Shown piece after piece: positions 1-64,000 of a stretch of DNA of 64,000 bases; position 1 is the stretch's first letter; the number at the start of each line of letters is the position of its first letter. The notes beneath the pieces were generated by a model that did not search any database, was not told where the DNA came from, and saw only the letters and a list, made by a program, of their open reading frames with translations. This DNA is from Endomicrobiales bacterium. Lineage in GTDB: Bacteria; Elusimicrobiota; Endomicrobiia; Endomicrobiales; CAWCFT01. The position numbers and the translations under genes were made by a program. Location of the stretch: contig CAWCFT010000004.1 of NCBI GenBank assembly GCA_963794945.1, forward strand, positions 64,001-128,000. Reading direction: 5' to 3'.

Positions 1-404
1 ACGATAAACGGCAGCGCGTGCGGGTGCACCGGGTTGATCTTTCCGAAAATTGCCCGCCACTTACCCAGCCTCACGCCTATGCCGTCAGGAAGCCCCTTGA
101 AAATGGTCATGTACGCTTCCTCTACGCTGATATTTGTGGTCCCGCTGCTTGAATCAATTGAAAATACGAACACGCCTTTGGCGTAGGGGTTGAGGTAGGT
201 GTCGCACTGTATCTCGGTCTCGCCCATACCCAGAGTGGTCTTGCCGGCGTTGCCCGTGGTCGCGTCATCGGTATTCTCCCCGACTATCTGCCCGATAACC
301 GATATGTTCGGGTTGACGGGCCCGGCGTACGAAACAGTTGCGGAAAGCATGCCGCATATAAAAAATAGTATAAATATAGATCGCGTAAATCTGTTTATCA
401 TCAT
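1..404 (-). CDS. Outer-membrane beta-barrel, zinc-regulated TonB-dependent receptor-like family (5' part; runs off the window)
   Basis: Not in ORF track; manual translation from ATG at 404 (AGGAGA RBS): MMINRFTRSIFILFFICGMLSATVSYAGPVNPNISVIGQ...YLNPYAKG...VEEAY...GKWRAIFGKINPVHPHALPFI; signal peptide and NPxISVIG/EEAY/HPH motifs. Confidence 0.75.
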   Translation of the reverse strand, partial: MMINRFTRSIFILFFICGMLSATVSYAGPVNPNISVIGQIVGENTDDATTGNAGKTTLGMGETEIQCDTYLNPYAKGVFVFSIDSSSGTTNISVEEAYMTIFKGLPDGIGVRLGKWRAIFGKINPVHPHALPFI

Positions 405-459
405 ATTCTCCTGAAGAAAGGTAATTGAAAATTATAACGGGAAAATGGACTGAAGTATG

Positions 460-738
460 TCAGCAGGCGGCCGGAGGGCTGCGAAGTTGAAGGTTATCCT
501 TGAGAAATTGCTGAACCTGAGGTTTGCCGATAACCAGGATTATGAACAGAACAAAAAGCAAATGAGCTATGGCAGTAACATTATAAATGAAAGGCTGATT
601 AGATACAGCGCAGATCGGGCAATCGTCATGTGCGATATTACCGGAATGCTGGTGAAAAGGTATAACGACGCAAAAAAACAGGATTATATAGAGACCGATC
701 AACCAGCTTAATGGTTTAAAGCATTTGGACAAATTCAT
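460..738 (-). CDS. DUF2946/CruR/CutF-like metal-sensing leader protein (HxH, CxxC, C-terminal RSPP)
   Basis: Hydrophobic N-terminus, HQH..HDDCPIC, ends LRSPPAAC; paralog at 5191-5469; directly upstream of an OM receptor. Confidence 0.8.
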   Translation of the reverse strand: MNLSKCFKPLSWLIGLYIILFFCVVIPFHQHSGNIAHDDCPICAVSNQPFIYNVTAIAHLLFVLFIILVIGKPQVQQFLKDNLQLRSPPAAC

Positions 739-746
739 TGACTTTT

Positions 747-775
747 GTTATACAATTTTATTATAAAAATGTCAA
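747..775 (-). promoter_or_regulatory. Sigma70-type promoter of leader ORF 1
   Basis: TTGACA (775-770) - 17 bp - TATAAC (752-747), 8 nt before ATG at 738; no SD. Confidence 0.65.
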
Positions 776-875
776 TGAAATGGTTTGATAATGCCCGTAG
801 TGTGGTTTGCTATTCAAGCTCTGGTTAGCGCATTGCAGGCAGATACAGGCAAGGCCTGCTATGCTCGTAAGCCTC

Positions 876-1502
876 TTATTGTTCCAACTTGAATTGTATT
901 GCCTGCCGTATTTTTACCGGAACCCGTTCGGGCCCTAAGTATGCCGGGGTATAACGAAGCAATTTAGCAGCTCTCTGCGCAGCCTGGTCAAATGCAATAC
1001 CTGCTGACTGCACTATGTCAACCGATGTTATTTTGCCATCTGCATCCAGGTGGAGATCCATTACAACTGTGCCCTCACGACCCGCATCGCGTTCTTGTTC
1101 CGGGTAAAGCCTCTGCATTATCCTGTCAAGGTCAGCGAGGTTTAAGAGCTGAGGCAGTCTAGTTATAAGATTGAGCCCGACTTCGCCGGTACCACTTGAC
1201 GGCTGGTTATCTTCCACCTGCGGTTGTGGCTGCGTGGGTTGAGGTGTATATGGCTTTACCTGGTCAGGTGTCGGTTGAACCCAGGTCCTGGGCTTAGCCG
1301 CCGGTTTTGCAGCAGGCGGCTCGCTTGTGGTGCGCCGGACAGCGTTGGTAAGGTCAATTTCGACCGTTCGTTTCGCCACGTGAGGGAGCTTTACGTTCTT
1401 TAAGCTGAATACAGCAAGATGAACACATAATGAAAGAACAAGCATACCCCATAGTATGGAGTCTTCATGCTGCCATAAATTGAAAGGTAACCTGTATCTC
1501 AT
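876..1502 (-). CDS. tonB: Energy transducer TonB
   Basis: N-terminal TM with SLCVH, Pro/Gln-rich linker, YP...GREGTV TonB_C domain. Confidence 0.9.
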   Translation of the reverse strand: MRYRLPFNLWQHEDSILWGMLVLSLCVHLAVFSLKNVKLPHVAKRTVEIDLTNAVRRTTSEPPAAKPAAKPRTWVQPTPDQVKPYTPQPTQPQPQVEDNQPSSGTGEVGLNLITRLPQLLNLADLDRIMQRLYPEQERDAGREGTVVMDLHLDADGKITSVDIVQSAGIAFDQAAQRAAKLLRYTPAYLGPERVPVKIRQAIQFKLEQ

Positions 1503-1912
1503 GACTTGAATTTAGCCTCCACTTCCGTTGCCACATGGGTTATGCCCGCGCCTCTGATAGTATCAAGGACGCCCGCCACATCCCCCCAGGAAACCCGCTC
1601 ATCCGCCCCCAGCGTAACATGAAGGCCGGCATCCATACGGGCCATCTGGCTTAAGTTGACGGTCAGTTCTTGAATGGTAACCTTTGTTTCATTCAACACG
1701 AGAGTCTTGTCCGCTTTCAAAATAACGTGAACGCTCTGGGTGGGCGTCTCCTGCGAATTGGCGACTTTAGGCAGGTTCAAATTGATCGAGCGGTGAGCGA
1801 TCAAATGAGCCGTTGCCATAAATATTATGAGAAGCACCAGAACGATATCCACCAGCGGCGTTACGTTAATTCCGGTTATCATACCGTTGCCGGATTGATT
1901 TGTTGAAGCCAT
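1499..1912 (-). CDS. exbD: Biopolymer transport protein ExbD
   Basis: INVTPLVDIVLVLLIIFM signature. Confidence 0.92.
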   Translation of the reverse strand: MASTNQSGNGMITGINVTPLVDIVLVLLIIFMATAHLIAHRSINLNLPKVANSQETPTQSVHVILKADKTLVLNETKVTIQELTVNLSQMARMDAGLHVTLGADERVSWGDVAGVLDTIRGAGITHVATEVEAKFKS

Positions 1913-1914
1913 GA

Positions 1915-2547
1915 TTAGTTCACCCCCATGAACATAATGACTTTCTTGCCGAAATGGTCGGCGTCATTTATAAGATCATTGATCTTTTTCTGCAAGAAAT
2001 TATAAGAGGCCACGCAGGGCAGAGCGACCACGATGCCAAGCGCTGTCGCTATAAGCGCGTCCGCAAGGCCCGCCATAACCACTTCCGGGCCCTGACCGCT
2101 GTAAATCGCCAGGTTCTGGAAGGCATGGATAACTCCCAGCACTGTGCCCAATAAGCCGATGAAGGGCCCGTTGTTGCCCAAAGTTCCAAGAACCACTAAA
2201 CGCTTCTCGAGCCGCCTTCTTTGAAGATTCAACTGCACTTCCAGCCTTTCCTGAAGGATATCCTTGCCTTGAGTTCTGTGTTGCAAAAGATCCTCAACGA
2301 TAGCGCAAAGTACCGAGTTTGGTTTTAACCCCTTAACGGTTTCGTCAATGCTCCCGGGGGCAAGTTTATCATCAATTTCAGGAAGCGTTTTGTTTTGATA
2401 AGACGAATGCCCGATCACGATGATCATGCGCTCGAGGATCACGGCGAACGCTATTATCGAACATAGTACCAGCAGGTAAATAACGTACGTTCCGCTTACG
2501 GCGATGACAGACTGCAATGCTTGTAAATGTTGTCCCATTCCCATCAT
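1915..2547 (-). CDS. exbB: MotA/TolQ/ExbB proton channel
   Basis: GPFIGLLGTVLG and ALIATALG motifs; adjacent to exbD and tonB. Confidence 0.92.
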   Translation of the reverse strand: MMGMGQHLQALQSVIAVSGTYVIYLLVLCSIIAFAVILERMIIVIGHSSYQNKTLPEIDDKLAPGSIDETVKGLKPNSVLCAIVEDLLQHRTQGKDILQERLEVQLNLQRRRLEKRLVVLGTLGNNGPFIGLLGTVLGVIHAFQNLAIYSGQGPEVVMAGLADALIATALGIVVALPCVASYNFLQKKINDLINDADHFGKKVIMFMGVN

Positions 2548-2587
2548 ATATTTTCTCCTTAAAATTAAATCAACTATTAGAATAAGG

Positions 2588-2673
2588 TGTCATTGCGAGG
2601 AGCTGTCCCGAAGCAATCTAGTTTTTCGTAGTAACACCAAGATTGCCGCGTCGCTCCGCTCCTCGCAATGACA
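2588..2673. repeat. 86-bp palindromic REP/RPE-like element
   Basis: Perfect 16-bp inverted repeats TGTCATTGCGAGGAGC / GCTCCTCGCAATGACA plus inner GCAATCT/AGATTGC stem. Confidence 0.8.
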
Positions 2674-2679
2674 GACCTT

Positions 2680-5042
2680 TTAGCTTCCAAACGGAACCGA
2701 GACTTTCACGTACATGTTCCGTCCCGGGTCGCCGATATTGAACTCCTTTAAAATGCTGTTGAAATCAATGTAACTTACGTCGAACAGGTTATTGACTCCA
2801 GCGTCCACAGCGATCCGGCTTCCCATGACCACGAGTTCCCCTCCCAGCTGCAGGTTTGTCAGGCTGTAGCCCGGGGTCGGTATATCCGTGCCGAACGTGA
2901 GGTTCTGTGCCGACGTAACTTTTTCGTCAACGCCGAAGTAAGGATGCGACACAAAACCCAGCGACTTCGTGTGGAAGTTCGCTCCGATCAGCCAGTTATC
3001 CGCGGGCACGTGCGGCAAATTGCTTGTTGGATACGGTGAGTTATTAGCCTCGTCGTTGTCGCCGCGCACCATGTTGTATACCGCGTTGAAGGTGAGCCAA
3101 TCCGTCGCCGCGAAGTTAACAGCGCCATCGATTCCCTTGACTGTAGCATTGGTCTGAATTGTTTGTACCACGGGTATCGATTGATCGGTAGAAGTCAGCC
3201 GGCGGCTTTTCACCCGGTGAAAGCGCTGGTAATGTAATTGTGAATGTCGTTATTGAACACACCCACCTCGCCCTTGATACGCTTTGAAGCCCAGCGCAGG
3301 GAGACCTCAGAATTTAGTGACGTCTCGGGCTGAAGGTTTGGGTCGCCAATCTCGAAGGTGCCGGTTCCCTCATGCTTTCCATAGGCAAAGAGCTCAAAAG
3401 GGACGGGGTTCCTGAACCCCTGGCCTACGTTGACTACGAAGGCGAACGGGTCGGAAACGTGATACACGCCACCCACCGCGCCGACTACCGCGGAATAATC
3501 CCGTGTCTGTGCAGCGACCGGGTGAGCGTCGCCGGCGCCCATACCGTTGCTGAAGTCTATGCCAATCATGCCGTCATGCTGAATGTTGTATTGGGCCTGG
3601 TCGCCGCGGACGCCGAACGTAAAGTCAAACTTGCCCGTTGTGACGTCTTCTACTGCGAATGCCCCGAGGCTTCCTTCGTCATAAGACGGCGTGAGATGCA
3701 CTATACCCACCGACTGGTCCGTTCTTCCTAGAACTGAAACCCCTACCGTTCCCTGAAATGCTCCCATTGGCGCAAGGTGCGCCTTGACGTCGAGCGTATT
3801 ACTTTGCTCTATCCAGTTAAGGTGCGGAGCGGGCGGCGGAACAACGTTCGGGCTGTTGCCGTTCGAGTCGGGATGGGTGTCATCCACGTCAGGCGAATCG
3901 TACTCCTTGCGGTCGCACAGGTCATAACCGGCCGTGATGTCGAAGCGGGCGGGCCCGGTATTTATATCCGCTTTTACAACCCCATGCTCGTGATGCAAGT
4001 CCTGAAACTCGGAATCACTTAGATTGTCCCGCGGAGGAAATGGCAATGTTGGATTTTGAAGCTCCACTCGCTTGTTGAACACGGCGTACGAAGCGGTTAA
4101 GCCTCCCCAGTCCTTGCGAAACCCTGCTTCCGCGCTTCCGTTGACCTGGTTCTCGCCGGTGTTCGGCACTTCTCCTATCTTAGGCGTGTAAAAATTCCCT
4201 GCCTGCATCTGGGAGAGGTTTGCCCGGTAACCCCAGCAGCCCGTGGCACCCGAAACCTCGAAGTTCTCTCCAACAGAGTTGTTGTTCGAGTTCGTTATAG
4301 CAGAGAACCTTCCGCGCAGGGGGCCGTCTCCCAGGTTCGCGTCCGGTAGCTCCGGATGGCTGATGGAAATGACCCCGGCGATAGCGTCGGAACCGTAAAG
4401 GAGGCTGTTAGGCCCCCTCATGACCTCTATGCGGTCCGTGCCGAGGGGATCGATTTCCGGCGCGTGCTCACTGCCCCACTGCTCAGACTCACTGCGAACC
4501 CCGTCTTCAACGATGACTATCTCCTGAGAATTTAGGCCGCGGATGATGGGCTTAACTACGGTGTCACCCTCGCCTATCATGCTGACGCCCGGTTCGTTCT
4601 GGATAGCGGAAGCGATGCTCTCGCCCCGCTCGCGGTCCATTTGGCGGCCTTCAACCACGCTCACCGAGGCGGGCGTGTTAAGGGTGCTCTTCGCCGCGGC
4701 CGAAGCGGTGATCGTGATGGGCGTCATCGCTATAGGCGAACTGCCCAGTTCGGCGTTGACGGTAAGGTCTTCTTCCTTAACGGTGATCTGGCGAATTTCA
4801 TCGGCAAAACCGATTCGCCGGAATTCCAGGGCGTAATTGCCCGGGGAAATGTTATCTATCCTGTAAACGCCGGAAGCGTCGGTTTGGACGCCTTTCTGAA
4901 TGCCGGGGATAACAACCTGCGCGCTGCCAACCGCGTTCCCTGAAGGATCGGTGACTTTACCTGAAATGGACGCCGCGTAAGCGGCTCCGCTTGTAGTTAT
5001 AAAAAGTATAAAAACAACTATGGCTTTAAATATAAGTAGCAT
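2680..5042 (-). CDS. TonB-dependent receptor (split by a frameshift near 3210)
   Basis: Signal peptide, carboxypeptidase-regulatory-like N-domain, plug (RIEVMRGPNSLLYGSDAIAGVI), NLQPETS, C-terminal GVNNLFD...PGRN barrel end in the second ORF. Confidence 0.9.
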
Positions 5043-5190
5043 AATTTACTCCTTGATTAAATTATAAATAATAATTGTTCGCCATCAATTTAATGGATGC
5101 CTGATATAAAGCAACACAATTAATGAATGGCGGCGCAACTGCGCAGTGATGCCCAGTTACCTTGTTATTGAATTGTAAATATGCAGGAAG

Positions 5191-5469
5191 TTAAGCGGCA
5201 GGAGGGCCGCGAAGGTGAAGAGTTGCCTTGAGGAAGAATTGTACTTGAGGTTTGCTAAGAACTAAAATTATAAAGAGGACAAAAAGCAAATGAATGATAG
5301 CGGTGATATTAGAAATGAACGGCTGGCTGGAAACAGCGCATATCGCGCAATCGTCATGGGAATCGAAATCGCCGTGATGGTGCAGCGGTATTATGATCGC
5401 GAAAAGCAATGTCAGGTAAACTATCGCGATATAACCTATCAGCTTAGACACAACACGAATCTTATTCAT
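5191..5469 (-). CDS. DUF2946/CruR/CutF-like metal-sensing leader protein (HHH, CxxC, C-terminal RGPP)
   Basis: HHHGDFDSHDDCAIC, ends LRGPPAA; paralog of 460-738; upstream of the TonB-dependent receptor. Confidence 0.82.
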   Translation of the reverse strand: MNKIRVVSKLIGYIAIVYLTLLFAIIIPLHHHGDFDSHDDCAICAVSSQPFISNITAIIHLLFVLFIILVLSKPQVQFFLKATLHLRGPPAA

Positions 5470-5480
5470 ATTACACTACT

Positions 5481-5509
5481 TTTATACATTATCCTTATTT
5501 AAAAGTCAA
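5481..5509 (-). promoter_or_regulatory. Sigma70-type promoter of leader ORF 2
   Basis: TTGACT (5509-5504) - 17 bp - TATAAA (5486-5481), 11 nt before ATG at 5469; no SD. Confidence 0.6.
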
Positions 5510-6850
5510 CTGTGCCCGCGTTCCAACAAAACTACTGTTTCAATGTGGTAAGTTTGAGGGAACATGTCTACCGGTATTATCTTTACGGCCTTGTACCCGC
5601 CTTTTTGCGATATATCCGCAAGGTCGCGGGCCAGTGTAGCCGGATTACAGGAGACATAAACTATTTTTTCCGGCAGGCATTTTACGACAAAATCTATCAC
5701 CTTGGCCGAGAGGCCGCCCCGGGGAGGGTCAAGCACTATAACGCTGAAATCCGTCGGCACCATGCCCTTGACCCATTTCTCGAGAGTGCCAGCTTCGAAT
5801 GATATATTCTCCACGTTATTGATCTTCTTGTTGACCAGGGCGTTCTCTATCGCCTGCTCAACCTGCTCGACGCCTAGGACCTTTTTAACGTACGGCGCGA
5901 TGACTATGCCTATTGTACCCGTCCCGCAGTAAAGGTCAAGCACGGAATCCGTGTTTTTGAAATTTCCGAGCTCAATGACAGTCTCGTATAGTTTCTCCGT
6001 TCCCAGCGTGTTGGTCTGGAAGAAGGAAAAAGGAGATATCGAAAAAACATAACGCCTGCCTTTAATTTCAAGGGACTCTTCGATGGTCTCGGAACCGTAA
6101 AGGAGCCTCACTTCTTCGGCCCTTACGGCGTCCGAAACGCTGCCGTTTATGGTCAAGTGAAATGATGTTATCTTATCTTTAAGTGAGTTTACAAGCGGGT
6201 CAAATAACCCGGCCGGGAAATTCCGGCTGCTTACCACAAGGTTTACCAGCAGCTGGCCTGTCCTTACGCCTTTCCGCAATACCAGGTGGCGATAGAACCC
6301 CTCGTGTGAGCGTTTGTCGTAAACCGAAAGCCCTGAACACCGCGCGAACTCCTTTATTTTTTCAGTCACCAACAAAAAATCGTCTCCGCAGATAAGGCAC
6401 GGCGGAACAGGGAAATACCTGTTGAACTCGTTTTTTTCGTGGAGCCCGATATCAGGGCTGGCGTCCCTGGCGAAAAAGAAGCTAAATTCCATTTTATTTC
6501 GGTAGTTCCAGGCGGTTGGGCTCTTAACACAAGGGGTAGTGATCGGGCAGAATTTTTCGAGCAGCTCTTTTACATAGCCTTCCTTGATCCTGACCTGGTT
6601 ATCGTAACCGGTATGCTGAAAACTGCACCCGCCGCATTTCCCGAACGACGGGCACTTAGGCGCGGTGCGTTCAGAACGACGGAGTTACGATCTCAACCAG
6701 CTTCGCCTCTTTGAACGTTTTCTTGCTCTTCGTGACAGCGACTTCTGCGGTCTCGCCAGCGAGAGCGCCTTCGGTGAACGTGGCAATGCCGTCGTCACCT
6801 CTGCCGAGGGCTTTTCCGGGATAAACTACTTTTTCTATCTTGATTTTCAT
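5506..6850 (-). CDS. rlmD: 23S rRNA (uracil1939-C5)-methyltransferase (frameshift near 6672)
   Basis: TRAM-like N-terminus from ATG 6850, CPSFGKCGGC, SFFQTN, DLYCGTG, DPPR, YVSCNP, DMFPQTYHIE. Confidence 0.9.
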
Positions 6851-8479
6851 TAGTGGGCCGAGACGGGTATGTTGATGATGAACGAAGAGCCTTCTTTAGG
6901 CGTGCTTTTTACGTGGATCTTCCCGTTATGCTGTTCAAGTATACCGTATGAAATGCTGAGGCCAAGGCCGATATTCTTTTTTGGGTCCTTGGTTGTAAAG
7001 AACGGCATGAATATCTTGTCGACGATCCTTGAATCTATCCCGGCGCCATTATCGTTGACTTCAACATAAACCTGTCCTTCAGCGGACGATGTTCTTATGG
7101 TTACGATCTTTTCGGTTTGGCTTCGTTCTTCTTGTGAATTAAATGACTGCTGCGCGTTTACGAACAGGTTAAGCAGAACCTGTTTTATCTGGTTAAAATC
7201 TATCTTTGTCGCGGGCAGGTCCGGCATAAGTTCCTTGACAACGCGTATGTTATCGTTCTGGAACTCGTATTCCACCAGCTCCAGCGCTTCTTCGACGGCC
7301 TGATTGATATCTGCATCGGCCAGCTGCGCCTTGTGGTACGATGAAAACACTTTGAGGTTATTGATGACTTCCCTGCACCGCTCTGACCCTTCCTTTATCC
7401 TGAGCAGCATCTTTTATATCAGCGGGAAGCGTCTTTTTTTTCAATATTTTTTCAGCCTGGGAACTTACCTGCTCTATCGGGGCGTTCAGCTGATTTACAA
7501 GGCTCGTGGCAACCTGCCCAACAGCCGACATCTTTTCGACAAGCACAACCTGCCTTCTCGACTGTTCCAGCTGCCTGTGAGCATTCTCGAGTTCCGATAT
7601 CTTTATTTCCAGTTTCTCATAAAGCTTTGTATTATCAATTGATTGAGCTATCTGGGAAACGAATATCGACAGGTTCCTTATGTCCGAAACGCTGAACTCG
7701 GAATGGTTCTTCGTTCTGGATACCATAAGGATACCAAGATTTTTGTTCTTTATCTTTATGGGGTAAGTTGCCAGCGATTTCATTTCGGAGTCAAGGAATA
7801 ACCCTTTCATTGCCGGGTTATCCGATAACGGGTGTTTGAAGATCACCGGCGAATCATTCATCTGCCCGGATGAATAAAGCCTTTCGGCGAGGCTGGTGAA
7901 CGACCCCTGATAAGGGTAATAAACAAGCGAGAACGACGCCGCGGCGAGGTACAGTTGTTCCTGGTGGTCAAACAATAAAAGCGCTATCTCATCGGCCCTG
8001 ATGACGTTCTTTAGTAGATTGATCATTATAGGGAAGAGTTTTTCCAGCTTGAGGCTCGAGAATATAGCCTTGCTGCTTTCGTACAGCGCGATTAGGGTTT
8101 TAAGTTCGCTTTTTTCAAGCGCTTTTTCAAGGAGGGCTATTACTTCGTCTATGTTGAAAGGTTTCTGTATGAAATCGTACGCGCCGTTCTTCATGGCTTC
8201 TACGGCGTTCTCAACAGTGGCGTAACCGGTTATCATTATAACTTCAGTCTCGGGCGAGACTTTTTTTACCGTATCAAGGACCTCAAGGCCGTCATGTTTT
8301 GGCATCTTGATGTTTGTTATGACAACGTCGTATTTTTCGGACTGTATCTTTGATATTGCTTCCTCGCCGTTCGACGCGGTATCTATGGTGTGGCCTAGTT
8401 TTGCAAGCTCTATCGTTAGCAGTTCGCGTATCCCCTGTTCGTCATCAACAATAAGGATCCTTGATTTTGGTGCCGCCAT
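6850..8479 (-). CDS. REC-GAF-histidine-kinase-like protein with degenerate phosphosites (frameshift near 7400)
   Basis: REC N-terminus, GAF, HATPase in ORF 6850-7410; close paralog of 24275-25912. Confidence 0.85.
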
Positions 8480-8564
8480 AATCTCTTACCCCGCTGTGAA
8501 ATACCGCCATCTTTACACTCTGCTGATATTATACAGTTTTAACCTATGCGTGTCTATAGCGGCT

Positions 8565-10382
8565 TCATGTCTTATCGAATTCAAAGTCTCGTACTGAAAA
8601 CAGTTTCGCGCAAACATCCACGATCTCCGCATCATACAACTGGCCCTTTTTCTGTTTGATCTCTTCCAGCGCCTTGTCTATACCGACCGCCGACCTGTAC
8701 GGCCGGTGGAATGCGATAGCCTCGACTACATCCGCTATGCTTAATATCTTCGCTTCTGTCATTATATCTTCGCTTGTAAGCCCGAACGGGTAACCCGAAC
8801 CGTCCAGCCTTTCGTGGTGTTGGAGCACGATCCTTGCTATCGGCCATGGGAATTCCACCATTTTCAATATATCGTAGCTGACTTTAGGATGCGTCTTTAT
8901 CATGGCGAATTCTATTTCGGTAAGTTTCCCCGGTTTTGAAAGGATCTCAGCGGGCACGTATATCTTGCCTATGTCATGTATTACCGAAGCCATGTGTATC
9001 CCGTCCACTTGCTCTTTCTTAAGGCCCATTTCCTTTGCCATGGCACAGGCAAGCTGCGCTACCCTTCTCTGGTGGCCGGCTGTGTAGGGGTCTTTCATCT
9101 CGACTATCTTTGCCATGGCTAGTATCGTACTTTCCATGCTGAGCTGAAGTTTTTCGAGGCTGAGCTTGACATCCTGCTCGGCTTTTTTACGTTCAGTCAT
9201 ATCCACCATAGTCGTGCGCACGCCAATTATATTGCCTTCATGGTCGTGTTCAAGCGAGTCGTCAATTGAAACGAATATCTTTGTGCCGTCTTTGCAGACA
9301 TAGATGCGGTCCTCTGATTTCGAAACCACCTCATCTTCTATCTTCCTCTTAAATCTTTCTTTCGCTTCGTCGCGCTGCTCCGGCAGAATGAACTCGAAAA
9401 CTTCCCTGCCCACCATATCCGAAACGCCGTACCCCAGCATCCTGGCTTCGGTCCGGTTGACGCTGGTAATAAGCCCCTGTATATCGACCGTATGGTACGC
9501 TACGGGCGCGTTCTCCCACAGCTCCTTGAACCGTTTTTCACTTGCAGTCAGAACCCTTTTGGTCTTTTTCTTTTCGCTTATATCCCTTGTTATTACTATA
9601 AAAGCTTTCGGTTTGCCATGCGCGTCAAACAGGTACGCACAGCTTTGTGTGGCCTCGAAACACGTTCCATTCTTTTTTTGCAGCATATATTCGAAATTTT
9701 TGGGCCGGATATCGTTGTCAGCTTGGATTTTTTTTAGATTGTTTATAGCTTCATCCCTGGATTGAGGAGCTATCAGCCCCCACACCGGTTTATTAATGAT
9801 CTCAGAGTCATCGGAATAGCCGTGAAGTTCCAGAGCCCGCTTTGATGCTGCAAGCAGGCTGCCATCGAGACTGCATATGGTGACAGCATCTATGGAAGCA
9901 TCAATTAGCGTTTTATACACCTGCTCGGCTTCAATTAGTGACTGATGGATCTTTTTTTTCTCTGTGAAATCCCTGGACATGCCGATAACATAATTTATCT
10001 TTCCGCCCTTGTCCTTATACGGTATAAGTTTGGTGTCGAGCCAAATTTGCTTATCCGGGAAACCCGCCCAGTTCTCGCGCGTGAAAGGTTTGCCTGAATT
10101 GAACACCCCTTTTATCTCTTCGATGTAAACAGCCGCGAGCTCTTTACCGAAAAGTTCGTTAATATGCCTGCCTGTGATGTGCGCGGGTTCAGAATTGAAT
10201 TGTTTCGCGGCGTGAGAGTTTACGAACGCCACCCTGAAGTTCCTGTCTATGACGTAGATCGAATCGTGGGCTAGCTCAGTTATAGCCTGATAGAAATCTA
10301 TTGTGTTCCCACTGTTCCAATCGCTTATCGCGGCAAGGTTCTTTTTAATGTTCCGGATACCCGCCATTATTTTCTTTTGCAT
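8565..10382 (-). CDS. PAS-PAS-PAS HD-GYP cyclic-dinucleotide phosphodiesterase
   Basis: Three PAS/PAC repeats; DPYTAGHQRRV, HDIGK, HHERLDGSGYP. Confidence 0.92.
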   Translation of the reverse strand: MQKKIMAGIRNIKKNLAAISDWNSGNTIDFYQAITELAHDSIYVIDRNFRVAFVNSHAAKQFNSEPAHITGRHINELFGKELAAVYIEEIKGVFNSGKPFTRENWAGFPDKQIWLDTKLIPYKDKGGKINYVIGMSRDFTEKKKIHQSLIEAEQVYKTLIDASIDAVTICSLDGSLLAASKRALELHGYSDDSEIINKPVWGLIAPQSRDEAINNLKKIQADNDIRPKNFEYMLQKKNGTCFEATQSCAYLFDAHGKPKAFIVITRDISEKKKTKRVLTASEKRFKELWENAPVAYHTVDIQGLITSVNRTEARMLGYGVSDMVGREVFEFILPEQRDEAKERFKRKIEDEVVSKSEDRIYVCKDGTKIFVSIDDSLEHDHEGNIIGVRTTMVDMTERKKAEQDVKLSLEKLQLSMESTILAMAKIVEMKDPYTAGHQRRVAQLACAMAKEMGLKKEQVDGIHMASVIHDIGKIYVPAEILSKPGKLTEIEFAMIKTHPKVSYDILKMVEFPWPIARIVLQHHERLDGSGYPFGLTSEDIMTEAKILSIADVVEAIAFHRPYRSAVGIDKALEEIKQKKGQLYDAEIVDVCAKLFSVRDFEFDKT

Positions 10383-10593
10383 TTTCCCTGCCTTGACTAT
10401 AACAGCTTATTTAGATAGAATTTTGCAAGATGTTTTGATCGTTGCTGCTTGCAGCTTGTCTATTGCCGGGGTGGCCCGCCTTTTCGGCGGGTGAACTCCA
10501 TGATCCCGCTTCGCGGGATGTTCCTTGGTTCTTTAATTTAGGTTTTGTCTTTGCTTACAACTTATAGCTTAAAGCTTATTACTTTTTTTTATT

Positions 10594-10679
10594 GCCGAGG
10601 TGGCGGAACTGGCAGACGCGCGAGACTCAAAATCTCGAGTCACTTTGGTGGCGTGAGGGTTCAATTCCCTCCCTCGGCA
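10594..10679 (+). tRNA. tRNA-Leu (CAA)
   Basis: GCCGAGG/CCTCGGC acceptor stem, anticodon arm CGAGA-CT CAA AA-TCTCG, long variable arm, GTTCAATTC T-loop; CCA not encoded. Confidence 0.95.
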
Positions 10680-10691
10680 TAATTACAACAT

Positions 10692-10791
10692 ATCAAAAAT
10701 CAATAATCAAATATAAAAAATACATTCCAGAATCTAAAATCACTTTCAATATTTTATCTGTCATTTTGACTTTTGATTTTTGATATTTGAT
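10692..10791. repeat. Heptamer-periodic imperfect inverted repeat
   Basis: ATCAAAA ATCAATA ATCAAAT... mirrored by TTTTGAC TTTTGAT TTTTGAT ATTTGAT. Confidence 0.7.
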
Positions 10792-11497
10792 CTTCTTTTA
10801 GCCCAAGCATTTCGGCGATAGGCACTATTTTATAGCCTCTTTTTTGTATTTCTTCAATGATTTTTGGCAGGGCATCCACCGTAGGCTGGCGGAATTTTCC
10901 GCCATCGTGCATTAAGAATATCGCGCCCGAACCTATGTTCTTTGTATAAGCCTGAACAAGCTGATCAGCACTCATTTTTTTCCAGTCACAACCGAATGTC
11001 CAATTAATAAGATAATATCCTTTTTCCTTTGCCACCTCTTTTACCCATGCCCTTACATATCCATAAGGCATTCTCAACATGTACGGCCTGGTGCCCGTCA
11101 CGCCTTGTATCAACTTTTCAGACTTGTCGATCTCTTTTTCCAGCTGCTGCCTGTAATCGTCTTTCTTGTAAAAGTAGAAATTAGGGTGGCTGTAGCTGTG
11201 ACTGCCGATCTCGTGGCCGTCATCTAACACCATTTTCGCTATCTTAGAGCGAATTTCCACCTGGTCTCCTTCCATAAAGAACGTCGCCTTCACATTGTAT
11301 TTCTTAAGCACAGCCAGCACCTGGGCCGTGTAGTTGCCGGGGCCGTCGTCGAAAGTAAGCGCCATTTCTTTTTTATTGCGCGGCCCGTTGGCAAAGAACG
11401 CGCCCGGTTCGGCAGCCAAAACAAATACAGCGGCGCCTGCCATAGTGAAACAGATGACTAAAAACAGCTTGAACACCCAGGATGAACGTTTTTTCAT
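10754..11497 (-). CDS. Polysaccharide deacetylase (NodB/CE4), exported
   Basis: LTFDDGP, HSYSHP, RMPYG, LMHDG; probable start MKKRSS at 11497 overlapping the upstream stop. Confidence 0.92.
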   Translation of the reverse strand: MKKRSSWVFKLFLVICFTMAGAAVFVLAAEPGAFFANGPRNKKEMALTFDDGPGNYTAQVLAVLKKYNVKATFFMEGDQVEIRSKIAKMVLDDGHEIGSHSYSHPNFYFYKKDDYRQQLEKEIDKSEKLIQGVTGTRPYMLRMPYGYVRAWVKEVAKEKGYYLINWTFGCDWKKMSADQLVQAYTKNIGSGAIFLMHDGGKFRQPTVDALPKIIEEIQKRGYKIVPIAEMLGLKEDQISKIKSQNDR

Positions 11498-13131
11498 ATC
11501 TCTAACCTCTTTAATGACATCACTCCCAGCCTGAACGGTAATATCACGGCTGCCGAATTTACAGCCAGCATGAATATTCCCATCCAAATAAAACTCGTCC
11601 ATGGTAGGGCGGAATGCCCGAATTTGATCTGATAATAATTCTGAAGCGGTAAAGCCCAGAGCGACAGATTCACACCTACATAGAAAACTGCTGCGAGGAT
11701 GTAAAACAGCCCCCCCTGCGAGGATTCGATCTGGGCAATGCTTGTTATATTGAATTTAGGGAATATCGCGCCAAACCCGGCCGCCATGAAATTAAGCCCC
11801 GCCGCCATGACCAGCACAGCTAACACAGAAGCCCAGAATACCGGAGGGTCGGTCTTTAATACTAGGCCCGAAACCACTGAAAGAACAAGGGACAAGGCTA
11901 TGACCGGTATGCTCCCGAAAAACGTTTTTTCCCTCAGGAGCTGTTCAGAAGTGAAGGGCGACGATTTTATAAGCCACAAGTTATCGCCTTCGATGCTTAT
12001 GGCCGGGAAAACGAACCGCAATGCCACGGCGCTGACAACAAAACCTATCAATCCCACATTGAAAAATGCGACTAGGTTCTGCAGGTACAAAGTCTCGAGC
12101 GGTATCTTGTACACGCTGAAAAGATACACCGCGCTTAGCGCGACCAGGAACAACAGCTGCGACCATTGGTTCGCGTCCCTTAAAAAACTCTTCATATCTT
12201 TTATCATCAAGGCTGCTGCCGGGCTCTTGAAACTGAAGTTTCGCGCGGTAGAACCCGCTATACGCCTGCCTCCGCGGTTTTGCGCCCAGCCTGACAGGAA
12301 TATCTTTTCCGCAAGAAAGCTTGTCGCAGCAAAAAGGATGATGGTGCCGCCCAGAAGCAGCGCGGTATAGAAAACAAAGTTCTTTTGGTCGTGCCCCAGA
12401 AGTGAGAACACCGCGCCCGAGAGCCACCAAGAAGGCAGATAGACCGCTGAAGGCGCGTCTAGGAATGACAGGTATTGGGCAACAGCATCCATACCTTCCG
12501 GCCTAACCAGCTTTTCAGGTTGAAGGAACCGGAACAACATGAATAGCCCCATTATGAACAGTGCGCCCACAACGAACATCGTGTCCCTTACCCTTCTTGC
12601 CGGGAACGCACGAACCAGCACCATACTGGCTATTATGCCGCACAGGCTTGCCGTCAAAAGGAACGGCACCAGCAAAGCCAGAACCCCGCCCAAAAAAACT
12701 ATTCCTGCGCCCTTCACAACCGTGAGCGCGACCAGAAAAGGCAGCATCAGCGCCAAGACCATCCATGAAGCGTAGAACGCGGTGTTGAGGGCCTTGTGCG
12801 CGAATATCTTAGGCACGGCCAGCGGCATGGCAAGCAGCCAGGGCAGGTCTTTGCTGAAATATATAGTGGTAAACGAGGTTATAACACTTGAGAATATCAC
12901 CATCACGAAAGATGTCATGAATATCATTATAAGGAGCTTGTTAACTATAAGGTTGCCTATCATGGGTACCTCGTTGAGATAAGCCAGCAGCCTGTAGCTC
13001 CCGATATATATACCCGCTAAGAATATAAAATTCAAGAAAAGGAACAACGCTATCTTCACTTCTCCCAGGAACGTCAGGGCGCGTAGCCGGTTGCGTATCA
13101 TCTTGAAATTTAAAAGCAACAGATTTATCAT
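11494..13131 (-). CDS. ABC-2-type exporter permease (multi-TM)
   Basis: Many TM helices; next to an ABC ATPase. Confidence 0.8.
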   Translation of the reverse strand: MINLLLLNFKMIRNRLRALTFLGEVKIALFLFLNFIFLAGIYIGSYRLLAYLNEVPMIGNLIVNKLLIMIFMTSFVMVIFSSVITSFTTIYFSKDLPWLLAMPLAVPKIFAHKALNTAFYASWMVLALMLPFLVALTVVKGAGIVFLGGVLALLVPFLLTASLCGIIASMVLVRAFPARRVRDTMFVVGALFIMGLFMLFRFLQPEKLVRPEGMDAVAQYLSFLDAPSAVYLPSWWLSGAVFSLLGHDQKNFVFYTALLLGGTIILFAATSFLAEKIFLSGWAQNRGGRRIAGSTARNFSFKSPAAALMIKDMKSFLRDANQWSQLLFLVALSAVYLFSVYKIPLETLYLQNLVAFFNVGLIGFVVSAVALRFVFPAISIEGDNLWLIKSSPFTSEQLLREKTFFGSIPVIALSLVLSVVSGLVLKTDPPVFWASVLAVLVMAAGLNFMAAGFGAIFPKFNITSIAQIESSQGGLFYILAAVFYVGVNLSLWALPLQNYYQIKFGHSALPWTSFIWMGIFMLAVNSAAVILPFRLGVMSLKRLEI

Positions 13132-13150
13132 TGTATTTATCTTGCAAAAT

Positions 13151-13922
13151 TTACAGGTATTTTAACAGCTCAGCGTACTGGGTGCCGCCGGTTATCTCCA
13201 GGAAGACATCTTCAAGGTTGCCGCCGTTCTTTTCCTTCTGCTTAAGTTCGCTGACACTTTCGAGCGCAATGATCTTGCCGCGATGGATAATACCAGCGCG
13301 GGAGGCTAGTTTCTCGGCTATTTCAAGCACATGTGTACACATGAATATCGCTACACCCCTGCTGGATAGTTCACAGAATATCTCTTTAACGAGCCTCGCG
13401 CTTTTCGGGTCGAGCCCCACAAGCGGCTCATCTAAGAACAAGGCCGTCGGGCTGTGCAGGAGAACGCTCGCGAGCACGAGCTTCTGCCTCATGCCGTGAG
13501 AATATGATTCTGTTGTCTCATCGGCCCACTTGGAAAGCTCGAACATCTCAAGCAGCTCCGGTATTTTATCTCTCTGGTAGGCCGGGTCAACCGAGTAAAT
13601 ATCCCCCACAAAACGCATGAATTCCAAGCCCGTAAGGTAAGGATATACAAAAGGCTGGTCCGAAACGTAACCCATAGACTGCTTGGCCTTGAGCGGTTCC
13701 TTAAGTATATCGAAGCCATTGATATACGCGGTTCCGGAAGTAGGGATGCAGCAGCCCGGACATAAGCTTTACGGTCGTGGTCTTGCCGGCGCCGTTAGGC
13801 CCGAGAAAAGCGAATATCTCCCCGGGGGCTATCTCGAAGTTAAGGCCGTCAACGGCCGTAAAATCACCGAATTTTTTGGTGAGCCCTTCTGATCTTATTG
13901 CGTAAGGTTTTATGATATCCAT
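13151..13922 (-). CDS. ABC transporter ATP-binding protein (frameshift near 13740)
   Basis: GPNGAGKTT in 5' ORF; YSHGMRQK, FLDEP, CTH in 3' ORF. Confidence 0.9.
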
Positions 13923-13981
13923 TTGATGTCCGCCTCTAGGCGGGTTAGCCCGGGGGTTAGTAAACCCGTGATATAGGTAGG

Positions 13982-14584
13982 CTAAAAAAAGCGCGATATC
14001 TGGGTCAGCGCGAAAGCGGAAATGATGGGCATCCAGAAATTATCGTTAAGCGCCCACGGGAACAGTTCAATTATGGCCGCGGCAAGGGCGCCAGAAAGCG
14101 CGATCGGCAACTTAAAAAAGTACAGGCCTATCATAAAACATACAAGGAAACAGGCTAGGCTGCCCTCCAGAGTTTTATCCCAGAATATCTTTCTCTTACC
14201 CATCCTCTTGCCCACCAGCGCGGCCGAAGCGTCGCCAAGGGCAAGATATAAAAGGCTTGATATTACAATGCTTTTGTCCGGGAAGAGCAGCATTGTAAAG
14301 AACGAGCCTGAAAGCGTCCATGGAAGGCCGCTTATGCCGTTAGTCTCACTGTCCCTGTGAACTCCTCCGAGGAACTTAAGAAGCCATTTGTTGAAAGAAG
14401 GCAACCTTAGCCTTATGCTCTCCATAACGATAACGCAGAATATCAATATTCCCATCCCCCACAGGATGTCGGTTCTGGGAAAAAACGCGTATGCGAAGAT
14501 ATAAATAAGCGTTAATAAATGAAATGATTTTCTTTTCACCTCTTCTAATGGGAATATGACCATAGTTTTTTGACCGCGTCGCAA
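13982..14584 (-). CDS. SEC59/DGK1/VTE5-family CTP-dependent lipid kinase
   Basis: RKSFH, GDASAALVG, KTLEGS, DNFWMP motifs. Confidence 0.85.
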   Translation of the reverse strand: MRRGQKTMVIFPLEEVKRKSFHLLTLIYIFAYAFFPRTDILWGMGILIFCVIVMESIRLRLPSFNKWLLKFLGGVHRDSETNGISGLPWTLSGSFFTMLLFPDKSIVISSLLYLALGDASAALVGKRMGKRKIFWDKTLEGSLACFLVCFMIGLYFFKLPIALSGALAAAIIELFPWALNDNFWMPIISAFALTQISRFF

Positions 14585-15224
14585 AAATAATTTATTATTA
14601 CGCCTGTTTTGTTATAGCTTTCAATAAAATAGTACTTGAGCCCCACATTATCAGGAAAAAGAGCTTTAAAAAGCAACACTATAACTATGCAATTTATTAG
14701 AACTATTATTACACCCGAAAAAAACACACCGAACTGCTTGAGGTCGCTCTGCCCCTGCGATAAGGCAAAATAAGTGAGCCCGAAATGAAATGAGAGCGAA
14801 AACCCTGCCAGGAACAGGAATACTGAATGGTAATTCTCAAAAGCCCAGAATTTGCCGCCCGCCCAGTATACGATTATCAAAAACACAGTGTATATAGGGA
14901 TAAAATACGGCGCGAGCGTAATAAAAATGTTCGTTTTTGTGAGCACCACGCTGCCGCCGGAAGACGCGACCTTGAATTTTTTCAGGCGTGCGCCGCTCAA
15001 GATCCCAGCCACCGCGTGCGTTAGCTCGTGTCCAAAAATATATGTGCGCACCGGCCTGAAAAATATCAGCTGGAAAAGAAAATAACACCCTGCGCCTACC
15101 CAGAACGGAACGGCTTTCTGGGACACGTTCGTGCCAAGGTGTACTAATATTCCGAACAAGCTTATCGAGAGCCCGGCCACCACCAGGACCAGTAAAGAGC
15201 TGCTAATACCCTTATATATTTCAT
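14545..15224 (-). CDS. M50-like membrane metallopeptidase (probable start 15224, frameshift near 15195)
   Basis: HELTH, LAPYF, QSD motifs; GGAG-ATG at 15224 is in a different frame from the long ORF. Confidence 0.7.
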
Positions 15225-15365
15225 CTCCGCCGCATTTGCCAGTTATATCGGATTTTTCAGTTAACTTTAGTTTACCAACTTTTACTAGCAAAGTCAATAT
15301 TGGAATTTTCCATTTAAATTTGTATAATAATCCATAGAGCAATACTAATCAAGGAGGTTACATCA

Positions 15366-15998
15366 ATGAAAAAGAAGATTTTCATTAGCGCTCTGAGCAT
15401 GGTAGTGTTGTGCCTGCAGGTATTCGCTGCGGGAGAAAATAACGCATGGAAGGAGAAACCAGGAATGTACGCTATTTTTGAGACAAACATGGGTAAGATC
15501 GTCTGTGAACTGTTCGAGAACGACGCGCCTAAAACAGTTGCTAATTTTGTAGGCCTCGCGGAAGGCACAAAAGAGTTCACGAACACAAAGACAGGAAAAA
15601 AGGAAAAGAAACATTTTTATGACGGCACGATATTCCACAGGGTCATACCTGATTTCATGATCCAGGGCGGCGACCCGCAGGGTACGGGAATGGGCGGACC
15701 GGGATACACGTTCGGCGATGAGATAGTCCCTACGCTTAAGTTCGACAAGCCGGGGAAACTCGCTATGGCTAACGCCGGGCCCGGAACTAACGGCTCGCAG
15801 TTCTTCATTACCCAGGTTCCCACACCCTGGCTTAATGGACACCACACCATATTCGGGCAGGTAGTGGAAGGCATGGACATAGTAACAAAAATAGCAACCG
15901 CACAAAGGGGCATGAATGACAAGCCGGTAAAAGATATCGTGCTCAACAAACTCGTGATTGAACGCGTTGGAAAAACAGGCGGAACACCGTCAAAATAG
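15366..15998 (+). CDS. Cyclophilin-type peptidyl-prolyl isomerase with signal peptide
   Basis: FHRVIPDFMIQGGDP, AMANAGPGTNGSQFFIT; AGGAGG RBS. Confidence 0.95.
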   Translation: MKKKIFISALSMVVLCLQVFAAGENNAWKEKPGMYAIFETNMGKIVCELFENDAPKTVANFVGLAEGTKEFTNTKTGKKEKKHFYDGTIFHRVIPDFMIQGGDPQGTGMGGPGYTFGDEIVPTLKFDKPGKLAMANAGPGTNGSQFFITQVPTPWLNGHHTIFGQVVEGMDIVTKIATAQRGMNDKPVKDIVLNKLVIERVGKTGGTPSK

Positions 15999-16039
15999 AC
16001 TGAAGATACAAACAATAAGGCTGTCCTGACAATTTTGTA

Positions 16040-16077
16040 AAAGAGGAAGACAGATACGTTTATCTGTCTTCCTCTTT
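16040..16077 (+). terminator. Probable intrinsic terminator
   Basis: Perfect 17-bp stem AAAGAGGAAGACAGATA-CGTT-TATCTGTCTTCCTCTTT after the cyclophilin gene. Confidence 0.7.
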
Positions 16078-16392
16078 CTGTTCATACTTACAGAATGACT
16101 ATTCGTATCCACCCGGTATTTCGACAGTTTAGCGTTGTTAAACAACGATTCGGAAACTTTTTAAATTCACAATCAAAAATTAATGAAAAAGTACTTAAAT
16201 TAATCTAAAAATGAACCATTGACAATAACACTAATATTTATTATATTTGTAATGATTATTGCAGTCTGTCTTGTTTGAAATTAATCTAGCACTTCACTAG
16301 ATGCTTACCATTGGGGGACGGTGTTCACGAAAAAAGCCATGGGGCGTTTATCTCTTTCTCTATTCAATATTAGGATAACTGCTTTAAAAACT

Positions 16393-17289
16393 ATGAATCA
16401 TAAAAGATTGCTGGTTATTTTTTGCTTCCTGATATTTGCCAAAGCTGATCTTTCCGCACAGGAGAAGATCATCATTTGCGTTAAAAATTCGACCCTTCCT
16501 CCTTTCGAAGAGGCGCTTCAAGGATTTAAGCAAAGCCTGGCCCAAAAGAACATCGAATTTAAGCTGATTGAATATGACCTAAGTAACCCGCCGCCTCCAG
16601 AACTAAACAAGGCTGACCTGATTTTTTCCATGGGAACCAACCCGACACAAACCATATCCGAGAAGATAAAAGACATACCAATTGTGTTCACTCTGGTAAC
16701 TAACCCTCAATTTTCGTCACGAAACATGACAGGCGTTATGATGGAAACACCATATAAAGAGTTGCTCAATATTCTTTCCAGGATCAGCCCTAAACCAAAA
16801 AGACTTGGCATAATCTACGACCCGAAAAAAACAAATAAACTTGTTGAGTCATACATGGAGGAATCCCGGGAGAAGGATTGTGAGCTCCACACAATTCAAG
16901 TCGCAAAGGTTGACGAAGTTTACAACGCCATAAGGTCTTTGCGCCCATCAATAGACTGTCTGCTCATCATACCAAACTCCACGGTCTATAACGTTAATTC
17001 CACGGAGGACATCCTGCTTTTTTCATTAAGAGAAGGTTTGCCGGTGGTGGGGATATCTCCAAACTATGTCAAAGCCGGCGCACTGTTCTCGCTATCGAGC
17101 AACTATACGAACCTTGGAGAAAAAGCAGGCGAACTTGCATCAAGGCTGCTCCACGGTGAAAAAGCTTCGGACATTCCTTATGCTTCTCCGGATAAATTTG
17201 ACTTGTCGATCAATCTCATAGTTGCCGCCAGGATAAACGTAACATTCCCGACTGATCTCATAAAAGAGGCGAAAAATGTTTACAAATAA
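16393..17289 (+). CDS. ABC-transporter-substrate-binding-like periplasmic protein (ABC_sub_bind-like)
   Basis: Signal peptide, PIVF, GIIYDP, YVKAGAL, LSINLIVA; overlaps the kinase gene start. Confidence 0.8.
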   Translation: MNHKRLLVIFCFLIFAKADLSAQEKIIICVKNSTLPPFEEALQGFKQSLAQKNIEFKLIEYDLSNPPPPELNKADLIFSMGTNPTQTISEKIKDIPIVFTLVTNPQFSSRNMTGVMMETPYKELLNILSRISPKPKRLGIIYDPKKTNKLVESYMEESREKDCELHTIQVAKVDEVYNAIRSLRPSIDCLLIIPNSTVYNVNSTEDILLFSLREGLPVVGISPNYVKAGALFSLSSNYTNLGEKAGELASRLLHGEKASDIPYASPDKFDLSINLIVAARINVTFPTDLIKEAKNVYK

Positions 17290-19463
17290 CCTTGCACCAA
17301 AATTCCTGCTGCCGATCTCGCTACTAATGATGTTCATGTCTTTCGCTCTAAGCTTTTATTTCATAAGGCATGAAACGTCCACGATTATATCCGAGCGCAT
17401 CAATTATTCCGACTCGCTTGCAAGGAACCTTGCCTATAACTCTGAATACGGGACTCTTACCAAGAACAGTGATCTGCTCAACAACCTGGTAAACGGCCTG
17501 ATGAAAGAAAAAGATGTTATCGCCATAACGATAACAAACGAAAAAAGGAAACATCCTTGTCAAAGAAGGCCAGAAAGCGGACCCATACAACGAAAGTTCC
17601 GCTCCTATATTAACGAAGAAAATGGAATCCGGCAAAAAAAGCGGCTCGCTTGATATCGGTGACGAATTCCTTTTCCCGGATAAGCACAAGGAAGAAGGCA
17701 AAGAGGAGACGATCGGACACGTTCTAGTGTACACCTCCCTCCTTGATATGCAGCATAAATTAAGCGATGTTAAAAGAAAGATCATTGATATCACTTTGAT
17801 AGTCATTATACTATCGATCGCCATAACTTTCTTTCTAGTAACAAGGATCACCGCGCCGCTCAAAGAGCTTGTGCTTGCAACAAAGATCATTTCAGATGGA
17901 GACCTTGCCCACAAGGTGACAGTGAATACCAAAGATGAAATAGGGAAACTCTCTATTTCATTCAACAAGATGACAGACGAACTTTCACGAACAGTAGTTT
18001 CGAAAGATTACGTAGACAACATCATCAGCTCAATGATAGACACCTTGATCGTCACAAACCCGGATGCCACGATAAGGAATGTCAACAATGCAACCATGAA
18101 CTTATTGGGTTACAGTGAAAGCGAGCTAATAGGTAAACCAGTCGGCATGTTATTTGCTGAAGACCCTAACACTAGGGTGCCAGGACGAAAACAATGGATA
18201 GACAACTTGATCGAAAATGGCATAATACAGAACACAGAGGCGACTTATATCGCAAAGGACGGCACAAGGATACCCGTGATCCTCTCGGGCTCGGTAATGA
18301 AGAGCGAGAACAATAACATGCAGGGGTTCGTGTATGTTGCCCTTGATATCACGGAGCGCAAGAGGGCGGAAGAGATGATGAGACAAAGCGAAGAGCGTTA
18401 CCGCAACCTTGTCGAAACCGCGCCGGACGTGATCTATAGTTTATCCCTTAAAGACTGGTCAATAATCTCGCTTAATCCGGCTTTCGAGAACGCTACCGGC
18501 TGGAAAAGATCGGAATGGATAAATAAGAAGTTCGACGACATCATTCATCCTGACGATGTCGCGCTGGCTCGCGAGACTACTAATCTGATAGCCCTGGGCA
18601 AAACCCCTCCTACCTATGAGCTTAGGATTAAATCAAAAAACGGGGATTACATTGTGGGAGAGTTCACAAGCGCCCCGCAGTTCGAGAACAACATCGTTGT
18701 TGCGGCATTCGGCATAGTAAGAGATATTACGGAGAGGAAAAAAGCCGAAACAGAAAAAGAGAACCTTACCAAACAGCTTCTTCAGTTTGAAAAAATGGCG
18801 GCGGTGGGACAGCTGGCCGGCGGCGTTGCTCATGAAATAAACAATCCTCTTGGTGTAATTCTCGGTTTTGCCCAAAGCCTGCTGCGCCGTGTAAAAGAGG
18901 ATGATCCGCTTCTTATGCCGCTTCAATCGATAGAACGCGAGGCGAAAAGGTGCAAAAACCTGGTGCAGGACCTGCTGACATTCTCGAGGGTTGGCAAGAC
19001 AGAAAAAGAAAAATGCGATATAAATGAAGTTGTCAAAACCTCGCTAACATTGGTAGAGGCACAGACCAAGGTAAAATCCGTTGAGCTTATAAGGGAGTAT
19101 GGCACAAACATTAAAGAAGCTATGGTGTCACGCAACCAGATACAGCAGGTAATAGTGAACCTTTGCAACAATGCGATCGACGCCATGCCATCCGATGGCA
19201 AGCTTACGGTACGCACTCTTATGTCAAAAATTGATGGTGCCGAATACGTTGAGATTCAGATTAAAGACACAGGCACCGGGATACCAAAAGAGATACAAAC
19301 AAAGATATTCGAACCATTCTTTACTACAAAAGAAGTCGGCAAGGGGACCGGGCTCGGGTTATCGCTTGTATACGAGATAATGCAGAAACATCAAGGCAAG
19401 ATCGAACTCGAAAGTGAAATAGGCAAAGGAAGTACTTTTAGGGTGTTACTTCCACTGGCATAA
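17276..19463 (+). CDS. Membrane sensor histidine kinase, HAMP + 2 PAS (frameshift in A-run near 17545)
   Basis: TM-periplasmic-TM, HAMP (DEIGKLSISFNKM), PAS x2, AHEINNPL, GTGLGL. Confidence 0.92.
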
Positions 19464-19547
19464 CAAAGGCCAGAGTTTGCGGACAGAAGATTATGAAACC
19501 AATGGCATAGACTGCGGCAATTTATCCGCAGTCAAAAAGAGGTTGAA

Positions 19548-21503
19548 ATGACAAATGAAAAGACGCCTCAATCTGAAGCTGGCACCGGGCTTGAAAAATC
19601 AAAGATACTCGTAATGGACGACGAGCAGGGAATACTCGACCTGCTGACATTCGAGCTTGGCTCACGCGGCTACATAGTGGAAAAAGCCCACAACGGCGAA
19701 GAGGGCATTGAAAAAATAAAGAAAGAGAAATTCCAGCTTATTATAAGCGATGTTAAAATGCCAAAGCTCGGAGGGCTCGAAGCTTTAAGTAAGATAAAAG
19801 AGATAGACCCATCGGTGGAAGTAATAATGACGACCGGTTTCGGCACTATAGATATGGCTGTTGAATGCATGAAAAAGGGAGCATATGATTTCGTATCCAA
19901 GCCTTACAACCTTGATGAACTCTGTTCCCGCATAGATAAAGCCCTTGAAAAACAGCGCCTGACATCAGAACTTATCTCCTTGAAAGAGCTTCACCGCTTG
20001 AAATCCGAATTCCTCGCTAACACGAGCCATGAACTGCGCACACCGATGAACGCGATAATCGGTTACACTTCGCTCATGCTTGACAAGATATACGGGCAAT
20101 TGACTGAAAAACAGGAAGTCGCGCTCAAACGCATAAACATAAGTGCAAATAACCTTCTCCAGCTTATCAATAACATATTGGACATATCAAAACTCTCCGC
20201 TGGAAAGATAACGCTATATTTTGAGAATTTTATTGTTAGCGATATACTCCGTGATACGGTAGGCATGATGGAAGCCCTGGCACGCGAGAAGAATATATAC
20301 CTCAAGTTTGACGATCCAGGCGATGCCATAAGCATAGTCAGCGATAAGACACGCCTGAAACAGATAGTGATAAACCTTGTCGGCAACGCCCTGAAGTTCA
20401 CTCACAGCGGCGGCGTAACAGTCTCTACCAGCCGCTTCAATAGTTCCATACAAGACGGCCCATCGAACCCCGGGGAAAAGATACGGATTGATGTAAAAGA
20501 CACCGGTATCGGAATAAAACCCGAATACATGAAGATTATTTTTGAGGAATTCCGGCAGGGCGACGCGTCAACCACAAGGGAGTATGGCGGGACCGGTCTC
20601 GGGCTGACTATCGCCAAGAAACTTTCCGAGCTCATGGGCGGAACGATATCTGTGGAAAGCAAGTACGGAGAAGGTTCGGTTTTTTCACTGATCCTCCCCC
20701 TCAAGACAAAGATAACAGAAGAAGCAATCGAGAACTTTCCGCAGCTGGAACCATTTAAGCCTTCCTTCAACGACGGCAAAAATATCCTTCTCGCTATCGA
20801 TGACAGCCCCGAGATACACAAGCTGTTGAAAGACAGCCTTCACGATACTGAGTTCAGGCTTGTGGGCGCGCTAAACGGCGACGAAGGCATCGCCCTGGCA
20901 AAACAACTTAAGCCTTTTGCGATAACGCTAGACATTCTTATGCCTCACAGGGACGGCTGGTCGGTTCTGCAATCGCTCAAGAGTGACCCTGAAACAAGCC
21001 ATATACCGGTAATAATACTCTCCGTTATGGACAACAAGGCCCTGGGGTTCTCTATGGGTGTCGCAAACTACATCCTTAAACCGTTCGAGCGAAAAACCCT
21101 AATCGAGAAACTCGGCAAGCTAGAGCTTGCGAAAAATAAGAAAATACTCGTTGTTGACGATGATAAGGAATTGAACCTCGTAATGCAAATGCTCATCACC
21201 AACGCCGGTTATCAGGTGATATCGGCGCTCGGAGGAAAAGAAGCACTCGCTATGATCGAAAAGGAAAAACCCGATATAGTCCTGCTTGACCTTATGATGC
21301 CAGAGATAAGCGGGTTTGACGTGCTTGAAGCAATATACAAAAACCCTGAGCTTGAGAAAATGAGGATCATAATTATGACGGCGAAGATCCTAACTAAAAA
21401 AGAGCTCGAAGAACTAAACAAGCGCGCCGAGACGGTGCTGGAAAAGGGCTCTAAAAACATTAAAGAGATACTCGCGGACATAAAAAGACAGATCGAGTCG
21501 TAG
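19548..21503 (+). CDS. Hybrid histidine kinase REC-HisKA-HATPase-REC-REC
   Basis: SHELRTPMN, GGTGLGL, three receiver domains. Confidence 0.92.
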   Translation: MTNEKTPQSEAGTGLEKSKILVMDDEQGILDLLTFELGSRGYIVEKAHNGEEGIEKIKKEKFQLIISDVKMPKLGGLEALSKIKEIDPSVEVIMTTGFGTIDMAVECMKKGAYDFVSKPYNLDELCSRIDKALEKQRLTSELISLKELHRLKSEFLANTSHELRTPMNAIIGYTSLMLDKIYGQLTEKQEVALKRINISANNLLQLINNILDISKLSAGKITLYFENFIVSDILRDTVGMMEALAREKNIYLKFDDPGDAISIVSDKTRLKQIVINLVGNALKFTHSGGVTVSTSRFNSSIQDGPSNPGEKIRIDVKDTGIGIKPEYMKIIFEEFRQGDASTTREYGGTGLGLTIAKKLSELMGGTISVESKYGEGSVFSLILPLKTKITEEAIENFPQLEPFKPSFNDGKNILLAIDDSPEIHKLLKDSLHDTEFRLVGALNGDEGIALAKQLKPFAITLDILMPHRDGWSVLQSLKSDPETSHIPVIILSVMDNKALGFSMGVANYILKPFERKTLIEKLGKLELAKNKKILVVDDDKELNLVMQMLITNAGYQVISALGGKEALAMIEKEKPDIVLLDLMMPEISGFDVLEAIYKNPELEKMRIIIMTAKILTKKELEELNKRAETVLEKGSKNIKEILADIKRQIES

Positions 21504-21538
21504 GTAATATTATTTTATCTGTTTTCGGAGGTTTTTAA

Positions 21539-21907
21539 ATGGCATACAGGATACTTGTCGTAGACGATGATTTTGATAATAGAACTATAGCTTCCGAAAT
21601 ACTGGTTTCAGCTGGGCACATAGTTTTTACCGCAACGAACGGCATTGAAGGCATAGAAATCGCAGCTAAGGAAAAACCTGACATGATATTTCTCGACCTC
21701 TCGATGCCCAAGATGAGCGGCTGGGAGGTAGCCTCGAAACTCAAATCCATGCCGGATGTGTGCGCAATACCAATAATAGCCTTCACCGCTCACGCCATGG
21801 TCGGGGACGAAAAGAAGGCGATCGATGCGGGCTGCAACGATTATCTCACAAAACCATGCATCCCGGACAATATCCTTGAGAAAGTAAAAAAATGGAGCAA
21901 GCAATGA
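21539..21907 (+). CDS. Single-domain response regulator (DivK-like)
   Basis: ILVVDD, DLSMP, TAHAMVGD, TKP. Confidence 0.9.
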   Translation: MAYRILVVDDDFDNRTIASEILVSAGHIVFTATNGIEGIEIAAKEKPDMIFLDLSMPKMSGWEVASKLKSMPDVCAIPIIAFTAHAMVGDEKKAIDAGCNDYLTKPCIPDNILEKVKKWSKQ

Positions 21908-22269
21908 AAATACTGATAGTCGATGATGACGCGAACAACCGCGATATACTCAAAACTCATCTAATGATCGCGGGCTACACGGTTGAAGAAGCTTCGAACG
22001 GTGAAGAAGGAGCTGCCTGAGCTTTGAATGGATCATTCGACTTTGTAATACTGGACCTTATGATGCCGAAAAAAGACGGATGGCAGGTGTGTAAACTGTT
22101 GAAAACATCAGAGAAAACCAAGGATGTGCCCGTTATTCTCCTAACTGCCAGGACCCAGCCTATAGACGAGCTCCGTGGCTGGGAATGCGGTGCAAACGCG
22201 TATGTAACTAAGCCGGTTGACTACGCAGAGCTGCTAGAAACTATAAAGAAACTGGCGCAAAATAAATAA
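21904..22269 (+). CDS. Single-domain response regulator (frameshift near 22015)
   Basis: MKILIVDDDANNRDIL from ATG 21904 joins DLMMP...LTA...TKP ORF. Confidence 0.85.
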
Positions 22270-22291
22270 TCATGCTTTACAGAGGGGTGCA

Positions 22292-23836
22292 ATGGACAAA
22301 CTGAAATTCAAGACGATCGATCTCTCATCAATAACTATTTCCAATGATGTCCTCAAACTTGTACCCCTTGGAATAATGCAAAAATACGCCTTCATCCCGT
22401 TCGACATCCAGGGTGGCAAGCTTTTCATAGCCGTTGAGAACCCCGGAGATATAAATACAGTAGACAACATCAGGGTGATCACAGGCTACGACCTCGACCT
22501 TTTCGCAGACACCAAGGAGTCAATAGAAAATACTCTGAAAAGATTGAGTTCGGCATTTGACGAGAATATCCAGAACGACGAACTTGCTTTTACCAATATA
22601 GAAGCTTCTCATGCGGCTGGCGGCGAAAGCCAGGGCAATGAACAACCTGCAATTGTCAGGCTTGTAGATAAACTCATAAGCTTGGCCGTAGCCAAGAGGG
22701 CCAGCGATATTCACCTTGAACCGCAGCAGGACGGGCTTTTCGTAAGGTTCAGGGTAGACGGTATTCTCATCACTATCCACAAATTCCCCAAACCTATCCA
22801 GTCGCCTCTCCTTTCAAGGATCAAGATACTTGCCAGTATGGACATTACTGAAAGAAGGCTCCCGCAGGACGGTCAAATATCGCTCGAAGTGAACCACCGC
22901 AGTATTGACCTGCGCGTCTCAACGCTTCCCGGAAAATACGGAGAAAAGACTGTTATCCGCGTGCTGGACAAGACCGGTTTCTCGCTTGATCTAAGTCAGC
23001 TTGGTTTCGACCCGATCATGCAGAGCACTTTCGAAACGATCATACAGCAGCCGCAAGGCATGCTTCTTGTCACCGGCCCCACAGGCAGTGGAAAGACCAC
23101 CACGCTTTATTCCGCTATCAATAAGCTCCGGTCCCCTCTTAAGAACGTTATTACTCTCGAAGACCCAATAGAGTACGAGCTGCTCGCGGGAAAAAACAAC
23201 GAGGCGGGCATTACACAGGTACAGATAAACTCGAAGATAGGTATGACGTTTTCGGCTGCCCTCCGGGCCGCGCTGAGGCAGGACCCCGACATAATAATGG
23301 TTGGCGAGATACGCGACAAGGAAACAGCAGAGATCGCGATGAAAGCGTCCCTCACAGGCCACCTGGTACTTTCTACCCTTCACACGAACGATTCTTTCGG
23401 CACGCTTGTGCGGCTAAAAGACATGGGAATAGAGCTTTATCTTATTAGCTCGACGGTCGCGGCTATATTGGCACAGCGCCTTGTCAGAGTTCTTTGTCCG
23501 CACTGCAAAGAAGCCTACAAACCCCCCGCCCGCGCACTGAAACTTCTTCTTGGGCCAACACACATGGTATCGGCTGCTGATAAAGAGATCGTGCTCTACC
23601 GGGCAAAAGGATGCGACAAATGCCAGTCAATGGGTTATCGCGGCAGAAGAGGAATATATGAACTGCTCATTATTAACGATGAGCTCAAGACTATAATAAA
23701 TTCAGGAATTAATTCAGAAATTCTCAAGCAGAACCCTCACATTAACAAAATGAAATCGTTGAGGGAAAGCGGATTCGACCTGGTAGCGCAGGGAATAACG
23801 ACCATCGAAGAGATATTCCGGGTGACGGTAGAGTAG
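22292..23836 (+). CDS. GspE/PilB-family traffic ATPase
   Basis: ASDIHLEP, RLPQDG, GPTGSGKT, EDPIEY, RQDPD..VGEIRD, GHLVLSTLH, CPHC/CDKC. Confidence 0.95.
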   Translation: MDKLKFKTIDLSSITISNDVLKLVPLGIMQKYAFIPFDIQGGKLFIAVENPGDINTVDNIRVITGYDLDLFADTKESIENTLKRLSSAFDENIQNDELAFTNIEASHAAGGESQGNEQPAIVRLVDKLISLAVAKRASDIHLEPQQDGLFVRFRVDGILITIHKFPKPIQSPLLSRIKILASMDITERRLPQDGQISLEVNHRSIDLRVSTLPGKYGEKTVIRVLDKTGFSLDLSQLGFDPIMQSTFETIIQQPQGMLLVTGPTGSGKTTTLYSAINKLRSPLKNVITLEDPIEYELLAGKNNEAGITQVQINSKIGMTFSAALRAALRQDPDIIMVGEIRDKETAEIAMKASLTGHLVLSTLHTNDSFGTLVRLKDMGIELYLISSTVAAILAQRLVRVLCPHCKEAYKPPARALKLLLGPTHMVSAADKEIVLYRAKGCDKCQSMGYRGRRGIYELLIINDELKTIINSGINSEILKQNPHINKMKSLRESGFDLVAQGITTIEEIFRVTVE

Positions 23837-23888
23837 GTCGCCGCTATTTTAAGGTTTTTTTAGCCGGAAGCTGGGCAAAGGTTTTACA

Positions 23889-24278
23889 ATGGCAAAAAAC
23901 AGAACTATACTTATCATCGACGACGAGAAAGGCTACAGGGACTTTTACAAGTTCGTCCTTGAGCCGATCGGTTATGACGTCTCTTCCGCAGCTGACGGCG
24001 AAGAGGGCCTTAGGATGGCACTGGACAACTCTTACGACTTGATCCTCCTCGATGTTCACATGCCTAAAATGAGGGGCCCGGAAGTGCTCACCGAAATAAA
24101 AAAAGTTAAGCCGTTTCAGATAGTAATAATATTCAGCTCCAGCTCCGACCCGACCTTCAGCTTCGAGAACAAGGCAAAAGAACTCGGCGCGTTCGAATGC
24201 CTGTATAAACCTGTTGACCTTGAAGACATGCTCAAGATAATGGACAGAGCGATGATTTCTTCGGGAGGCCTCAAATGA
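23889..24278 (+). CDS. Single-domain response regulator
   Basis: ILIIDDE, DVHMP, YKP. Confidence 0.9.
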   Translation: MAKNRTILIIDDEKGYRDFYKFVLEPIGYDVSSAADGEEGLRMALDNSYDLILLDVHMPKMRGPEVLTEIKKVKPFQIVIIFSSSSDPTFSFENKAKELGAFECLYKPVDLEDMLKIMDRAMISSGGLK

Positions 24279-25912
24279 ACAACCTTATAGACAGGGCCAA
24301 CACAAAAATACTAATTATCGATGATGAACCCGGTATAAGGAACCTCCTGAGCTATGAACTCAGCCTTCAGGGTTATTCAGTTACCACGGCGCCGAACGGT
24401 GAAGAAGGCGTTGAGTTGGTAAAGAAAGATAAATTCAACCTTATACTCTCTGACATAAAAATGCCGCGGATGGACGGTATACAGGTGCTCGAAGCCGTAA
24501 AGGAGATCGACCCAGACATTGAGGTCATTATGATCACCGGCTTCGGAACCATAGGCACCGCCGTGAACGCAATCAAAAAAGGCGCCTACGATTTTGTCCA
24601 GAAACCTTTCAACCTAGACGAAATACTGACCCTTGTAGAAAAGGCGCTTGAAAAAGCGGACCTCAAAGCGCTAGTGGCCCTTTATGAGACCAGCAAAGCT
24701 ATATTTTCATCGATAAAACTAGACGACCTGTTCCCTATCCTGATATCGCTTTCTATCAAACTGCTAAAAGCCGATGATGTCTCCATAATGCTTAAAGATG
24801 AGAACGGTGAACTGCGAATAGCCGCTTCCTATGGCCTGGGCAGCGATGACGACAGGTCGCTTAGGCTTCGTCTCGGTGACAAATTCATTAAAGACACAAA
24901 AGAGCGACCGGAAATATCTTTTATCGTAGGCCCTCTTGAAAATGAACAGGACTTCAGCGGCATCGGGAACGTTTCAAAAGTAAGGTCGGCTGTTATCTGC
25001 CCCCTTCTGTCAAAAACCAGAAGCCTGGGCGTCCTTGTAGCAGCAAAAACAAAATCTGAGCTGCAGTTTAATTATTCCGACCAGCGTTACGCTGATATCT
25101 TCGCTTCTCAGGTATCTCAGGCCATTGACAACGCCCAGCTATACAGCGAACTTGAAAAAAAGGTTTCGGCCCTCAACGAGGCATACAGCAAGCTTACGGA
25201 AGTTCACAAAGAACTGATCCAGTCGGAAAAACTCGCGGCTGTAGGCCAGCTGTCCGCCGGGGTTGCCCACGAGCTCAACAACCCGCTCACGATAGTCATA
25301 GGCCTAACGGAACTCCTTCTTGAGGACGCGGATCAACCCGTAGAGAAGATCAATGACCTGCAGTCAATAAAAAAACAGGCTGAACGCTGCCGCAACATAA
25401 TACTTAACCTTCTTCAATTCGCGCAGAAAAACGAAACGGAAAAGAAATCGGTCCAGATAAACGCTCTCCTGGATAAAACTATTGAGTTGTGGAGTTACAA
25501 CACGACAAATTCAAAGATCGAGATAATAAGGGACTTTGACCCCTCGCTTTTCCAGATAGTGGTGAACCAGTACCAGATACAGCAGGTCTTCATAAATATC
25601 ATGAATAACGCCCATTATGCCACCTGCGGCATTGAAAAACCCCGCATGGAGATCAAGACATCAAACGAAGGAAATTACGTAAGAATACGTTTCAAGGACA
25701 ACGGCTGCGGTATCGGGGATGATCATATCGGCAAGATATTCGACCCCTTCTTTACTACGAAAGATGTCGGTAAAGGGATGGGTATGGGGCTTAGTATAAC
25801 GTACGGCATAATAAAAGAACACGGCGGAGATATTCGCGTTGAAAGCAAGGAAGGAGCGGGCTCAACGTTCACTATCGACCTGCCTGTTGAAGCAAAACCA
25901 ATAAAATCGTGA
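24275..25912 (+). CDS. REC-GAF-histidine kinase
   Basis: SDIKMP receiver, GAF, AHELNNPL, GMGMGL. Confidence 0.92.
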   Translation: MNNLIDRANTKILIIDDEPGIRNLLSYELSLQGYSVTTAPNGEEGVELVKKDKFNLILSDIKMPRMDGIQVLEAVKEIDPDIEVIMITGFGTIGTAVNAIKKGAYDFVQKPFNLDEILTLVEKALEKADLKALVALYETSKAIFSSIKLDDLFPILISLSIKLLKADDVSIMLKDENGELRIAASYGLGSDDDRSLRLRLGDKFIKDTKERPEISFIVGPLENEQDFSGIGNVSKVRSAVICPLLSKTRSLGVLVAAKTKSELQFNYSDQRYADIFASQVSQAIDNAQLYSELEKKVSALNEAYSKLTEVHKELIQSEKLAAVGQLSAGVAHELNNPLTIVIGLTELLLEDADQPVEKINDLQSIKKQAERCRNIILNLLQFAQKNETEKKSVQINALLDKTIELWSYNTTNSKIEIIRDFDPSLFQIVVNQYQIQQVFINIMNNAHYATCGIEKPRMEIKTSNEGNYVRIRFKDNGCGIGDDHIGKIFDPFFTTKDVGKGMGMGLSITYGIIKEHGGDIRVESKEGAGSTFTIDLPVEAKPIKS

Positions 25913-26553
25913 TGAAAAACAATAACCTGAAAAACAGCTGGCTCAGCCTGAAAAAGGATATCATTCGCCGGCTGGATGACTTCAAAAAGAAATGGCGCAC
26001 AGGCTCGGATGAAGACATATTCGCCGAGCTCGTTTTCTGCCTCTTTACTCCGCAGTCAAAAGCGAAATCCTGCTGGGCATCCGTTAACGTCATCCTCGAT
26101 AAAAAACTTCTCTTAAAAGGCACAAAAACCGAGATAGCACGTGAGCTTAAAGGTGTAAGGTTCCACAACAACAAAGCAGGTTATGTCGTGCGCGCGAGGG
26201 AACAGTTCACGAAAAACGGCAAAATATCGATCAAGCCCCTTATATCCGGCTTTAGGGATATCTTTGAAACAAGAGAGTGGCTGGTCAGAAACGTTAAAGG
26301 GCTGGGCTACAAAGAGGCGAGCCATTTCCTGAGGAACATTGGTTTCGGCGAAAAGATAACTATATTGGACAGGCACATATTGAAAAATCTCAAAAAATCA
26401 GGCGTGATAAACCGGGTGCCTCCGACAATAACCAAGAAAATATATTTCGAAATTGAAAAGAAAATGGTAGATTTCGCAAAAAGGACAAAGATTCCGCTGG
26501 CCCACATGGACCTCTTGTTCTGGTGCAACGAGACAGGCGAGATTTTCAAGTAA
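25909..26553 (+). CDS. ogg: 8-oxoguanine DNA glycosylase/AP lyase (Ogg2/archaeal-Thermotoga type)
   Basis: ELVFCLFTPQS, RFHNNKA, KGLGYKEASHFLRNIG, ILDRH, C-terminal GEIFK. Confidence 0.9.
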   Translation: MMKNNNLKNSWLSLKKDIIRRLDDFKKKWRTGSDEDIFAELVFCLFTPQSKAKSCWASVNVILDKKLLLKGTKTEIARELKGVRFHNNKAGYVVRAREQFTKNGKISIKPLISGFRDIFETREWLVRNVKGLGYKEASHFLRNIGFGEKITILDRHILKNLKKSGVINRVPPTITKKIYFEIEKKMVDFAKRTKIPLAHMDLLFWCNETGEIFK

Positions 26554-26555
26554 TA

Positions 26556-26635
26556 ATTGAAGATTTAGAAAATTAAAAGATTTAAAATTTAAATACGTTA
26601 ATCTCGAATTTTAAATTTTCCAATCTTCTAAATTT
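26556..26635. repeat. AT-rich 7/8-mer-periodic imperfect inverted repeat between convergent genes
   Basis: GATTTAGAAAATTAAAAGATTTAAAATT mirrored by AATTTTAAATTTTCCAATCTTCTAAAT. Confidence 0.6.
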
Positions 26636-27146
26636 ATTTGCCAGGTTTCACGTAGGTCGGCGCATTAATAGGAGTAAACCCGCCTTTTATCTTGTGGTAG
26701 TAAGAATAGCTCATCCCCTGCGTATCCTCCAGCACTTCAGCGTCTACAACCTTTCCCAGAAATAGTGTGTGTGTCCCGCAGTCAAAGCTCGCCACGACTT
26801 CCGTGTCGAAATAAGCTATAGCGAAATCCAACACTATGGGAGCGCCGGTCACGCCGGCCTTGTATTTGACATTCGCGAACTTGTCTATATTCCTTCCGGA
26901 CTTAAACCCGAACTGCCCTATGAAAGGCATCGTCGCTTCCCTCGACAGCATTGAAACTGAGAACACCTTACTTTCTGATATAAACTCGTGAGTAAAGTTC
27001 TTTTTTGAAATGCTCGCTGCTATCGTGCAGGGTTCGGATGTCACCTGAAATACCGTGTTCGCTACCTGCCCGTTTAGCTTATCGCCTTTCTTCGAGCTCA
27101 CTATGTACATCCCGTATTTAATCTTTTGCAAAGCTTTCAGATTCAT
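26634..27146 (-). CDS. Flavin reductase family protein
   Basis: YGMYIVSS, NGQVANTVFQVT, FGFKSGR, GTHTLF. Confidence 0.9.
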   Translation of the reverse strand: MNLKALQKIKYGMYIVSSKKGDKLNGQVANTVFQVTSEPCTIAASISKKNFTHEFISESKVFSVSMLSREATMPFIGQFGFKSGRNIDKFANVKYKAGVTGAPIVLDFAIAYFDTEVVASFDCGTHTLFLGKVVDAEVLEDTQGMSYSYYHKIKGGFTPINAPTYVKPGK

Positions 27147-27197
27147 TTATCGCTCCTGTTCTGGTAAAGCGTCCGTCAAAAGCTTGAAAACAGAATA

Positions 27198-27497
27198 TCA
27201 CATCAATCCTGGTATCTTCATCCCGCCGGTAAGCTTCTTGGCTTCTTCCGCCATTACTTCCTGCGACTTCTTGACAGCTGCCTGAACTGCGCACAATATG
27301 GCCTTCTCGGCTTTTCCAATGTCCTGTTTGAACACATCCGGCGAAAGCTTTATATCCTGCACTTCGGATTTGGCGTTTATCGTTATCTTGATCCCGTTAG
27401 TATCCACCTCTATTATCTTTGCCTTTAACTGCTTATCCATCTCCGCGAGCCTGGACTTCATTGCCATTGCTTCTTTCATCATCTTGAACATATCCAT
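27198..27497 (-). CDS. ybaB: YbaB/EbfC nucleoid-associated protein
   Basis: MFKMMKEA...LTGGMKIPGLM pattern, 99 aa. Confidence 0.85.
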   Translation of the reverse strand: MDMFKMMKEAMAMKSRLAEMDKQLKAKIIEVDTNGIKITINAKSEVQDIKLSPDVFKQDIGKAEKAILCAVQAAVKKSQEVMAEEAKKLTGGMKIPGLM

Positions 27498-27519
27498 TTG
27501 TATATTTCTCCTTTTTGTT

Positions 27520-28787
27520 TCATTCTACAATTTTTGAATTATTTTTACCAATCAATCCGCTCACTTTGGGGCCCTTGAAATGGTACCTGCCGATCAGGCC
27601 GCAGCGGTCCTGTATGCCAAAATTCTCAGCTATAAGCACCGATGAAGGCTTTATCGTAAAATCGCCGTATTTTTTGTTGATCTCGTCAACTATGCCGGTG
27701 AGTTTCTGGTCTCTCTCGATATCTTCAAAAAGAAATTTCTGCCCGGCGTCTTTCTCGAGATTAGATATGCTGACACCCAAAAGCCTCACGGGTTTTTCAA
27801 GGGGAAGAGCGCCACCCAGTATCTCAAGCGCCGTTGAAAACATGTCGCGACCTTTTCTTATGTAATGCTTGAGGCTCTTCTGCCTGCCGAACGACGTAAA
27901 ATCCCCGTAGCGCACGTAGAAATGCACAGTCTTGCCTGACATCCCAGCCCGCCTCAGGCGCGCGGCGGTCTTTTCGCAGAGCATGAGAAGGTACGACCTT
28001 ATAGTCTGCATGTCGTAGGTATCTTTCGGAAGAGTGTGGCTGTGTCCGAACGACTTCTCCCGTTCGCAGTAGCTGTATTCCTTAACTGTAGAAGAATCCT
28101 CTCCGAGCCCTATCCTCTTAAGGTGCCAGCCTGATATCCCGAAGTGGAACATCATGAAATCTTCGCTGGCTTCGCCAAGCTCTTTGGCGGTATTAATACC
28201 AGCCGCTTGAGCTTTTCCGATATTTTGCCCCCCACGCCCACCCCTTGGAGTTTTTCCACGGGCACAGCCTCAAAAACCTTCGGTATATCCGCGCGCGATA
28301 TCTCCACAAGCCCATCGGGCTTCTGCATCTTGCTCGCGAGCTTCGATATGACCTTGTTCGGCCCTATGCCTATGGAGCAGAGTAGGTTGAGCTCGCTCTT
28401 TATCAGTTGTTTTATTTCTTTTGCTATGTCCCGGGCCGACCTCTCCGGCCGCACAAGCGGCGTGACGTCCACAAAACATTCGTCTATGGAATACGGCTCT
28501 ACTTGAGATGTAAAACGCAGCAGTATTTCGTGTATGTTGAGCGACGACCCCACATATTTGTGCATATCGCCCACGACCGTGACAAGCCCCGGGCATACAT
28601 TTTTTGCCTCGTACGGAGTCATGCCGGTTTTTACCCCAAAAGCCTTTGCCTCGTAAGAAGCGGCGGTAACTATTGTCCTGCCCTCCCCGCAAACAGCTAT
28701 AGGCTTTCCGCGCAGAGCGGGATTGACCGCCTGCTCAACGGATGCAAAAAACGCGTTCATATCGATAAGAAAGATTTTAGGTTCCAT
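27520..28787 (-). CDS. dinB: DNA polymerase IV, Y family (frameshift near 28200)
   Basis: IDMNAFFASVEQ, ASYEAK, SIDE, SKMQKPDG; C-terminal little-finger domain (KSFGHSHT, VRLLGV). Confidence 0.92.
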
Positions 28788-28822
28788 ATTAGTTTTGGGG
28801 GTATCCGGATAGTTAAAGGCAG

Positions 28823-29071
28823 TTAATCTAAGATCGTCTTTTCCAATGTCCAGGACATTGTTTTCTGATTTAAGGATATCTCGAAAGATGTGGCCCCATC
28901 TGTAACAGCGAAATACTGAATAACAGCGTCGCCTTCCCTGGCTTTCCAGGAATAACTAATTTCTTTGACATCTATTTTGCGCCCGCTCCACAGAAACCAC
29001 TTTGGCCTTATATTTGCCTTGCCGAACACAGCGCCCACCTCGATAGTTTCGTTTATCTTTTCAGTTTGCAT
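28823..29071 (-). CDS. Small beta-rich protein between lexA and dinB (DUF6504-like)
   Basis: 82 aa, abuts the lexA stop; P..F.W.GR...V..I...W pattern. Confidence 0.7.
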   Translation of the reverse strand: MQTEKINETIEVGAVFGKANIRPKWFLWSGRKIDVKEISYSWKAREGDAVIQYFAVTDGATSFEISLNQKTMSWTLEKTILD

Positions 29072-29663
29072 TTAAACCTTCCTGGTCAGATATACCACTT
29101 TTCCTGCTATCTCAATACTTTTGCCGCGTATAGGCTCGTACTTTGGGTTTTCCGGCTGGAGGTAGACCTCTGTGCCTTTTTTGCGCAGGCGCTTTACCGT
29201 GCCTTCGCTTCCGTCAACTTTGGCTACCACTATCTCGCCGTCTTCGGCGTCGGGCTGCTGGCGGACAACTATGGTGTCGCCCTCGTATATGCCGGCGCCT
29301 ACCATGCTGTCGCCTTTGACTTTCAAGGCAAAGTATGTGCCGTTTAAAACCATGCCCTTTTCAAGATAAAGATAATCCTCTATGCCCTCTATGGCCTCGG
29401 AAGGGTTGCCGGCAGGGACACTGCCCAGAACCGGAACAGTCATCCATGGCTTGTGCAGACGCCGGCATTATACCGCGGGAAAGGCCGGGGGTGTGCTTCA
29501 GATGCCCCTTCTTTACCAGGGCCGCAATATGTTTCTGAGCGGCGCCTATGCTGAAATTGAAATGCCCGGCTACCTCTCTTATAGAAGGTGCCCTGCCGAA
29601 ATCGGATATAAACCCCGAAATATGGCCCAGAACATTCTTCTGCTTCTCAGTTATTTTTTCCAT
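29072..29663 (-). CDS. lexA: SOS repressor LexA (frameshift near 29450)
   Basis: N-terminal HTH (TEKQ..PSIREVA), Ala-Gly cleavage site VPAG, GDSM, TVKR; AGGAGG before ATG 29663. Confidence 0.92.
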
Positions 29664-29683
29664 AATAACCTCCTGTGTCATGT

Positions 29684-29712
29684 ATTATAGTATACATATG
29701 TATACCTGTCAA
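29684..29712 (-). promoter_or_regulatory. Consensus sigma70 promoter of lexA with a palindromic candidate operator in the spacer
   Basis: TTGACA-GGTATACATATGTATAC-TATAAT; 16-bp perfect palindrome at 29690-29705. Confidence 0.85.
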
Positions 29713-29770
29713 GATATAATAATAACCGTTCCCGGGACTCCTGACAGGAGACCGCAGAACGGCTTAAGTA

Positions 29771-30666
29771 CTATTTCAATCCTAGAAGCTCTTTGAGGCG
29801 GGTAGCATTCTTAGCGGCGGCCCTGGTGGCAGTTATTGAAAAAAACGAATGTTTTTTTGGCCGAAGCATCCATTTTCTTTAGTTCCGGCAGAAAACCTTC
29901 CAGCTCGCTATCAGTGTAAAGATAGTTGTAACGCTCTTCCATTGGAGCGTTGAACCAGTTAGGGTTCCTGCCGTGAAGCCTTAGGTATGCGTTATCAGAG
30001 GTCACTTCGTTAACAAAAGGCATAAGGCGCGGCAACTTCGGCTCATCAACAACGCAGTAGCCGAGGCCGTTTTCCTTAAGGAACCCGAATGTCTCCGGCT
30101 TTGCCCAGGCGCGGTTACGGAACTCTATTATAAGCGGTGTATCCCCGAACCTTTGTTTGCAGTTTGTCAGATACCGATGAGAGCCTGCCGAAGGCTCGAA
30201 AAACACCGGGAACTGCAGGAGCACTCCGCCCAGTTTACCCTTGTCTTTCAATGGCCTTATCGAGTAGCAGAATTTGTCAACATTACCCAGCGCGTCTTTT
30301 TCCGAAGGCCTATTTGCGCCAAGACGGGTGTCGAATGGGTCATGTGTTATACCCCTGTAGCCTTTTACCACGAACTCGAAACCGGGACCGGTTTTCTTCT
30401 CCATACCCGCAAACGACTTATCCGAAACAAGCGCGTAATACGTCGAATTTATCTCAACACAGTCGAACCGCAGTTCACGCTCGTAAAATGCAAGCGCATC
30501 TTTCGGCTGGAGGTTTTTCGGGTAAACCCCGTTAGAAATGCCCGGACCATCAAGCTCAAACAATAGCGGCTGGCATACCTGTGTTTTTAGTATGAACATT
30601 TCTAACGTGGTAAACCGTCCCCCGCCAGTCCGCGAACGAAAATCCGGAGGTTCCTATTTTTATCAT
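29771..30666 (-). CDS. DUF72 (YecE) family protein with an ~87-bp palindromic insertion and frameshifts
   Basis: MIKIGTSGFSFADWRGTVY from 30666; VEINSTYY, LLQFP, IEFRN, YLRLHGRN, FFNN. Confidence 0.88.
30525..30612. mobile_element. Short TIR element inserted in the DUF72 gene
   Basis: ACCCCGTTAGAAATG...CATTTCTAACGTGGT; GGTAAACC occurs at 30521 and 30609 (88 bp apart). Confidence 0.7.
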
Positions 30667-30783
30667 TTTTAAATTTCTCTGCAGTTTTTCAATATGATTG
30701 CCGACAATAATAGCTGCCTATATATTATACAATATAAAGCAACGGGCTTTACTTCCGCGTCCAAATCATATAGAATGTGTTAT

Positions 30784-32094
30784 ATGACAAACACCAATCC
30801 CCCAAATTTTTATGGCCTCAATATTGCGCCCGGACTGCTTGATGTAATAAGCAAGCTTGGTTTTACTACACCTACGCCCATTCAGCACAAAGCCATCCCA
30901 ATGGCGATCGAAGGCAAAGATGTAATTGGCATCGCCCAAACAGGAACCGGCAAAACCATAGCGTTCGGCATACCTATGATACAGCGCCTAGCCCAGCTTA
31001 AAGGCAGGGGGCTCGTGCTTGTACCAACAAGAGAACTTGCCATACAGGTAAACGAAACAATAAAACTGTTCGCACCGGCTTTCAACATGGGTACCGCGGT
31101 ACTTATCGGCGGCGAATCCATGATGATGCAGGTCATCGCATTAAGGAAGATCCCCCGTATAATAGTCGCCACCCCGGGCAGGCTCTTGGACCACATAGGC
31201 CAGCACAGAATACGCCTTGACGACGTTAGCGTCCTTGTTCTTGACGAAGCAGACCGCATGCTTGACATGGGTTTCGCGCCCCAGATAGACAGGATATTAA
31301 AACTCATACCAAAAGACCGCCAGACAATGCTTTTCTCGGCCACAATGCCTGAAAAGATAGTGACCATAGCTTCATCTCACATGAAACTTCCCGTTTGCAC
31401 CGAGATCGCCCCCACGGGTACCACCGCGGCAGGCATATCGCAAGAGATATTCGTTGTCAACTCGGAATATAAGGGCAAACTGCTGGGAAAAATCTTGGAA
31501 CAATATACTGGCTCCATACTGATGTTCACCCGCACAAAGAGGGGCGCCTCAAAAGTGACTCGCCTTTTGCGCAGCCTAAACCATCCGGCGGCCGAGATAC
31601 ATGCAAACCGCAGCCTCAACCAGAGAAAAGAAGCACTGGAAGGCTTTAAGTCAGGCAAATACAGGATACTTGTAGCAACTGATATAGCCGCGCGCGGTAT
31701 AGACGTTAAGGGCATAGAGCTCGTCATCAACTACGACCTGCCTGACGACCCGGAGAACTACATTCACCGCATAGGGCGCACGGGAAGAGCAGGCCAGGAA
31801 GGGCACGCTATCTCGCTTGCGACGCCCGACCAGGGAAGCGACGTTCGTACAATCGAAAAGCTAATTCGTACCACAATACCGCTTTCAGCACATCCGTCAG
31901 TTCCAAAAGAGGACTTTGATTACTCCGCCCGTCCGGCAGCTTCAAAAGGGTATCGAGGCGGCGGCGGTTACGGACGCAGCAGCGGACGAAGCGGAGGCAG
32001 AAGCAGTTTTGGCGGAAGCAGCAGTAGCCGGAGCAGCTTTGGCAGTAGTAGCAGCAGCGGACGTAGCGGCAGCAGCGGACGCCGCTGGAGATAA
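30784..32094 (+). CDS. DEAD-box RNA helicase (RhlE-like) with G/R/S-rich tail
   Basis: PTPIQ, AQTGTGKT, PTRELA, DEAD, SAT, HRIGRTGR. Confidence 0.95.
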   Translation: MTNTNPPNFYGLNIAPGLLDVISKLGFTTPTPIQHKAIPMAIEGKDVIGIAQTGTGKTIAFGIPMIQRLAQLKGRGLVLVPTRELAIQVNETIKLFAPAFNMGTAVLIGGESMMMQVIALRKIPRIIVATPGRLLDHIGQHRIRLDDVSVLVLDEADRMLDMGFAPQIDRILKLIPKDRQTMLFSATMPEKIVTIASSHMKLPVCTEIAPTGTTAAGISQEIFVVNSEYKGKLLGKILEQYTGSILMFTRTKRGASKVTRLLRSLNHPAAEIHANRSLNQRKEALEGFKSGKYRILVATDIAARGIDVKGIELVINYDLPDDPENYIHRIGRTGRAGQEGHAISLATPDQGSDVRTIEKLIRTTIPLSAHPSVPKEDFDYSARPAASKGYRGGGGYGRSSGRSGGRSSFGGSSSSRSSFGSSSSSGRSGSSGRRWR

Positions 32095-32120
32095 GACATT
32101 TTTCAAACTATCACAAATAG

Positions 32121-32157
32121 AAAACAGCTCAATCTTATAGATTGGACTGTTTTTTTA
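32121..32157 (+). terminator. Probable intrinsic terminator
   Basis: AAAACAGCTCAATCT..AGATTGGACTGTTTT stem followed by a T-run. Confidence 0.6.
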
Positions 32158-32206
32158 ATTTACTCGTATACTCGTGTCAATCAGAATTATTTATAGATAT
32201 GCGAAC

Positions 32207-33517
32207 CTAAAAAGTTATACCGCAAGTCAGCTGAACATCATATTTTGCCTGGAAAAACGTATACTCACCGTTATCGGGGCCAAGAAAGTAATTTAACAGC
32301 AAGCCGGCCGAAAAATCATAAATATTAGTATAGGTTACGCCGGTAGAAAGTATGCTGGTACTATCGTTAAAGTTCCTGATGTAATTGCAGTTAAAGGTCA
32401 TGTCGGTTATAATAAACCTTGTTACAGTGACAAAAAGCGCACCATAATAACGCGACAGATAGTTAGGCGTATAGAGGCCGTTGTAGAGCATGAAATCCCT
32501 TTGTGTGCCGGAAGTTACGGTGTTTATACCGCCCAATCCGTTCGGCACAGCGACCGGTGTTCCGAACTGGTAAACAGAAGTGTCTTTAAAGGGGGTATTT
32601 TCATAGCCCAGCTGGTTGTAGAATAACTCCGAAGAGACGGTCAGCCTGTCGTTGAAATTGCCCAGCCTGAACCCCTTTGAGAAGTTAACACTTGTACGCG
32701 GCGCCCAGTCATAGTTATCATAATATATGTCAAGTTTCCCCTGGTCTACCCTAACCCTGTTGAGGTTATCCCCCCTCGAAATACTGAACTCGCCCAAAAT
32801 GTCCACGTCTCCCGCTCTTGATGATAGATCGTAGCCGAACATGGGATTGTAGCCTTTTTTTGCCCATCCCGAGAACGCCATTTCAGTTTTTCCCGTAAGG
32901 AATTCATATTTGAGCGCGCCGCCAAGCGCATCGGATGAAGACGCGTTGCCGGTGTCAATAAACCCATATATATTCTGTTTTGTTCCGAAAGGTATATGGA
33001 ATTTAAGCCCGTATGCGCCTTCACGGTCGCCTATCTTTCTTATGAAAGGCAGCTTTTCGATGTTTATCAGGTCCGTGGGGTTCCACAGATAACAGCGGCC
33101 CCATTGGAGCACCTGCTTGCCGGTACGGAAATAGATATTACGGTCAAAGTTAAAGTCAAAAAATACTTCACGCACGTCATACGTTGTAGTCTTTGACTGA
33201 GCAAAATAGCTGGTCTCTATGTCAGCGTAGGCCTTGATGTCATTTTTCATACGGATGTCGATAAAAGTGTTACTGACTATGTAGGAGTTAAGCCCGTCAG
33301 ATGTGGAAGTGCTTACACCCACATCTTCCATTACACTTGTTATGCGCCCGGAAAAGGCTATGGATTTTTTTTCTTCTACCGGCTTTGTTATATTGGCCGG
33401 TTGGGTAACAACGCTGGTGCTGGAAAACATATCGCTTTCGTTGATCACATCAAATGAGAAACAAGAATAAACTGCGGCGATCAACGTGAAAATTGCCATG
33501 GCAAAACATCTGATCAT
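32207..33517 (-). CDS. Putative outer-membrane beta-barrel
   Basis: Signal peptide, TGKQVLQWG..WNPTD motif, C-terminal Phe. Confidence 0.75.
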   Translation of the reverse strand: MIRCFAMAIFTLIAAVYSCFSFDVINESDMFSSTSVVTQPANITKPVEEKKSIAFSGRITSVMEDVGVSTSTSDGLNSYIVSNTFIDIRMKNDIKAYADIETSYFAQSKTTTYDVREVFFDFNFDRNIYFRTGKQVLQWGRCYLWNPTDLINIEKLPFIRKIGDREGAYGLKFHIPFGTKQNIYGFIDTGNASSSDALGGALKYEFLTGKTEMAFSGWAKKGYNPMFGYDLSSRAGDVDILGEFSISRGDNLNRVRVDQGKLDIYYDNYDWAPRTSVNFSKGFRLGNFNDRLTVSSELFYNQLGYENTPFKDTSVYQFGTPVAVPNGLGGINTVTSGTQRDFMLYNGLYTPNYLSRYYGALFVTVTRFIITDMTFNCNYIRNFNDSTSILSTGVTYTNIYDFSAGLLLNYFLGPDNGEYTFFQAKYDVQLTCGITF

Positions 33518-33549
33518 TGGTTAATCCTTAACCGTTCCATTATTCTTAG

Positions 33550-34341
33550 CTATTTGCTGAGGTTCTCAAGGTACGCTTTCGTGAAAATGCTATCCTCAAG
33601 CCTGTTCGTTGAAATGTCGGAAATATCTACAACAGTTTTGTTTCCCTTCTCAAATTCATCAATAAATATCTGTTTAACCGGGACATATCTTCCGTCTATC
33701 ACCGTAAATTTAAGGAAGTACGCGGTCTGCATCAGGGTTCCTGAAAGTGAATATGATTCCTGCTTAAGCAGCAGGTTGTTGTCCCTGCGGGTCCACATAA
33801 TTTTTTTTGGATAGTCCACATCGTTGACCCTTGCATTTACTTCGAACTTGTACACCGGGACCTGACCGAGCATATCTTCCGATATCTTTTCGTTTTTCTG
33901 AGGGTCCAGCGCCGGGGCGTAAAGCTCGGTGAGTTTGCGCGTTTCAAAGTCGTCGCTGTGAGCGTCGGTGCCGCCTATGCTCTCGTCGCGGTTTATGTGC
34001 TGGAATGTCCGCGTGTTTATGCGGTACATCCAGAAGTTGTCGCCAACCCGCAGGTAACCATTGCCCTTTTCGTTCTCTGGAGCCGTCATTATTATAAGGA
34101 ACGAGTCGTCTGAATCCCTGCGGTAGTACTTCATCTCTATGACCTTTGTGCCCTGGTCCGGCTTCTGCTGCGTGAGCATGACGATCGCCTTAGCGTTTGT
34201 TTTTATCTTGTAATTGTAATCTATGCTTTGGAGGATAGGAACTATTCTGCTGTCGGCGTACGCCGAAAACGGCAGCGCCAGCATAAAACCTAGTATGATT
34301 ATATTTCTTTTCAATGCCTGCTCCTTTATTGTTGGTGACAA
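33550..34341 (-). CDS. LolA-like outer-membrane lipoprotein-sorting protein
   Basis: P..EKG.GYL, WMY, GGTD...DD, FTKAYL pattern. Confidence 0.8.
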   Translation of the reverse strand: MSPTIKEQALKRNIIILGFMLALPFSAYADSRIVPILQSIDYNYKIKTNAKAIVMLTQQKPDQGTKVIEMKYYRRDSDDSFLIIMTAPENEKGNGYLRVGDNFWMYRINTRTFQHINRDESIGGTDAHSDDFETRKLTELYAPALDPQKNEKISEDMLGQVPVYKFEVNARVNDVDYPKKIMWTRRDNNLLLKQESYSLSGTLMQTAYFLKFTVIDGRYVPVKQIFIDEFEKGNKTVVDISDISTNRLEDSIFTKAYLENLSK

Positions 34342-34347
34342 GAATTA

Positions 34348-36111
34348 TTACTCAAAATGCCTCAAGGCTTTCGCCGGCGACAGGTTCGCTGCCCTTCTCG
34401 CCGGAAAATAGGCCGTTATCACGGCGATCGAAACTATCAAAATGATATTTCCCGTAACTCCCCAGAATGTCGGCAGGAAATACAAACGGCTGTTAACCAA
34501 CAGCATGCCCATCGGGTTGTCCGACATATTGAACGTTATTCTTGAAAGAAGCCACATGCCGCCGAAGGCAAGCACCGTGCCGGCTATCGACGCAAAGAGA
34601 GTAAGGAAAAACGTCTCGAGAATAAAGGTGTTCCTGACATCGTTTTTCTGCATGCCTATGGCGCGCGTCGTGCCGATCTCGCGGGTGCGCTCGCGGATGG
34701 TCATGCGCAAGGTGTTTACGACACCTAGCAGTATTATAAAGAACAATACCATTACAGCGGAGAGGGTAATGAGTTTGAGGACGCCCTCGAGCTTGAGGAT
34801 ATCGCTCGCGGTCTCGTACATGGTAGACACATCCACAACAGTGCCCTTCCATCTGGTCTTGCCGAGCTCCCTATATTTTTTTACCGCCTCGTCAGTGTCG
34901 TAAGTCCTCTTTAGAAGGATCCACTCTGGCGTGAGAAGCGAATACCACGGGTCGTCTTTCTTCGGGATAAAGGCCCGCGTGTCCGGGCCGTACGTTTCGG
35001 GTAGGTTCTGGTAGTAATAATCATAAAACTTTTCATCGTTGACGAGTATAACGTTGCCGGCAAGCCCGTTCGCGCTCTTGCAAACCGCGCTGACACTGAG
35101 GTTCTGCTCGGAATCGGTTTTCTCGAACTTTCTCTTATAGCTTATTGTTATGTTCTCTCCCGGCGAAACATCGAGCGCACGGGCAAGAGGCTGTGTTATT
35201 ATCACGCCGTCTTTTAGCATGGCTTTGTCCAGGCGGCCGCTCTCGATCTTGAGCATACCGGAAAGCTTCTTTTTTGATTCGTCGTCGCTGCGATAGCCGA
35301 GCAAGGTAGCTTCTGCGAGCCTGCCGCCGTGCTTGGCAACTCCATAGATTACCGCGAGCCCCGGTTCGAGGCGCGCGTGAATGTCGTCCGCGATCTTCCT
35401 CGCGTTCTTCTGCGGGTCTTTTATAACAAGATGAATGCTCGCGCTCTCGTAAGGCCTGTAGCCCAGCACTTCCTTTGCCCTGGCGAGTTCGAGGAAAGTT
35501 ACGGGCTGCATGAACACATTGTCGTTCTTCATTATGCCGACCACGGTGAGCCGCTCGGCTTGGTCCTGGCCGAACATGTTGCGGAAACGCAGGCGGATTA
35601 TGTCATTTTTCTTGACGTTTAAGTAGCGAGCCTTCTCTTCAGAGATTATGACCGGGTTTTCAATGGACATGTCCTCAAGGTCTTTCCAGCTGCCTACGAT
35701 AAGCCTGAAGGATTCTTTGAGAGCTTTCAGGTCCTCCTTGCTCACATTCTTGGTAGTGTTCGCACCTACAAGTATTATGTTGTTCGACCTTCCGTTGCCG
35801 ATGGCTCGGCAGAACATTCCCACAGCCTCGTCAGCCTGAAGAACGTTTGGTTCGCCCTTTATGGCCGCCATGATGCGGTCCTTGTCGCGGAATATCTCCC
35901 TTGTCACCCTGCCTTTCTCATTAAAACGTATGGTGACCTGGCCGGTCGCCCAGCGCAGGACCTTATTGAACATGTTGTCGGAAATTCCGTGCGAGAATGA
36001 ATCGGCTATTATCAGTATGACGACTCCCAGAGCTATAGCCGCGCCAAGGAGAATGTTCCTGCGCTTTTGCCGAAGAAGGTTCCTTAAACTGAGCATTATT
36101 AGTAGATTCAT
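34348..36111 (-). CDS. FtsX/MacB/LolE-family ABC permease
   Basis: RNLLRQKRR, ERTREIGTTRAIG, PARRAANLSP. Confidence 0.9.
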   Translation of the reverse strand: MNLLIMLSLRNLLRQKRRNILLGAAIALGVVILIIADSFSHGISDNMFNKVLRWATGQVTIRFNEKGRVTREIFRDKDRIMAAIKGEPNVLQADEAVGMFCRAIGNGRSNNIILVGANTTKNVSKEDLKALKESFRLIVGSWKDLEDMSIENPVIISEEKARYLNVKKNDIIRLRFRNMFGQDQAERLTVVGIMKNDNVFMQPVTFLELARAKEVLGYRPYESASIHLVIKDPQKNARKIADDIHARLEPGLAVIYGVAKHGGRLAEATLLGYRSDDESKKKLSGMLKIESGRLDKAMLKDGVIITQPLARALDVSPGENITISYKRKFEKTDSEQNLSVSAVCKSANGLAGNVILVNDEKFYDYYYQNLPETYGPDTRAFIPKKDDPWYSLLTPEWILLKRTYDTDEAVKKYRELGKTRWKGTVVDVSTMYETASDILKLEGVLKLITLSAVMVLFFIILLGVVNTLRMTIRERTREIGTTRAIGMQKNDVRNTFILETFFLTLFASIAGTVLAFGGMWLLSRITFNMSDNPMGMLLVNSRLYFLPTFWGVTGNIILIVSIAVITAYFPARRAANLSPAKALRHFE

Positions 36112-36125
36112 ATTAGTTATAGACC

Positions 36126-36212
36126 ATTAAAGATTTAAGATTTCAAAATTAAATATTCTTTGTTTATAGGCAGTTCAATTTTACAATTTTTAATCTTCTA
36201 ATTTTGAATTTC
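36126..36212. repeat. AT-rich periodic imperfect inverted repeat between the two permease genes
   Basis: AAAGATTTAAGATTTCAAAATT mirrored by AATTTTTAATCTTCTAATTTTGAATTT. Confidence 0.55.
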
Positions 36213-36215
36213 GTT

Positions 36216-37749
36216 TCAGTCCCTCTGTATGGCATCCAAAGGCGTTATATTCCTCGCGACAATGACCGGATAGAAGGCCGCGACAATAGTCACGAATATG
36301 AGCTGGACTATCGTGAGCGCGATGTCCGGCAGCATCAGAACCGGGTGAAAAACATCTCCGCCGTACAGAAGCTGCACCATATCATTGGTTGTGGTTATCT
36401 TAAAAAGAGGGATCAGTTTCACTATTAGTATACCCGTGATTATACCGGCTCCTCCGAAAACAGCGGAAAGCACGGCTGTCTCTCCAAAGAACATGCCCCC
36501 GATAAAAGATTTCCTCGCCCCGACAGCCCTCATCATGCCTATCTCTGAAGTCCGTTCTAGAGCCGCCATGGTGAGCGTGTTTACTATTATTATTATCGCC
36601 ACGCAGAAGAGCAGCGTGACGAACATGAAAAGAGCTCCCTTTATAAGAAGCGTCATTGAGCCTATAGGCCCGGCGGCCTTGTTCCAGGAAACGGCTCTCA
36701 CGCCTGTATTCAGCCGCGGTTAAAGCCTTGTTGAGCATGCCGAGAGCATACGAGTAAGAAACACCGTTCTTTAGTTTGATGAACACAAGATTATAGACGC
36801 CGTCTTCTATGCCCAAATCTTTGGTTTGTCCGGACTGCGGCTTCTGCTTCAGCTCAACAGCTTTGTTGTGCGCGTTCGGGACGATTATCTGTTCAGAGCC
36901 GAACATAGAATCTATGTCGCCCGAACCCATGTTGAGTAGTTTCTGCTCCTCTTTAGGCACTTCCACCGCCTGGTCTCCCGCTGAAAAATATCCAAGGCAA
37001 TTGCGGTAGGATTCGATATCGGTTACGCAGAAATGCCCGAATATCGAATTAAGCGCGTTGTATTTGACAATTCCTTTCACTCCGAACCTGATGTCCGTAG
37101 ATGTGTTGGAACCGCTGGAGAGGCCCATCATAACTATGCTTGTGGAAACTACAAGGCTCTGCATGTTCTCAGATGCCTCTTTTGTCAGGTTCTCTTTGAC
37201 GATCTTTCCGCCTTCCGGAATAACCCAAATGTCCATTGCCGTGTATATGTGCTCGTTGCGGATGTGAGTCGGGACGAGTATGCTGTTCTTTTCAGCCGGG
37301 TTTAACAGGCGGCCTTCAATGGGTTTCATATTGTCCGGGAACATTTTCTGGTACTGGTTAAAATCAACGCCCATCAGGTAAGCGAAGCTGGGCGAATTCT
37401 CGTCTTCTTTAAGTATCATGACAGTGTTCTCGCCCGCCGGCAGAAAACGATCTATATAGCCCTGTGATTTCAGGACTTCTTTTATTTCCTTGTATGTGGT
37501 CACGGGTTCGATGGAGGTCCCCATCATATTGAAGAAAATATTGTCGGACTTCTGTTTGTCCGATATCAACACAATATCGCCCATGAACGTGTTAACCACG
37601 TTCTTGCGGATACCGGCGTCCATGCCCGTGATGACACCGTTGCCAAGCGTCATGAGCAGGGCGCCTATAAAAAGTATGACGCCTATAACAAGGCTCTTTC
37701 CTTTGTGGCGCAATATGTTGCGCCAGGCTATCTTAAGCAGAAGATTCAT
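36216..37749 (-). CDS. FtsX/MacB/LolE-family ABC permease (frameshift near 36710)
   Basis: AWRNILRHK N-terminus; ERTSEIGMMRAVG C-terminal ORF. Confidence 0.88.
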
Positions 37750-37770
37750 TATTTTTCCTGATGGTTTAGC

Positions 37771-38463
37771 TTATTGGACTGACGCAGCCGGCTGCTCTAT
37801 CAGTCCGTCCTTTATTTTCGTAATATTGTTAGCATACTTCAACACGTTAGCGTCATGGGTGGAAAATATAAAGGTAGTTTTTTCTATCTTGTTCATTTCT
37901 TTCATGAGCTCGAGTATCTGGCCCCCGGTAACTGAATCGAGGTTCGCCGTTGGCTCGTCCGCGAGAACGATATCCGGGTTGGTAACGAGAGCTCTGGCTA
38001 TGGCAACGCGCTGGCGCTGGCCTCCCGAAAGCTCGGCTGGGCGGTGCTTTGCGAATTCCTTAAGCCCCACTTCATCTATCAGCTTATCGGCTCGGCCGCG
38101 TATCTCCTTGGCAGAATGTTTCTTCATAAGAAGCAGCGGGAACTCAATGTTCTCAATAACGTCCAGAACAGGGATAAGGTTAAATGTCTGAAAAATGAAC
38201 CCGATCTTGTTAAGCCTGATATCCGTGATCTCTCTGTCGTTTAATGAAGTTATCTCTCTCCCACCAACCTGAACGCTTCCCCTTGTAGCGAAGTCTATGC
38301 ATCCGATAACATTCAAAAGGGTTGTTTTGCCACTGCCGGATGGCCCCACGATGCTCATGAAATCGCCTTCTTTAACTTTCAGGTCAACCCCGCGCAGGGC
38401 GTGCACAACAGTATTTCCCAGCGGGTACTCCTTGTACAGCTGCTTGATCTCAATAATATTCAC
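37771..38463 (-). CDS. LolD/MacB-type ABC ATPase
   Basis: GPSGSGKT, LSGGQRQRVAIARAL, LADEPTANLD. Confidence 0.95.
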   Translation of the reverse strand: MNIIEIKQLYKEYPLGNTVVHALRGVDLKVKEGDFMSIVGPSGSGKTTLLNVIGCIDFATRGSVQVGGREITSLNDREITDIRLNKIGFIFQTFNLIPVLDVIENIEFPLLLMKKHSAKEIRGRADKLIDEVGLKEFAKHRPAELSGGQRQRVAIARALVTNPDIVLADEPTANLDSVTGGQILELMKEMNKIEKTTFIFSTHDANVLKYANNITKIKDGLIEQPAASVQ

Positions 38464-38631
38464 ACTCTTGCTCCTATTCCTACTTGAACACCTGAAATAT
38501 GGTTAATCTTACCATTTTAATATATGTATTTCAATTGAGCCTGAGAAAACCAAAAGCCATGTGAATTCTTGAAATCGCAATATAGATTAAGTATAATTAC
38601 TGGCCGTTATATCTTAAAAGGGGAGGATTAC

Positions 38632-39058
38632 ATGAAAAAGTTAGCAGCCATTGTCACAGTTCTTATCGCAGTATCCGCAGCAGCTTTTGCAGCAGAACGC
38701 CACTCCAGTCAAGCTGTCATTGTTCCCAAAGATCGCCGTACCGGAATCGCAAACTGTCCACGGCCTTGACCTCGGGATCATCGCAACAAAGGTTGACGAA
38801 GTGCAGGGTGTACAGCTCGCCTGGATATACTGCGGAACAAGGAATAAGTTTGTAGGTTTTCAAAGTGCGTTCATAGCCATAGACAAAGATGCAACCGGTC
38901 TTACATACGGCTTCGTGAACGAAGCTGAGAGCTTCACCGGAGTCCAGCTCGGCTTTGTCAATATAGCTGATAAAATGAAGGGTGTTCAGCTTGGCCTTGT
39001 GAATATAATCAAAACAGGCCCTGTACCTGCGATGGTCTTCATAAACGCTAACTTCTAA
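38632..39058 (+). CDS. Small exported protein with GVQLG.VN repeats (LA_2272-like; frameshift near 38695)
   Basis: GGAGG-ATG 38632 signal peptide joins ORF with GVQL/GFVN repeats and terminal Phe. Confidence 0.7.
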
Positions 39059-39073
39059 ATACTAAAACTTAAA

Positions 39074-39113
39074 TAAAAAAGCCCCCGGTATTCTTACCGT
39101 GGGCTTTCTTATT
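39074..39113. terminator. Bidirectional intrinsic terminator
   Basis: AAAAAAGCCCCCGGTA..TACCGTGGGCTTTCTT between convergent genes. Confidence 0.65.
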
Positions 39114-39147
39114 TGTATTTACATGCTTTTGCTCAGCAATGCAGCGG

Positions 39148-39357
39148 CTAATGACAAGACGAGCAGTTCTTTCCAGGCCCGCAGGACGAACATGAGTGCC
39201 CGCTTGACGGCCCGCCGGCTCCCGGGGAGGCGAACGTTGAAAACAGCCTTCGCAGGTCGCTGCCGCCACATCCTTTACAAACTGGCTTATCACCTGACAT
39301 TATAAGAAGCTCTATCTTCTTTTTACACTGGTTGCAATAAAACTCATATATCGGCAT
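39148..39357 (-). CDS. FmdB-family zinc-ribbon protein
   Basis: MPIYEFYCNQC...CKGCGG...CSSC...CSSCH. Confidence 0.9.
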   Translation of the reverse strand: MPIYEFYCNQCKKKIELLIMSGDKPVCKGCGGSDLRRLFSTFASPGAGGPSSGHSCSSCGPGKNCSSCH

Positions 39358-39393
39358 AACACACCAAACAAATATGAGAAATAACTTAATAAT

Positions 39394-41130
39394 TTATTTC
39401 TCTGTATTGTCCTTGTATTCGTCTATCTCCAGCACTTCGCCAAGTGTCGGACGGTCCTTGTTCCCGGCGTATTTTTTCACAAGCTCTTTTTCACGGTCGT
39501 GGTCGAGTTTCTTTATCGAGATATCGATCTTTCTTTCAGCAGGATCGCTCTTTATAACCTTTGCTTCTACGCTCTGTCCAACCTTAAGCGCTTCCGATGC
39601 TGACTCGATTTTTTTCTGCGCAATCTCCGAAATCCTGACCAGCGCCTCTATGCCGGGTTCAAGTTCAACGAATGCACCGAACTCGACTATTCTTTTAACT
39701 ATCCCGGTAACCGTTGACCCGGCCTTGTATTTTTTAAATGGGTCTTCTGTTACATGTTTTAACGAAAGTGATATTTTTTCGTTTGCCGGGTTTATCTCCA
39801 TCACAACGCACTCAATCTCTTCGCCTATTTTCATGAAATCTTTCGGATGGTTGACCTTGCGCGTCCAAGACATGTCGGCCAAGTGTATCAGGCCTTCGAT
39901 GCCTTCCGGAAGTTTCACGAAGGCTCCGAACGGAGCAAAACTCGAAACCACGCATTTGACCTTTGTCCCGGCCGGGTATTTTTTGCTGGCTTCTTCCCAT
40001 GGGTTCGACTGCATCCGTTTCAGTGAAAGCGACAGCTTTTCCTTTTCCGGGTCAAGCGCGATCACCTTGGGCTCTATCTCCTGGCCCACAACAAACTTCT
40101 TCTTTAAATCTTCCTTCTTTTCATCCCAGGATATCTCGGAGGTATGCATAAGCCCCTCGATGCCTGGCTCAAGTTCAACGAAAACTCCGAAACTCGTTAC
40201 CGAAGTCACCTTTCCCTTGACTATTGTGCCAACGGGGTACTTCTGCACGGTCTTGTTCCACGGTCGTTCCGAAAGCTGTTTCATTCCCAGCGATATTTTG
40301 TTAGTTACGCGGTCTATCTTAAGTATCTGGACCTGAACCTTCTGCCCGGTCTTAACAGCGTCGTCGACTTTCTTTATGTGGTGCCAGCTGATATCTCCGA
40401 TGTGCAGGAGCCCATCTATACCGCCAAGGTCAACGAAAGCACCAAACCCTGTAACACCAGTTACCGTCCCTTCTACGACCTCTCCTTCCTTTATGCTCGA
40501 GAGCACTCTTTCCTTTTTCGTCTTCTGTTCGGCCTCAAGCAGCTTACGCCTCGATAGAACGATGTTCCTCTTTTCCGGGTTCATTTCCATGATCGCAAAC
40601 ATGAATTTCTTGCCTATATATTTATCTGTGTTCTTAGCAAAATGTGTGTCGACTTGCGAAGCCGGAAGGAAAGCGTCCATTCCTATGTCAACAGAAAAAC
40701 CGCCCTTGTTCTTCCTCCTTATTATTCCTTCGATTGGCTGGTTCGTTTTCGCGGCATTGTTTATCTTTTCCCAGGCGTCTTTTTCCCTCGCTCTTTTCCA
40801 GGATACCGGCAGGTGGCCGTCTTCGGAACGCGTGTTAGTTACTATTACGGGTATCAAGCTCTCAGGAACGATCTCGGCGAGCGCTTCCGGGTTGTTCTCG
40901 AACTCCTGTTTCGGCACTAGGCCGTCAGATTTGATACCTAGGTCTACCACTACCCCGTCTTCAGTGACCGCGACCACTCTCGCCATTATCACTTTACCTT
41001 CTTCAAGCTTAACTTCTGGCCCGAGAAGCTGTTCCATATTCATGCCTTCTTCGCCGCCATTCTCTGCACCCGGTTTATCCGCAGAGGATTCCGTGGCGGA
41101 AATATTTTGAACGTTTTTTGAGTCTTCCAT
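39394..41130 (-). CDS. rpsA: 30S ribosomal protein S1
   Basis: Six S1 repeats (FGAFVDLGG.DGLLH etc.). Confidence 0.97.
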   Translation of the reverse strand: MEDSKNVQNISATESSADKPGAENGGEEGMNMEQLLGPEVKLEEGKVIMARVVAVTEDGVVVDLGIKSDGLVPKQEFENNPEALAEIVPESLIPVIVTNTRSEDGHLPVSWKRAREKDAWEKINNAAKTNQPIEGIIRRKNKGGFSVDIGMDAFLPASQVDTHFAKNTDKYIGKKFMFAIMEMNPEKRNIVLSRRKLLEAEQKTKKERVLSSIKEGEVVEGTVTGVTGFGAFVDLGGIDGLLHIGDISWHHIKKVDDAVKTGQKVQVQILKIDRVTNKISLGMKQLSERPWNKTVQKYPVGTIVKGKVTSVTSFGVFVELEPGIEGLMHTSEISWDEKKEDLKKKFVVGQEIEPKVIALDPEKEKLSLSLKRMQSNPWEEASKKYPAGTKVKCVVSSFAPFGAFVKLPEGIEGLIHLADMSWTRKVNHPKDFMKIGEEIECVVMEINPANEKISLSLKHVTEDPFKKYKAGSTVTGIVKRIVEFGAFVELEPGIEALVRISEIAQKKIESASEALKVGQSVEAKVIKSDPAERKIDISIKKLDHDREKELVKKYAGNKDRPTLGEVLEIDEYKDNTEK

Positions 41131-41171
41131 TGCACTCTCCTTTTATTGTTTGACGACCGGAAAAAGACATT

Positions 41172-42041
41172 TCAGGCGTTCCGCATCTTGTTACTTTTGC
41201 CGGTTTTAAGCTCCGTGCTGTCAGCGATCTTTTTTGTGACTTCCTTTACGATCCAGTCCGGCGTTGAAGCGCCGGCGGTTATTCCGGCTGTTCCCTTTTC
41301 TTTAAACCAGCTCTTTTTAAGCTGGCCCGCTGTCTCGATGAGATATGTTTTGGTGTAACGCCTGCATATCTGGTAAAGCCTCCGTGTGTTTCCGGAGTTT
41401 TTTCCTCCCACGACTATCATAACATCAACTTCTTTTGCCAGCCTGCTAGCCTCCGACTGCCTATCTATTGTCGCGCGGCATATAGTATCGTACGCTTTGA
41501 CCTTTACGCCGCAATGTTTAAGCTCTGCCACGATGCCCTTGAAATTCTCGCGTGCCTGGGTGGTCTGGCTAAGGACCGACACTTCATCGGCCAGCTTGAG
41601 TTTTTTGAGGTCTTTTTTATTCTCAACAACTGCGCACTTGCCTTTTCCGTACGAAACAAGAGCAACCACTTCCGGATGAGTCCTCTCTCCAACTATTATT
41701 ATCTGGCGCGCCGTGCCAGCGAGCTCTTTAACTATCTTCTGTGCGCGCTTGACGAAAGGACATGCCGCATCTACCAGGGTCAGGTCCTTCCGCTCCAGGT
41801 CCTTTCTCAGGCCGGAAGGAATGCCGTGTGTGCGCAGAATCAAAGTTACGCCTTTGAGCTTGCCTGGGCTTTTTACAGGTTTTATACCTTTTCGCTCCAG
41901 TCTTTTAACTTCCTGCGGATTGTGTATCAGCGGGCCGAGCGTATATATCTTTTTGTTCGCTTTAAGCGTTTTGTCGGCCAGGTCAATGGCGCGCCTTACT
42001 CCAAAACAGAACCCCGCTGTCCTCGCGATCTTAATTTTCAT
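41172..42041 (-). CDS. ispH: 4-hydroxy-3-methylbut-2-enyl diphosphate reductase
   Basis: GFCFGVRRA, DAACPFV, TICRAT, AGASTP. Confidence 0.96.
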   Translation of the reverse strand: MKIKIARTAGFCFGVRRAIDLADKTLKANKKIYTLGPLIHNPQEVKRLERKGIKPVKSPGKLKGVTLILRTHGIPSGLRKDLERKDLTLVDAACPFVKRAQKIVKELAGTARQIIIVGERTHPEVVALVSYGKGKCAVVENKKDLKKLKLADEVSVLSQTTQARENFKGIVAELKHCGVKVKAYDTICRATIDRQSEASRLAKEVDVMIVVGGKNSGNTRRLYQICRRYTKTYLIETAGQLKKSWFKEKGTAGITAGASTPDWIVKEVTKKIADSTELKTGKSNKMRNA

Positions 42042-42051
42042 TTATCGGCTC

Positions 42052-42634
42052 TTACTGCAGCTTTTTTATCTCTTCAAGAACAAGCTCAGAGAACTTGCCG
42101 TATGTGTCCCTTGTATAATCTTTTGGAGGCATCACCGGCTTTCCGAATATAACCTTAAGCGCTTTGAATGAACCGAGCTTGCTAGAATTGACCAGTCTAA
42201 CCGGCACAACAGGCGCCTGCGATATACAGGCTATCATGCCGAGGCCAGGCCTTGCTTTTCCAAACCCGCCGTCTTTCGAACGGGTTCCTTCAGGGAATAT
42301 CAGGAGCGGCTCGCCGCTATCAAGGAGCTTGAAAACCTTCCTGAAAGCCGTTATATCCTGTTTCCCCCTGTTTATAGGGAATGCGTTGGTCCTCTTTATA
42401 AGAAAACCGAGCACCGGCATATCAAAAAGCTCCTTTTTGGCCAAAAAATGGAGCAGGCCTGCGCATAGCAGCACCAGTAAGCGGGGGATCAACGTAACTG
42501 GTGTGATTAGGTGCGATGATGACTCCGCCTGAGGACGGTATATTTTCGTGGCCCTCTATCTTCAAACGCCAAAACAATTTAAAGAACACAGAGAAAAGGA
42601 AACGCCCAAAGTAAAAGAGGAGGCTTGTTTTCAC
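42052..42634 (-). CDS. plsC: 1-acyl-sn-glycerol-3-phosphate acyltransferase (frameshift near 42460)
   Basis: NHTSYVD, FLAKKELF, IFPEGTRS. Confidence 0.9.
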
Positions 42635-43315
42635 GGCTTCTTCGCCGCTCTCTTCTTCTTGAACTTTTCTCGTTACGGCTGCGGCTACTTCTTCTATGGT
42701 CATGCTTGTAGTATCTAAAACTACGGCGTCATCTGCTATGGTCAGCGGGCTTTCGTGCCGTGTCTTATCCTTCTCGTCACGCTCGAATATCTGCTGCTTA
42801 ATCTTCTCAAGGTCAACTGCCTCGCCTTTTTTTACTTGTTCCTTATATCTTCTTTTGGCCCGTTCTTCGATGGACGCGTCCAGATAAAATTTATAGCCGG
42901 CATCAGGGAACACCTGCGTGCCGATATCCCGGCCTTCCATGACAACTCCGCCAAGCACGCCCAGGGCCTGTTGTTTTGCCCTGACGATCACCCTCACACC
43001 GCCTATAGCGGCGACTATCTTGGTTTTTGACGATATCTCTTCGGTCCTTATATCACCGCTGACATCTTTGCCGTCAAGCAATACCCTGTACTTTTCCCCG
43101 TCCTGACGCAGCTCTATCTCCGTGCCGGCCGCCATCTCTACAATTTTTTCTTTCGCGCCGAGGTCAATGCCTGCTCTTACCGCTTTTAGGGTCAACGCCC
43201 TGTACATCGCACCGCTGTCAATATATAAGAAACCAAGCCGCCGCGCCGCTATCTTCGCTACCGTCGATTTGCCCGAGCCCGCCGGGCCGTCTATGGCTAC
43301 TATTGGTTTTTTCAT
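42631..43315 (-). CDS. cmk: Cytidylate kinase
   Basis: AIDGPAGSGKST, DSGAMYR, EGRDIGT; 3' end uncertain (probable indel). Confidence 0.93.
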
Positions 43316-44595
43316 AAAGTGATCTCCGCGATCTTTTTTAGAAAATCGGGGAACGAAGTGTTGACGCAATCGGTATCGTTTATCGTTGTTTCGCCTTCTG
43401 CTATAAGCCCTGCCACGGCGAGCGTCATCGCTATGCGATGGTCGCCGTAAGTCTCGACAGATGCCCCCTTGAGCCTCGTGGGGCCTATTATTATGAGGCC
43501 GTCCTCTTTCTCTTCTATATTTGCTCCCATCTTGTTAAGTTCGGTGGTTATGGCCCTTAGCCTGTCGCTTTCCTTGACCCTCAGCTCGCCCGCGCCGGTT
43601 ATCACGCTTTTGCCGTTAGCCTGCGTGGCCGCAAGCACGAGCACAGGTATCTCGTCAACAAGCCTGGGTATAATGTCCTCGTTTATCTCAAAAGACAAAA
43701 GGCCGGAGCTCTCGACTTCGATGTCAACTACCGGCTCGCCCGAAACATCCCGCTGGTTAACAAACTTCAATTTAGCGTTCATCTTTCTGAAAACTTCAAG
43801 TATACCGTCGCGAGTGGGGTTGACCCCAACGTTATTTACTTTTATCTTTGCCGAGCCTGATACAGCGGCGAGCGTCATGAAAAATGCGGCCGATGATATG
43901 TCGCCCGGAACAGTCATATCTTTGCTCGAAAGTTTGGCCGGGCCCCTTACCGATACCTTGAGGCCTTCTACGGTTATGTCCGCGCCCCTGGCTTTGAGCA
44001 TCCTCTCGGTGTGGTCACGCGATTTCGTGGGTTCGGTTACGCTTGTTACGCCTAACGCGCTGAGGCCCGCAAAGAGCACACACGATTTTACCTGCGCGCT
44101 TGCTATAGCGCTCCTGTATTCCAGGGGTTTGAGGGTCGCTGTACCGGTTATCTCAAGAGGAAGGAAATTGTCCTCGCGTGCCGAGATCATGGCTCCCATT
44201 TTTGAGAGTGGCTCGATTATTCTTTTCATGGGCCTTTTTGAAAGGCTCTCGTCGCCTTTGAAGCGCGCCGAAAAAGCATGTCCTGCGAGTATACCTGAAA
44301 GCAGTCTCACCGTCGTGCCGGAATTGCCGGCGTCTATAACCCCGGCTGGAGCTTTCAGCCCTTTTAATCCAACCCCTTCTATAGTCAGGGTTTGCGTGTC
44401 TTTTTTAATTTTTACACCCATGTCCTGGAAAGCTTTGACTGTCCTCATACAGTCCTCTGCTCCAAGGTAGTTTTTGATAACGGACACACCGCTCGATATG
44501 GCGGAAAGGATCACGGCCCTGTGGGTAATGGATTTATCCGCGGGAACCGTTATTTCGCCTTTAAGTTGTCTTACGGGTTTGATGTTCCAGTTCAT
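43312..44595 (-). CDS. aroA: EPSP synthase
   Basis: DKSITHR, SAQVKS, RDHTE, KESDR, DHRIAM. Confidence 0.97.
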   Translation of the reverse strand: MNWNIKPVRQLKGEITVPADKSITHRAVILSAISSGVSVIKNYLGAEDCMRTVKAFQDMGVKIKKDTQTLTIEGVGLKGLKAPAGVIDAGNSGTTVRLLSGILAGHAFSARFKGDESLSKRPMKRIIEPLSKMGAMISAREDNFLPLEITGTATLKPLEYRSAIASAQVKSCVLFAGLSALGVTSVTEPTKSRDHTERMLKARGADITVEGLKVSVRGPAKLSSKDMTVPGDISSAAFFMTLAAVSGSAKIKVNNVGVNPTRDGILEVFRKMNAKLKFVNQRDVSGEPVVDIEVESSGLLSFEINEDIIPRLVDEIPVLVLAATQANGKSVITGAGELRVKESDRLRAITTELNKMGANIEEKEDGLIIIGPTRLKGASVETYGDHRIAMTLAVAGLIAEGETTINDTDCVNTSFPDFLKKIAEITL

Positions 44596-44606
44596 TTTTT
44601 TAGGTG

Positions 44607-44668
44607 TAAGCTATAAGTTATAAGAAAAACTTCTCGATTTTTCGCCTTTTCTTACAGCTTATAGCTTA
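44607..44668. repeat. Heptamer-periodic hairpin (TAAGCTA type)
   Basis: TAAGCTATAAGTTATAAGAAAA / TTTTCTTACAGCTTATAGCTTA, 20 of 22 positions complementary. Confidence 0.8.
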
Positions 44669-45547
44669 AGGCTTATTTTCGAGCAGTTTTTGGCGGGCGG
44701 CTTTTGCTTTCTCGAACTTCTTCTCAAGCTCACCAGGTTTATTTAAAAGATTTTTCGCGTCCTTGAGCTCTGCAATGAATAGGTCGATCGCCTCTGAAAC
44801 ATCTTTCTTGTTTGCATTACAGATTGACGCCCAATCTGACGAATTTGAGCCCGCTATTCTTGTTAGGTCCTTAAACGACCCCGCAGCAAGATTAGGCGCT
44901 GCCGGGACAAACTTCTGGAGCTGTTCCGCCAGAAGGCAGAGCCCGAAGGCCATTATATGCGGCAAATGGCTAATAAGCGCCACAGCCCTGTCATGCTCTT
45001 CTGCCGGCATCTCAACTATATTGGCGCCAGCTCTTTTCCACATCGTCTTTATTTCACCAAAGGCTTTCTTGTTTACGCCTTTTTCTTTTACAAGGACCAC
45101 GGCGGCGCCCTCATATAAACCGGCCCTTGCCGCGCTGATACCGGACTTCTCCGAACCCGCCATCGGGTGAGCGCCGATAAAGACAACGGATTTGAGATTT
45201 GAGATTTGAGATAACGACAAAACCTTATTTACTTGTTTTAATACCGAGCCTTTTACGCTGCCTGCGTCTGTGATCACAGCTCCGTGCTTTATAAAGGGCA
45301 ATATCTTCTTGACCATTGGCGCGATCAAGTGAACCGGTGTGCATATAACTATTATATCAGCGTCTTTAACACCTTCTTTGAGGTCTGTCGTAAAAATATC
45401 TGACGCGCCCATCTTCTTTGCTGTTTTTAGTTTATCGATATTACGGCCAACCGCGGTGACAAAATATTTACTCTTCGCTTTTTTCCTCAGAGCGAGCCCC
45501 AGCGATCCGCCTATCAGCCCAGTGCCTATGATAGATATTTTTTTCAT
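44666..45547 (-). CDS. tyrA: Prephenate dehydrogenase
   Basis: GTGLIGGS, DAGSVK, HPMAGSE, HD...SHLPH, DLTRIA. Confidence 0.94.
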   Translation of the reverse strand: MKKISIIGTGLIGGSLGLALRKKAKSKYFVTAVGRNIDKLKTAKKMGASDIFTTDLKEGVKDADIIVICTPVHLIAPMVKKILPFIKHGAVITDAGSVKGSVLKQVNKVLSLSQISNLKSVVFIGAHPMAGSEKSGISAARAGLYEGAAVVLVKEKGVNKKAFGEIKTMWKRAGANIVEMPAEEHDRAVALISHLPHIMAFGLCLLAEQLQKFVPAAPNLAAGSFKDLTRIAGSNSSDWASICNANKKDVSEAIDLFIAELKDAKNLLNKPGELEKKFEKAKAARQKLLENKP

Positions 45548-46561
45548 TTATATATTTCTTCCTAGAGCACCTGCTAGTATTTCTAATTCTCTCATGAGTT
45601 TAGCGAACTGCTCCGGCAGCAGGCTCTGCCGACCATCGGATAGCGCCTCTTCGGGCCTCGGGTGAACTTCCAGTATCAAACCGTCGGCGCCAGCCGCGAC
45701 AGAAGCCTTTGCCATGGTCGCCACGTGTTCCCTGATGCCAATGCCGTGCGAAGGGTCTACCACCACGGGTAGATGGGTCAGTTTTTTCAGCACCGGCACG
45801 GCGTTTAGATCGAGAGTGAACCTGGTGGCATCCTCAAAAGTTCTTATTCCTCTTTCGCAGAGGATGACATTATAGTTGCCCTGGGACAAAATGTATTCGG
45901 CCGAGAGCAGAAGCTCTTTAATAGTCGTCGCCATACCCCTTTTAAGTAGCACTGGCTTTCTCTGTTTTCCTGCTTCCTTGAGAAGGTCATAGTTCTGCAC
46001 GTTGCGCGCGCCTATCTGGACGATGTCGCAATATTTTGCCACAAGATGAACCTGGCTTGTCGTCATCGCTTCGCTTATGGTCGGCATGCCTGTACGCTTC
46101 TTTACCTCCGCGAGGTATTTGAGCCCCTTTTCGCCAAGCCCTTGAAATGTGTAAGGCGAGCTCCTGGGCTTGAATGCCCCGCCGCGGAATATCGCCGCGC
46201 CGGAATCCCCAACAAGTTTCGCTGTCTCAAGCGCGGTCTCCCTGCTTTCAACCGCACAGGGCCCAGCCATTATGATTATCTTTTCCGAACCTATCTTTAT
46301 TCCGCACACGTCCACTACCGTGTTCTCTTTTTTAAATTCCCGGCTGGCGAGCTTGTAAGGCTTTTCTATTTCGCTGATGTGGTCTACTGTTTCCATAGCC
46401 TCAAAAGTATCGCGGTATCGCTCTGCACGCTCACCTATCATACCTATTATTGTAACATCCACCCCGCGCGAAACGTGGGGCCTGTAGCCCAGGGCCTTAA
46501 CCTTCTTTATGACCTTGTCTACCGCTTTGCCGCTTGAACCGCTCTTTAGTGTAAGTATCAT
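45548..46561 (-). CDS. aroF: DAHP synthase, type I-beta
   Basis: [27 protein letters not shown]. Confidence 0.95.
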
Positions 46562-46585
46562 TTTCTCTCCAGTATTATATTTCGC

Positions 46586-47710
46586 CTATTTTTTAAGCAG
46601 TTTCTTTACTGCTCTCAGGAACGCCTTATTCTCTGCCGGCAGGCCTATGCTTACCCTTACGAAATTTGGTAGTTCGTATTCATCCATGGCTCGCACTATC
46701 ACGCCAAGCCTCAGCAATTTTTCGAAAACCTCTTTTCCGGAAAACGGTTTTATCTCCATGAGAACGAAGTTAGCCGCGGATCTGATGAACGGTATCTCCA
46801 GCTTCTTTAGTTCCTTATAAAGCGCCTCTTTTTCTTTCGCCACAAGAACCGTCCCTTTCTTTACTTGTGAGGCGTCTGCGATACTGGCAGCGCCTGCGGC
46901 CTGTACAAGCGAGTTCAGGTTGAAAGGCGGGCGTATCCTGTCTATGTAGTCGACAATATCCCTCGAAGCAAATCCGTATCCCGCGCGAAGCCCGGCCAGA
47001 GCGTAAACCTTCGAAAATGTCCGAAGTATCACGAGGTTAGGGTACTTGCTGAGATAATTTATCGTTTCCGGATAATTCTTCTCCAGCCTGCCGTACTCAT
47101 AATATGCCTCGTCCATTATCACCAGCGGGGGTATCGAGAGCGATAAGGAAAGCAATCGGGCAAGGAATGCCTCGAACTCGGCTTTCGTGTTGTATGTGCC
47201 AGTCGGATTATTCGGGTTCGCTATGAATATAGCCTTTGTACTTCCGTTGACCGCGTCCGCCATGGCGTCAAGATCGTGTGTATAGTTCTTCATCGGGATG
47301 CTGACGACTTTTGAGTTCATAAGCTTGCCCGCCATCTTGTAGCGGATAAAGGCGTGATCCGAAATAATTATCTCATCCTCGGGGTTGAAGAAGAGTTTGG
47401 CAAGGAGCTCGATGATCTCATCTGACCCGGCACCTACTACAATATTCTCGGGCTTTATCCCGTATTTACGGCTTACGGCCTGTTTGAGCTCAAATGAATT
47501 CGAATCCGGGTAGAAAAATACATTCTTCAAAGCGTTCTTCATTGCCGCTATTGCCTTTTTAGACGGGCCTAGCGGATTTTCGTTTGATGCGAGCTTTACG
47601 ACTTTTTTTAGCCCTAGTTCGCGCTTTATAGTTTCGACAGGCTTCCCGGCTACGTACGGCTCAAACCCGGCACAGCAAGGCCTTATCATTTTATCGATTT
47701 TAGAATCCAT
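46586..47710 (-). CDS. hisC: Histidinol-phosphate/aromatic aminotransferase
   Basis: LASNENP, NPNNPTG, DEAY, RTFSKVYALAGLR. Confidence 0.95.
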   Translation of the reverse strand: MDSKIDKMIRPCCAGFEPYVAGKPVETIKRELGLKKVVKLASNENPLGPSKKAIAAMKNALKNVFFYPDSNSFELKQAVSRKYGIKPENIVVGAGSDEIIELLAKLFFNPEDEIIISDHAFIRYKMAGKLMNSKVVSIPMKNYTHDLDAMADAVNGSTKAIFIANPNNPTGTYNTKAEFEAFLARLLSLSLSIPPLVIMDEAYYEYGRLEKNYPETINYLSKYPNLVILRTFSKVYALAGLRAGYGFASRDIVDYIDRIRPPFNLNSLVQAAGAASIADASQVKKGTVLVAKEKEALYKELKKLEIPFIRSAANFVLMEIKPFSGKEVFEKLLRLGVIVRAMDEYELPNFVRVSIGLPAENKAFLRAVKKLLKK

Positions 47711-47749
47711 TTTATCCTCTTTGTCTTATTGAAATTATGTTATCTGGCA

Positions 47750-48816
47750 TTAATCGGCTTTCGGGTACGAGCCGAGTATCTTAAGGAACATGCAGTTCTT
47801 CTCAAGTTGTTCTAGAGCCTGTTGAACGCCCTTATCCGACACGTGCCCCAAGAAATCTACGAAGAAAATATATTCCCACGCTTTTTTCTTGGTCGGGCGC
47901 GACTCTATCTTTGTCAGATTGATGCGGTGCCCCTTAAATGACATCAGCATATCATGCAAGGCTCCGACCTTATCCTTTATTGAGAACATGATCGATGTTT
48001 TGTCCTCGCCTGACGCTTCCGAAGGCGTCTTGCCTATGACAAGAAAGCGCGTAAAATTCTCTTTCGAGTCTTCTATGCCGCTTACCACTATATCCAGGCT
48101 GTAAAGTGCTGCGCAGCCCTAGAACCTATAGCCGCGGCGCCTTTTTCCGTAGCGGCGCGTTTAGACGCGGCCGCTGTGGAGGACACTTCTACCACGGGAA
48201 CACCCGGCAGGTTCTCTTCAAGCCAGTTCCTGCACTGGGCAAGCGGCTGGTAGTGCGAGTATACTTTCTTTATGTCCTTTTTATTGCCGGTTTTAGAAAG
48301 AAGGCATTCCTCTATCTGCATATTGATTTCGGAGCAGATGACTAGGTCCGATTCGAAGAACATGTCGAGTGTGTGGTTTACAACGCCTTCGGTGGAATTC
48401 TCTATGGGAACTACGCCGTAACCGGCGCGGCCCTTCTCCACTTCAGTGAAAACATCTGCTATCGATTTAACCGGGACGTAATCGCCTGAAGAGCCGAAAT
48501 TCTTCATGGCCGCGAGGTGAGTAAAGGTTCCCGCGGGCCCAAAATAAGCAACCTTGAGCTTTGACTCCAAGCTCCTGCAGGCGTTTATTATCTCTCTGTA
48601 TATGGCGTCAACGGATTCCGGGCCCAGAGGGCCCTTACAGCGTTTTACTAGCCCGGATATTATCTGCTTTTCCCTGTGCGGTATATAAAAATTCCTGAGC
48701 CCGGACTTGATCTTGATCTTTCCAACTTCCACAACTAGCTTCGCCCTCGAGTTTAAAAGTTCTAATGTTTTCGAATCAATTTCATCGATTTTTTTACGTA
48801 GGCTTTCGATTTCCAT
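47750..48816 (-). CDS. pheA: Chorismate mutase/prephenate dehydratase (frameshift near 48110)
   Basis: LRKKIDEID, PIENSTEG, NFTRF, IESRP, LGSYP. Confidence 0.93.
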
Positions 48817-48852
48817 TTGTTCCTCGATTGTATTTTATATGGTCCGAAATCT

Positions 48853-49515
48853 CTAAAATGTCACCAGTGACATGATCCTTGACGAAGTCCCGTCTTTCCT
48901 GTAAGAAAAGAATAGGTCTGGTTCATGCATTGTGCACCTTCCGCTGTCATTTATGTTATTTACACCCGCGGTTTTCAACTGTTTTACGGTTTCGCGGGTC
49001 AAATCAAAATTAGTATCTGTTGGAGCGAGGCCGAAAGCCTGCTTCACCTCTTCCCCGATCGTATAGCAGTCTTTGCAGATGTGCGGCCCTATCGAGGCAG
49101 ACGCCTGGGACGCTTCCAAACCGAATTTCTTTGACATTAGCTTGATCGTCTCCGGTATTATGCCCGCTTTAAGCCCCCGCCATCCGGCGTGGACCACCGC
49201 AACAGCCTTGTCTTTTACACCTATAAAGACCGGTACGCAGTCTGCAGTAAATACCGCCAGCGAAAGGCCTTTTTCTCCTGTTATGAGCGCGTCAGTGCTG
49301 TCTAACACTTTACCGGCATCGCCCGCTGACACTGTCGCAGCGTGTTTTCCGTGTATCTGTTTTGCGAGCACAATTGAGGCAGATTCAATATTTTTTAAAG
49401 AACAAACATTTTTTCTATTAGGCTCGTCCTTCATGTCACCCAAGCCTCTTGTGGTCACGAGGTTGAAGAAAGGAAAAGCATCGTCATATAAAAAATTGTC
49501 TTTTAAGATCCACAT
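48853..49515 (-). CDS. pgeF: YfiH/PgeF-family protein
   Basis: QIHG, TADCVP, HAGWRG, IGPHI, FFSYR. Confidence 0.9.
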   Translation of the reverse strand: MWILKDNFLYDDAFPFFNLVTTRGLGDMKDEPNRKNVCSLKNIESASIVLAKQIHGKHAATVSAGDAGKVLDSTDALITGEKGLSLAVFTADCVPVFIGVKDKAVAVVHAGWRGLKAGIIPETIKLMSKKFGLEASQASASIGPHICKDCYTIGEEVKQAFGLAPTDTNFDLTRETVKQLKTAGVNNINDSGRCTMHEPDLFFSYRKDGTSSRIMSLVTF

Positions 49516-49527
49516 AATTCATGTTTC

Positions 49528-49603
49528 TAGTTATGAGTTTTGAGTTTCAGGCAAAGGCAATACTAGATTTAGGTGTTAACTCGGGACTCAAAACCCGAAA
49601 CTA
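49528..49603. repeat. Heptamer-periodic imperfect hairpin
   Basis: TAGTTATGAGTTTTGAGTTTCAG mirrored by AACTCGGGACTCAAAACCCGAAACTA. Confidence 0.65.
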
Positions 49604-49611
49604 TATTTATA

Positions 49612-50712
49612 CTATTTTTCAAAGAATGTACTGTGCGCGTCTTCCGTACTTGTCTGGATGCCCCTGATGGTTAGCATTAGTTCTTCTGGGTTCGTTGCCG
49701 CGTTCAAGGCGTCTTCGAGTTTGATATCGCCGTTCTGGAACAATTTAATGAGCGCCTGGTTGAAAGTCTGCATACCGTAGTACTGCCCCTGTTTCATCAG
49801 GTTGACAACTTCGCTCAGATTGTTCTCTTCTATCATCTTCTTCACGAGAGGCGTCACTACCAGTACTTCTACAGCCGGCACCCTGCCGGTCCCGGACGAA
49901 TGCGGGAGCAACCTTTGTGATATAACGGCTTTCAGCGTATCCGCCAGCAAATACCTTGTCTGTTCTTGCTGGTGCGGAGGAAAAAGATCCACAATGCGGT
50001 TTATACTCTGCGCCGCATTCACCGTGTGCAGCGTTGAGAATACCAGGTGGCCGGTTTGCGCTGCCGTAATTGCCGTGGCAACTGTATCGAGGTCGCGCAT
50101 CTCGCCTAAAAGTATAACGTCAGGATCCTGCCTGACAACGTTCCTTAGGGCATCGAGATACGTCAGCGTGTCAAACCCGAGTTCCCTCTGGCTTATTATG
50201 GATTTCTTGTCTCCGTGAATGAACTCGATCGGGTCCTCAATGGTTATTATGTTCGCGGCTCTTGTAGTGTTGACGTGGTTTACCATCGCCGCGAGCGTGC
50301 TGGACTTGCCGCAGCCGGTCGTCCCGGTTACGAGCACAAGCCCCCTCTGGTTATCCGCTATCTGTGATATGACAGGCGGCAATTTCAACCCCTGTATATC
50401 GGGAATAACCGATGGTATGACCCTCATGGCCATGTTCGTTGTGCCTCTCTGCCTGAAAATATTTATCCTGAAACGGCCCAGCCCCTCATCGAACGTGTAG
50501 GCGAGATCGACTTCATGTCGCTGTTTGAATATATCTTTTTGTTCGTCATTCATTAAACCGTTGGCAAGCACGGCCATCTCTTCCACGCTCATGACTTTTT
50601 TCATCGGGTAAAGTTTGCCGTCAACGCGCAAGACCGCCGGCCCGCCGGACCTTAGATGTAGGTCGGAAGCATTCTGCTCCATCATTTCTTTCAAAAGCGG
50701 TTTAATGTCCAT
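49612..50712 (-). CDS. pilT: PilT/PilU type IV pilus retraction ATPase
   Basis: ASDLHL, GTTGCGKSST, EDPIE, RQDPD, GHLVFSTLH, GMQTF. Confidence 0.92.
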   Translation of the reverse strand: MDIKPLLKEMMEQNASDLHLRSGGPAVLRVDGKLYPMKKVMSVEEMAVLANGLMNDEQKDIFKQRHEVDLAYTFDEGLGRFRINIFRQRGTTNMAMRVIPSVIPDIQGLKLPPVISQIADNQRGLVLVTGTTGCGKSSTLAAMVNHVNTTRAANIITIEDPIEFIHGDKKSIISQRELGFDTLTYLDALRNVVRQDPDVILLGEMRDLDTVATAITAAQTGHLVFSTLHTVNAAQSINRIVDLFPPHQQEQTRYLLADTLKAVISQRLLPHSSGTGRVPAVEVLVVTPLVKKMIEENNLSEVVNLMKQGQYYGMQTFNQALIKLFQNGDIKLEDALNAATNPEELMLTIRGIQTSTEDAHSTFFEK

Positions 50713-50739
50713 TGTTACCTCAGTGCAAAAACCTTCGCG

Positions 50740-51815
50740 CTACTTAAGTTTCTGCGGCCGCCAGTATGTGTACGCCGGCCTGTTAAAATCTATCGGCCCG
50801 GATTTTTCTTCGGGCGTGTTTTTTTCTCCCATGGTTTTCTTCGGCTGTTTGCGCACCGGAAAGCCGGTGGCTATGACCGTTATCTTTATTCTGTCGTCGA
50901 GGTTCGGGTCTATAACCTGCCCGTAGAACATGTGGGCCTCAGGTGACACCGATTCCTTGATCAACGTCATGGCTTCCCTAACTTCCATCATTGAAGTGGA
51001 CCTGTTGCCGGTTATATTGACCAGTACGCCTTTGGCGCCGTCAATAGAGATGTCGTCTAATAGCGGGCTCGAAATTGAGCGCCTGGCGGCGTCTATGGCA
51101 CGGGTGGGCCCCGAGCTTTCGCCGATACCCATGAGCGCTTCTCCTGCGCCCTGCATGATAGTCCTGACATCGGCGAAGTCAACGTTAATTTCGCCCGGCG
51201 TCGTTATGACATCCGATATTGCCTGTACCGCCTGGCGAAGGACGTCGTCTACTATCCTGAAAGCATCCTCTATGGGTGTCTTGTCATCAACTATAGTGAA
51301 CAGTTTTTCGTTCGGTATAACTATAAGCGTGTCGGTGAAGTTACGCAGGTTCTTTATTCCCTCTTCCGCCTGCAGGAGCCTTATCCTGTGCTCGAACTCA
51401 AAGGGCTTCGTTACAACGCCGACAGTGAGAATACCAAGCGACCTCGCCACCGATGCGATTATAGGAGCGGCTCCCGTGCCTGTGCCACCGCCCATGCCAG
51501 CGGTGATGAATACCATGTCGGTTCCCTGGAGCATCTCCTTTATTCTTTCGCGGCTTCTTCCGCAGCCTGTTGTCCGATGGTAGGGTTTCCGCCGACCCCG
51601 AGGCCCCGTGATATCTGTTCGCCTATCTGGATCCTTACCGGAGCGACAGAGCGCCTCAGCGCCTGCACGTCGGTGTTGATGGTTACGAACTCTATACCAT
51701 GGATGCCGGCCGCGATCATGCGGTTGACGGCGTTCGAACCGCCGCCGCCGACCCCCACAACTTTTAGTACAGCCGGATGTTCGGCATGTTCGTCCGCGAT
51801 TTTTATCCTGATCAT
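50740..51815 (-). CDS. ftsZ: Cell division protein FtsZ (frameshift near 51555)
   Basis: [28 protein letters not shown]-terminal core-like PAY tail. Confidence 0.96.
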
Positions 51816-51824
51816 GTTTTACCT

Positions 51825-51923
51825 CTATAAGCTTTAAGCTATAAGCTCTAAGCCGTAAGAATAGACCTCAAAATCAAACGTTACTTTATGCCTTTTCTTA
51901 CAGCTTACCGCTTACAACTTATA
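51825..51923. repeat. Heptamer-periodic hairpin (TAAGCTA type)
   Basis: CTATAAG CTTTAAG CTATAAG CTCTAAG CCGTAAG mirrored by CTTACAG CTTACCG CTTACAA CTTATAT; shares GCCTTTTCTTACAGCTTA with the 44607 copy. Confidence 0.8.
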
Positions 51924-51931
51924 TCTGATTT

Positions 51932-53168
51932 TTAAAAAGATTGATCGAACCAGTCCTTCATTTTCTTCATAATGCCAGTGCCTTTCGCCGGCCGCTGGGA
52001 AGTAAAACCGGGTGAATTTTGAATATTCGAACGCAACAGCGCGATCGCCGTGGAATACGTCGTGTTGCCTATGATCTCCTCTGGCCCCGAAGCTATATCC
52101 TGCGGGAGCCCGATCCTGGTAGATGAATTAAGGGCCTGCTCTGTCGCCTGCATGATCCCACCAAGCCGCGCTCCACCGCCCGTAATCACCACGCCACCGG
52201 CGACTATAGCGTCTGCTAGGTTGGACTTTTTTATCTCTTCGTCTATTGTAACGAACACCTGGTCAAGGCGCGGCTGAATTATTTCGATAAGCTGCTTGCG
52301 TGTGGACTCGCGTATCGTGCTGCCGTCAACCGCCATGAAATCGAATTTGCTGTCCTCTTTGAGAAGGCTGCCCATCGCCATGCCGTATTTTTCCTTGATG
52401 TCCTGGGCCACGGCCAGCGATGTCCTCAACGAGTGCGATATGTCGCGTGTTATAAAATCCGAGCCTACCTGCAGTTCTTTCGAATATCTTATACTACCTT
52501 CCGTGTAGATGGCGAGGCCTGTAGTAAGCCCGCCAAAATCGATAAGCAGGCAGCCGAGCTCTTTTTCTTCCTGCGTTATTACTAGATCCCCCACAGACAA
52601 GAGCCCGTAGACCGGCTCGACAACCTCAAAACCCGCCTGGGCTATCGCCTTGTAAATATTGGACAAATGGCTCGATGACCCCGTAAGTATGTGCACGTCA
52701 ACTTCCAGAAAATTGCCTTCCATCCCCACCGGGTTCGGCACGCCGCGCTGGTGATTGAGCGAAAACTCCTGCGGGATACTGTGCAGGATCTCTCGGTCGG
52801 GAGAAAGCCTTATGGTCTTCGCGTTCTCAATGGCGCCGGAGACATCTTCAGCGGTGATCTCTTTATCGGTGCGGGATATGTTGATCGCGCCGCGCGCGTT
52901 CATGGATTCTATGTGGTTGCCGCGGAGCCCCAGGTATATCTGGCGAACCGTTTCCCTAGCCTGCTCTTCCGCCTGCTCAATAACTTTCTGCACAGCGTAA
53001 GAAGTTTCAGAAAGGTTGATTACGACCCCGCCTTTAACTCCCCTGCACGGCAGTTTTCGCGCCGCTCAGTACCTCGAGGGTTCCCGTTTCTTCCGACAGA
53101 CGGCCTATGGCACAGCATATCTGACTGCTCCCGATGTCAAGCCCAGCAATGATCTCCGATTTCGCCAT
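51932..53168 (-). CDS. ftsA: Cell division protein FtsA (frameshifts in 5' region)
   Basis: MAKSEIIAGLDIGS from 53168; IDFGG, VITGGGA, C-terminal amphipathic helix. Confidence 0.94.
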
Positions 53169-53180
53169 TTTTACCTCGCA

Positions 53181-53306
53181 TTTAAAACATTTCAAACATC
53201 AAATATTAAATGTCAAAATTTCGGTGTCCGCTTCCAGCGAACATGTTAAATAAGTCACCGAAGGTGACACATTAATTTTGATTATTGATATTTGATTTTA
53301 AAATTT
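53181..53306. repeat. Heptamer-periodic imperfect inverted repeat with inner hairpin
   Basis: TCAAACA TCAAATA TTAAATG TCAAAAT mirrored by ATTTTGA TTATTGA TATTTGA; inner GTCACC-GAA-GGTGAC. Confidence 0.65.
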
Positions 53307-53319
53307 CATTAATATGAAC

Positions 53320-54140
53320 TTATGAACTTGCCTTTTTTGGTTTTACCAGTATCCTTCCGTTCTCAAAATAACAGAGGTTTACGTACTCAACGGCTTTGAA
53401 CCTTTCTCCCGCATCGAATAGAACCTGGTTAAGCTTTTTTAATTTCCGACTTATCGTCCCTTCGTCAGAACCGCCCCAGTATATTTTCATCCCGTCATCG
53501 AGGTCGAAAGCGACGTCACTGACAGGCTCCGGGTAGAACCTTACTATTTTCGGATAAATATCCTTCGCTTTGATTGCAAATATTTTTATGAAATCCAGAA
53601 CTTCCTTGCGTCCGGCATCATCTTTTGAAACTATCTCCGGCAGAAATATTCTCGCGTACATACCCCTTAAAGGGGAACGGCTTATTTTCGTAGTCAACAC
53701 CGAGACGTTCACCGTCTATTTTTGTAAAAGCGACCGGTACACGCTCTTCAAACTTTATAATGACACCCTTCCATGTGCGGCTTACCCAAAGCCTTTTGAG
53801 CTCCGGCTTACACTGGCGCAGGTTCTCCTCGGCGGCCAGACACAGGAGCCAAAAATAGATTATCCCTTTCACGGAACGGGAGCAAAGCAGAGATCTCGCT
53901 AGCCGATATATTCTTAGCGCCTCGGATCTCGATGGTCTTTATTTTAAAACAATCCGAGCAGAACAAGAAATTGCTTATGACCCTGTATCCGAACAGCACC
54001 CCGAAAACCACGGCGCACGCAATCGCCACGAACTGGCCAACCTTATAAGCTTTCTGCCTCCGCTCATATTTGAACTTGTAGCGGAGAACGACGTTCCTTC
54101 TGCGGTAAGTGGCGGGTTTCCTGCCGCGTCTTTTTCTCAT
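53320..54140 (-). CDS. ftsQ: Cell division protein FtsQ/DivIB (two frameshifts)
   Basis: Basic N-terminus, single TM, POTRA start (FKIKTIEIRG), ERVPVA; lies between ddl and ftsA. Confidence 0.85.
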
Positions 54141-54141
54141 G

Positions 54142-55065
54142 TTAGATATTTCCTGTTAGGGAAAATCTTACTATTTCAAGTATCAGCTCTCCAAAACTAA
54201 TTCCCGCGGCGCGCGCCTCATCCGGCAACAGCGACGTCTCGGTCATCCCGGGGTTAGTGTTGGCTTCAAGCACCCACGGCGAACCCTTCTTGTCAATAAT
54301 TATGTCAATGCGCGATACCGCGCGGCAGCCCAGCGCGTCAAATGCCCTGACTGCCGTGTCCTGCGCGCGCCTTACTATCGCCGCGGGCAGCCTCGGAGGT
54401 AGAATATGTTTCGATTTGCCTTTTTTGTATTTCGCTTCAAAGTCATAGAACTTGTTGTCGGGAACGATCTCAACCGCCGGCAAGGCCTTCCCCCCAAGAA
54501 CGCCGACCGTGAGTTCCACCCCGCGGACGTACTGTTCTATTATCGCCCTGTCTCCAAACTTGAACGCTTTTTTAAGCGCGGCCGCGAGCTCTTTTTTGTC
54601 TTCGGCTATTGAAACACCGATCGCGGAGCCCTGAGCAAGAGGTTTTACCACTACCGGGAACCGTTTGATTTTAGTTGGCACACCGTTCTTTTTCACGAGC
54701 TGCCACTCAGGTGTTGGTATACCCGACGCCCTGAATATCCTCTTTGAATAATCCTTGTCCATGGCCAGAGCGCTCGACAACACGCCGCAGCCGGAATACG
54801 GGATATCCATAAGCTCCAGCATACCCTGGACGGTTCCGTCCTCGCCACAGGGGCCGTGCAGGATATTGTACACAAAATCGATTTTGTTGGATTTAAGTTT
54901 GAAAGGTAGGTCCGGCCCAGCATCGATGCCTATGGCGTTTAGTTTCATGTCCTTGAAGGCCCTGAGGACAGCCTTTCCCGAAAGGAGCGAAATCTCCCTC
55001 TCAGCGGACCTTCCGCCGTAAATGACGCCGATCTTCTTGTCTTTTAGCCAGCCGCTTACATCCAT
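54142..55065 (-). CDS. ddl: D-alanine--D-alanine ligase
   Basis: GGRSAEREISLLSG, HGPCGEDG, EANTNPGMT; probable start MDVSGW. Confidence 0.96.
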   Translation of the reverse strand: MDVSGWLKDKKIGVIYGGRSAEREISLLSGKAVLRAFKDMKLNAIGIDAGPDLPFKLKSNKIDFVYNILHGPCGEDGTVQGMLELMDIPYSGCGVLSSALAMDKDYSKRIFRASGIPTPEWQLVKKNGVPTKIKRFPVVVKPLAQGSAIGVSIAEDKKELAAALKKAFKFGDRAIIEQYVRGVELTVGVLGGKALPAVEIVPDNKFYDFEAKYKKGKSKHILPPRLPAAIVRRAQDTAVRAFDALGCRAVSRIDIIIDKKGSPWVLEANTNPGMTETSLLPDEARAAGISFGELILEIVRFSLTGNI

Positions 55066-55094
55066 TTTATACCCGTATATATAAACACCTGATA

Positions 55095-55147
55095 AAAAGC
55101 TCAAAAATCAAAACAATAATTTTAATCTTTGATTCTTGATATTTGAA
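55095..55147. repeat. Heptamer-periodic imperfect hairpin
   Basis: TCAAAAA TCAAAAC mirrored by TTTGATT CTTGATA TTTGAAA. Confidence 0.55.
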
Positions 55148-55152
55148 ATATC

Positions 55153-56070
55153 TTACTGGCCTATAAGCTTGATCTCTAGGTCAAGCTCAATGCCGAATTT
55201 TTCTTTTACTTTAGTATGCACAGCCGCGATAAGCGCTCTTACGTCGGAGGCTTTCGCGCTGCCATTATTTATTATGAAATTCGCGTGTTTTCCCGAAACC
55301 TCGGCCCCGCCGAACGCCAGGCCTTTAAGGCCGCAGGCTTCTATGAGCCTGCCCGCCGAATCTTCCGGCGGATTTTTAAAGACCGAACCCGCGTTCCATG
55401 TGCCCGTGGGCTGCGTTTCCTGACGACGGCGCATGAGCTCAGTGATTTTATTTACAATATCATTTTTGGGAGCCTTTTTCAAGTGAAAAACTGCCCCAAC
55501 GACTATCTTTCCTTCTAGATTCGAGCTGCGGTAAAAGAATTTTATTTTCTCGCGCGATAGGCGCCTCACCTTGCCGGAAGCAGACAACACTTCGACGTCC
55601 TTAACGGCGTCCTCTATCCAGCCAAGGCTGGTGCCCGCGTTCGAGATCAGAGCACCCCCGATCGTGCCCGGTATTCCCGCAAGCCCTTCTAACCCCGAGA
55701 GCCCTTTCTCGGTGCAGTCGTTTACCAGAGCCGCTATCCTGTCGCCCGCTCCCGCGTAAACCGTTTCGTTCCTAAATTTGTGTTCACAGAAGTCGCCGGT
55801 GAGCCTGGCCACTATGCCGGCAAACCCCTTGTCGCCGATCAGCACGTTGGAGCCGCCGCCTAGTATGAGGAACGGTATCTTATTATTGAGAGCAAACCTG
55901 TAAATTTTTTGGAGTTCTTCGATGGCCGCGGCTTCCGCAAAATAAGCCGCCGGGCCGCCTATTCGGAAAGTGGTGTGGTTCTTGAGCGGCTCGTTGATCT
56001 TAAGGCTGGAAACGAATTTTGATATTTCTGAGCTTAGATCAGTTTTAATAGCTCTTCTCCCTGCTTCCAT
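55153..56070 (-). CDS. murB: UDP-N-acetylmuramate dehydrogenase
   Basis: HTTFRIGG, GGGSN, IPGTIGG, GSVFKNP, HANF. Confidence 0.95.
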   Translation of the reverse strand: MEAGRRAIKTDLSSEISKFVSSLKINEPLKNHTTFRIGGPAAYFAEAAAIEELQKIYRFALNNKIPFLILGGGSNVLIGDKGFAGIVARLTGDFCEHKFRNETVYAGAGDRIAALVNDCTEKGLSGLEGLAGIPGTIGGALISNAGTSLGWIEDAVKDVEVLSASGKVRRLSREKIKFFYRSSNLEGKIVVGAVFHLKKAPKNDIVNKITELMRRRQETQPTGTWNAGSVFKNPPEDSAGRLIEACGLKGLAFGGAEVSGKHANFIINNGSAKASDVRALIAAVHTKVKEKFGIELDLEIKLIGQ

Positions 56071-57386
56071 ACATCTCCGGCTCCAAGCGTCAGCGCTATA
56101 TCTCCGGGCTTAAGTTCCTTTGCCAGCATCTCTACGCCGCTGAACGGCTCTGCGTTCTTGCCGTTAGTTTTGACCTCGTCTATTATCAGTTTGCTCGAGA
56201 CCCCCGGTATCGGGTCTTCGCTTGCGGCGTAAATATCGAGTATCTTGATCACATCAGCCTGAGCGAACGCCCTGCCGAACTCCTTGTAGAGATGCGCCGT
56301 GCGCGAGTACCTGTGCGGCTGGAACATCACGACTAGCCTTCTGGAAGGCCAGTTGCCCTTTACCGCCGATATAGTGGCTTTAATTTCCGTCGGATGGTGG
56401 CCGTAATCGTCTATGACGAGTATCCCGTTCTTGTCGCCTTTTATTTCAATACGCCTCCCAACACCAGCGTACTCATTAAGCGCGAGGGCCACCTTTTCGA
56501 ACGGTATACCGAGCTCGATCCCAACGGCTGTGGCCGCAAGGGCGTTGAGTATGTTGTGGTTGCCGGGCACCTTAAGTGACACGTGCCCGAGGTCTGCGCC
56601 CTTTCTGTAAACTTCAAAATCTGTAACTGAATCTTTTTTAGACACGTTCTTTGCGGTATAGTCGGCCTTTGGGCTGAAACCGTAAGTGCAGTAGGGCCTT
56701 CTTATCTGCGGCATTATCTCAACGATATTCGCGTCGTCAGCGCACAAGATCGCTGTGCCATAGAATGGAATGCTGTTAATATGCTGCACAAATGCGCGTT
56801 TTATATTGTCTATCGTCCCGTAATAGTCGAGATGGTCATTGTCTATATTGGTAACAACCGTTATGGTCGGTGAGAGCTTAAGGAACGAACCGTCGGATTC
56901 GTCCGCCTCGGCCACAAGGTAGTCACCTTTACCCAGCTTCGCTCCGCTTTTAATGTTCTTTAGCCTTCCGCCGATAACTATGGTCGGGTCTAGGCCGCCC
57001 TTTTCAAGCACAAGCGACGCCATTGAGGTAGTTGTGGTTTTCCCGTGAGTGCCCGCGATGGAAACTGTATATTTAAGCCGGGCGAGTTCCGCAAGCATCT
57101 CTATTCGTGGTATCACAGGTATCTTATTCTTCTCAGCTTCTACTACTTCAGGGTTGGTCTTGTGCACGGCAGTGGACGTCACGACGACGTTCGCTCCTTC
57201 TATATTCTTCGTGGCGTGACCAATGGAGACTGTTGCGCCCAACCTCTCAAGGTGTTCAGTTACTTCTGTTTTTTTCAGGTCAGAACCCGAGACCTTGTAA
57301 CCAAGGTGCAGCAGGACTTCCGCTATACCCGACATTCCCGAACCGCCTATACCTACAAAGTGTATGTGCTTGATACTTTTGAACAA
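56034..57386 (-). CDS. murC: UDP-N-acetylmuramate--L-alanine ligase
   Basis: GIGGSGMSGIA, GTHGKTTT, EADESD, DDYGHHPTE. Confidence 0.97.
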   Translation of the reverse strand: MFKSIKHIHFVGIGGSGMSGIAEVLLHLGYKVSGSDLKKTEVTEHLERLGATVSIGHATKNIEGANVVVTSTAVHKTNPEVVEAEKNKIPVIPRIEMLAELARLKYTVSIAGTHGKTTTTSMASLVLEKGGLDPTIVIGGRLKNIKSGAKLGKGDYLVAEADESDGSFLKLSPTITVVTNIDNDHLDYYGTIDNIKRAFVQHINSIPFYGTAILCADDANIVEIMPQIRRPYCTYGFSPKADYTAKNVSKKDSVTDFEVYRKGADLGHVSLKVPGNHNILNALAATAVGIELGIPFEKVALALNEYAGVGRRIEIKGDKNGILVIDDYGHHPTEIKATISAVKGNWPSRRLVVMFQPHRYSRTAHLYKEFGRAFAQADVIKILDIYAASEDPIPGVSSKLIIDEVKTNGKNAEPFSGVEMLAKELKPGDIALTLGAGDVWKQGEELLKLI

Positions 57387-57413
57387 TTTTTTCTCCAGTT
57401 ATTCCGTAATGCG

Positions 57414-57797
57414 CTATTTTTTGTACCGCGCTCTGACCGTTGTAGTTATACCGCCCCTGATGCTAAAAATAAGCTCCACTTCCATCGATAACGGCTTCGC
57501 CGTTTTTACGAGGTCTGCGAGCACTTTATTGACTACACTTTCGTGCACCATGCCAACCATTCTGTATGACTGCAGATAATATTTAAGCGATTTAAGTTCG
57601 ATCACCACTTTGTCCGGCACATAAACTATCCTGATGTTTGCGAAATCCGGCAGGCCCGACCAGGGGCAGAGGCATGTGAACTCATCTGTTTCAATTTCAA
57701 CGTCGATCTTCTTTCCCTTGTACTCGTAAGGCATGGCCTCGAGTAGTTCCGGCGACACTTTGTCGAACGCAAGCTTTAACCCTTCAAATTTTTTCAT
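57414..57797 (-). CDS. queF: PreQ0 reductase (type I QueF)
   Basis: EFTCLCP.SGLPDFA, ELKSLKYYL, HE. Confidence 0.93.
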   Translation of the reverse strand: MKKFEGLKLAFDKVSPELLEAMPYEYKGKKIDVEIETDEFTCLCPWSGLPDFANIRIVYVPDKVVIELKSLKYYLQSYRMVGMVHESVVNKVLADLVKTAKPLSMEVELIFSIRGGITTTVRARYKK

Positions 57798-57813
57798 ATT
57801 TTTCCTTTTTGCG

Positions 57814-58395
57814 TTAATGCGCAATAAATATCATTATCCCTTTTCTTATCATCATGACCGCGATCGAAGCGAGTATGAGGTCGGCGAGTTTCGATACCGT
57901 TTTCGCTCCTGCTTTGCCTAGCAGCCTGTAGATACCGTTGGAAAAAACAAAAATGACGGCTGTTAAAATAATATTGAGTATGATAGCGAATATGGTTAGC
58001 TTCGGCCCGTGCTGGTCCAGAAGCAGCAGCATGGTAGTCAGCACCGCGGGGCCAACGATAAGCGGCACACCTATAGGCACTGCCCCCACGGACTCGGGGT
58101 CTATGGCATACCTTTTTTTCTCCATCGCTATCATGTCGTTTAGTGAGATCACGAACAACAGAGAACCACCCGCTATCATGAAATCCGCGACTGTTATACC
58201 CAGAAGCCCTAGTATTATTTTTCCCAGCGCGAGGAACGACAGAGCAACTACTATCGCGGTAATAGTCGACTGGAAAATTATTTTGTTCACTCTTTCTTTT
58301 TCTATTTCTTCGGTGAGGCTCAGAAAAAGCGGCAGGACGCCGACGGCGTCAACCGCGACAAAAAGAGGAACGAAACAGAGAAGGAATTCTTTCAT
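57814..58395 (-). CDS. marC: MarC-family membrane protein
   Basis: F.IAGG, VPIGVPLIVGP, six TMs. Confidence 0.88.
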   Translation of the reverse strand: MKEFLLCFVPLFVAVDAVGVLPLFLSLTEEIEKERVNKIIFQSTITAIVVALSFLALGKIILGLLGITVADFMIAGGSLLFVISLNDMIAMEKKRYAIDPESVGAVPIGVPLIVGPAVLTTMLLLLDQHGPKLTIFAIILNIILTAVIFVFSNGIYRLLGKAGAKTVSKLADLILASIAVMMIRKGIMIFIAH

Positions 58396-59045
58396 ACTTT
58401 TTCTTCCTTGTAAGAACTGTATATACCTACCAGGCTGCCTAACGTGGCAACTAATATAAACCCTGAAATAGTCGAGCCGGACGGATCGTAATGCGGGACA
58501 AGTATGACAAGCGGCATGGACGCGAACACCGCAACTACAACCCCTTTCGACCAGCCTGTTAATTTAACCGGCGCAAAGAAAATCAAAAGGCATGCAGTAA
58601 TGTATTGCAGGTATACAGCTGACATCGAATAAATGCTCACATCTTTTAAAAACATTATGGTTATATGGATCGCGCCCGTGACAATGCCGGCAGCGATGGC
58701 TCTTATGACCCTGTCTAACGGGAACTGCTCATTCTCCCGCGAAGCATACGCCCCTACCAGGCAGCCGAGAGAACATAATATAATAAACCCTGAAATAAGC
58801 GAAGCGGCCGGATCATAATGCGGAATAATTATCGCTAGCGGAAGAGAGCAAAATATAGAGACAGCAAGCCCTTTCTTCCAACCCGTGATCTTAAGAGGCA
58901 CATGAAATATCACTACGCTCGCGATAACATATTGAACAAAAACAGCTGCCATGCTGTAAACACTAACAAGCTTTACAAGCATAATCACAAGATGGAACAA
59001 ACTTGCGATAGCGCCAACAATTACGGCTTTAAGGAGACTATTCAT
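58392..59045 (-). CDS. Hypothetical membrane protein made of two homologous ~4-TM halves
   Basis: Repeated S.YSM.AV..QY, K.TGW.KG, PHYDP, ISGFI, LG.LVG.Y. Confidence 0.75.
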   Translation of the reverse strand: MNSLLKAVIVGAIASLFHLVIMLVKLVSVYSMAAVFVQYVIASVVIFHVPLKITGWKKGLAVSIFCSLPLAIIIPHYDPAASLISGFIILCSLGCLVGAYASRENEQFPLDRVIRAIAAGIVTGAIHITIMFLKDVSIYSMSAVYLQYITACLLIFFAPVKLTGWSKGVVVAVFASMPLVILVPHYDPSGSTISGFILVATLGSLVGIYSSYKEEKV

Positions 59046-59066
59046 GCAGATATCGTTGTTACCGGA

Positions 59067-60327
59067 TTAAATTACCTGAAGCACCGCGAATTTAAGATAT
59101 TCCGTCTCCGGCATGGAGATCAATACGGGGTGGTCGCGCGACTGCGAGCGAACCTCGAGAACCCTGACGTTCCTGCCTGCATCTGCCGCGGCCTGAGTTA
59201 GCATCTTCCTGAAGTCTTCCCGGCCCATGTGGTGCGAGCATGAAGAGCTTGCCAGTATCCCCCCCGGCGAGAGGGCTTCAAGCGCGAGCGTGTTGATCTT
59301 TAAGTAAACCCTATAGCCCGCATGGAAATTCTTTTTGTTCTTGATCAGCCCCGGCGGGTCTATATTTATTATATCAAATTTACCTCTTTTTTCTTTAAGG
59401 GCGCCCAGATATTCTGCGGCGTCTGCGCACTCGGAGCTAAAGCTGTTTTCAAGATCGTTTAGCGCCGCATTCTCGGCCGCAAGGGCGAGTGCGTTCTTGG
59501 ATGAGTCTACCCACACAACCTTTTTCGCGCCTGCTTTCGCGGCGTACATACCGAAAGCGCCAGTGTGGCAGAAACAGTCGAGAAAGGTTTTGCCGTCGCA
59601 ATATTTCGCAAGCGCAGCCCTGTTCTCCCGCTGGTCGAAATAAAAACCTGTTTTCTGTCCGCCCTTGAGGTCGGCGTAGAACTTCACCCCGTTAGAAACG
59701 CTACAAGCGCCTGCTGGAGATATAATGCCGTCATCTGTATTCGCGATGCATCCGTCGTTTCTAACTGGGTTAACAGAACTTTCATCTACGACCACTTTCT
59801 CAGGCACATTGCCGTAGAGTACCTCTATTTTTTCATCGAGGCCTTCTAGAGCCCTTGAAGACGAATCGTTCCTCGCTATAATGCCTTCGCATTTAAAAAC
59901 TTCTTTCAATGCCGAGATCACAGCTTCCCTGTTCTTCTCAAGGCCCGCGCTTAAAAATTGTACCGATAGATACTTGCCGTATTTGTCTACTATCAGAACC
60001 CGGAAGCCCGTCGGACTCTCCGAAAACCGCCCTGAAAGATTCAAGGCCGGGGAACAATTTTGTTCTGAAAGCCAGGGCCTTCAGTAGCCTGCCCGTCCAA
60101 AATTTCTCGTCTATCTGAAGGTTTTCTCTAGTAAGCAGCCTGAAGGCGATCAGCGAGTGCGGATTATAGAAACCAACGCCAAGGAACCCGTCTTTGCTGT
60201 TCGTAAGCTGTACCGTTTCCCCTATGGCGGGTTTTCCCGATATTTTTTCTATCTCGTTAGAGAATATCCACTGGTGCCCGGCGAGAAGCCTTTTGTCTTC
60301 CCCGTATTTTAAAGTTACTTTTTCCAT
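59067..60327 (-). CDS. rlmI: RlmI-like SAM-dependent rRNA methyltransferase (frameshift near 60000; 29-aa insertion)
   Basis: PUA-like GHQWIFSNEI, ESDGLPG, GQKTGFYFDQRENR, DCFCHTG, DPP, SSCS, DHP, ETEYLK. Confidence 0.88.
59685..59772. mobile_element. Short TIR element inserted in frame in rlmI
   Basis: ACCCCGTTAGAAACG...CGTTTCTAACTGGGT; 87 bp between GTTAA/GTGAA near-duplicates. Confidence 0.72.
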
Positions 60328-60848
60328 TACACTGCTCCTATCCACCTTTTGACTTCTTTTTTTACATCTATGAAATTCTCGCGAGAAAGCACGAGTATCG
60401 ACGTATCCGCTAATTTCTTTATCTCGTCCGTGAAAGGCTGCGCGTTGTAGCGGACCGTAGCGAGTATCTTTTTATTGGAATTTAAACATACAATAAGAGT
60501 TTTTCTAAACAGCTCGGACACGATCTCCATGGAACCGATCTCATCTATAACTATTATCTCTTTATCTTTGAGCGCCCTGAGCAGCGACTCAGCCGCGAGC
60601 CCTTCAAGCACGCCGATATCAATGCCGTACTTGTTTAGCTTGAAAGCGCTTTTCATCCCTTTTTTAGCGAGCACGCCTTCCTTTCCGTCAAAGGTTTTGA
60701 GCTTGAACCCGAGCCTCGCCCCGTTCTCAATTATCTCTTCGGTATAAAATCCGTCGATCCTGTCCCTGGCAGACAGGCAGACTTCCTTAATCAGTGTAGT
60801 TTTGCCCGATGCGGGCTTGCCGGTTATAAAAAGGTTTTTAGTGCTCAT
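60327..60848 (-). CDS. THEP1/NTPase_1 nucleoside triphosphatase
   Basis: ITGKPASGKTT, GFYTEE, VIDEIGSME. Confidence 0.9.
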   Translation of the reverse strand: MSTKNLFITGKPASGKTTLIKEVCLSARDRIDGFYTEEIIENGARLGFKLKTFDGKEGVLAKKGMKSAFKLNKYGIDIGVLEGLAAESLLRALKDKEIIVIDEIGSMEIVSELFRKTLIVCLNSNKKILATVRYNAQPFTDEIKKLADTSILVLSRENFIDVKKEVKRWIGAV

Positions 60849-60879
60849 TATTTTTCGTAATAATATTAACGATAAACCA

Positions 60880-61385
60880 CGGGGCTTTTCGCCCCTGCGA
60901 CCCTTAAACTTTTCTTTGCCTCACCGCAAAGAAAAGTTACAAAAGAAACGGTGCCCCGGTGGGCTATTCACTGCGTATTTTTCAGCGGCCTTGCAAACTC
61001 GCCCTTCGGCCGCTTTTATAACGGATTTAAAGGGAGCGGCACTTCCTCGCTGAAGGCTCGGTCGGGCTCAGACAAGCAAGGCCGAAATCCTCTGAAAAAT
61101 CCTCCGTTCATGGACAGCCCAAAGGGGTGGAGGTCTAAACCTTTAAACAAAATCTATTGATATTTAATGTTTTGCCCTGCTCCCCTTCGGGCTGACAATG
61201 AGCTAAAGTATTTTCGGAGGTTTCGGCAAGGACTGTTTGAGCTCCTCCTGGCAAAGCCGAGGAGCGAGTTCGCAGCCGCCGAAAATAATTTAGCGAATAG
61301 CCCTCCGGGGTGCTTTTCTTTTTCCCTATTTTCTTTGTACGCACAAAGAAAATAGGGTCAGGGGCGCGGGGGCGGAACAGCCCCG
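60880..61385. repeat. ~500-bp inverted-repeat element (two diverged structured units, MITE/REPIN-like)
   Basis: Left arm matches the reverse complement of the right arm block by block; hairpins at 60907-60938 and 61324-61357. Confidence 0.75.
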
Positions 61386-61452
61386 CTTAGTTTCGATAAG
61401 CTTTTTAAACATGCATTATCTTGAAAAGGATGCAAGTGTCGAAACCCCGCAC

Positions 61453-62616
61453 TCATTTAAATTGAGATGGCTTCGTGGTTCTTAATCCAAAATGGAAGCG
61501 CGTAGCTTCCACTATACGCTCACACGCCTTGCCATCCCCGTAGGGGTTCACGGAGTGCGCCATGCGGCTGTAAGATTTTTTGTTTTCAAATAATTGCACA
61601 ATGTTCGAGAACACATCTTTCTCGTCCGTGCCAACGATTTTTACCGTACCGGCCGTAACAGCCTCCGGGCGTTCGGTAACGTCTCGCAGTACAAGCACGG
61701 GTTTGCCCAGCGACGGCGCCTCTTCCTGAATACCGCCCGAATCGGTTATCACAAAATATGAAAGTTTTATGAGGTTCGCGAGGTCGGGATAATTTAGCGG
61801 CGGAAGAAGCAATATATTAGGAACTCCTCCCAGTATCCGTTTCGCTGGTTCCTGAACATTCGGGTTAAGATGCACCGGGTAAACGAATTGTGCTTTCGGA
61901 TATTTTTCTGCCGCTCGCCTTATGGCGGTGAATGCGTTATTGAACGGCTTGCCGAAGTTCTCCCTGCGGTGGGCCGTTATAAGAACAAGCGGATAAGAAA
62001 GCTTTTCGGATGCTTTGGGAAAATGCTTTTTTAGAATGGGATTAAAGAACCCGCACTTTTTTTCAAGTATCATGTGCAGGGCATCAATGACAGTGTTGCC
62101 TGTAACAAATATTCCTTTCGGGTCTATATTTTCTTTTAAAAGCGCCTTCTCAGAAGTCTTTGTGGGCGCGAAATGGAGCGAGCAAAGGTCATCCGCGAGA
62201 AGCCTGTTGGCCTCTTCCGGGAAAGGGCGGTATTTGTCGTACGAGCGCAGGCCGGCTTCCACGTGGCCGACTGCTATCTGCTGGTAGAATGCCGAAAGCG
62301 CCGTCGCAAAGGCTGTCGTGGTATCGCCGTGAATGAGCACAAGGTCCGGTTTCTCTTTTTCAAGCACGCCTTTCATTCTCAGGAGCGCTTCGCTTGTAAC
62401 ATGGTAAAGCGTCTGCCCGTCCTGCATTATGTTGAGGTCGTAATCAGGCTTAATAGCGAAAGTTTTGAGCACATCATCCAGCATCTGCCTGTGCTGAGCT
62501 GTTACACAAACCAACGTTTTAAAATCCCTGCCGTACTCTTTGAACTTTTTGACAAGCGGCGCCATCTTAATGGCCTCCGGCCTTGTCCCGAATACTATCA
62601 TAATCTTCTTCTTCAC
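61453..62616 (-). CDS. wecB: UDP-N-acetylglucosamine 2-epimerase (non-hydrolysing)
   Basis: GTRPEAIKMAP, HGDTTT, HVEAGLR, DSGGIQEEAP, NPYGDG. Confidence 0.96.
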   Translation of the reverse strand: MKKKIMIVFGTRPEAIKMAPLVKKFKEYGRDFKTLVCVTAQHRQMLDDVLKTFAIKPDYDLNIMQDGQTLYHVTSEALLRMKGVLEKEKPDLVLIHGDTTTAFATALSAFYQQIAVGHVEAGLRSYDKYRPFPEEANRLLADDLCSLHFAPTKTSEKALLKENIDPKGIFVTGNTVIDALHMILEKKCGFFNPILKKHFPKASEKLSYPLVLITAHRRENFGKPFNNAFTAIRRAAEKYPKAQFVYPVHLNPNVQEPAKRILGGVPNILLLPPLNYPDLANLIKLSYFVITDSGGIQEEAPSLGKPVLVLRDVTERPEAVTAGTVKIVGTDEKDVFSNIVQLFENKKSYSRMAHSVNPYGDGKACERIVEATRFHFGLRTTKPSQFK

Positions 62617-62665
62617 TTGTATATTCTCCTATGCCGATATGTAATTTCTTGTAACCGATGAAATA

Positions 62666-63511
62666 TTACTCTGCTTCAATTTCCTTTAATGATTTACCAT
62701 CTTTATTTTTCCAAGCAGTTAACCCGTTTGCTGATCCTCCATGTACAACTGCTGCAGCAGCACTCGGACTAGAAAATTCCTCATCTCGAGTGAATTCTAA
62801 ATATTCTGATTTAGTAGCTAGAACACCTTCATCTTTAAGTCTGTGTCTCATATTAGTCGACCACGGCCATTTCACTGAAGATGCTCGTTCGTTTAATACG
62901 GCTTGAGAACCATTCAAGACAACAAACCCATTTGGTGTAAGGAATCCTCTCGCCCTTAAACCTTTAATATCACAATATAATATTCCTTTCTCTACATCTG
63001 CTTTATTTTTACCAATAGGAATGACCAACAATTCTACTCCCAGAACAGGTAATAACTGATTTACTTTTCCCAGGAATACTTCCATATCTTCTCGATCCGA
63101 TTCTGGTAGTTTTGCGCCACTTTTTTGTCCGTTAATTACAAGTGCACGACCTGCCAAACTAGCTTGTTCGATGAGCTTCCCTTCCAAATAACGAATGTGT
63201 GCCTTTGTTAGATTTTCGTCTTTGCTAGTGAAGTATATAATCTGATTCCAAAAATCTCTTTCTAAATGTGCCTTAACTCGATCTCTTATATTTTCTGCTT
63301 CGCCAATGTATATAGCAGGTTTACCGGATTCTGGGTCATTCCCCGTTAGAAAGTATACACCTGAATTATCAGCTTCATTGCGACCAATAACACCATCAAA
63401 TTCACTACGTGGCCCCGCAACAGCTTTCCCTGTCCAATTTGATAGTTCTGCGGTTCTTAGTCGTTTAGGATCTCCTTCTGCAAGAAAAATTTTGATTGTT
63501 GCGCTAGACAT
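62666..63511 (-). CDS. GIY-YIG nuclease family protein with DUF4357-like C-terminus
   Basis: GVYFL...IYIGEAE..R...H; FSSPSAAAAVV.G.SANG...WK; visibly AT-richer than its flanks. Confidence 0.85.
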   Translation of the reverse strand: MSSATIKIFLAEGDPKRLRTAELSNWTGKAVAGPRSEFDGVIGRNEADNSGVYFLTGNDPESGKPAIYIGEAENIRDRVKAHLERDFWNQIIYFTSKDENLTKAHIRYLEGKLIEQASLAGRALVINGQKSGAKLPESDREDMEVFLGKVNQLLPVLGVELLVIPIGKNKADVEKGILYCDIKGLRARGFLTPNGFVVLNGSQAVLNERASSVKWPWSTNMRHRLKDEGVLATKSEYLEFTRDEEFSSPSAAAAVVHGGSANGLTAWKNKDGKSLKEIEAE

Positions 63512-63671
63512 ATCATTTCTCCCTGTAAAATCTACTTCGATTTCGGAGGCAAATAATTTTCGCAATTAACCATTCCAGATTTTATCCGGTTACATTTTGT
63601 AACCTGTTCATTACTGCAGCCAATGCCTCTAATTTCAGTTGGTGACAATTTGTCACTGGCTAACTCCCTGA

Positions 63672-64000
63672 TTATTCATCCGCGAAGCTCACGCCCCTAA
63701 GCAGGGTCTTGCGCACGGGGCAGGCTCGTATGGCTGACATTACAGCTTGCTTCTGTTCAGTGGTCAGGTCGCCTTTCAACTCAACCTCATGGTTAAAAAC
63801 AACCTTTTCAGAGCCTGACCTGTCCAGTGTAACCTTGACAACAGCCTGAACCAGCGGAATAGCATGGTTCTTCGCGTACATCATTGCTATAATATTAGCG
63901 CAAGTTGCTAAAGCGGCCTCAAGGAGTTCGTGAGGCCTGAATCCATCACCTCTTCCACCATCATCCCGTGTAGTATCAGCCTGTGCCGAAAGCTGCCCGT
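63672..64000 (-). CDS. OsmC-family protein (5' end outside the window)
   Basis: GF.PHELLEAALATC upstream of MMYA; CPVRKTL; a possible indel near 63890. Confidence 0.8.
   Translation of the reverse strand, partial: GQLSAQADTTRDDGGRGDGFRPHELLEAALATCANIIAMMYAKNHAIPLVQAVVKVTLDRSGSEKVVFNHEVELKGDLTTEQKQAVMSAIRACPVRKTLLRGVSFADE

Follow-up and report, generated by a model that had tools for sequence, protein, structure and literature searches.

In this study, we analysed a 64,000-nt stretch of DNA (the window) that carries on its minus strand two small open reading frames (ORFs), here called leader A and leader B, each in front of a gene for a predicted outer-membrane barrel (Table 1). The sequence-only reading of this DNA had described them as paralogues, which held: they are 61% identical across 84 aa (E 2e-36), with a dN of 0.32 and a dS of 2.07, and the lineage-specific duplication proposed there was supported as well. 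The motifs it named were all present, namely PFHQH..HDDCPIC in one leader and PLHHH..HDDCAIC in the other, HLLFVLFIILV, and the C-terminal LRSPP(AAC) and LRGPP(AA). Leader A has hydrophobic helices at about residues 10–28 and 55–71, the putative metal ligands H30/H32/H38 and C41-x-x-C44, and R87-G-P-P90 followed by two residues and the stop; its AF2 model has helices at 3–29, 42–47 and 55–71, and a fold search with this model gave no match. Leader B has the same layout (H29/H31/H37, C40-x-x-C43, and R86-S-P-P89 three residues from the stop), and in both leaders 42 residues separate CxxC from RxPP. The N-terminal 19-residue hydropathy of 2.5 in both suggests an export signal or transmembrane segment, and each has the predicted layout of RAPP-like arrest peptides (a small exported upstream ORF with R-[AGSP]-P-P near its C-terminus). 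Only three small ORFs ending in R[ASGP]PP occur in the 2.9-Mb genome, and the two with a rightly spaced CxxC are leaders A and B, indicating that the combination of motifs is more than chance. The two copies stand in series and differ in their putative arrest cores.

Table 1. Features of the two leader units (window positions; L001 coordinates are given for sequence beyond the window start).
Feature	Position	Strand	Remarks
Leader A	5191..5469	-	92 aa; ORF list and AF2
Predicted metal-site codons, leader A	5338..5382	-	H30, H32, H38, C41, C44; alignment conservation
Putative RGPP arrest-motif codons, leader A	5200..5211	-	CGC GGC CCT CCT; motif known from PMC12992588
Predicted sigma-70 promoter, leader A	5481..5509	-	TTGACT (5509-5504), 17 nt, extended TG-TATAAA (5486-5481)
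Gap leader A–receptor	5043..5190	-	148 nt; two hairpins; SD AAGGAG
TonB-dependent receptor	2680..5042	-	carboxypeptidase-like N-domain, plug, barrel; Pfam
exbB	1915..2547	-	PF01618
exbD	1499..1912	-	PF02472
tonB	876..1502	-	PF03544
Leader B	460..738	-	92 aa
Putative RSPP arrest-motif codons, leader B	472..483	-	CGC AGC CCT CCG
Predicted sigma-70 promoter, leader B	747..775	-	TTGACA (775-770), 17 nt, extended TG-TATAAC (752-747)
Gap leader B–porin	405..459	-	55 nt; C-rich, G-poor, rut-like; SD CAGGAG
Predicted plug-less porin-type barrel, 5′ part	1..404	-	362 aa in full; extends past window start, L001:11316-12404
znuA	L001:10377-11252		after porin, just outside window start
znuB	L001:9375-10271		after znuA, outside window start

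Pfam confirmed the gene order TonB receptor, exbB, exbD and tonB behind leader A. Measured against an intact 785-aa orthologue, two frame shifts at about 3207 to 3186 break the receptor ORF into the segments 3210-5042 and 2680-3213. These are probably assembly indels, as a number of nearby genes are broken too; the receptor may alternatively be a real pseudogene. Among solved proteins, ZnuD is the best relative of this orthologue (E 9e-22), with heme receptors next at a modest gap (E 2e-15); among NCBIfam models those for heme receptors came out on top, every one below its cut-off, and the TonB-copper model scored far below cut-off. The protein behind leader B had been described as a zinc-receptor-like barrel; it is a predicted barrel of the plug-less porin type rather than a receptor, has an internal HxH that is conserved and a GxHxxH tail at its C-terminus, and is followed by znuA and znuB. 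Synechocystis ZnuA is the best solved relative of the binding protein, and 17 of the 18 binding proteins in the alignment have a histidine at the third ligand position, the remaining one being cut off there. A NikM-type ECF transporter lies 2.5 kb past znuB.

The predicted promoter of leader A (10/12, its −10 box without the final T) ends 11 nt upstream of the ATG and that of leader B (11/12) 8 nt upstream, and neither start has a Shine–Dalgarno sequence (SD; −2.1 and +0.1 kcal/mol, respectively). The two transcripts are thus predicted to be near-leaderless. Such promoters precede 13 of 28 leaders (see below), compared with 15 of 198 divergent first genes. No intrinsic terminator was listed in either leader–target gap, and no riboswitch or other Rfam RNA was found across 18 kb. 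A conserved RNA structure was sought in three receptor gaps, which are barely alignable, and the idea was rejected. The leader B gap is no more structured than shuffles (fold z −0.42), and its C>G skew of 0.69 is at the 99th percentile of 474 control gaps.

A survey across the Elusimicrobiota gave 31 places, of which 28 leaders in 26 genomes were counted as intact; we set aside G289, where the ORF is missing (E 7e-4), G037, whose copy has decayed, and G014, whose copy is frameshifted and lies at a contig end. All 28 are linked to metal-uptake genes, as the earlier interpretation predicted, with a porin as target in 23 and a TonB receptor in 5. Among 104 genomes of the order, all ten full-length porin orthologues have a leader, while none of six distant porins linked to an ammonium transporter has one. 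A distinction by which RGPP goes with receptors and RSPP with porins was rejected, two other receptor leaders having RSPP and one RAPP, and on the leader tree those of receptors form no group of their own (5 changes versus 4.7 in shuffles). In an alignment of 141 sequences with 21% mean identity, H30, H32, C41 and C44 (leader A numbering) and one proline are invariant, and the arginine and last proline are at least 90% conserved. The distance from first cysteine to arginine is 46–49 in all 28 phylum leaders, leaving 42–45 residues between CxxC and RxPP (41–47 in 143 relatives). RAPP itself occurs in 86 of 150 profile relatives. A single locus from outside the Elusimicrobiota gave no match to the wider profile.

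Three features that the sequence-only reading considered unusual proved to be ordinary. RSPP is found in 33 of the 150 relatives and has been published as an arrest variant that is permissive in part (PMC12992588); the second hydrophobic segment is frequent but not universal (96/143 relatives and 16/28 phylum leaders); and 40% of CutF-like leaders are from Bacteroidota (PMC9973294), so a non-proteobacterial host is not exceptional.

The leaders might instead be small two-helix membrane proteins that bind metal in trans, as chaperones or accessory factors, with the downstream genes under other promoters. The two strong hydrophobic helices would fit, as would a perfect −10 hexamer within the leader B gap and a promoter-like site in the leader A gap (TTGATG-16-TATAAT, 5088-5061; 10/12, a score reached by 95 of 2000 shuffles), which could allow independent transcription of the receptor. 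However, a 10/12 promoter lies in only 1 of 28 leader–target gaps, 12 of the 28 leaders lack the second helix, and in G037 the leader has decayed where the target genes were deleted. Moreover, a trans-acting protein would have no need for an RxPP that is invariant, avoided in the proteome and fixed in its distance, or for one copy before each unit, and we consider this explanation very improbable.

The leaders had been compared with DUF2946 (PF11162), the family of CruR (Bp2923) of Bordetella pertussis, but neither ORF scores at E≤1, the genome has no match to this family, and only 1 of 13 close relatives matches, at E 0.54. Other Pfam and NCBIfam families gave no meaningful match either (weak scores for DUF6769 and DUF2607). 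On the other hand, 65 of the 150 profile relatives match PF11162 at E≤0.05 and five reach the cut-off, only at model positions of about 50–117 and with shared motifs that may inflate the scores; in one Atlas cluster at 0.91, 54% of members carry PF11162. Given no direct match but many weak ones, the leaders appear to form a remote CruR-like branch, connected via weakly matching intermediates.

The proposed CruR/CutF-like architecture was supported. CruR (PMC9426467) shares with the leaders an export signal, CxxC, a C-terminal RxPP a few residues from the stop at a fixed distance from CxxC, a position as first gene of an uptake operon ahead of a TonB receptor, a C>G stretch across the 3′ end, and Rho in the genome. 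In CruR this distance is 45 residues, and it matters, with minus 2 being tolerated. The leaders differ in length (92 versus 145 aa), in spacing (42 versus 45 intervening residues), in the invariant HxH ahead of CxxC, in having RGPP or RSPP where CruR has RAPP, and in being predicted leaderless whereas CruR has a 45-nt 5′ UTR; they also come as two copies in series, do not match PF11162 and have zinc-type cargo, one target being a plug-less porin accompanied by ZnuA/B. CutF of Rhodobacter capsulatus (PMC9973294; bioRxiv 10.1101/2025.02.05.636593) is likewise a small exported leader that contains Cys and His, is rich in proline at its C-terminus and acts in cis, as is proposed for leaders A and B. 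In contrast to the leaders, its motifs are CxxxC and PPP, and it stalls in the presence of copper and switches on a detoxifying oxidase; as the cargo of the leaders is uptake, metal is predicted to release their stall, the opposite of CutF.

From the sequences, their conservation and spacing, and their linkage to uptake genes, all established directly, we propose, with a probability of about 0.6, that leaders A and B are cis-acting, metal-released arrest leaders of the CruR type that keep uptake on while metal, most likely zinc, is scarce. Each leader would be transcribed from its own promoter, as predicted from sequence, into a near-leaderless mRNA that is translated from its 5′ end. The nascent chain would be directed to Sec by the N-terminal hydrophobic helix, although this step is uncertain, since the signal peptide of CruR is dispensable (PMC9426467). 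The ribosome would then stall at the published RGPP/RSPP motif, with the second helix mostly in the exit tunnel and HxH..CxxC just outside. By analogy with CruR, the C-rich 3′ end would lie under the stalled ribosome, Rho would not load, and receptor–exbBD–tonB or porin–znuA–znuB would be transcribed. Metal binding at H/H/(H)/C/C would exert a folding pull, upon which the last two or three codons would be read, the ribosome would leave and Rho would terminate transcription in the gap.

Rho is present in the genome, and the C>G skew around both leader stops is above that of all 474 control gaps. The 20 codons upstream of the arginine are C-richer than synonymous recodings (p 0.018 and 0.044), although the skew arises partly from amino-acid composition, recoded controls being exceeded at p<0.05 in only 8 of 28 leaders. 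Against the CruR-type reading, the 42-residue spacing is 3 below that of CruR, beyond the stated 1–2, RSPP is only partly permissive in ApdA/ApdP (PMC12992588), and RSPT replaces RxPP in one relative.

A translational coupling, similar to CutF or SecM, could operate if the Pro-Pro codons (CCUCC), whenever no stalled ribosome covers them, base-pair with the SD of the next gene; this is compatible with CruR-type arrest. In the family, the first proline codon is CCT in 19 of 28 leaders (7.0 expected), long hairpins from the proline codons to the SD are predicted in G025, G042, G252, G022 and G172, and a stalled footprint frees the ribosome-binding site by at least 2 kcal/mol at 16 of 27 leader loci, compared with 46 of 242 control gaps (in related genomes that are not independent; G061, with no SD, was left out of the folding tests). 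Family medians, however, are no higher than those of leader-swapped controls (2.1 versus 2.2), and the native pair tops all seven swaps in only 7 of 26 loci (G062, with a gap >180 nt, being left out). For leaders A and B the gain amounts to just 0.7 and 0.7, or −0.5 and 0.5 kcal/mol, in folds without pseudoknots, and the Pro–SD duplexes (−8.0 and −7.7) are on a par with the control median (−8.0); a CutF-type SD-masking hairpin was not supported at these two loci (gain at most 0.7 kcal/mol), and it is predicted in a subset of relatives. There the predicted anti-SD lies in the proline codons rather than in the gap as for CutF, and in many relatives it would likely act as a second lock. As an account of leaders A and B, coupling is unlikely. 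With Rho and the C>G stretch present and an SD-blocking hairpin unsupported at both loci, Rho is the likelier off-switch here.

It is also conceivable that an arrest leader senses disulfide formation or pulling by Sec or YidC, as a redox or secretion monitor of outer-membrane protein export to which metal is irrelevant. All 28 targets are exported outer-membrane barrels, and a disulfide model has been proposed for CutF (bioRxiv 2025.02.05.636593). Yet HxH is invariant next to CxxC, and the related porins in non-metal (Amt) operons go without a leader; we give this reading very little weight. ApcA, ApdA and ApdP monitor Sec or YidC (PMC12992588), whereas no sec or yidC gene lies downstream of any of the 28 leaders.

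Regarding the metal, the suggestion that the context is of zinc rather than copper type was supported by ZnuA/ZnuB, the three-histidine binding protein and the ZnuD-like receptor. Copper-related downstream genes, as associated with CruR, were not found in the leader A and B units, nor were copper chaperones or oxidases among the inspected downstream genes of the 28 loci. The sensed metal is thus probably zinc, as judged from gene content. The same arrest switch could respond to nickel or cobalt (or iron or copper), which we regard as quite unlikely. Nickel-related neighbours occur in 4 of 26 genomes. Besides the NikM-type transporter here, one lies directly upstream of the leader in G001; G079 has NikR and cbiM downstream and G119 a Ni/Co-exporter-like gene. 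In addition, His-only CutF-like leaders adjoin HupE/UreJ Ni/Co genes (PMC9973294), and heme-receptor models rank first for the receptor. Against nickel or cobalt stand the ZnuA-type binding protein with its three histidines and a separate NikR-headed uptake operon in this genome. That operon contains a second TonB receptor and binding protein.

No Fur or Zur was found in the genome (86% complete), and 8 of 28 leader-bearing genomes have no Fur-family match. The leader does not replace Zur everywhere, as a Fur-family gene is present in 20 of the other 27 leader genomes; one such gene, near a leader operon, scores best as PerR. A more far-reaching version, which we offer only as a tentative and rather doubtful possibility, is a zinc translational switch in place of Zur, in which the first ribosome on a leaderless mRNA would be the sensor and zinc at HxH..CxxC beyond the Sec channel would release it; the portable module, duplicated in this lineage, would gate a TonB receptor and a His-tailed zinc porin with ZnuAB, and across the Elusimicrobiota its proline codons would serve in addition as an anti-SD or belong to a Rho-loading stretch.

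To our knowledge, metal sensing by nascent-chain stalling has been demonstrated only for copper (CruR and CutF). If the leaders respond to zinc, they would provide repressor-free control of bacterial zinc uptake, which would explain genomes with zinc importers but no Zur. The mechanism class is already published, and the supplement of a 2025 survey of RAPP/RGPP upstream ORFs contains similar gene pairs, whose porin-family identity we infer from size and label only (PMC12992588); its main text contains neither 'zinc' nor 'Elusimicrob' and no zinc test. Leaders A and B form a matched pair that shares one putative sensor but differs in arrest core and cargo, and both are small enough for in vitro translation, which makes the metal specificity of DUF2946-like leaders directly testable. 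The leaders also draw attention to a porin family, still unclassified, whose members are candidates for a TonB-independent zinc channel; a plasmid search returned one unannotated porin match.

The two paralogous leader ORFs of the sequence-only reading are real: both lie on the minus strand, each encodes 92 aa and the products are 61% identical over 84 residues. On the transcribed strand, the first unit runs promoter, leader A (RGPP), a 148-nt gap, TonB-dependent receptor, exbB, exbD and tonB, and the second runs promoter, leader B (RSPP), a 55-nt gap, a 362-aa barrel, znuA, znuB and a phosphatase-like gene; the barrel gene straddles the window start, before which lie znuA, znuB and the phosphatase-like gene (L001). 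Genome-wide, only three small ORFs terminate in R[ASGP]PP; of these, leaders A and B alone carry a correctly spaced CxxC. Profile searches of the window genome, whose assembly is 86% complete, found no third copy. Divergence between the twins (dN 0.32, dS 2.07) points to selection on the protein. We regard leaders A and B as conserved, duplicated, putative arrest leaders of the CruR kind before two probable zinc-uptake units; we infer stalling, the sensed metal and the coupling step. The phosphatase-like gene, probably co-transcribed with znuB, was not seen at related loci.

Coordinates of the leaders and of features at and around their loci (window positions unless a locus or contig is named; L001, DNA before the window start; C15, another contig of the window genome, G000; G014 and G037, other Elusimicrobiota genomes)
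Feature	Coordinates	Observation
Leader A	5191-5469	minus strand
Leader B	460-738	minus strand
Short inverted repeats	739-775, 5478-5506	overlap each leader promoter, joining -35 and -10 regions
RGPP-AA codons	5195-5210	can form a 5-bp hairpin; loop CCUCCU, a perfect anti-SD
TonB receptor	near 3207-3186	two frame shifts
RlmD, histidine kinase, ABC ATPase	5506-6850, 6850-8479, 13151-13922	apparently split into consecutive ORFs
cbiM	L001:6153-6847	apparently split into consecutive ORFs
NikM/CbiM-type ECF transporter (M, PDGLE, Q, O)	L001:3587-6847	frame-broken; 2.5 kb beyond znuB
Phosphatase gene	L001:8825-9373	dual-specificity/tyrosine-phosphatase-like; begins directly after znuB stop
Porin-znuA-znuB unit	L001:9375-12404	ZnuC-type ATPase missing
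nikR, 618-aa TonB receptor, ZnuA-family binding protein	G000:C15:13-3238	minus strand; binding protein without His motifs
G037 leader	L007:1466-1700 / L087	decayed, frameshifted; directly upstream of panB
G014 leader locus	L009:93-1763	leader with one frame shift; at contig end

Among 141 aligned sequences (mean identity 21%), H30, H32, C41, C44 and P89 never vary, and R87 and P90 rarely do. The arrest core of the top 150 profile hits reads RAPP in 86, RSPP in 33, RGPP in 17 and RPPP in seven and is absent from seven, and the distance from the first Cys to the Arg is 45-51 in 143 of 143 top hits, counts that are partly circular because the hits were selected with a profile containing the same motifs. 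Between CxxC and Arg lie 42 residues in the window leaders, compared with 45 in CruR. In both twins the second hydrophobic stretch ends 15 residues before the Arg. The ribosome exit tunnel holds about 30-35 residues; given this length and that distance, most of the stretch would still be within the ribosome when arrest occurs, and CxxC just outside. Within the CruR family the spacing differs by 1-2 residues, and an extra 5 disrupt regulation (PMC9426467).

The CruR (PMC9426467) and CutF (PMC9973294) papers establish a metal-responsive arrest-leader mechanism for copper. Three traits earlier thought unusual are not: RSPP is carried by more than a fifth of the top profile hits; the second hydrophobic segment is common, and optional since only 96 of 143 wider relatives and 16 of 28 leaders of the phylum reach hydropathy 2.0; and CutF-like leaders are already in print for Bacteroidota and other phyla in the CutF paper, whose supplementary protein list may include the window leaders (PMC9973294). 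The contribution of the window locus lies in its twin arrangement, in the leaderless start predicted for both leaders and in a host genome that gave no Fur/Zur hit. Our literature survey, covering few subscription papers, turned up no experimental test of a CruR/CutF-like leader that responds to zinc or is itself leaderless. The proposed kinship with DUF2946 holds only distantly: neither leader scores against PF11162, but 65 of 150 relatives give weak matches (E<=0.05) to the C-terminal half of this model, five reaching the gathering score. We file the leaders as a probable remote DUF2946-like branch that would work like CruR, not as PF11162 members.

A 13-sequence leader profile run on 401 genomes of the phylum gave 31 places in 29 genomes; three of these, of which one was spurious, another decayed and the third frameshifted, were set aside, leaving 28 intact leaders in 26 genomes. 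The expected link to metal transport was borne out by their neighbourhoods, as all 28 stand upstream of a porin (23) or a TonB receptor (5). By inspection, a ZnuA-type gene comes next after the porin in 22 of the 23 loci, the contig ending in the other, and exbB follows the receptor in four of five. In reverse, a leader stands upstream of 10 of 10 full-length porin orthologues from 104 genomes of the order, a count that sets aside two partial hits at contig ends, and before none of six distant porins in ammonium-transporter loci. These relatives that lack a leader (L102-L107) adjoin genes that we take, from sequence, to be an ammonium transporter and GlnK-like. In G037, compared with G022, the porin-znuA-znuB block is deleted and the leader decayed. 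Two genes upstream of the G014 leader lies what is presumably a ZIP-like transporter. G004 likewise carries a pair of leaders, one for each unit. In a tree of the 28 leaders, most branches of which are weak, the two window leaders pair as sisters (98/83) and those before receptors are scattered, suggesting that the leader module was copied more than once. More widely, the profile recovered 634 representatives at E<=0.001 among 1.8 billion proteins, and Atlas look-alikes are labelled Acidobacteriota, Fibrobacterota and Pseudomonadota.

Both leaders are preceded by TTGAC[AT]-17-TATAA[AC], the -10 box without its final T, ending 11 nt (A) or 8 nt (B) before the ATG, and neither ATG has an SD before it. 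Leaders A and B are thus predicted to start leaderless, whereas CruR has a 45-nt 5' UTR. Across the family, promoter scores of at least 9/12 occur in 13 of 28 leaders and an SD in one; controls, drawn from the window genome only, gave 56 promoters and 667 SDs for 1530 long ORFs and 15 and 96 for 198 divergent first genes, and shuffles a mean of 0.8. The promoter inverted repeats, not evident in relatives, could serve as an operator or arise simply from the promoter letters. As a caveat, a 10/12 promoter-like site lies 18 nt upstream of the receptor ATG and could drive the receptor independently; among the 28 gaps it is the only such site, and 95 of 2000 shuffles yield one. In G061 (L071), a leader precedes a different TonB receptor across a gap of 270-279 nt that lacks an SD and carries a TATAAT hexamer immediately upstream of the receptor ATG.

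The second target had been read as a zinc-receptor-like barrel. It has no Pfam or NCBIfam match; AlphaFold2, given 22 homologues, models it with confidence (pLDDT 88) as a barrel made wholly of strands and lacking a plug domain, and the fold matches the porins OmpF/OmpC, DcaP, OprP and MOMP (TM about 0.5-0.6), so that a porin rather than a receptor is predicted. It conserves an internal HxH and a C-terminal GxHxxH tail. The best solved relative of the binding protein is zinc ZnuA (E 1e-27), and in the 18 binding proteins extracted, of 23, three His and a fourth in GDVHP are conserved in 18, 18, 18 and 17; we take His at the third ligand position to be Zn-type rather than Mn/Fe-type. Compared with an intact orthologue (81-87% identical), the TonB receptor is broken by frame shifts, which could mark a genuine pseudogene; the apparent splitting of RlmD, the histidine kinase, the ABC ATPase and cbiM suggests an indel-rich assembly, and since several neighbouring genes are thus also split, assembly indels are the likely cause. 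The best solved relative of the intact orthologue is ZnuD (E 9e-22), heme receptors coming next (E 2e-15); NCBIfam ranked heme models first, every one below cut-off. The ZnuC-type ATPase is also missing from most same-order loci and present in the units of G062, G111, G157 and G172. In the L069, L070, L072 and L078 group, the znuB unit is followed by PerR-like regulator and catalase-peroxidase-like genes in G003, a Ni/Co-exporter-like gene in G119, ribonucleotide-reductase-like, MntR/DtxR and FeoB-like genes in G191, and NikR and cbiM in G079.

Zinc is, in our estimate, slightly more likely than not to be the sensed metal. In its favour are the ZnuD-like receptor, ZnuB and the binding protein, the lack of a Fur-family hit in the 86% complete genome, and a separate operon on C15 in which nikR stands with a receptor and a binding protein of its own; that operon has no arrest leader and probably takes up nickel or cobalt. 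Against zinc, four of 26 leader genomes have nickel-related neighbours, and 20 of the 27 leader genomes other than that of the window have a Fur-family gene. His-only CutF-like clusters lie beside Ni/Co genes (PMC9973294).

Coupling to the downstream genes could involve an anti-SD or Rho. CCT encodes the first Pro in 19 of 28 leaders (7.0 expected). At 16 of 27 leader loci, versus 46 of 242 control gaps (of 474, those computed), the footprint of a stalled ribosome would release the downstream RBS by 2 kcal/mol or more. Native ends beat all swapped controls at seven and all recoded controls at 10 of 26 loci, with medians of 2.1 (native), 2.2 (swapped) and 1.8 (recoded); the anti-SD effect is confined to a subset of loci. 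An anti-SD hairpin is not supported at the two window loci, neither of which shows RBS freeing; the CCUCCU-loop hairpin is not conserved in relatives. Rho is present in the genome, and no intrinsic terminator is listed in either gap. C>G skew around both leader stops exceeds that of all 474 control gaps; with motif codons excluded, the two gaps fall at the 81st and 99th percentiles. The 20 preceding codons are more C>G than synonymous recodings at the twins (p 0.018 and 0.044) and in eight of 28 family members, and the skew at the twin stops resembles the C>G bubble of cruR.

Follow-up and report, generated by a model that had tools for sequence, protein, structure and literature searches.

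An in-frame segment of rlmI and its counterpart in a DUF72 gene

Is a 29-residue segment of the RlmI protein encoded in the window (the whole 64-kb stretch of DNA analysed here) an ordinary loop of the enzyme, or is it a mobile mini-element that has entered the gene in frame? The rlmI gene lies on the minus strand at 59067..60345 and encodes PUA, central and methyltransferase domains. The initial annotation described positions 59683-59774 as a palindromic, in-frame insertion of 87 bp in this gene, and re-reading of the sequence and its translation bore out a stop-free insert of 29 amino acids. We found that the element itself spans 83 bp (59687..59769, copy 2) and together with 4 further bp adds 87 bp, or 29 codons, to rlmI. 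Across it the frame runs VVVDESS-VNPVRNDGCIANTDDGIISPAGACSVSNG-VKFYADL with 0 stops, the element being read on the minus strand as PVRN...VSNG; in nucleotides the minus strand is ...GTT AAC CCA GTT AGA AAC G ... C GTT TCT AAC GGG GTG AAG....

The element is bounded by 14-bp terminal inverted repeats (TIRs), with one arm at 59687..59700 on the plus strand (CCCCGTTAGAAACG) and the other, CCCAGTTAGAAACG in minus-strand reading, at 59756..59769. In that reading the two ends are CCCAGTTAGAAACG and CGTTTCTAACGGGG, which are complementary at 13 of 14 positions, and CCCCGTTAGAAAYG represents the end in this copy and in the family described below. An inverted-repeat finder reported the same structure as pair I10, with arms 59683-59700 and 59756-59773 separated by 55 nt. 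Immediately outside the arms lie TTCA (59683..59686) and TTAA (59770..59773), the presumed two copies of a target-site duplication, which match at 3 of 4 positions. On the coding strand the mismatch is TTAA vs TGAA, and it leaves the encoded rlmI residue unchanged (GTT and GTG both specify Val).

A protein search with RlmI returned 1915 relatives at E <= 1e-20, and 12 out of the best 120 of these 1915 were aligned. Among the best 120 of the 1915 the nearest relatives were metagenome proteins (73-85% identity) and, of those with a named source, proteins of Elusimicrobiota/Endomicrobiales MAGs (50-63%). We found that the insert is absent from all 12 aligned homologues (50-85% identity), each of which runs ...DE(C/G)-(A/G)(V/C/L)KF... 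across the site. When solved structures were searched with phmmer, the RlmI ORF aligned with TTHA1280 in two blocks, query 17-91 with chain 108-180 and query 120-325 with chain 180-382, and PH1915 likewise aligned in two blocks around the insert site. Query residues 92-119 have no counterpart in TTHA1280 or PH1915, whose structures are contiguous across the site. In an AlphaFold2 model built from a 14-sequence alignment (mean pLDDT 77.8 and pTM 0.77 overall), ORF residues 92-117 are predicted as coil with pLDDT <50, between strands at 83-87 and 121-125. The model suggests that the 29 extra residues form a disordered loop between two strands, as the initial annotation had supposed in calling the insert a tolerated loop.

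Another gene of the window bears the same ends. Copy 1 occupies 30527..30610, 84 bp as assembled and 83 bp as implied by an independent assembly, and lies after codon 19 of a DUF72-family gene (29811..30666, minus strand; assigned to DUF72 by Pfam at E = 1e-53). It is flanked by TAAA at 30523..30526 and again at 30611..30614, a perfect 4-bp direct repeat representing the two target-site duplication copies, and the direct-repeat match extends to GGTAAACC at 30521-30528 and 30609-30616. The corresponding inverted-repeat pair, I6, has the same core as I10 (arms 30521-30540 and 30597-30616, separation 56 nt), and the 14-bp arms are again 13/14 complementary. Residues 16-32 of the solved DUF72 protein 1vpq align with a short upstream ORF (IGTSGFSFADWRGTVY) and residues 29-257 with the long ORF (VYPKNLQPK...); because these segments bracket the site, the element splits what is otherwise a contiguous ...DW(K/R)G(V/T)VYP... 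in DUF72. The interiors of the two window copies differ, as initially described, and are unrelated in either orientation.

Neither host gene is unbroken in the window as assembled. Compared with independent assemblies, the window carries an additional base near 59994, by which rlmI is split into two ORFs (59938-60345 and 59067-60044), and another near 30574, which breaks the DUF72 gene inside the element; the frame of the DUF72 gene shifts once more at its 3' end. Copy 1 therefore has 88 bp (84+4) between its direct repeats as assembled, with a TGA in the upstream frame and the downstream frame at +1. Exact look-up of the window's predicted proteins identified the cluster mates P0241 and P0245. 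P0241 is a full-length RlmI of 419 aa from an independent assembly, with an unbroken ORF and the identical 29-aa insert, and it reads ...DGLPGSIVDKYG... at the point of the window frameshift; with P0242 it is one of two further independently assembled records that carry the identical insert. P0245 (298 aa, likewise independently assembled) is the same DUF72 protein, unbroken, and reads ...RGTVY-HVRNVHTKNTGIQPLLFELDGPGISNGVY-PKNL... with a stop-free insert of 29 aa. Since P0245 and P0241 are intact, both window inserts appear to be 29 aa long and in phase. The initial claim that both genes read the ends in one and the same phase thus does not hold for the letters of the window, where copy 1 has 88 bp, a TGA and a frameshift, but it does hold in P0245.

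Elsewhere in the window, lexA, ftsZ, plsC, dinB and further core genes are split by similar 1-nt breaks. Together with the intact P0241 and P0245, these breaks point to an indel-prone assembly rather than to pseudogenes, and we infer from the sequences that the window carries frequent 1-nt assembly indels and not decaying genes. The apparently intact reading of both host genes is taken from two proteins of other assemblies, and frequent 1-nt indels affect any frame-based reading of the window.

A dispersed family of short elements with common ends

The pattern GTTAGAAAYG-N40-70-CRTTTCTAAC matched the window 2 times vs 0 in 100 shuffles, and the core 10-mer with <=1 mismatch was found in the window only in the four arms and at one chance site. 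A solo end-like 12-mer at 63341-63354 was rejected as a further end, being compatible with chance at the search stringency used. Scanning 185,579 species-representative genomes with the core pattern gave 56 matches in 55 loci. From base composition some tens of matches are expected by chance in such a scan, and many of those obtained are unrelated (Pedobacter repeats, hairpins and coding coincidences). We found 23 matches that carry CCCC/GGGG outside the arms at 6 or more of 8 positions, all of them outside the search pattern, vs an estimated ~0.2 expected by chance. The ends of copy 2 are therefore repeated in 23 more elements in other genomes, the window's own genome not being among them.

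These elements occur in Planctomycetota-labelled MAGs (six copies in JAZDFP01, three each in JAZDMB01 and JBFMDM01, and one each in JAZDFB01, JBBTIZ01, JASEHY01 and JACQXL01), in the unclassified MAG DAHXOM01 (three copies), and on single-copy contigs labelled Omnitrophota, Paceibacterota, Cypionkella and Pseudomonadota. Like the 2 copies in the 64-kb window, the multiple copies of JAZDFP01, JAZDMB01, JBFMDM01 and DAHXOM01 are dispersed within the genome. Genes common to the window genome and the Planctomycetota loci are only 40-56% identical. Variants with relaxed ends lie near the copies at two loci (L020, 2207-2274; L032, 3596-3675), which indicates that the search pattern undercounts the family; at a third locus, L042, elements of GTTAGAAAAT type stand on both sides of a PilZ gene. 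A full-text literature search with the end strings returned no relevant paper, the match being only to unrelated Streptococcus work, and the repeat family seems to be undescribed so far.

The ends extend beyond the pattern by which they were found, the CCCC positions outside it being 90-100% conserved over 50 ends. The four bases outside CCCC are also constrained, with Y in 47/50 at position -8, then T/G/C, then a base other than G in 49/50, and R in 49/50 at position -5. Perfect 4-bp direct repeats flank 9 of 25 copies (CTCA, TGAA twice, CTAA, TGCA, CTCG, CCCA, TTAA and TAAA) vs about 0.1 cases expected by chance, and since 7 of the 9 are non-palindromic, these flanks are duplications and do not simply prolong the inverted repeat. 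A further 5/25 copies have flanks that match at 3/4 positions, and 11/25 have no recognisable duplication. The target GT(T/G)(T/A)A proposed initially fits both window copies, but across the family the target is looser, a 4-bp Y-N-N-R duplication.

The elements measure 68-92 bp, the modes being 80 and 83, so that the initial description of a fixed length is not correct, although 22 of 25 copies measure 79-84 bp and arm spacing is 51-56 nt in 22/25. In 16/25 copies as assembled the added length (72, 84, 87 or 96 bp) is a multiple of three, with a binomial P of 0.0016 that ignores shared descent. The interiors were clustered at thresholds of 0.70 and 0.75; at 70% identity the 25 copies form 17 clusters, and interiors are unrelated even within one genome. 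Those of the window reach a best identity of 0.62-0.64 to any other copy, and 0.62 falls within random identity, since pairs of random sequences reach 0.67. Such tight length with unrelated interiors is atypical of families of MITEs (miniature transposable elements with inverted repeats) amplified from a master copy.

Interiors fold no better than shuffles (mean z -0.2, with 0/25 below -2). The word "palindromic" in the initial annotation is thus apt for the 14-bp ends but not for the interiors, which have no fold of their own. For whole copies, RNA folding against shuffles gave z -1.2 (coding strand) and -1.8 for copy 2, and -3.4 and -2.6 for copy 1. An Rfam search of the window and four loci gave no family match to the elements, only tRNA.

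Copies within genes, and alternative explanations

About 20 of the 25 copies are intergenic or just 5' of genes. Typical locations are short spacers or positions upstream of murC, aroA, yajC or a TonB-dependent receptor gene, often exactly at gene boundaries. The initial term "protein-invading" fits a surviving minority of copies more than a demonstrated specialisation. In-frame residence in proteins does recur, in RlmI, DUF72, a UvrC-like protein and, twice, a PyrK-like protein. The UvrC-like GIY-YIG protein of two species-level MAGs (L029 and L036; 88% identical) contains HPVRND...ENISNGA in a Cys-rich variable loop. This insert is present in P0121 and P0122 and absent in the 89%-identical P0123 and 9 other homologues, and it is open in both species despite 4-5 residue changes. 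The PyrK-like P0248 (333 aa) has two inserts of the Planctomycetota subfamily in opposite orientations, residues 50-76 and 167-193, both of them extra relative to the solved PyrK 5ksw_B. In the ABC ATPase P0246 the annotated N-terminus is the element.

P0248 came from a search of proteomes for PVRN...SNG run as a peptide profile. With the insert peptides, this word-indexed profile search yielded six proteins for E values up to 10: four were known or in the loci, one was new (P0248) and one was an unrelated DVSNG-repeat protein. An exhaustive HMMER profile search of 1.84 billion representatives gave 3 matches, all unrelated repeat proteins, and is uninformative because the insert motif is too short for the method. 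Among the insert peptides only PVRN and SN are invariant. All in-gene copies are in one element phase (PVRN...ISNG), of which only three cases are unbiased for phase, because P0248 and P0246 were found with a profile of that phase.

In elements of 3n length, the phase that starts from the second C avoids the TAG and TAA contained in the repeats in one other phase. Since the repeats themselves are stop-free there, whether a 3n copy is open depends on its interior. Across all 3n elements (n=17), 13 of 34 readings in this frame, frame b, are open, and for those outside genes (n=13) 5 of 26. In contrast, the in-gene copies found by the DNA search are 3n and open in 3/3 cases. Together with the UvrC-like insert, which has stayed open across speciation, this points to read-through by ribosomes with selection and would be unexpected under RNA excision.

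Four other explanations may be weighed against a mobile element that is translated with its host. That RlmI has an ordinary loop here, specific to its lineage, or that the segment is an artefact of assembly, is hardly credible; the position of the segment in a loop-prone turn would fit, and nothing else does, whereas the same ends recur in the second window gene and at 23 other loci, 12 of 12 homologues lack the segment, and the insert is identical in the independently assembled P0241 and P0242. We therefore regard copy 2 as a repeated, TIR-bounded element. A more serious concern is that insertion inactivated rlmI as well as the DUF72 gene, both now decaying pseudogenes whose frame is open by luck. 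The window rlmI is indeed frameshifted near 59994, copy 1 has 88 bp and a TGA, and a stop-free interior of 27 codons is not very rare, given the 13 open readings out of 34 in frame b. This is nonetheless quite improbable, since unbroken RlmI (419 aa) and DUF72 (298 aa) proteins with the inserts exist in independent assemblies and the like breaks in lexA, ftsZ, plsC and other core genes point to assembly error. Moreover, the catalytic half of RlmI is 73-85% identical to its closest relatives among those listed, and all invariant motifs are kept.

The initial annotation also allowed that the insert might be removed before translation, which could take the form of intron-like or RNase excision at the repeat stem, or of programmed bypassing. 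The arms can pair as a ~14-bp stem in the mRNA, but the fold of copy 2 is not better than shuffles on the coding strand (z -1.2) and no Rfam intron or ribozyme family matches. Removal would not need an insert that is 3n and stop-free, yet every in-gene copy is both, vs 5/26 open readings elsewhere, and the UvrC-like insert has changed amino acids without gaining a stop in two species. We consider removal very improbable. It is also improbable, if somewhat easier to imagine, that the repeats are host-selected sites, such as paired binding sites of a DNA-binding protein or recombinase, and not relics of transposition. Such sites would suit the ~95% conservation of CCCC/GGGG outside the search pattern next to interiors of random-level identity, and the spacing of 51-56 nt in 22/25 copies. 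The 4-bp duplications (perfect in 9/25, of which 7 are non-palindromic) and the clear-cut presence or absence of the element against close homologues are instead signatures of insertion, and the copies are scattered beside unrelated housekeeping genes. A host function of the repeats and their mobility are not mutually exclusive.

A putative miniature transposon and its relation to known elements

We conclude that copy 2 is most probably a copy of a miniature non-autonomous TIR transposon, a MITE, that is read through as a translated loop in rlmI. Its mobility we infer from anatomy alone, and we presume that the insert is actually translated and that the enzyme keeps its activity; what kind of transposase moved it is likewise a matter of presumption. 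The initial interpretation is thus largely right in kind, as a mobile TIR mini-element tolerated in frame, while its details on fixed length, target, removal from RNA and specialisation for proteins are wrong or unproven.

As the initial annotation stated, no mobilising enzyme is visible in the window. We found 0 transposase domains by Pfam in its 63 ORFs, and none in 103 ORFs around the other copies, and no ORF fits inside an element of 68-92 bp. TIR pairs 50-3000 bp apart gave chance-level candidates only, with no insertion sequence (IS) bearing the same ends, so that longer elements with these ends and a transposase were not found among the loci scanned for TIR pairs up to 3 kb. One TIR pair at locus L003 (713, 2656) was rejected as a parent IS: what lies between its ends is an AAA_22 protein among secretion genes, and one of its ends is a degenerate solo end.

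We propose that the element consists of 14-bp TIRs (CCCCGTTAGA-type ends) around an interior of ~55 bp that has neither conserved sequence nor a fold of its own. A transposase presumably encoded elsewhere would recognise these ends, make a staggered cut of 4 bp at a Y-N-N-R site and insert the element there. The repeats are stop-free in two of three phases, CCC GTT AGA AAT giving PVRN and ATT TCT AAC GGG giving ISNG, and an insertion with an open interior could persist in a gene if it landed in a tolerant loop. In rlmI the landing site would be the turn that joins the final strand of the central domain to the first one of the methyltransferase domain, and the element would be transcribed and translated with the gene as a disordered surface loop of 29 residues. 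The same event may have taken place in the DUF72 gene, 29 kb away.

Small size, the lack of a transposase gene inside, TIRs, target-site duplication and dispersed copies are all found in this family, which fits the structural definition of a MITE apart from lacking a known parent IS. Prokaryotic MITEs (Correia/NEMIS, ERIC, Nezha, QMITE1/2) are described in the relevant extracts of PMC10969869 and PMC5896051 as short, with TIRs, duplications, no gene and many copies, and sometimes as overlapping or fused with ORFs; for Coxiella, the extract of PMC5896051 gives 300-400 bp for QMITE1 and 150-190 bp for QMITE2. Unlike most prokaryotic MITEs as these extracts present them, the window family is smaller, has unrelated interiors at constant length, and has ends common to MAGs with several phylum labels. 

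REP/BIME units are given in the extract of PMC3733652 as 20-40 bp, each self-complementary, with a GTAG or CGTC head. On that description we rejected identity with them, since the 14-mer is not self-complementary and has no such head. An intein or self-splicing intron was also rejected, the 29-aa insert having no Pfam domain and no Rfam match.

The 4-bp duplication, Y..R target and ends beginning with CC recall two IS groups. IS5-group elements use YTAR targets and IS1380 has ends starting with CC, and both make 4-bp duplications at short palindrome-like targets; either group may include the parent, and unlike in these groups no full-length IS with the ends of the window family was seen. Integron attC sites have the consensus RYYYAAC ... 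GTTRRRY, and the family resembles them in its paired, inverted short core sites with GTT/AAC around a variable centre of similar length. In contrast to attC, the order is inside-out, either strand having GTTAGA at its 5' end and TCTAAC at its 3' end, and the copies are single, dispersed in and between housekeeping genes and accompanied by target duplications. Because the core-site order is the reverse of this consensus, attC identity was rejected; an integrase or cassette array was not found in the 64-kb window.

The closest parallel named by the initial annotation is that of the Rickettsia palindromic elements (RPEs), reportedly described by Ogata et al. in 2000 and 2002. In the extract of PMC10969869 RPEs appear as small selfish repeats that reside in frame in unrelated housekeeping genes, are translated, are thought to be fold-compatible and encode no transposase; they are ~150 bp long, each family encodes a peptide that is conserved, and they occur in Rickettsia only. 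The same extract reports residence in ORFs, more sporadically, for ERIC, QMITE1 and cyanobacterial MITEs. On this description, the window family is like RPEs in lying in frame in unrelated housekeeping genes without encoding a transposase, with the reading frame preserved in RlmI, DUF72, the UvrC-like protein and, twice, the PyrK-like protein. Compared by description, it is unlike them in its length of 68-92 bp, in conserving only the 14-bp ends (4+4 residues), and in an interior without a hairpin. Clear 4-bp duplications, a mostly intergenic location and hosts of uncultivated, free-living-type lineages also set it apart from what the extract reports of RPEs. An element-wide palindrome and a conserved peptide are absent here, 0/25 interiors having z below -2 and only PVRN and SN being invariant. 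The host is also not Rickettsia but Elusimicrobiota/Endomicrobiales-like, with the other copies Planctomycetota-labelled, so that the family is set apart from RPEs by description.

It is conceivable, though in our judgement unlikely, that residence in coding sequence has shaped the family, which would then parallel, across uncultivated phyla, the protein-coding palindromes of Rickettsia. This is suggested because lengths fall in 3n classes, PVRN and ISNG would form turns in either orientation, only ends and length are conserved, and two copies occur in one protein. The excess of 3n lengths, the free interiors and the 11 copies without duplication keep coding-shaped or host-maintained readings alive, though most copies are intergenic.

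Selfish DNA that resides in frame in housekeeping proteins has been regarded as particular to Rickettsia, other cases being scattered. The present element is much smaller and defined by its ends only, and it does likewise in rlmI, DUF72, uvrC and pyrK-like genes of at least two distant uncultivated lineages. The event is of a known kind, an in-frame mobile mini-element, but the repeat family seems not to have been described before. For annotation this means that transposons can be the origin of 29-aa "loops" and of spurious N-terminal extensions in MAG proteins, and for protein evolution such elements are a ready source of insertions at turns. For the biology of mobile elements, the conservation of ends and length around free interiors points to a transposase with unusual substrate requirements. 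If the reading as coding-shaped sequence were true, core enzymes would repeatedly gain new surface loops from this family.

Element-encoded residues in proteins

We found that P0248, a PyrK-like electron-transfer subunit of 333 residues known as a metagenome protein, carries the element in frame twice, at residues 50–76 and 167–193, with the two copies in opposite orientations. The solved PyrK contains neither insert. In P0246, an ABC ATPase (locus L004, 2992–3081), the publicly annotated start is a methionine located just outside the element and, as annotated, the element encodes the first ~30 residues of the protein. The true start of this ATPase may lie downstream of the annotated methionine.

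Copies, variants and look-alikes

Three elements were observed within 1 kb around a PilZ gene (locus L042, 1–53, 817–911 and 955–1038), and locus L043 is syntenic with this region. Two of the three are a longer variant with the ends GTTAGAAAAT, and one of the three directly adjoins the stop codon (…AACTAG|CCCC). Pedobacter genomes contain arrays of another repeat, based on GCTCGTTAGAAACGAGCG (L007 2617–3202, L021 791–863 and L024 39–1168); the core 10-mer that it has in common with the element is apparently a coincidence.

Within a GIY-YIG/DUF4357 gene of the window, the repeat end of the element is matched once over 12 nt by a solo sequence, CCCCGTTAGAAA, at 63341–63354, where it codes for FLTG in GVYFLTGN. 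We looked for a partner arm for this match and found none. The match is compatible with chance; ~0.4 are expected at the stringency used.

Other inverted repeats of the window

The spacer upstream of exbB contains another small TIR element, unrelated to the one studied (2587–2674), with perfect 16-bp arms, TGTCATTGCGAGGAGC and GCTCCTCGCAATGACA, separated by 54 nt. This spacing is nearly identical to that of the element studied. Clusters of inverted repeats, A/T-rich and other, were listed by the inverted-repeat finder (pairs I2, I3, I5, I12–I14 and I20) downstream of tRNA-Leu (10690–10866) and in the NTPase gene/wecB spacer (60900–61360).

Frameshifts in core genes

Single-base frameshifts break many core genes of the window: rlmI (approximately 59994), the DUF72 gene twice (approximately 30574, and 29811–29820), lexA (29361–29443), ftsZ (51534–51560), plsC/cmk (42422–42492), dinB (28152–28200), an ABC ATPase (13640–13760) and a histidine kinase (7358–7410). 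The RlmI and DUF72 proteins are unbroken in independent assemblies. The assembly of the window thus looks prone to indels, and any frame-based reading of it needs care.
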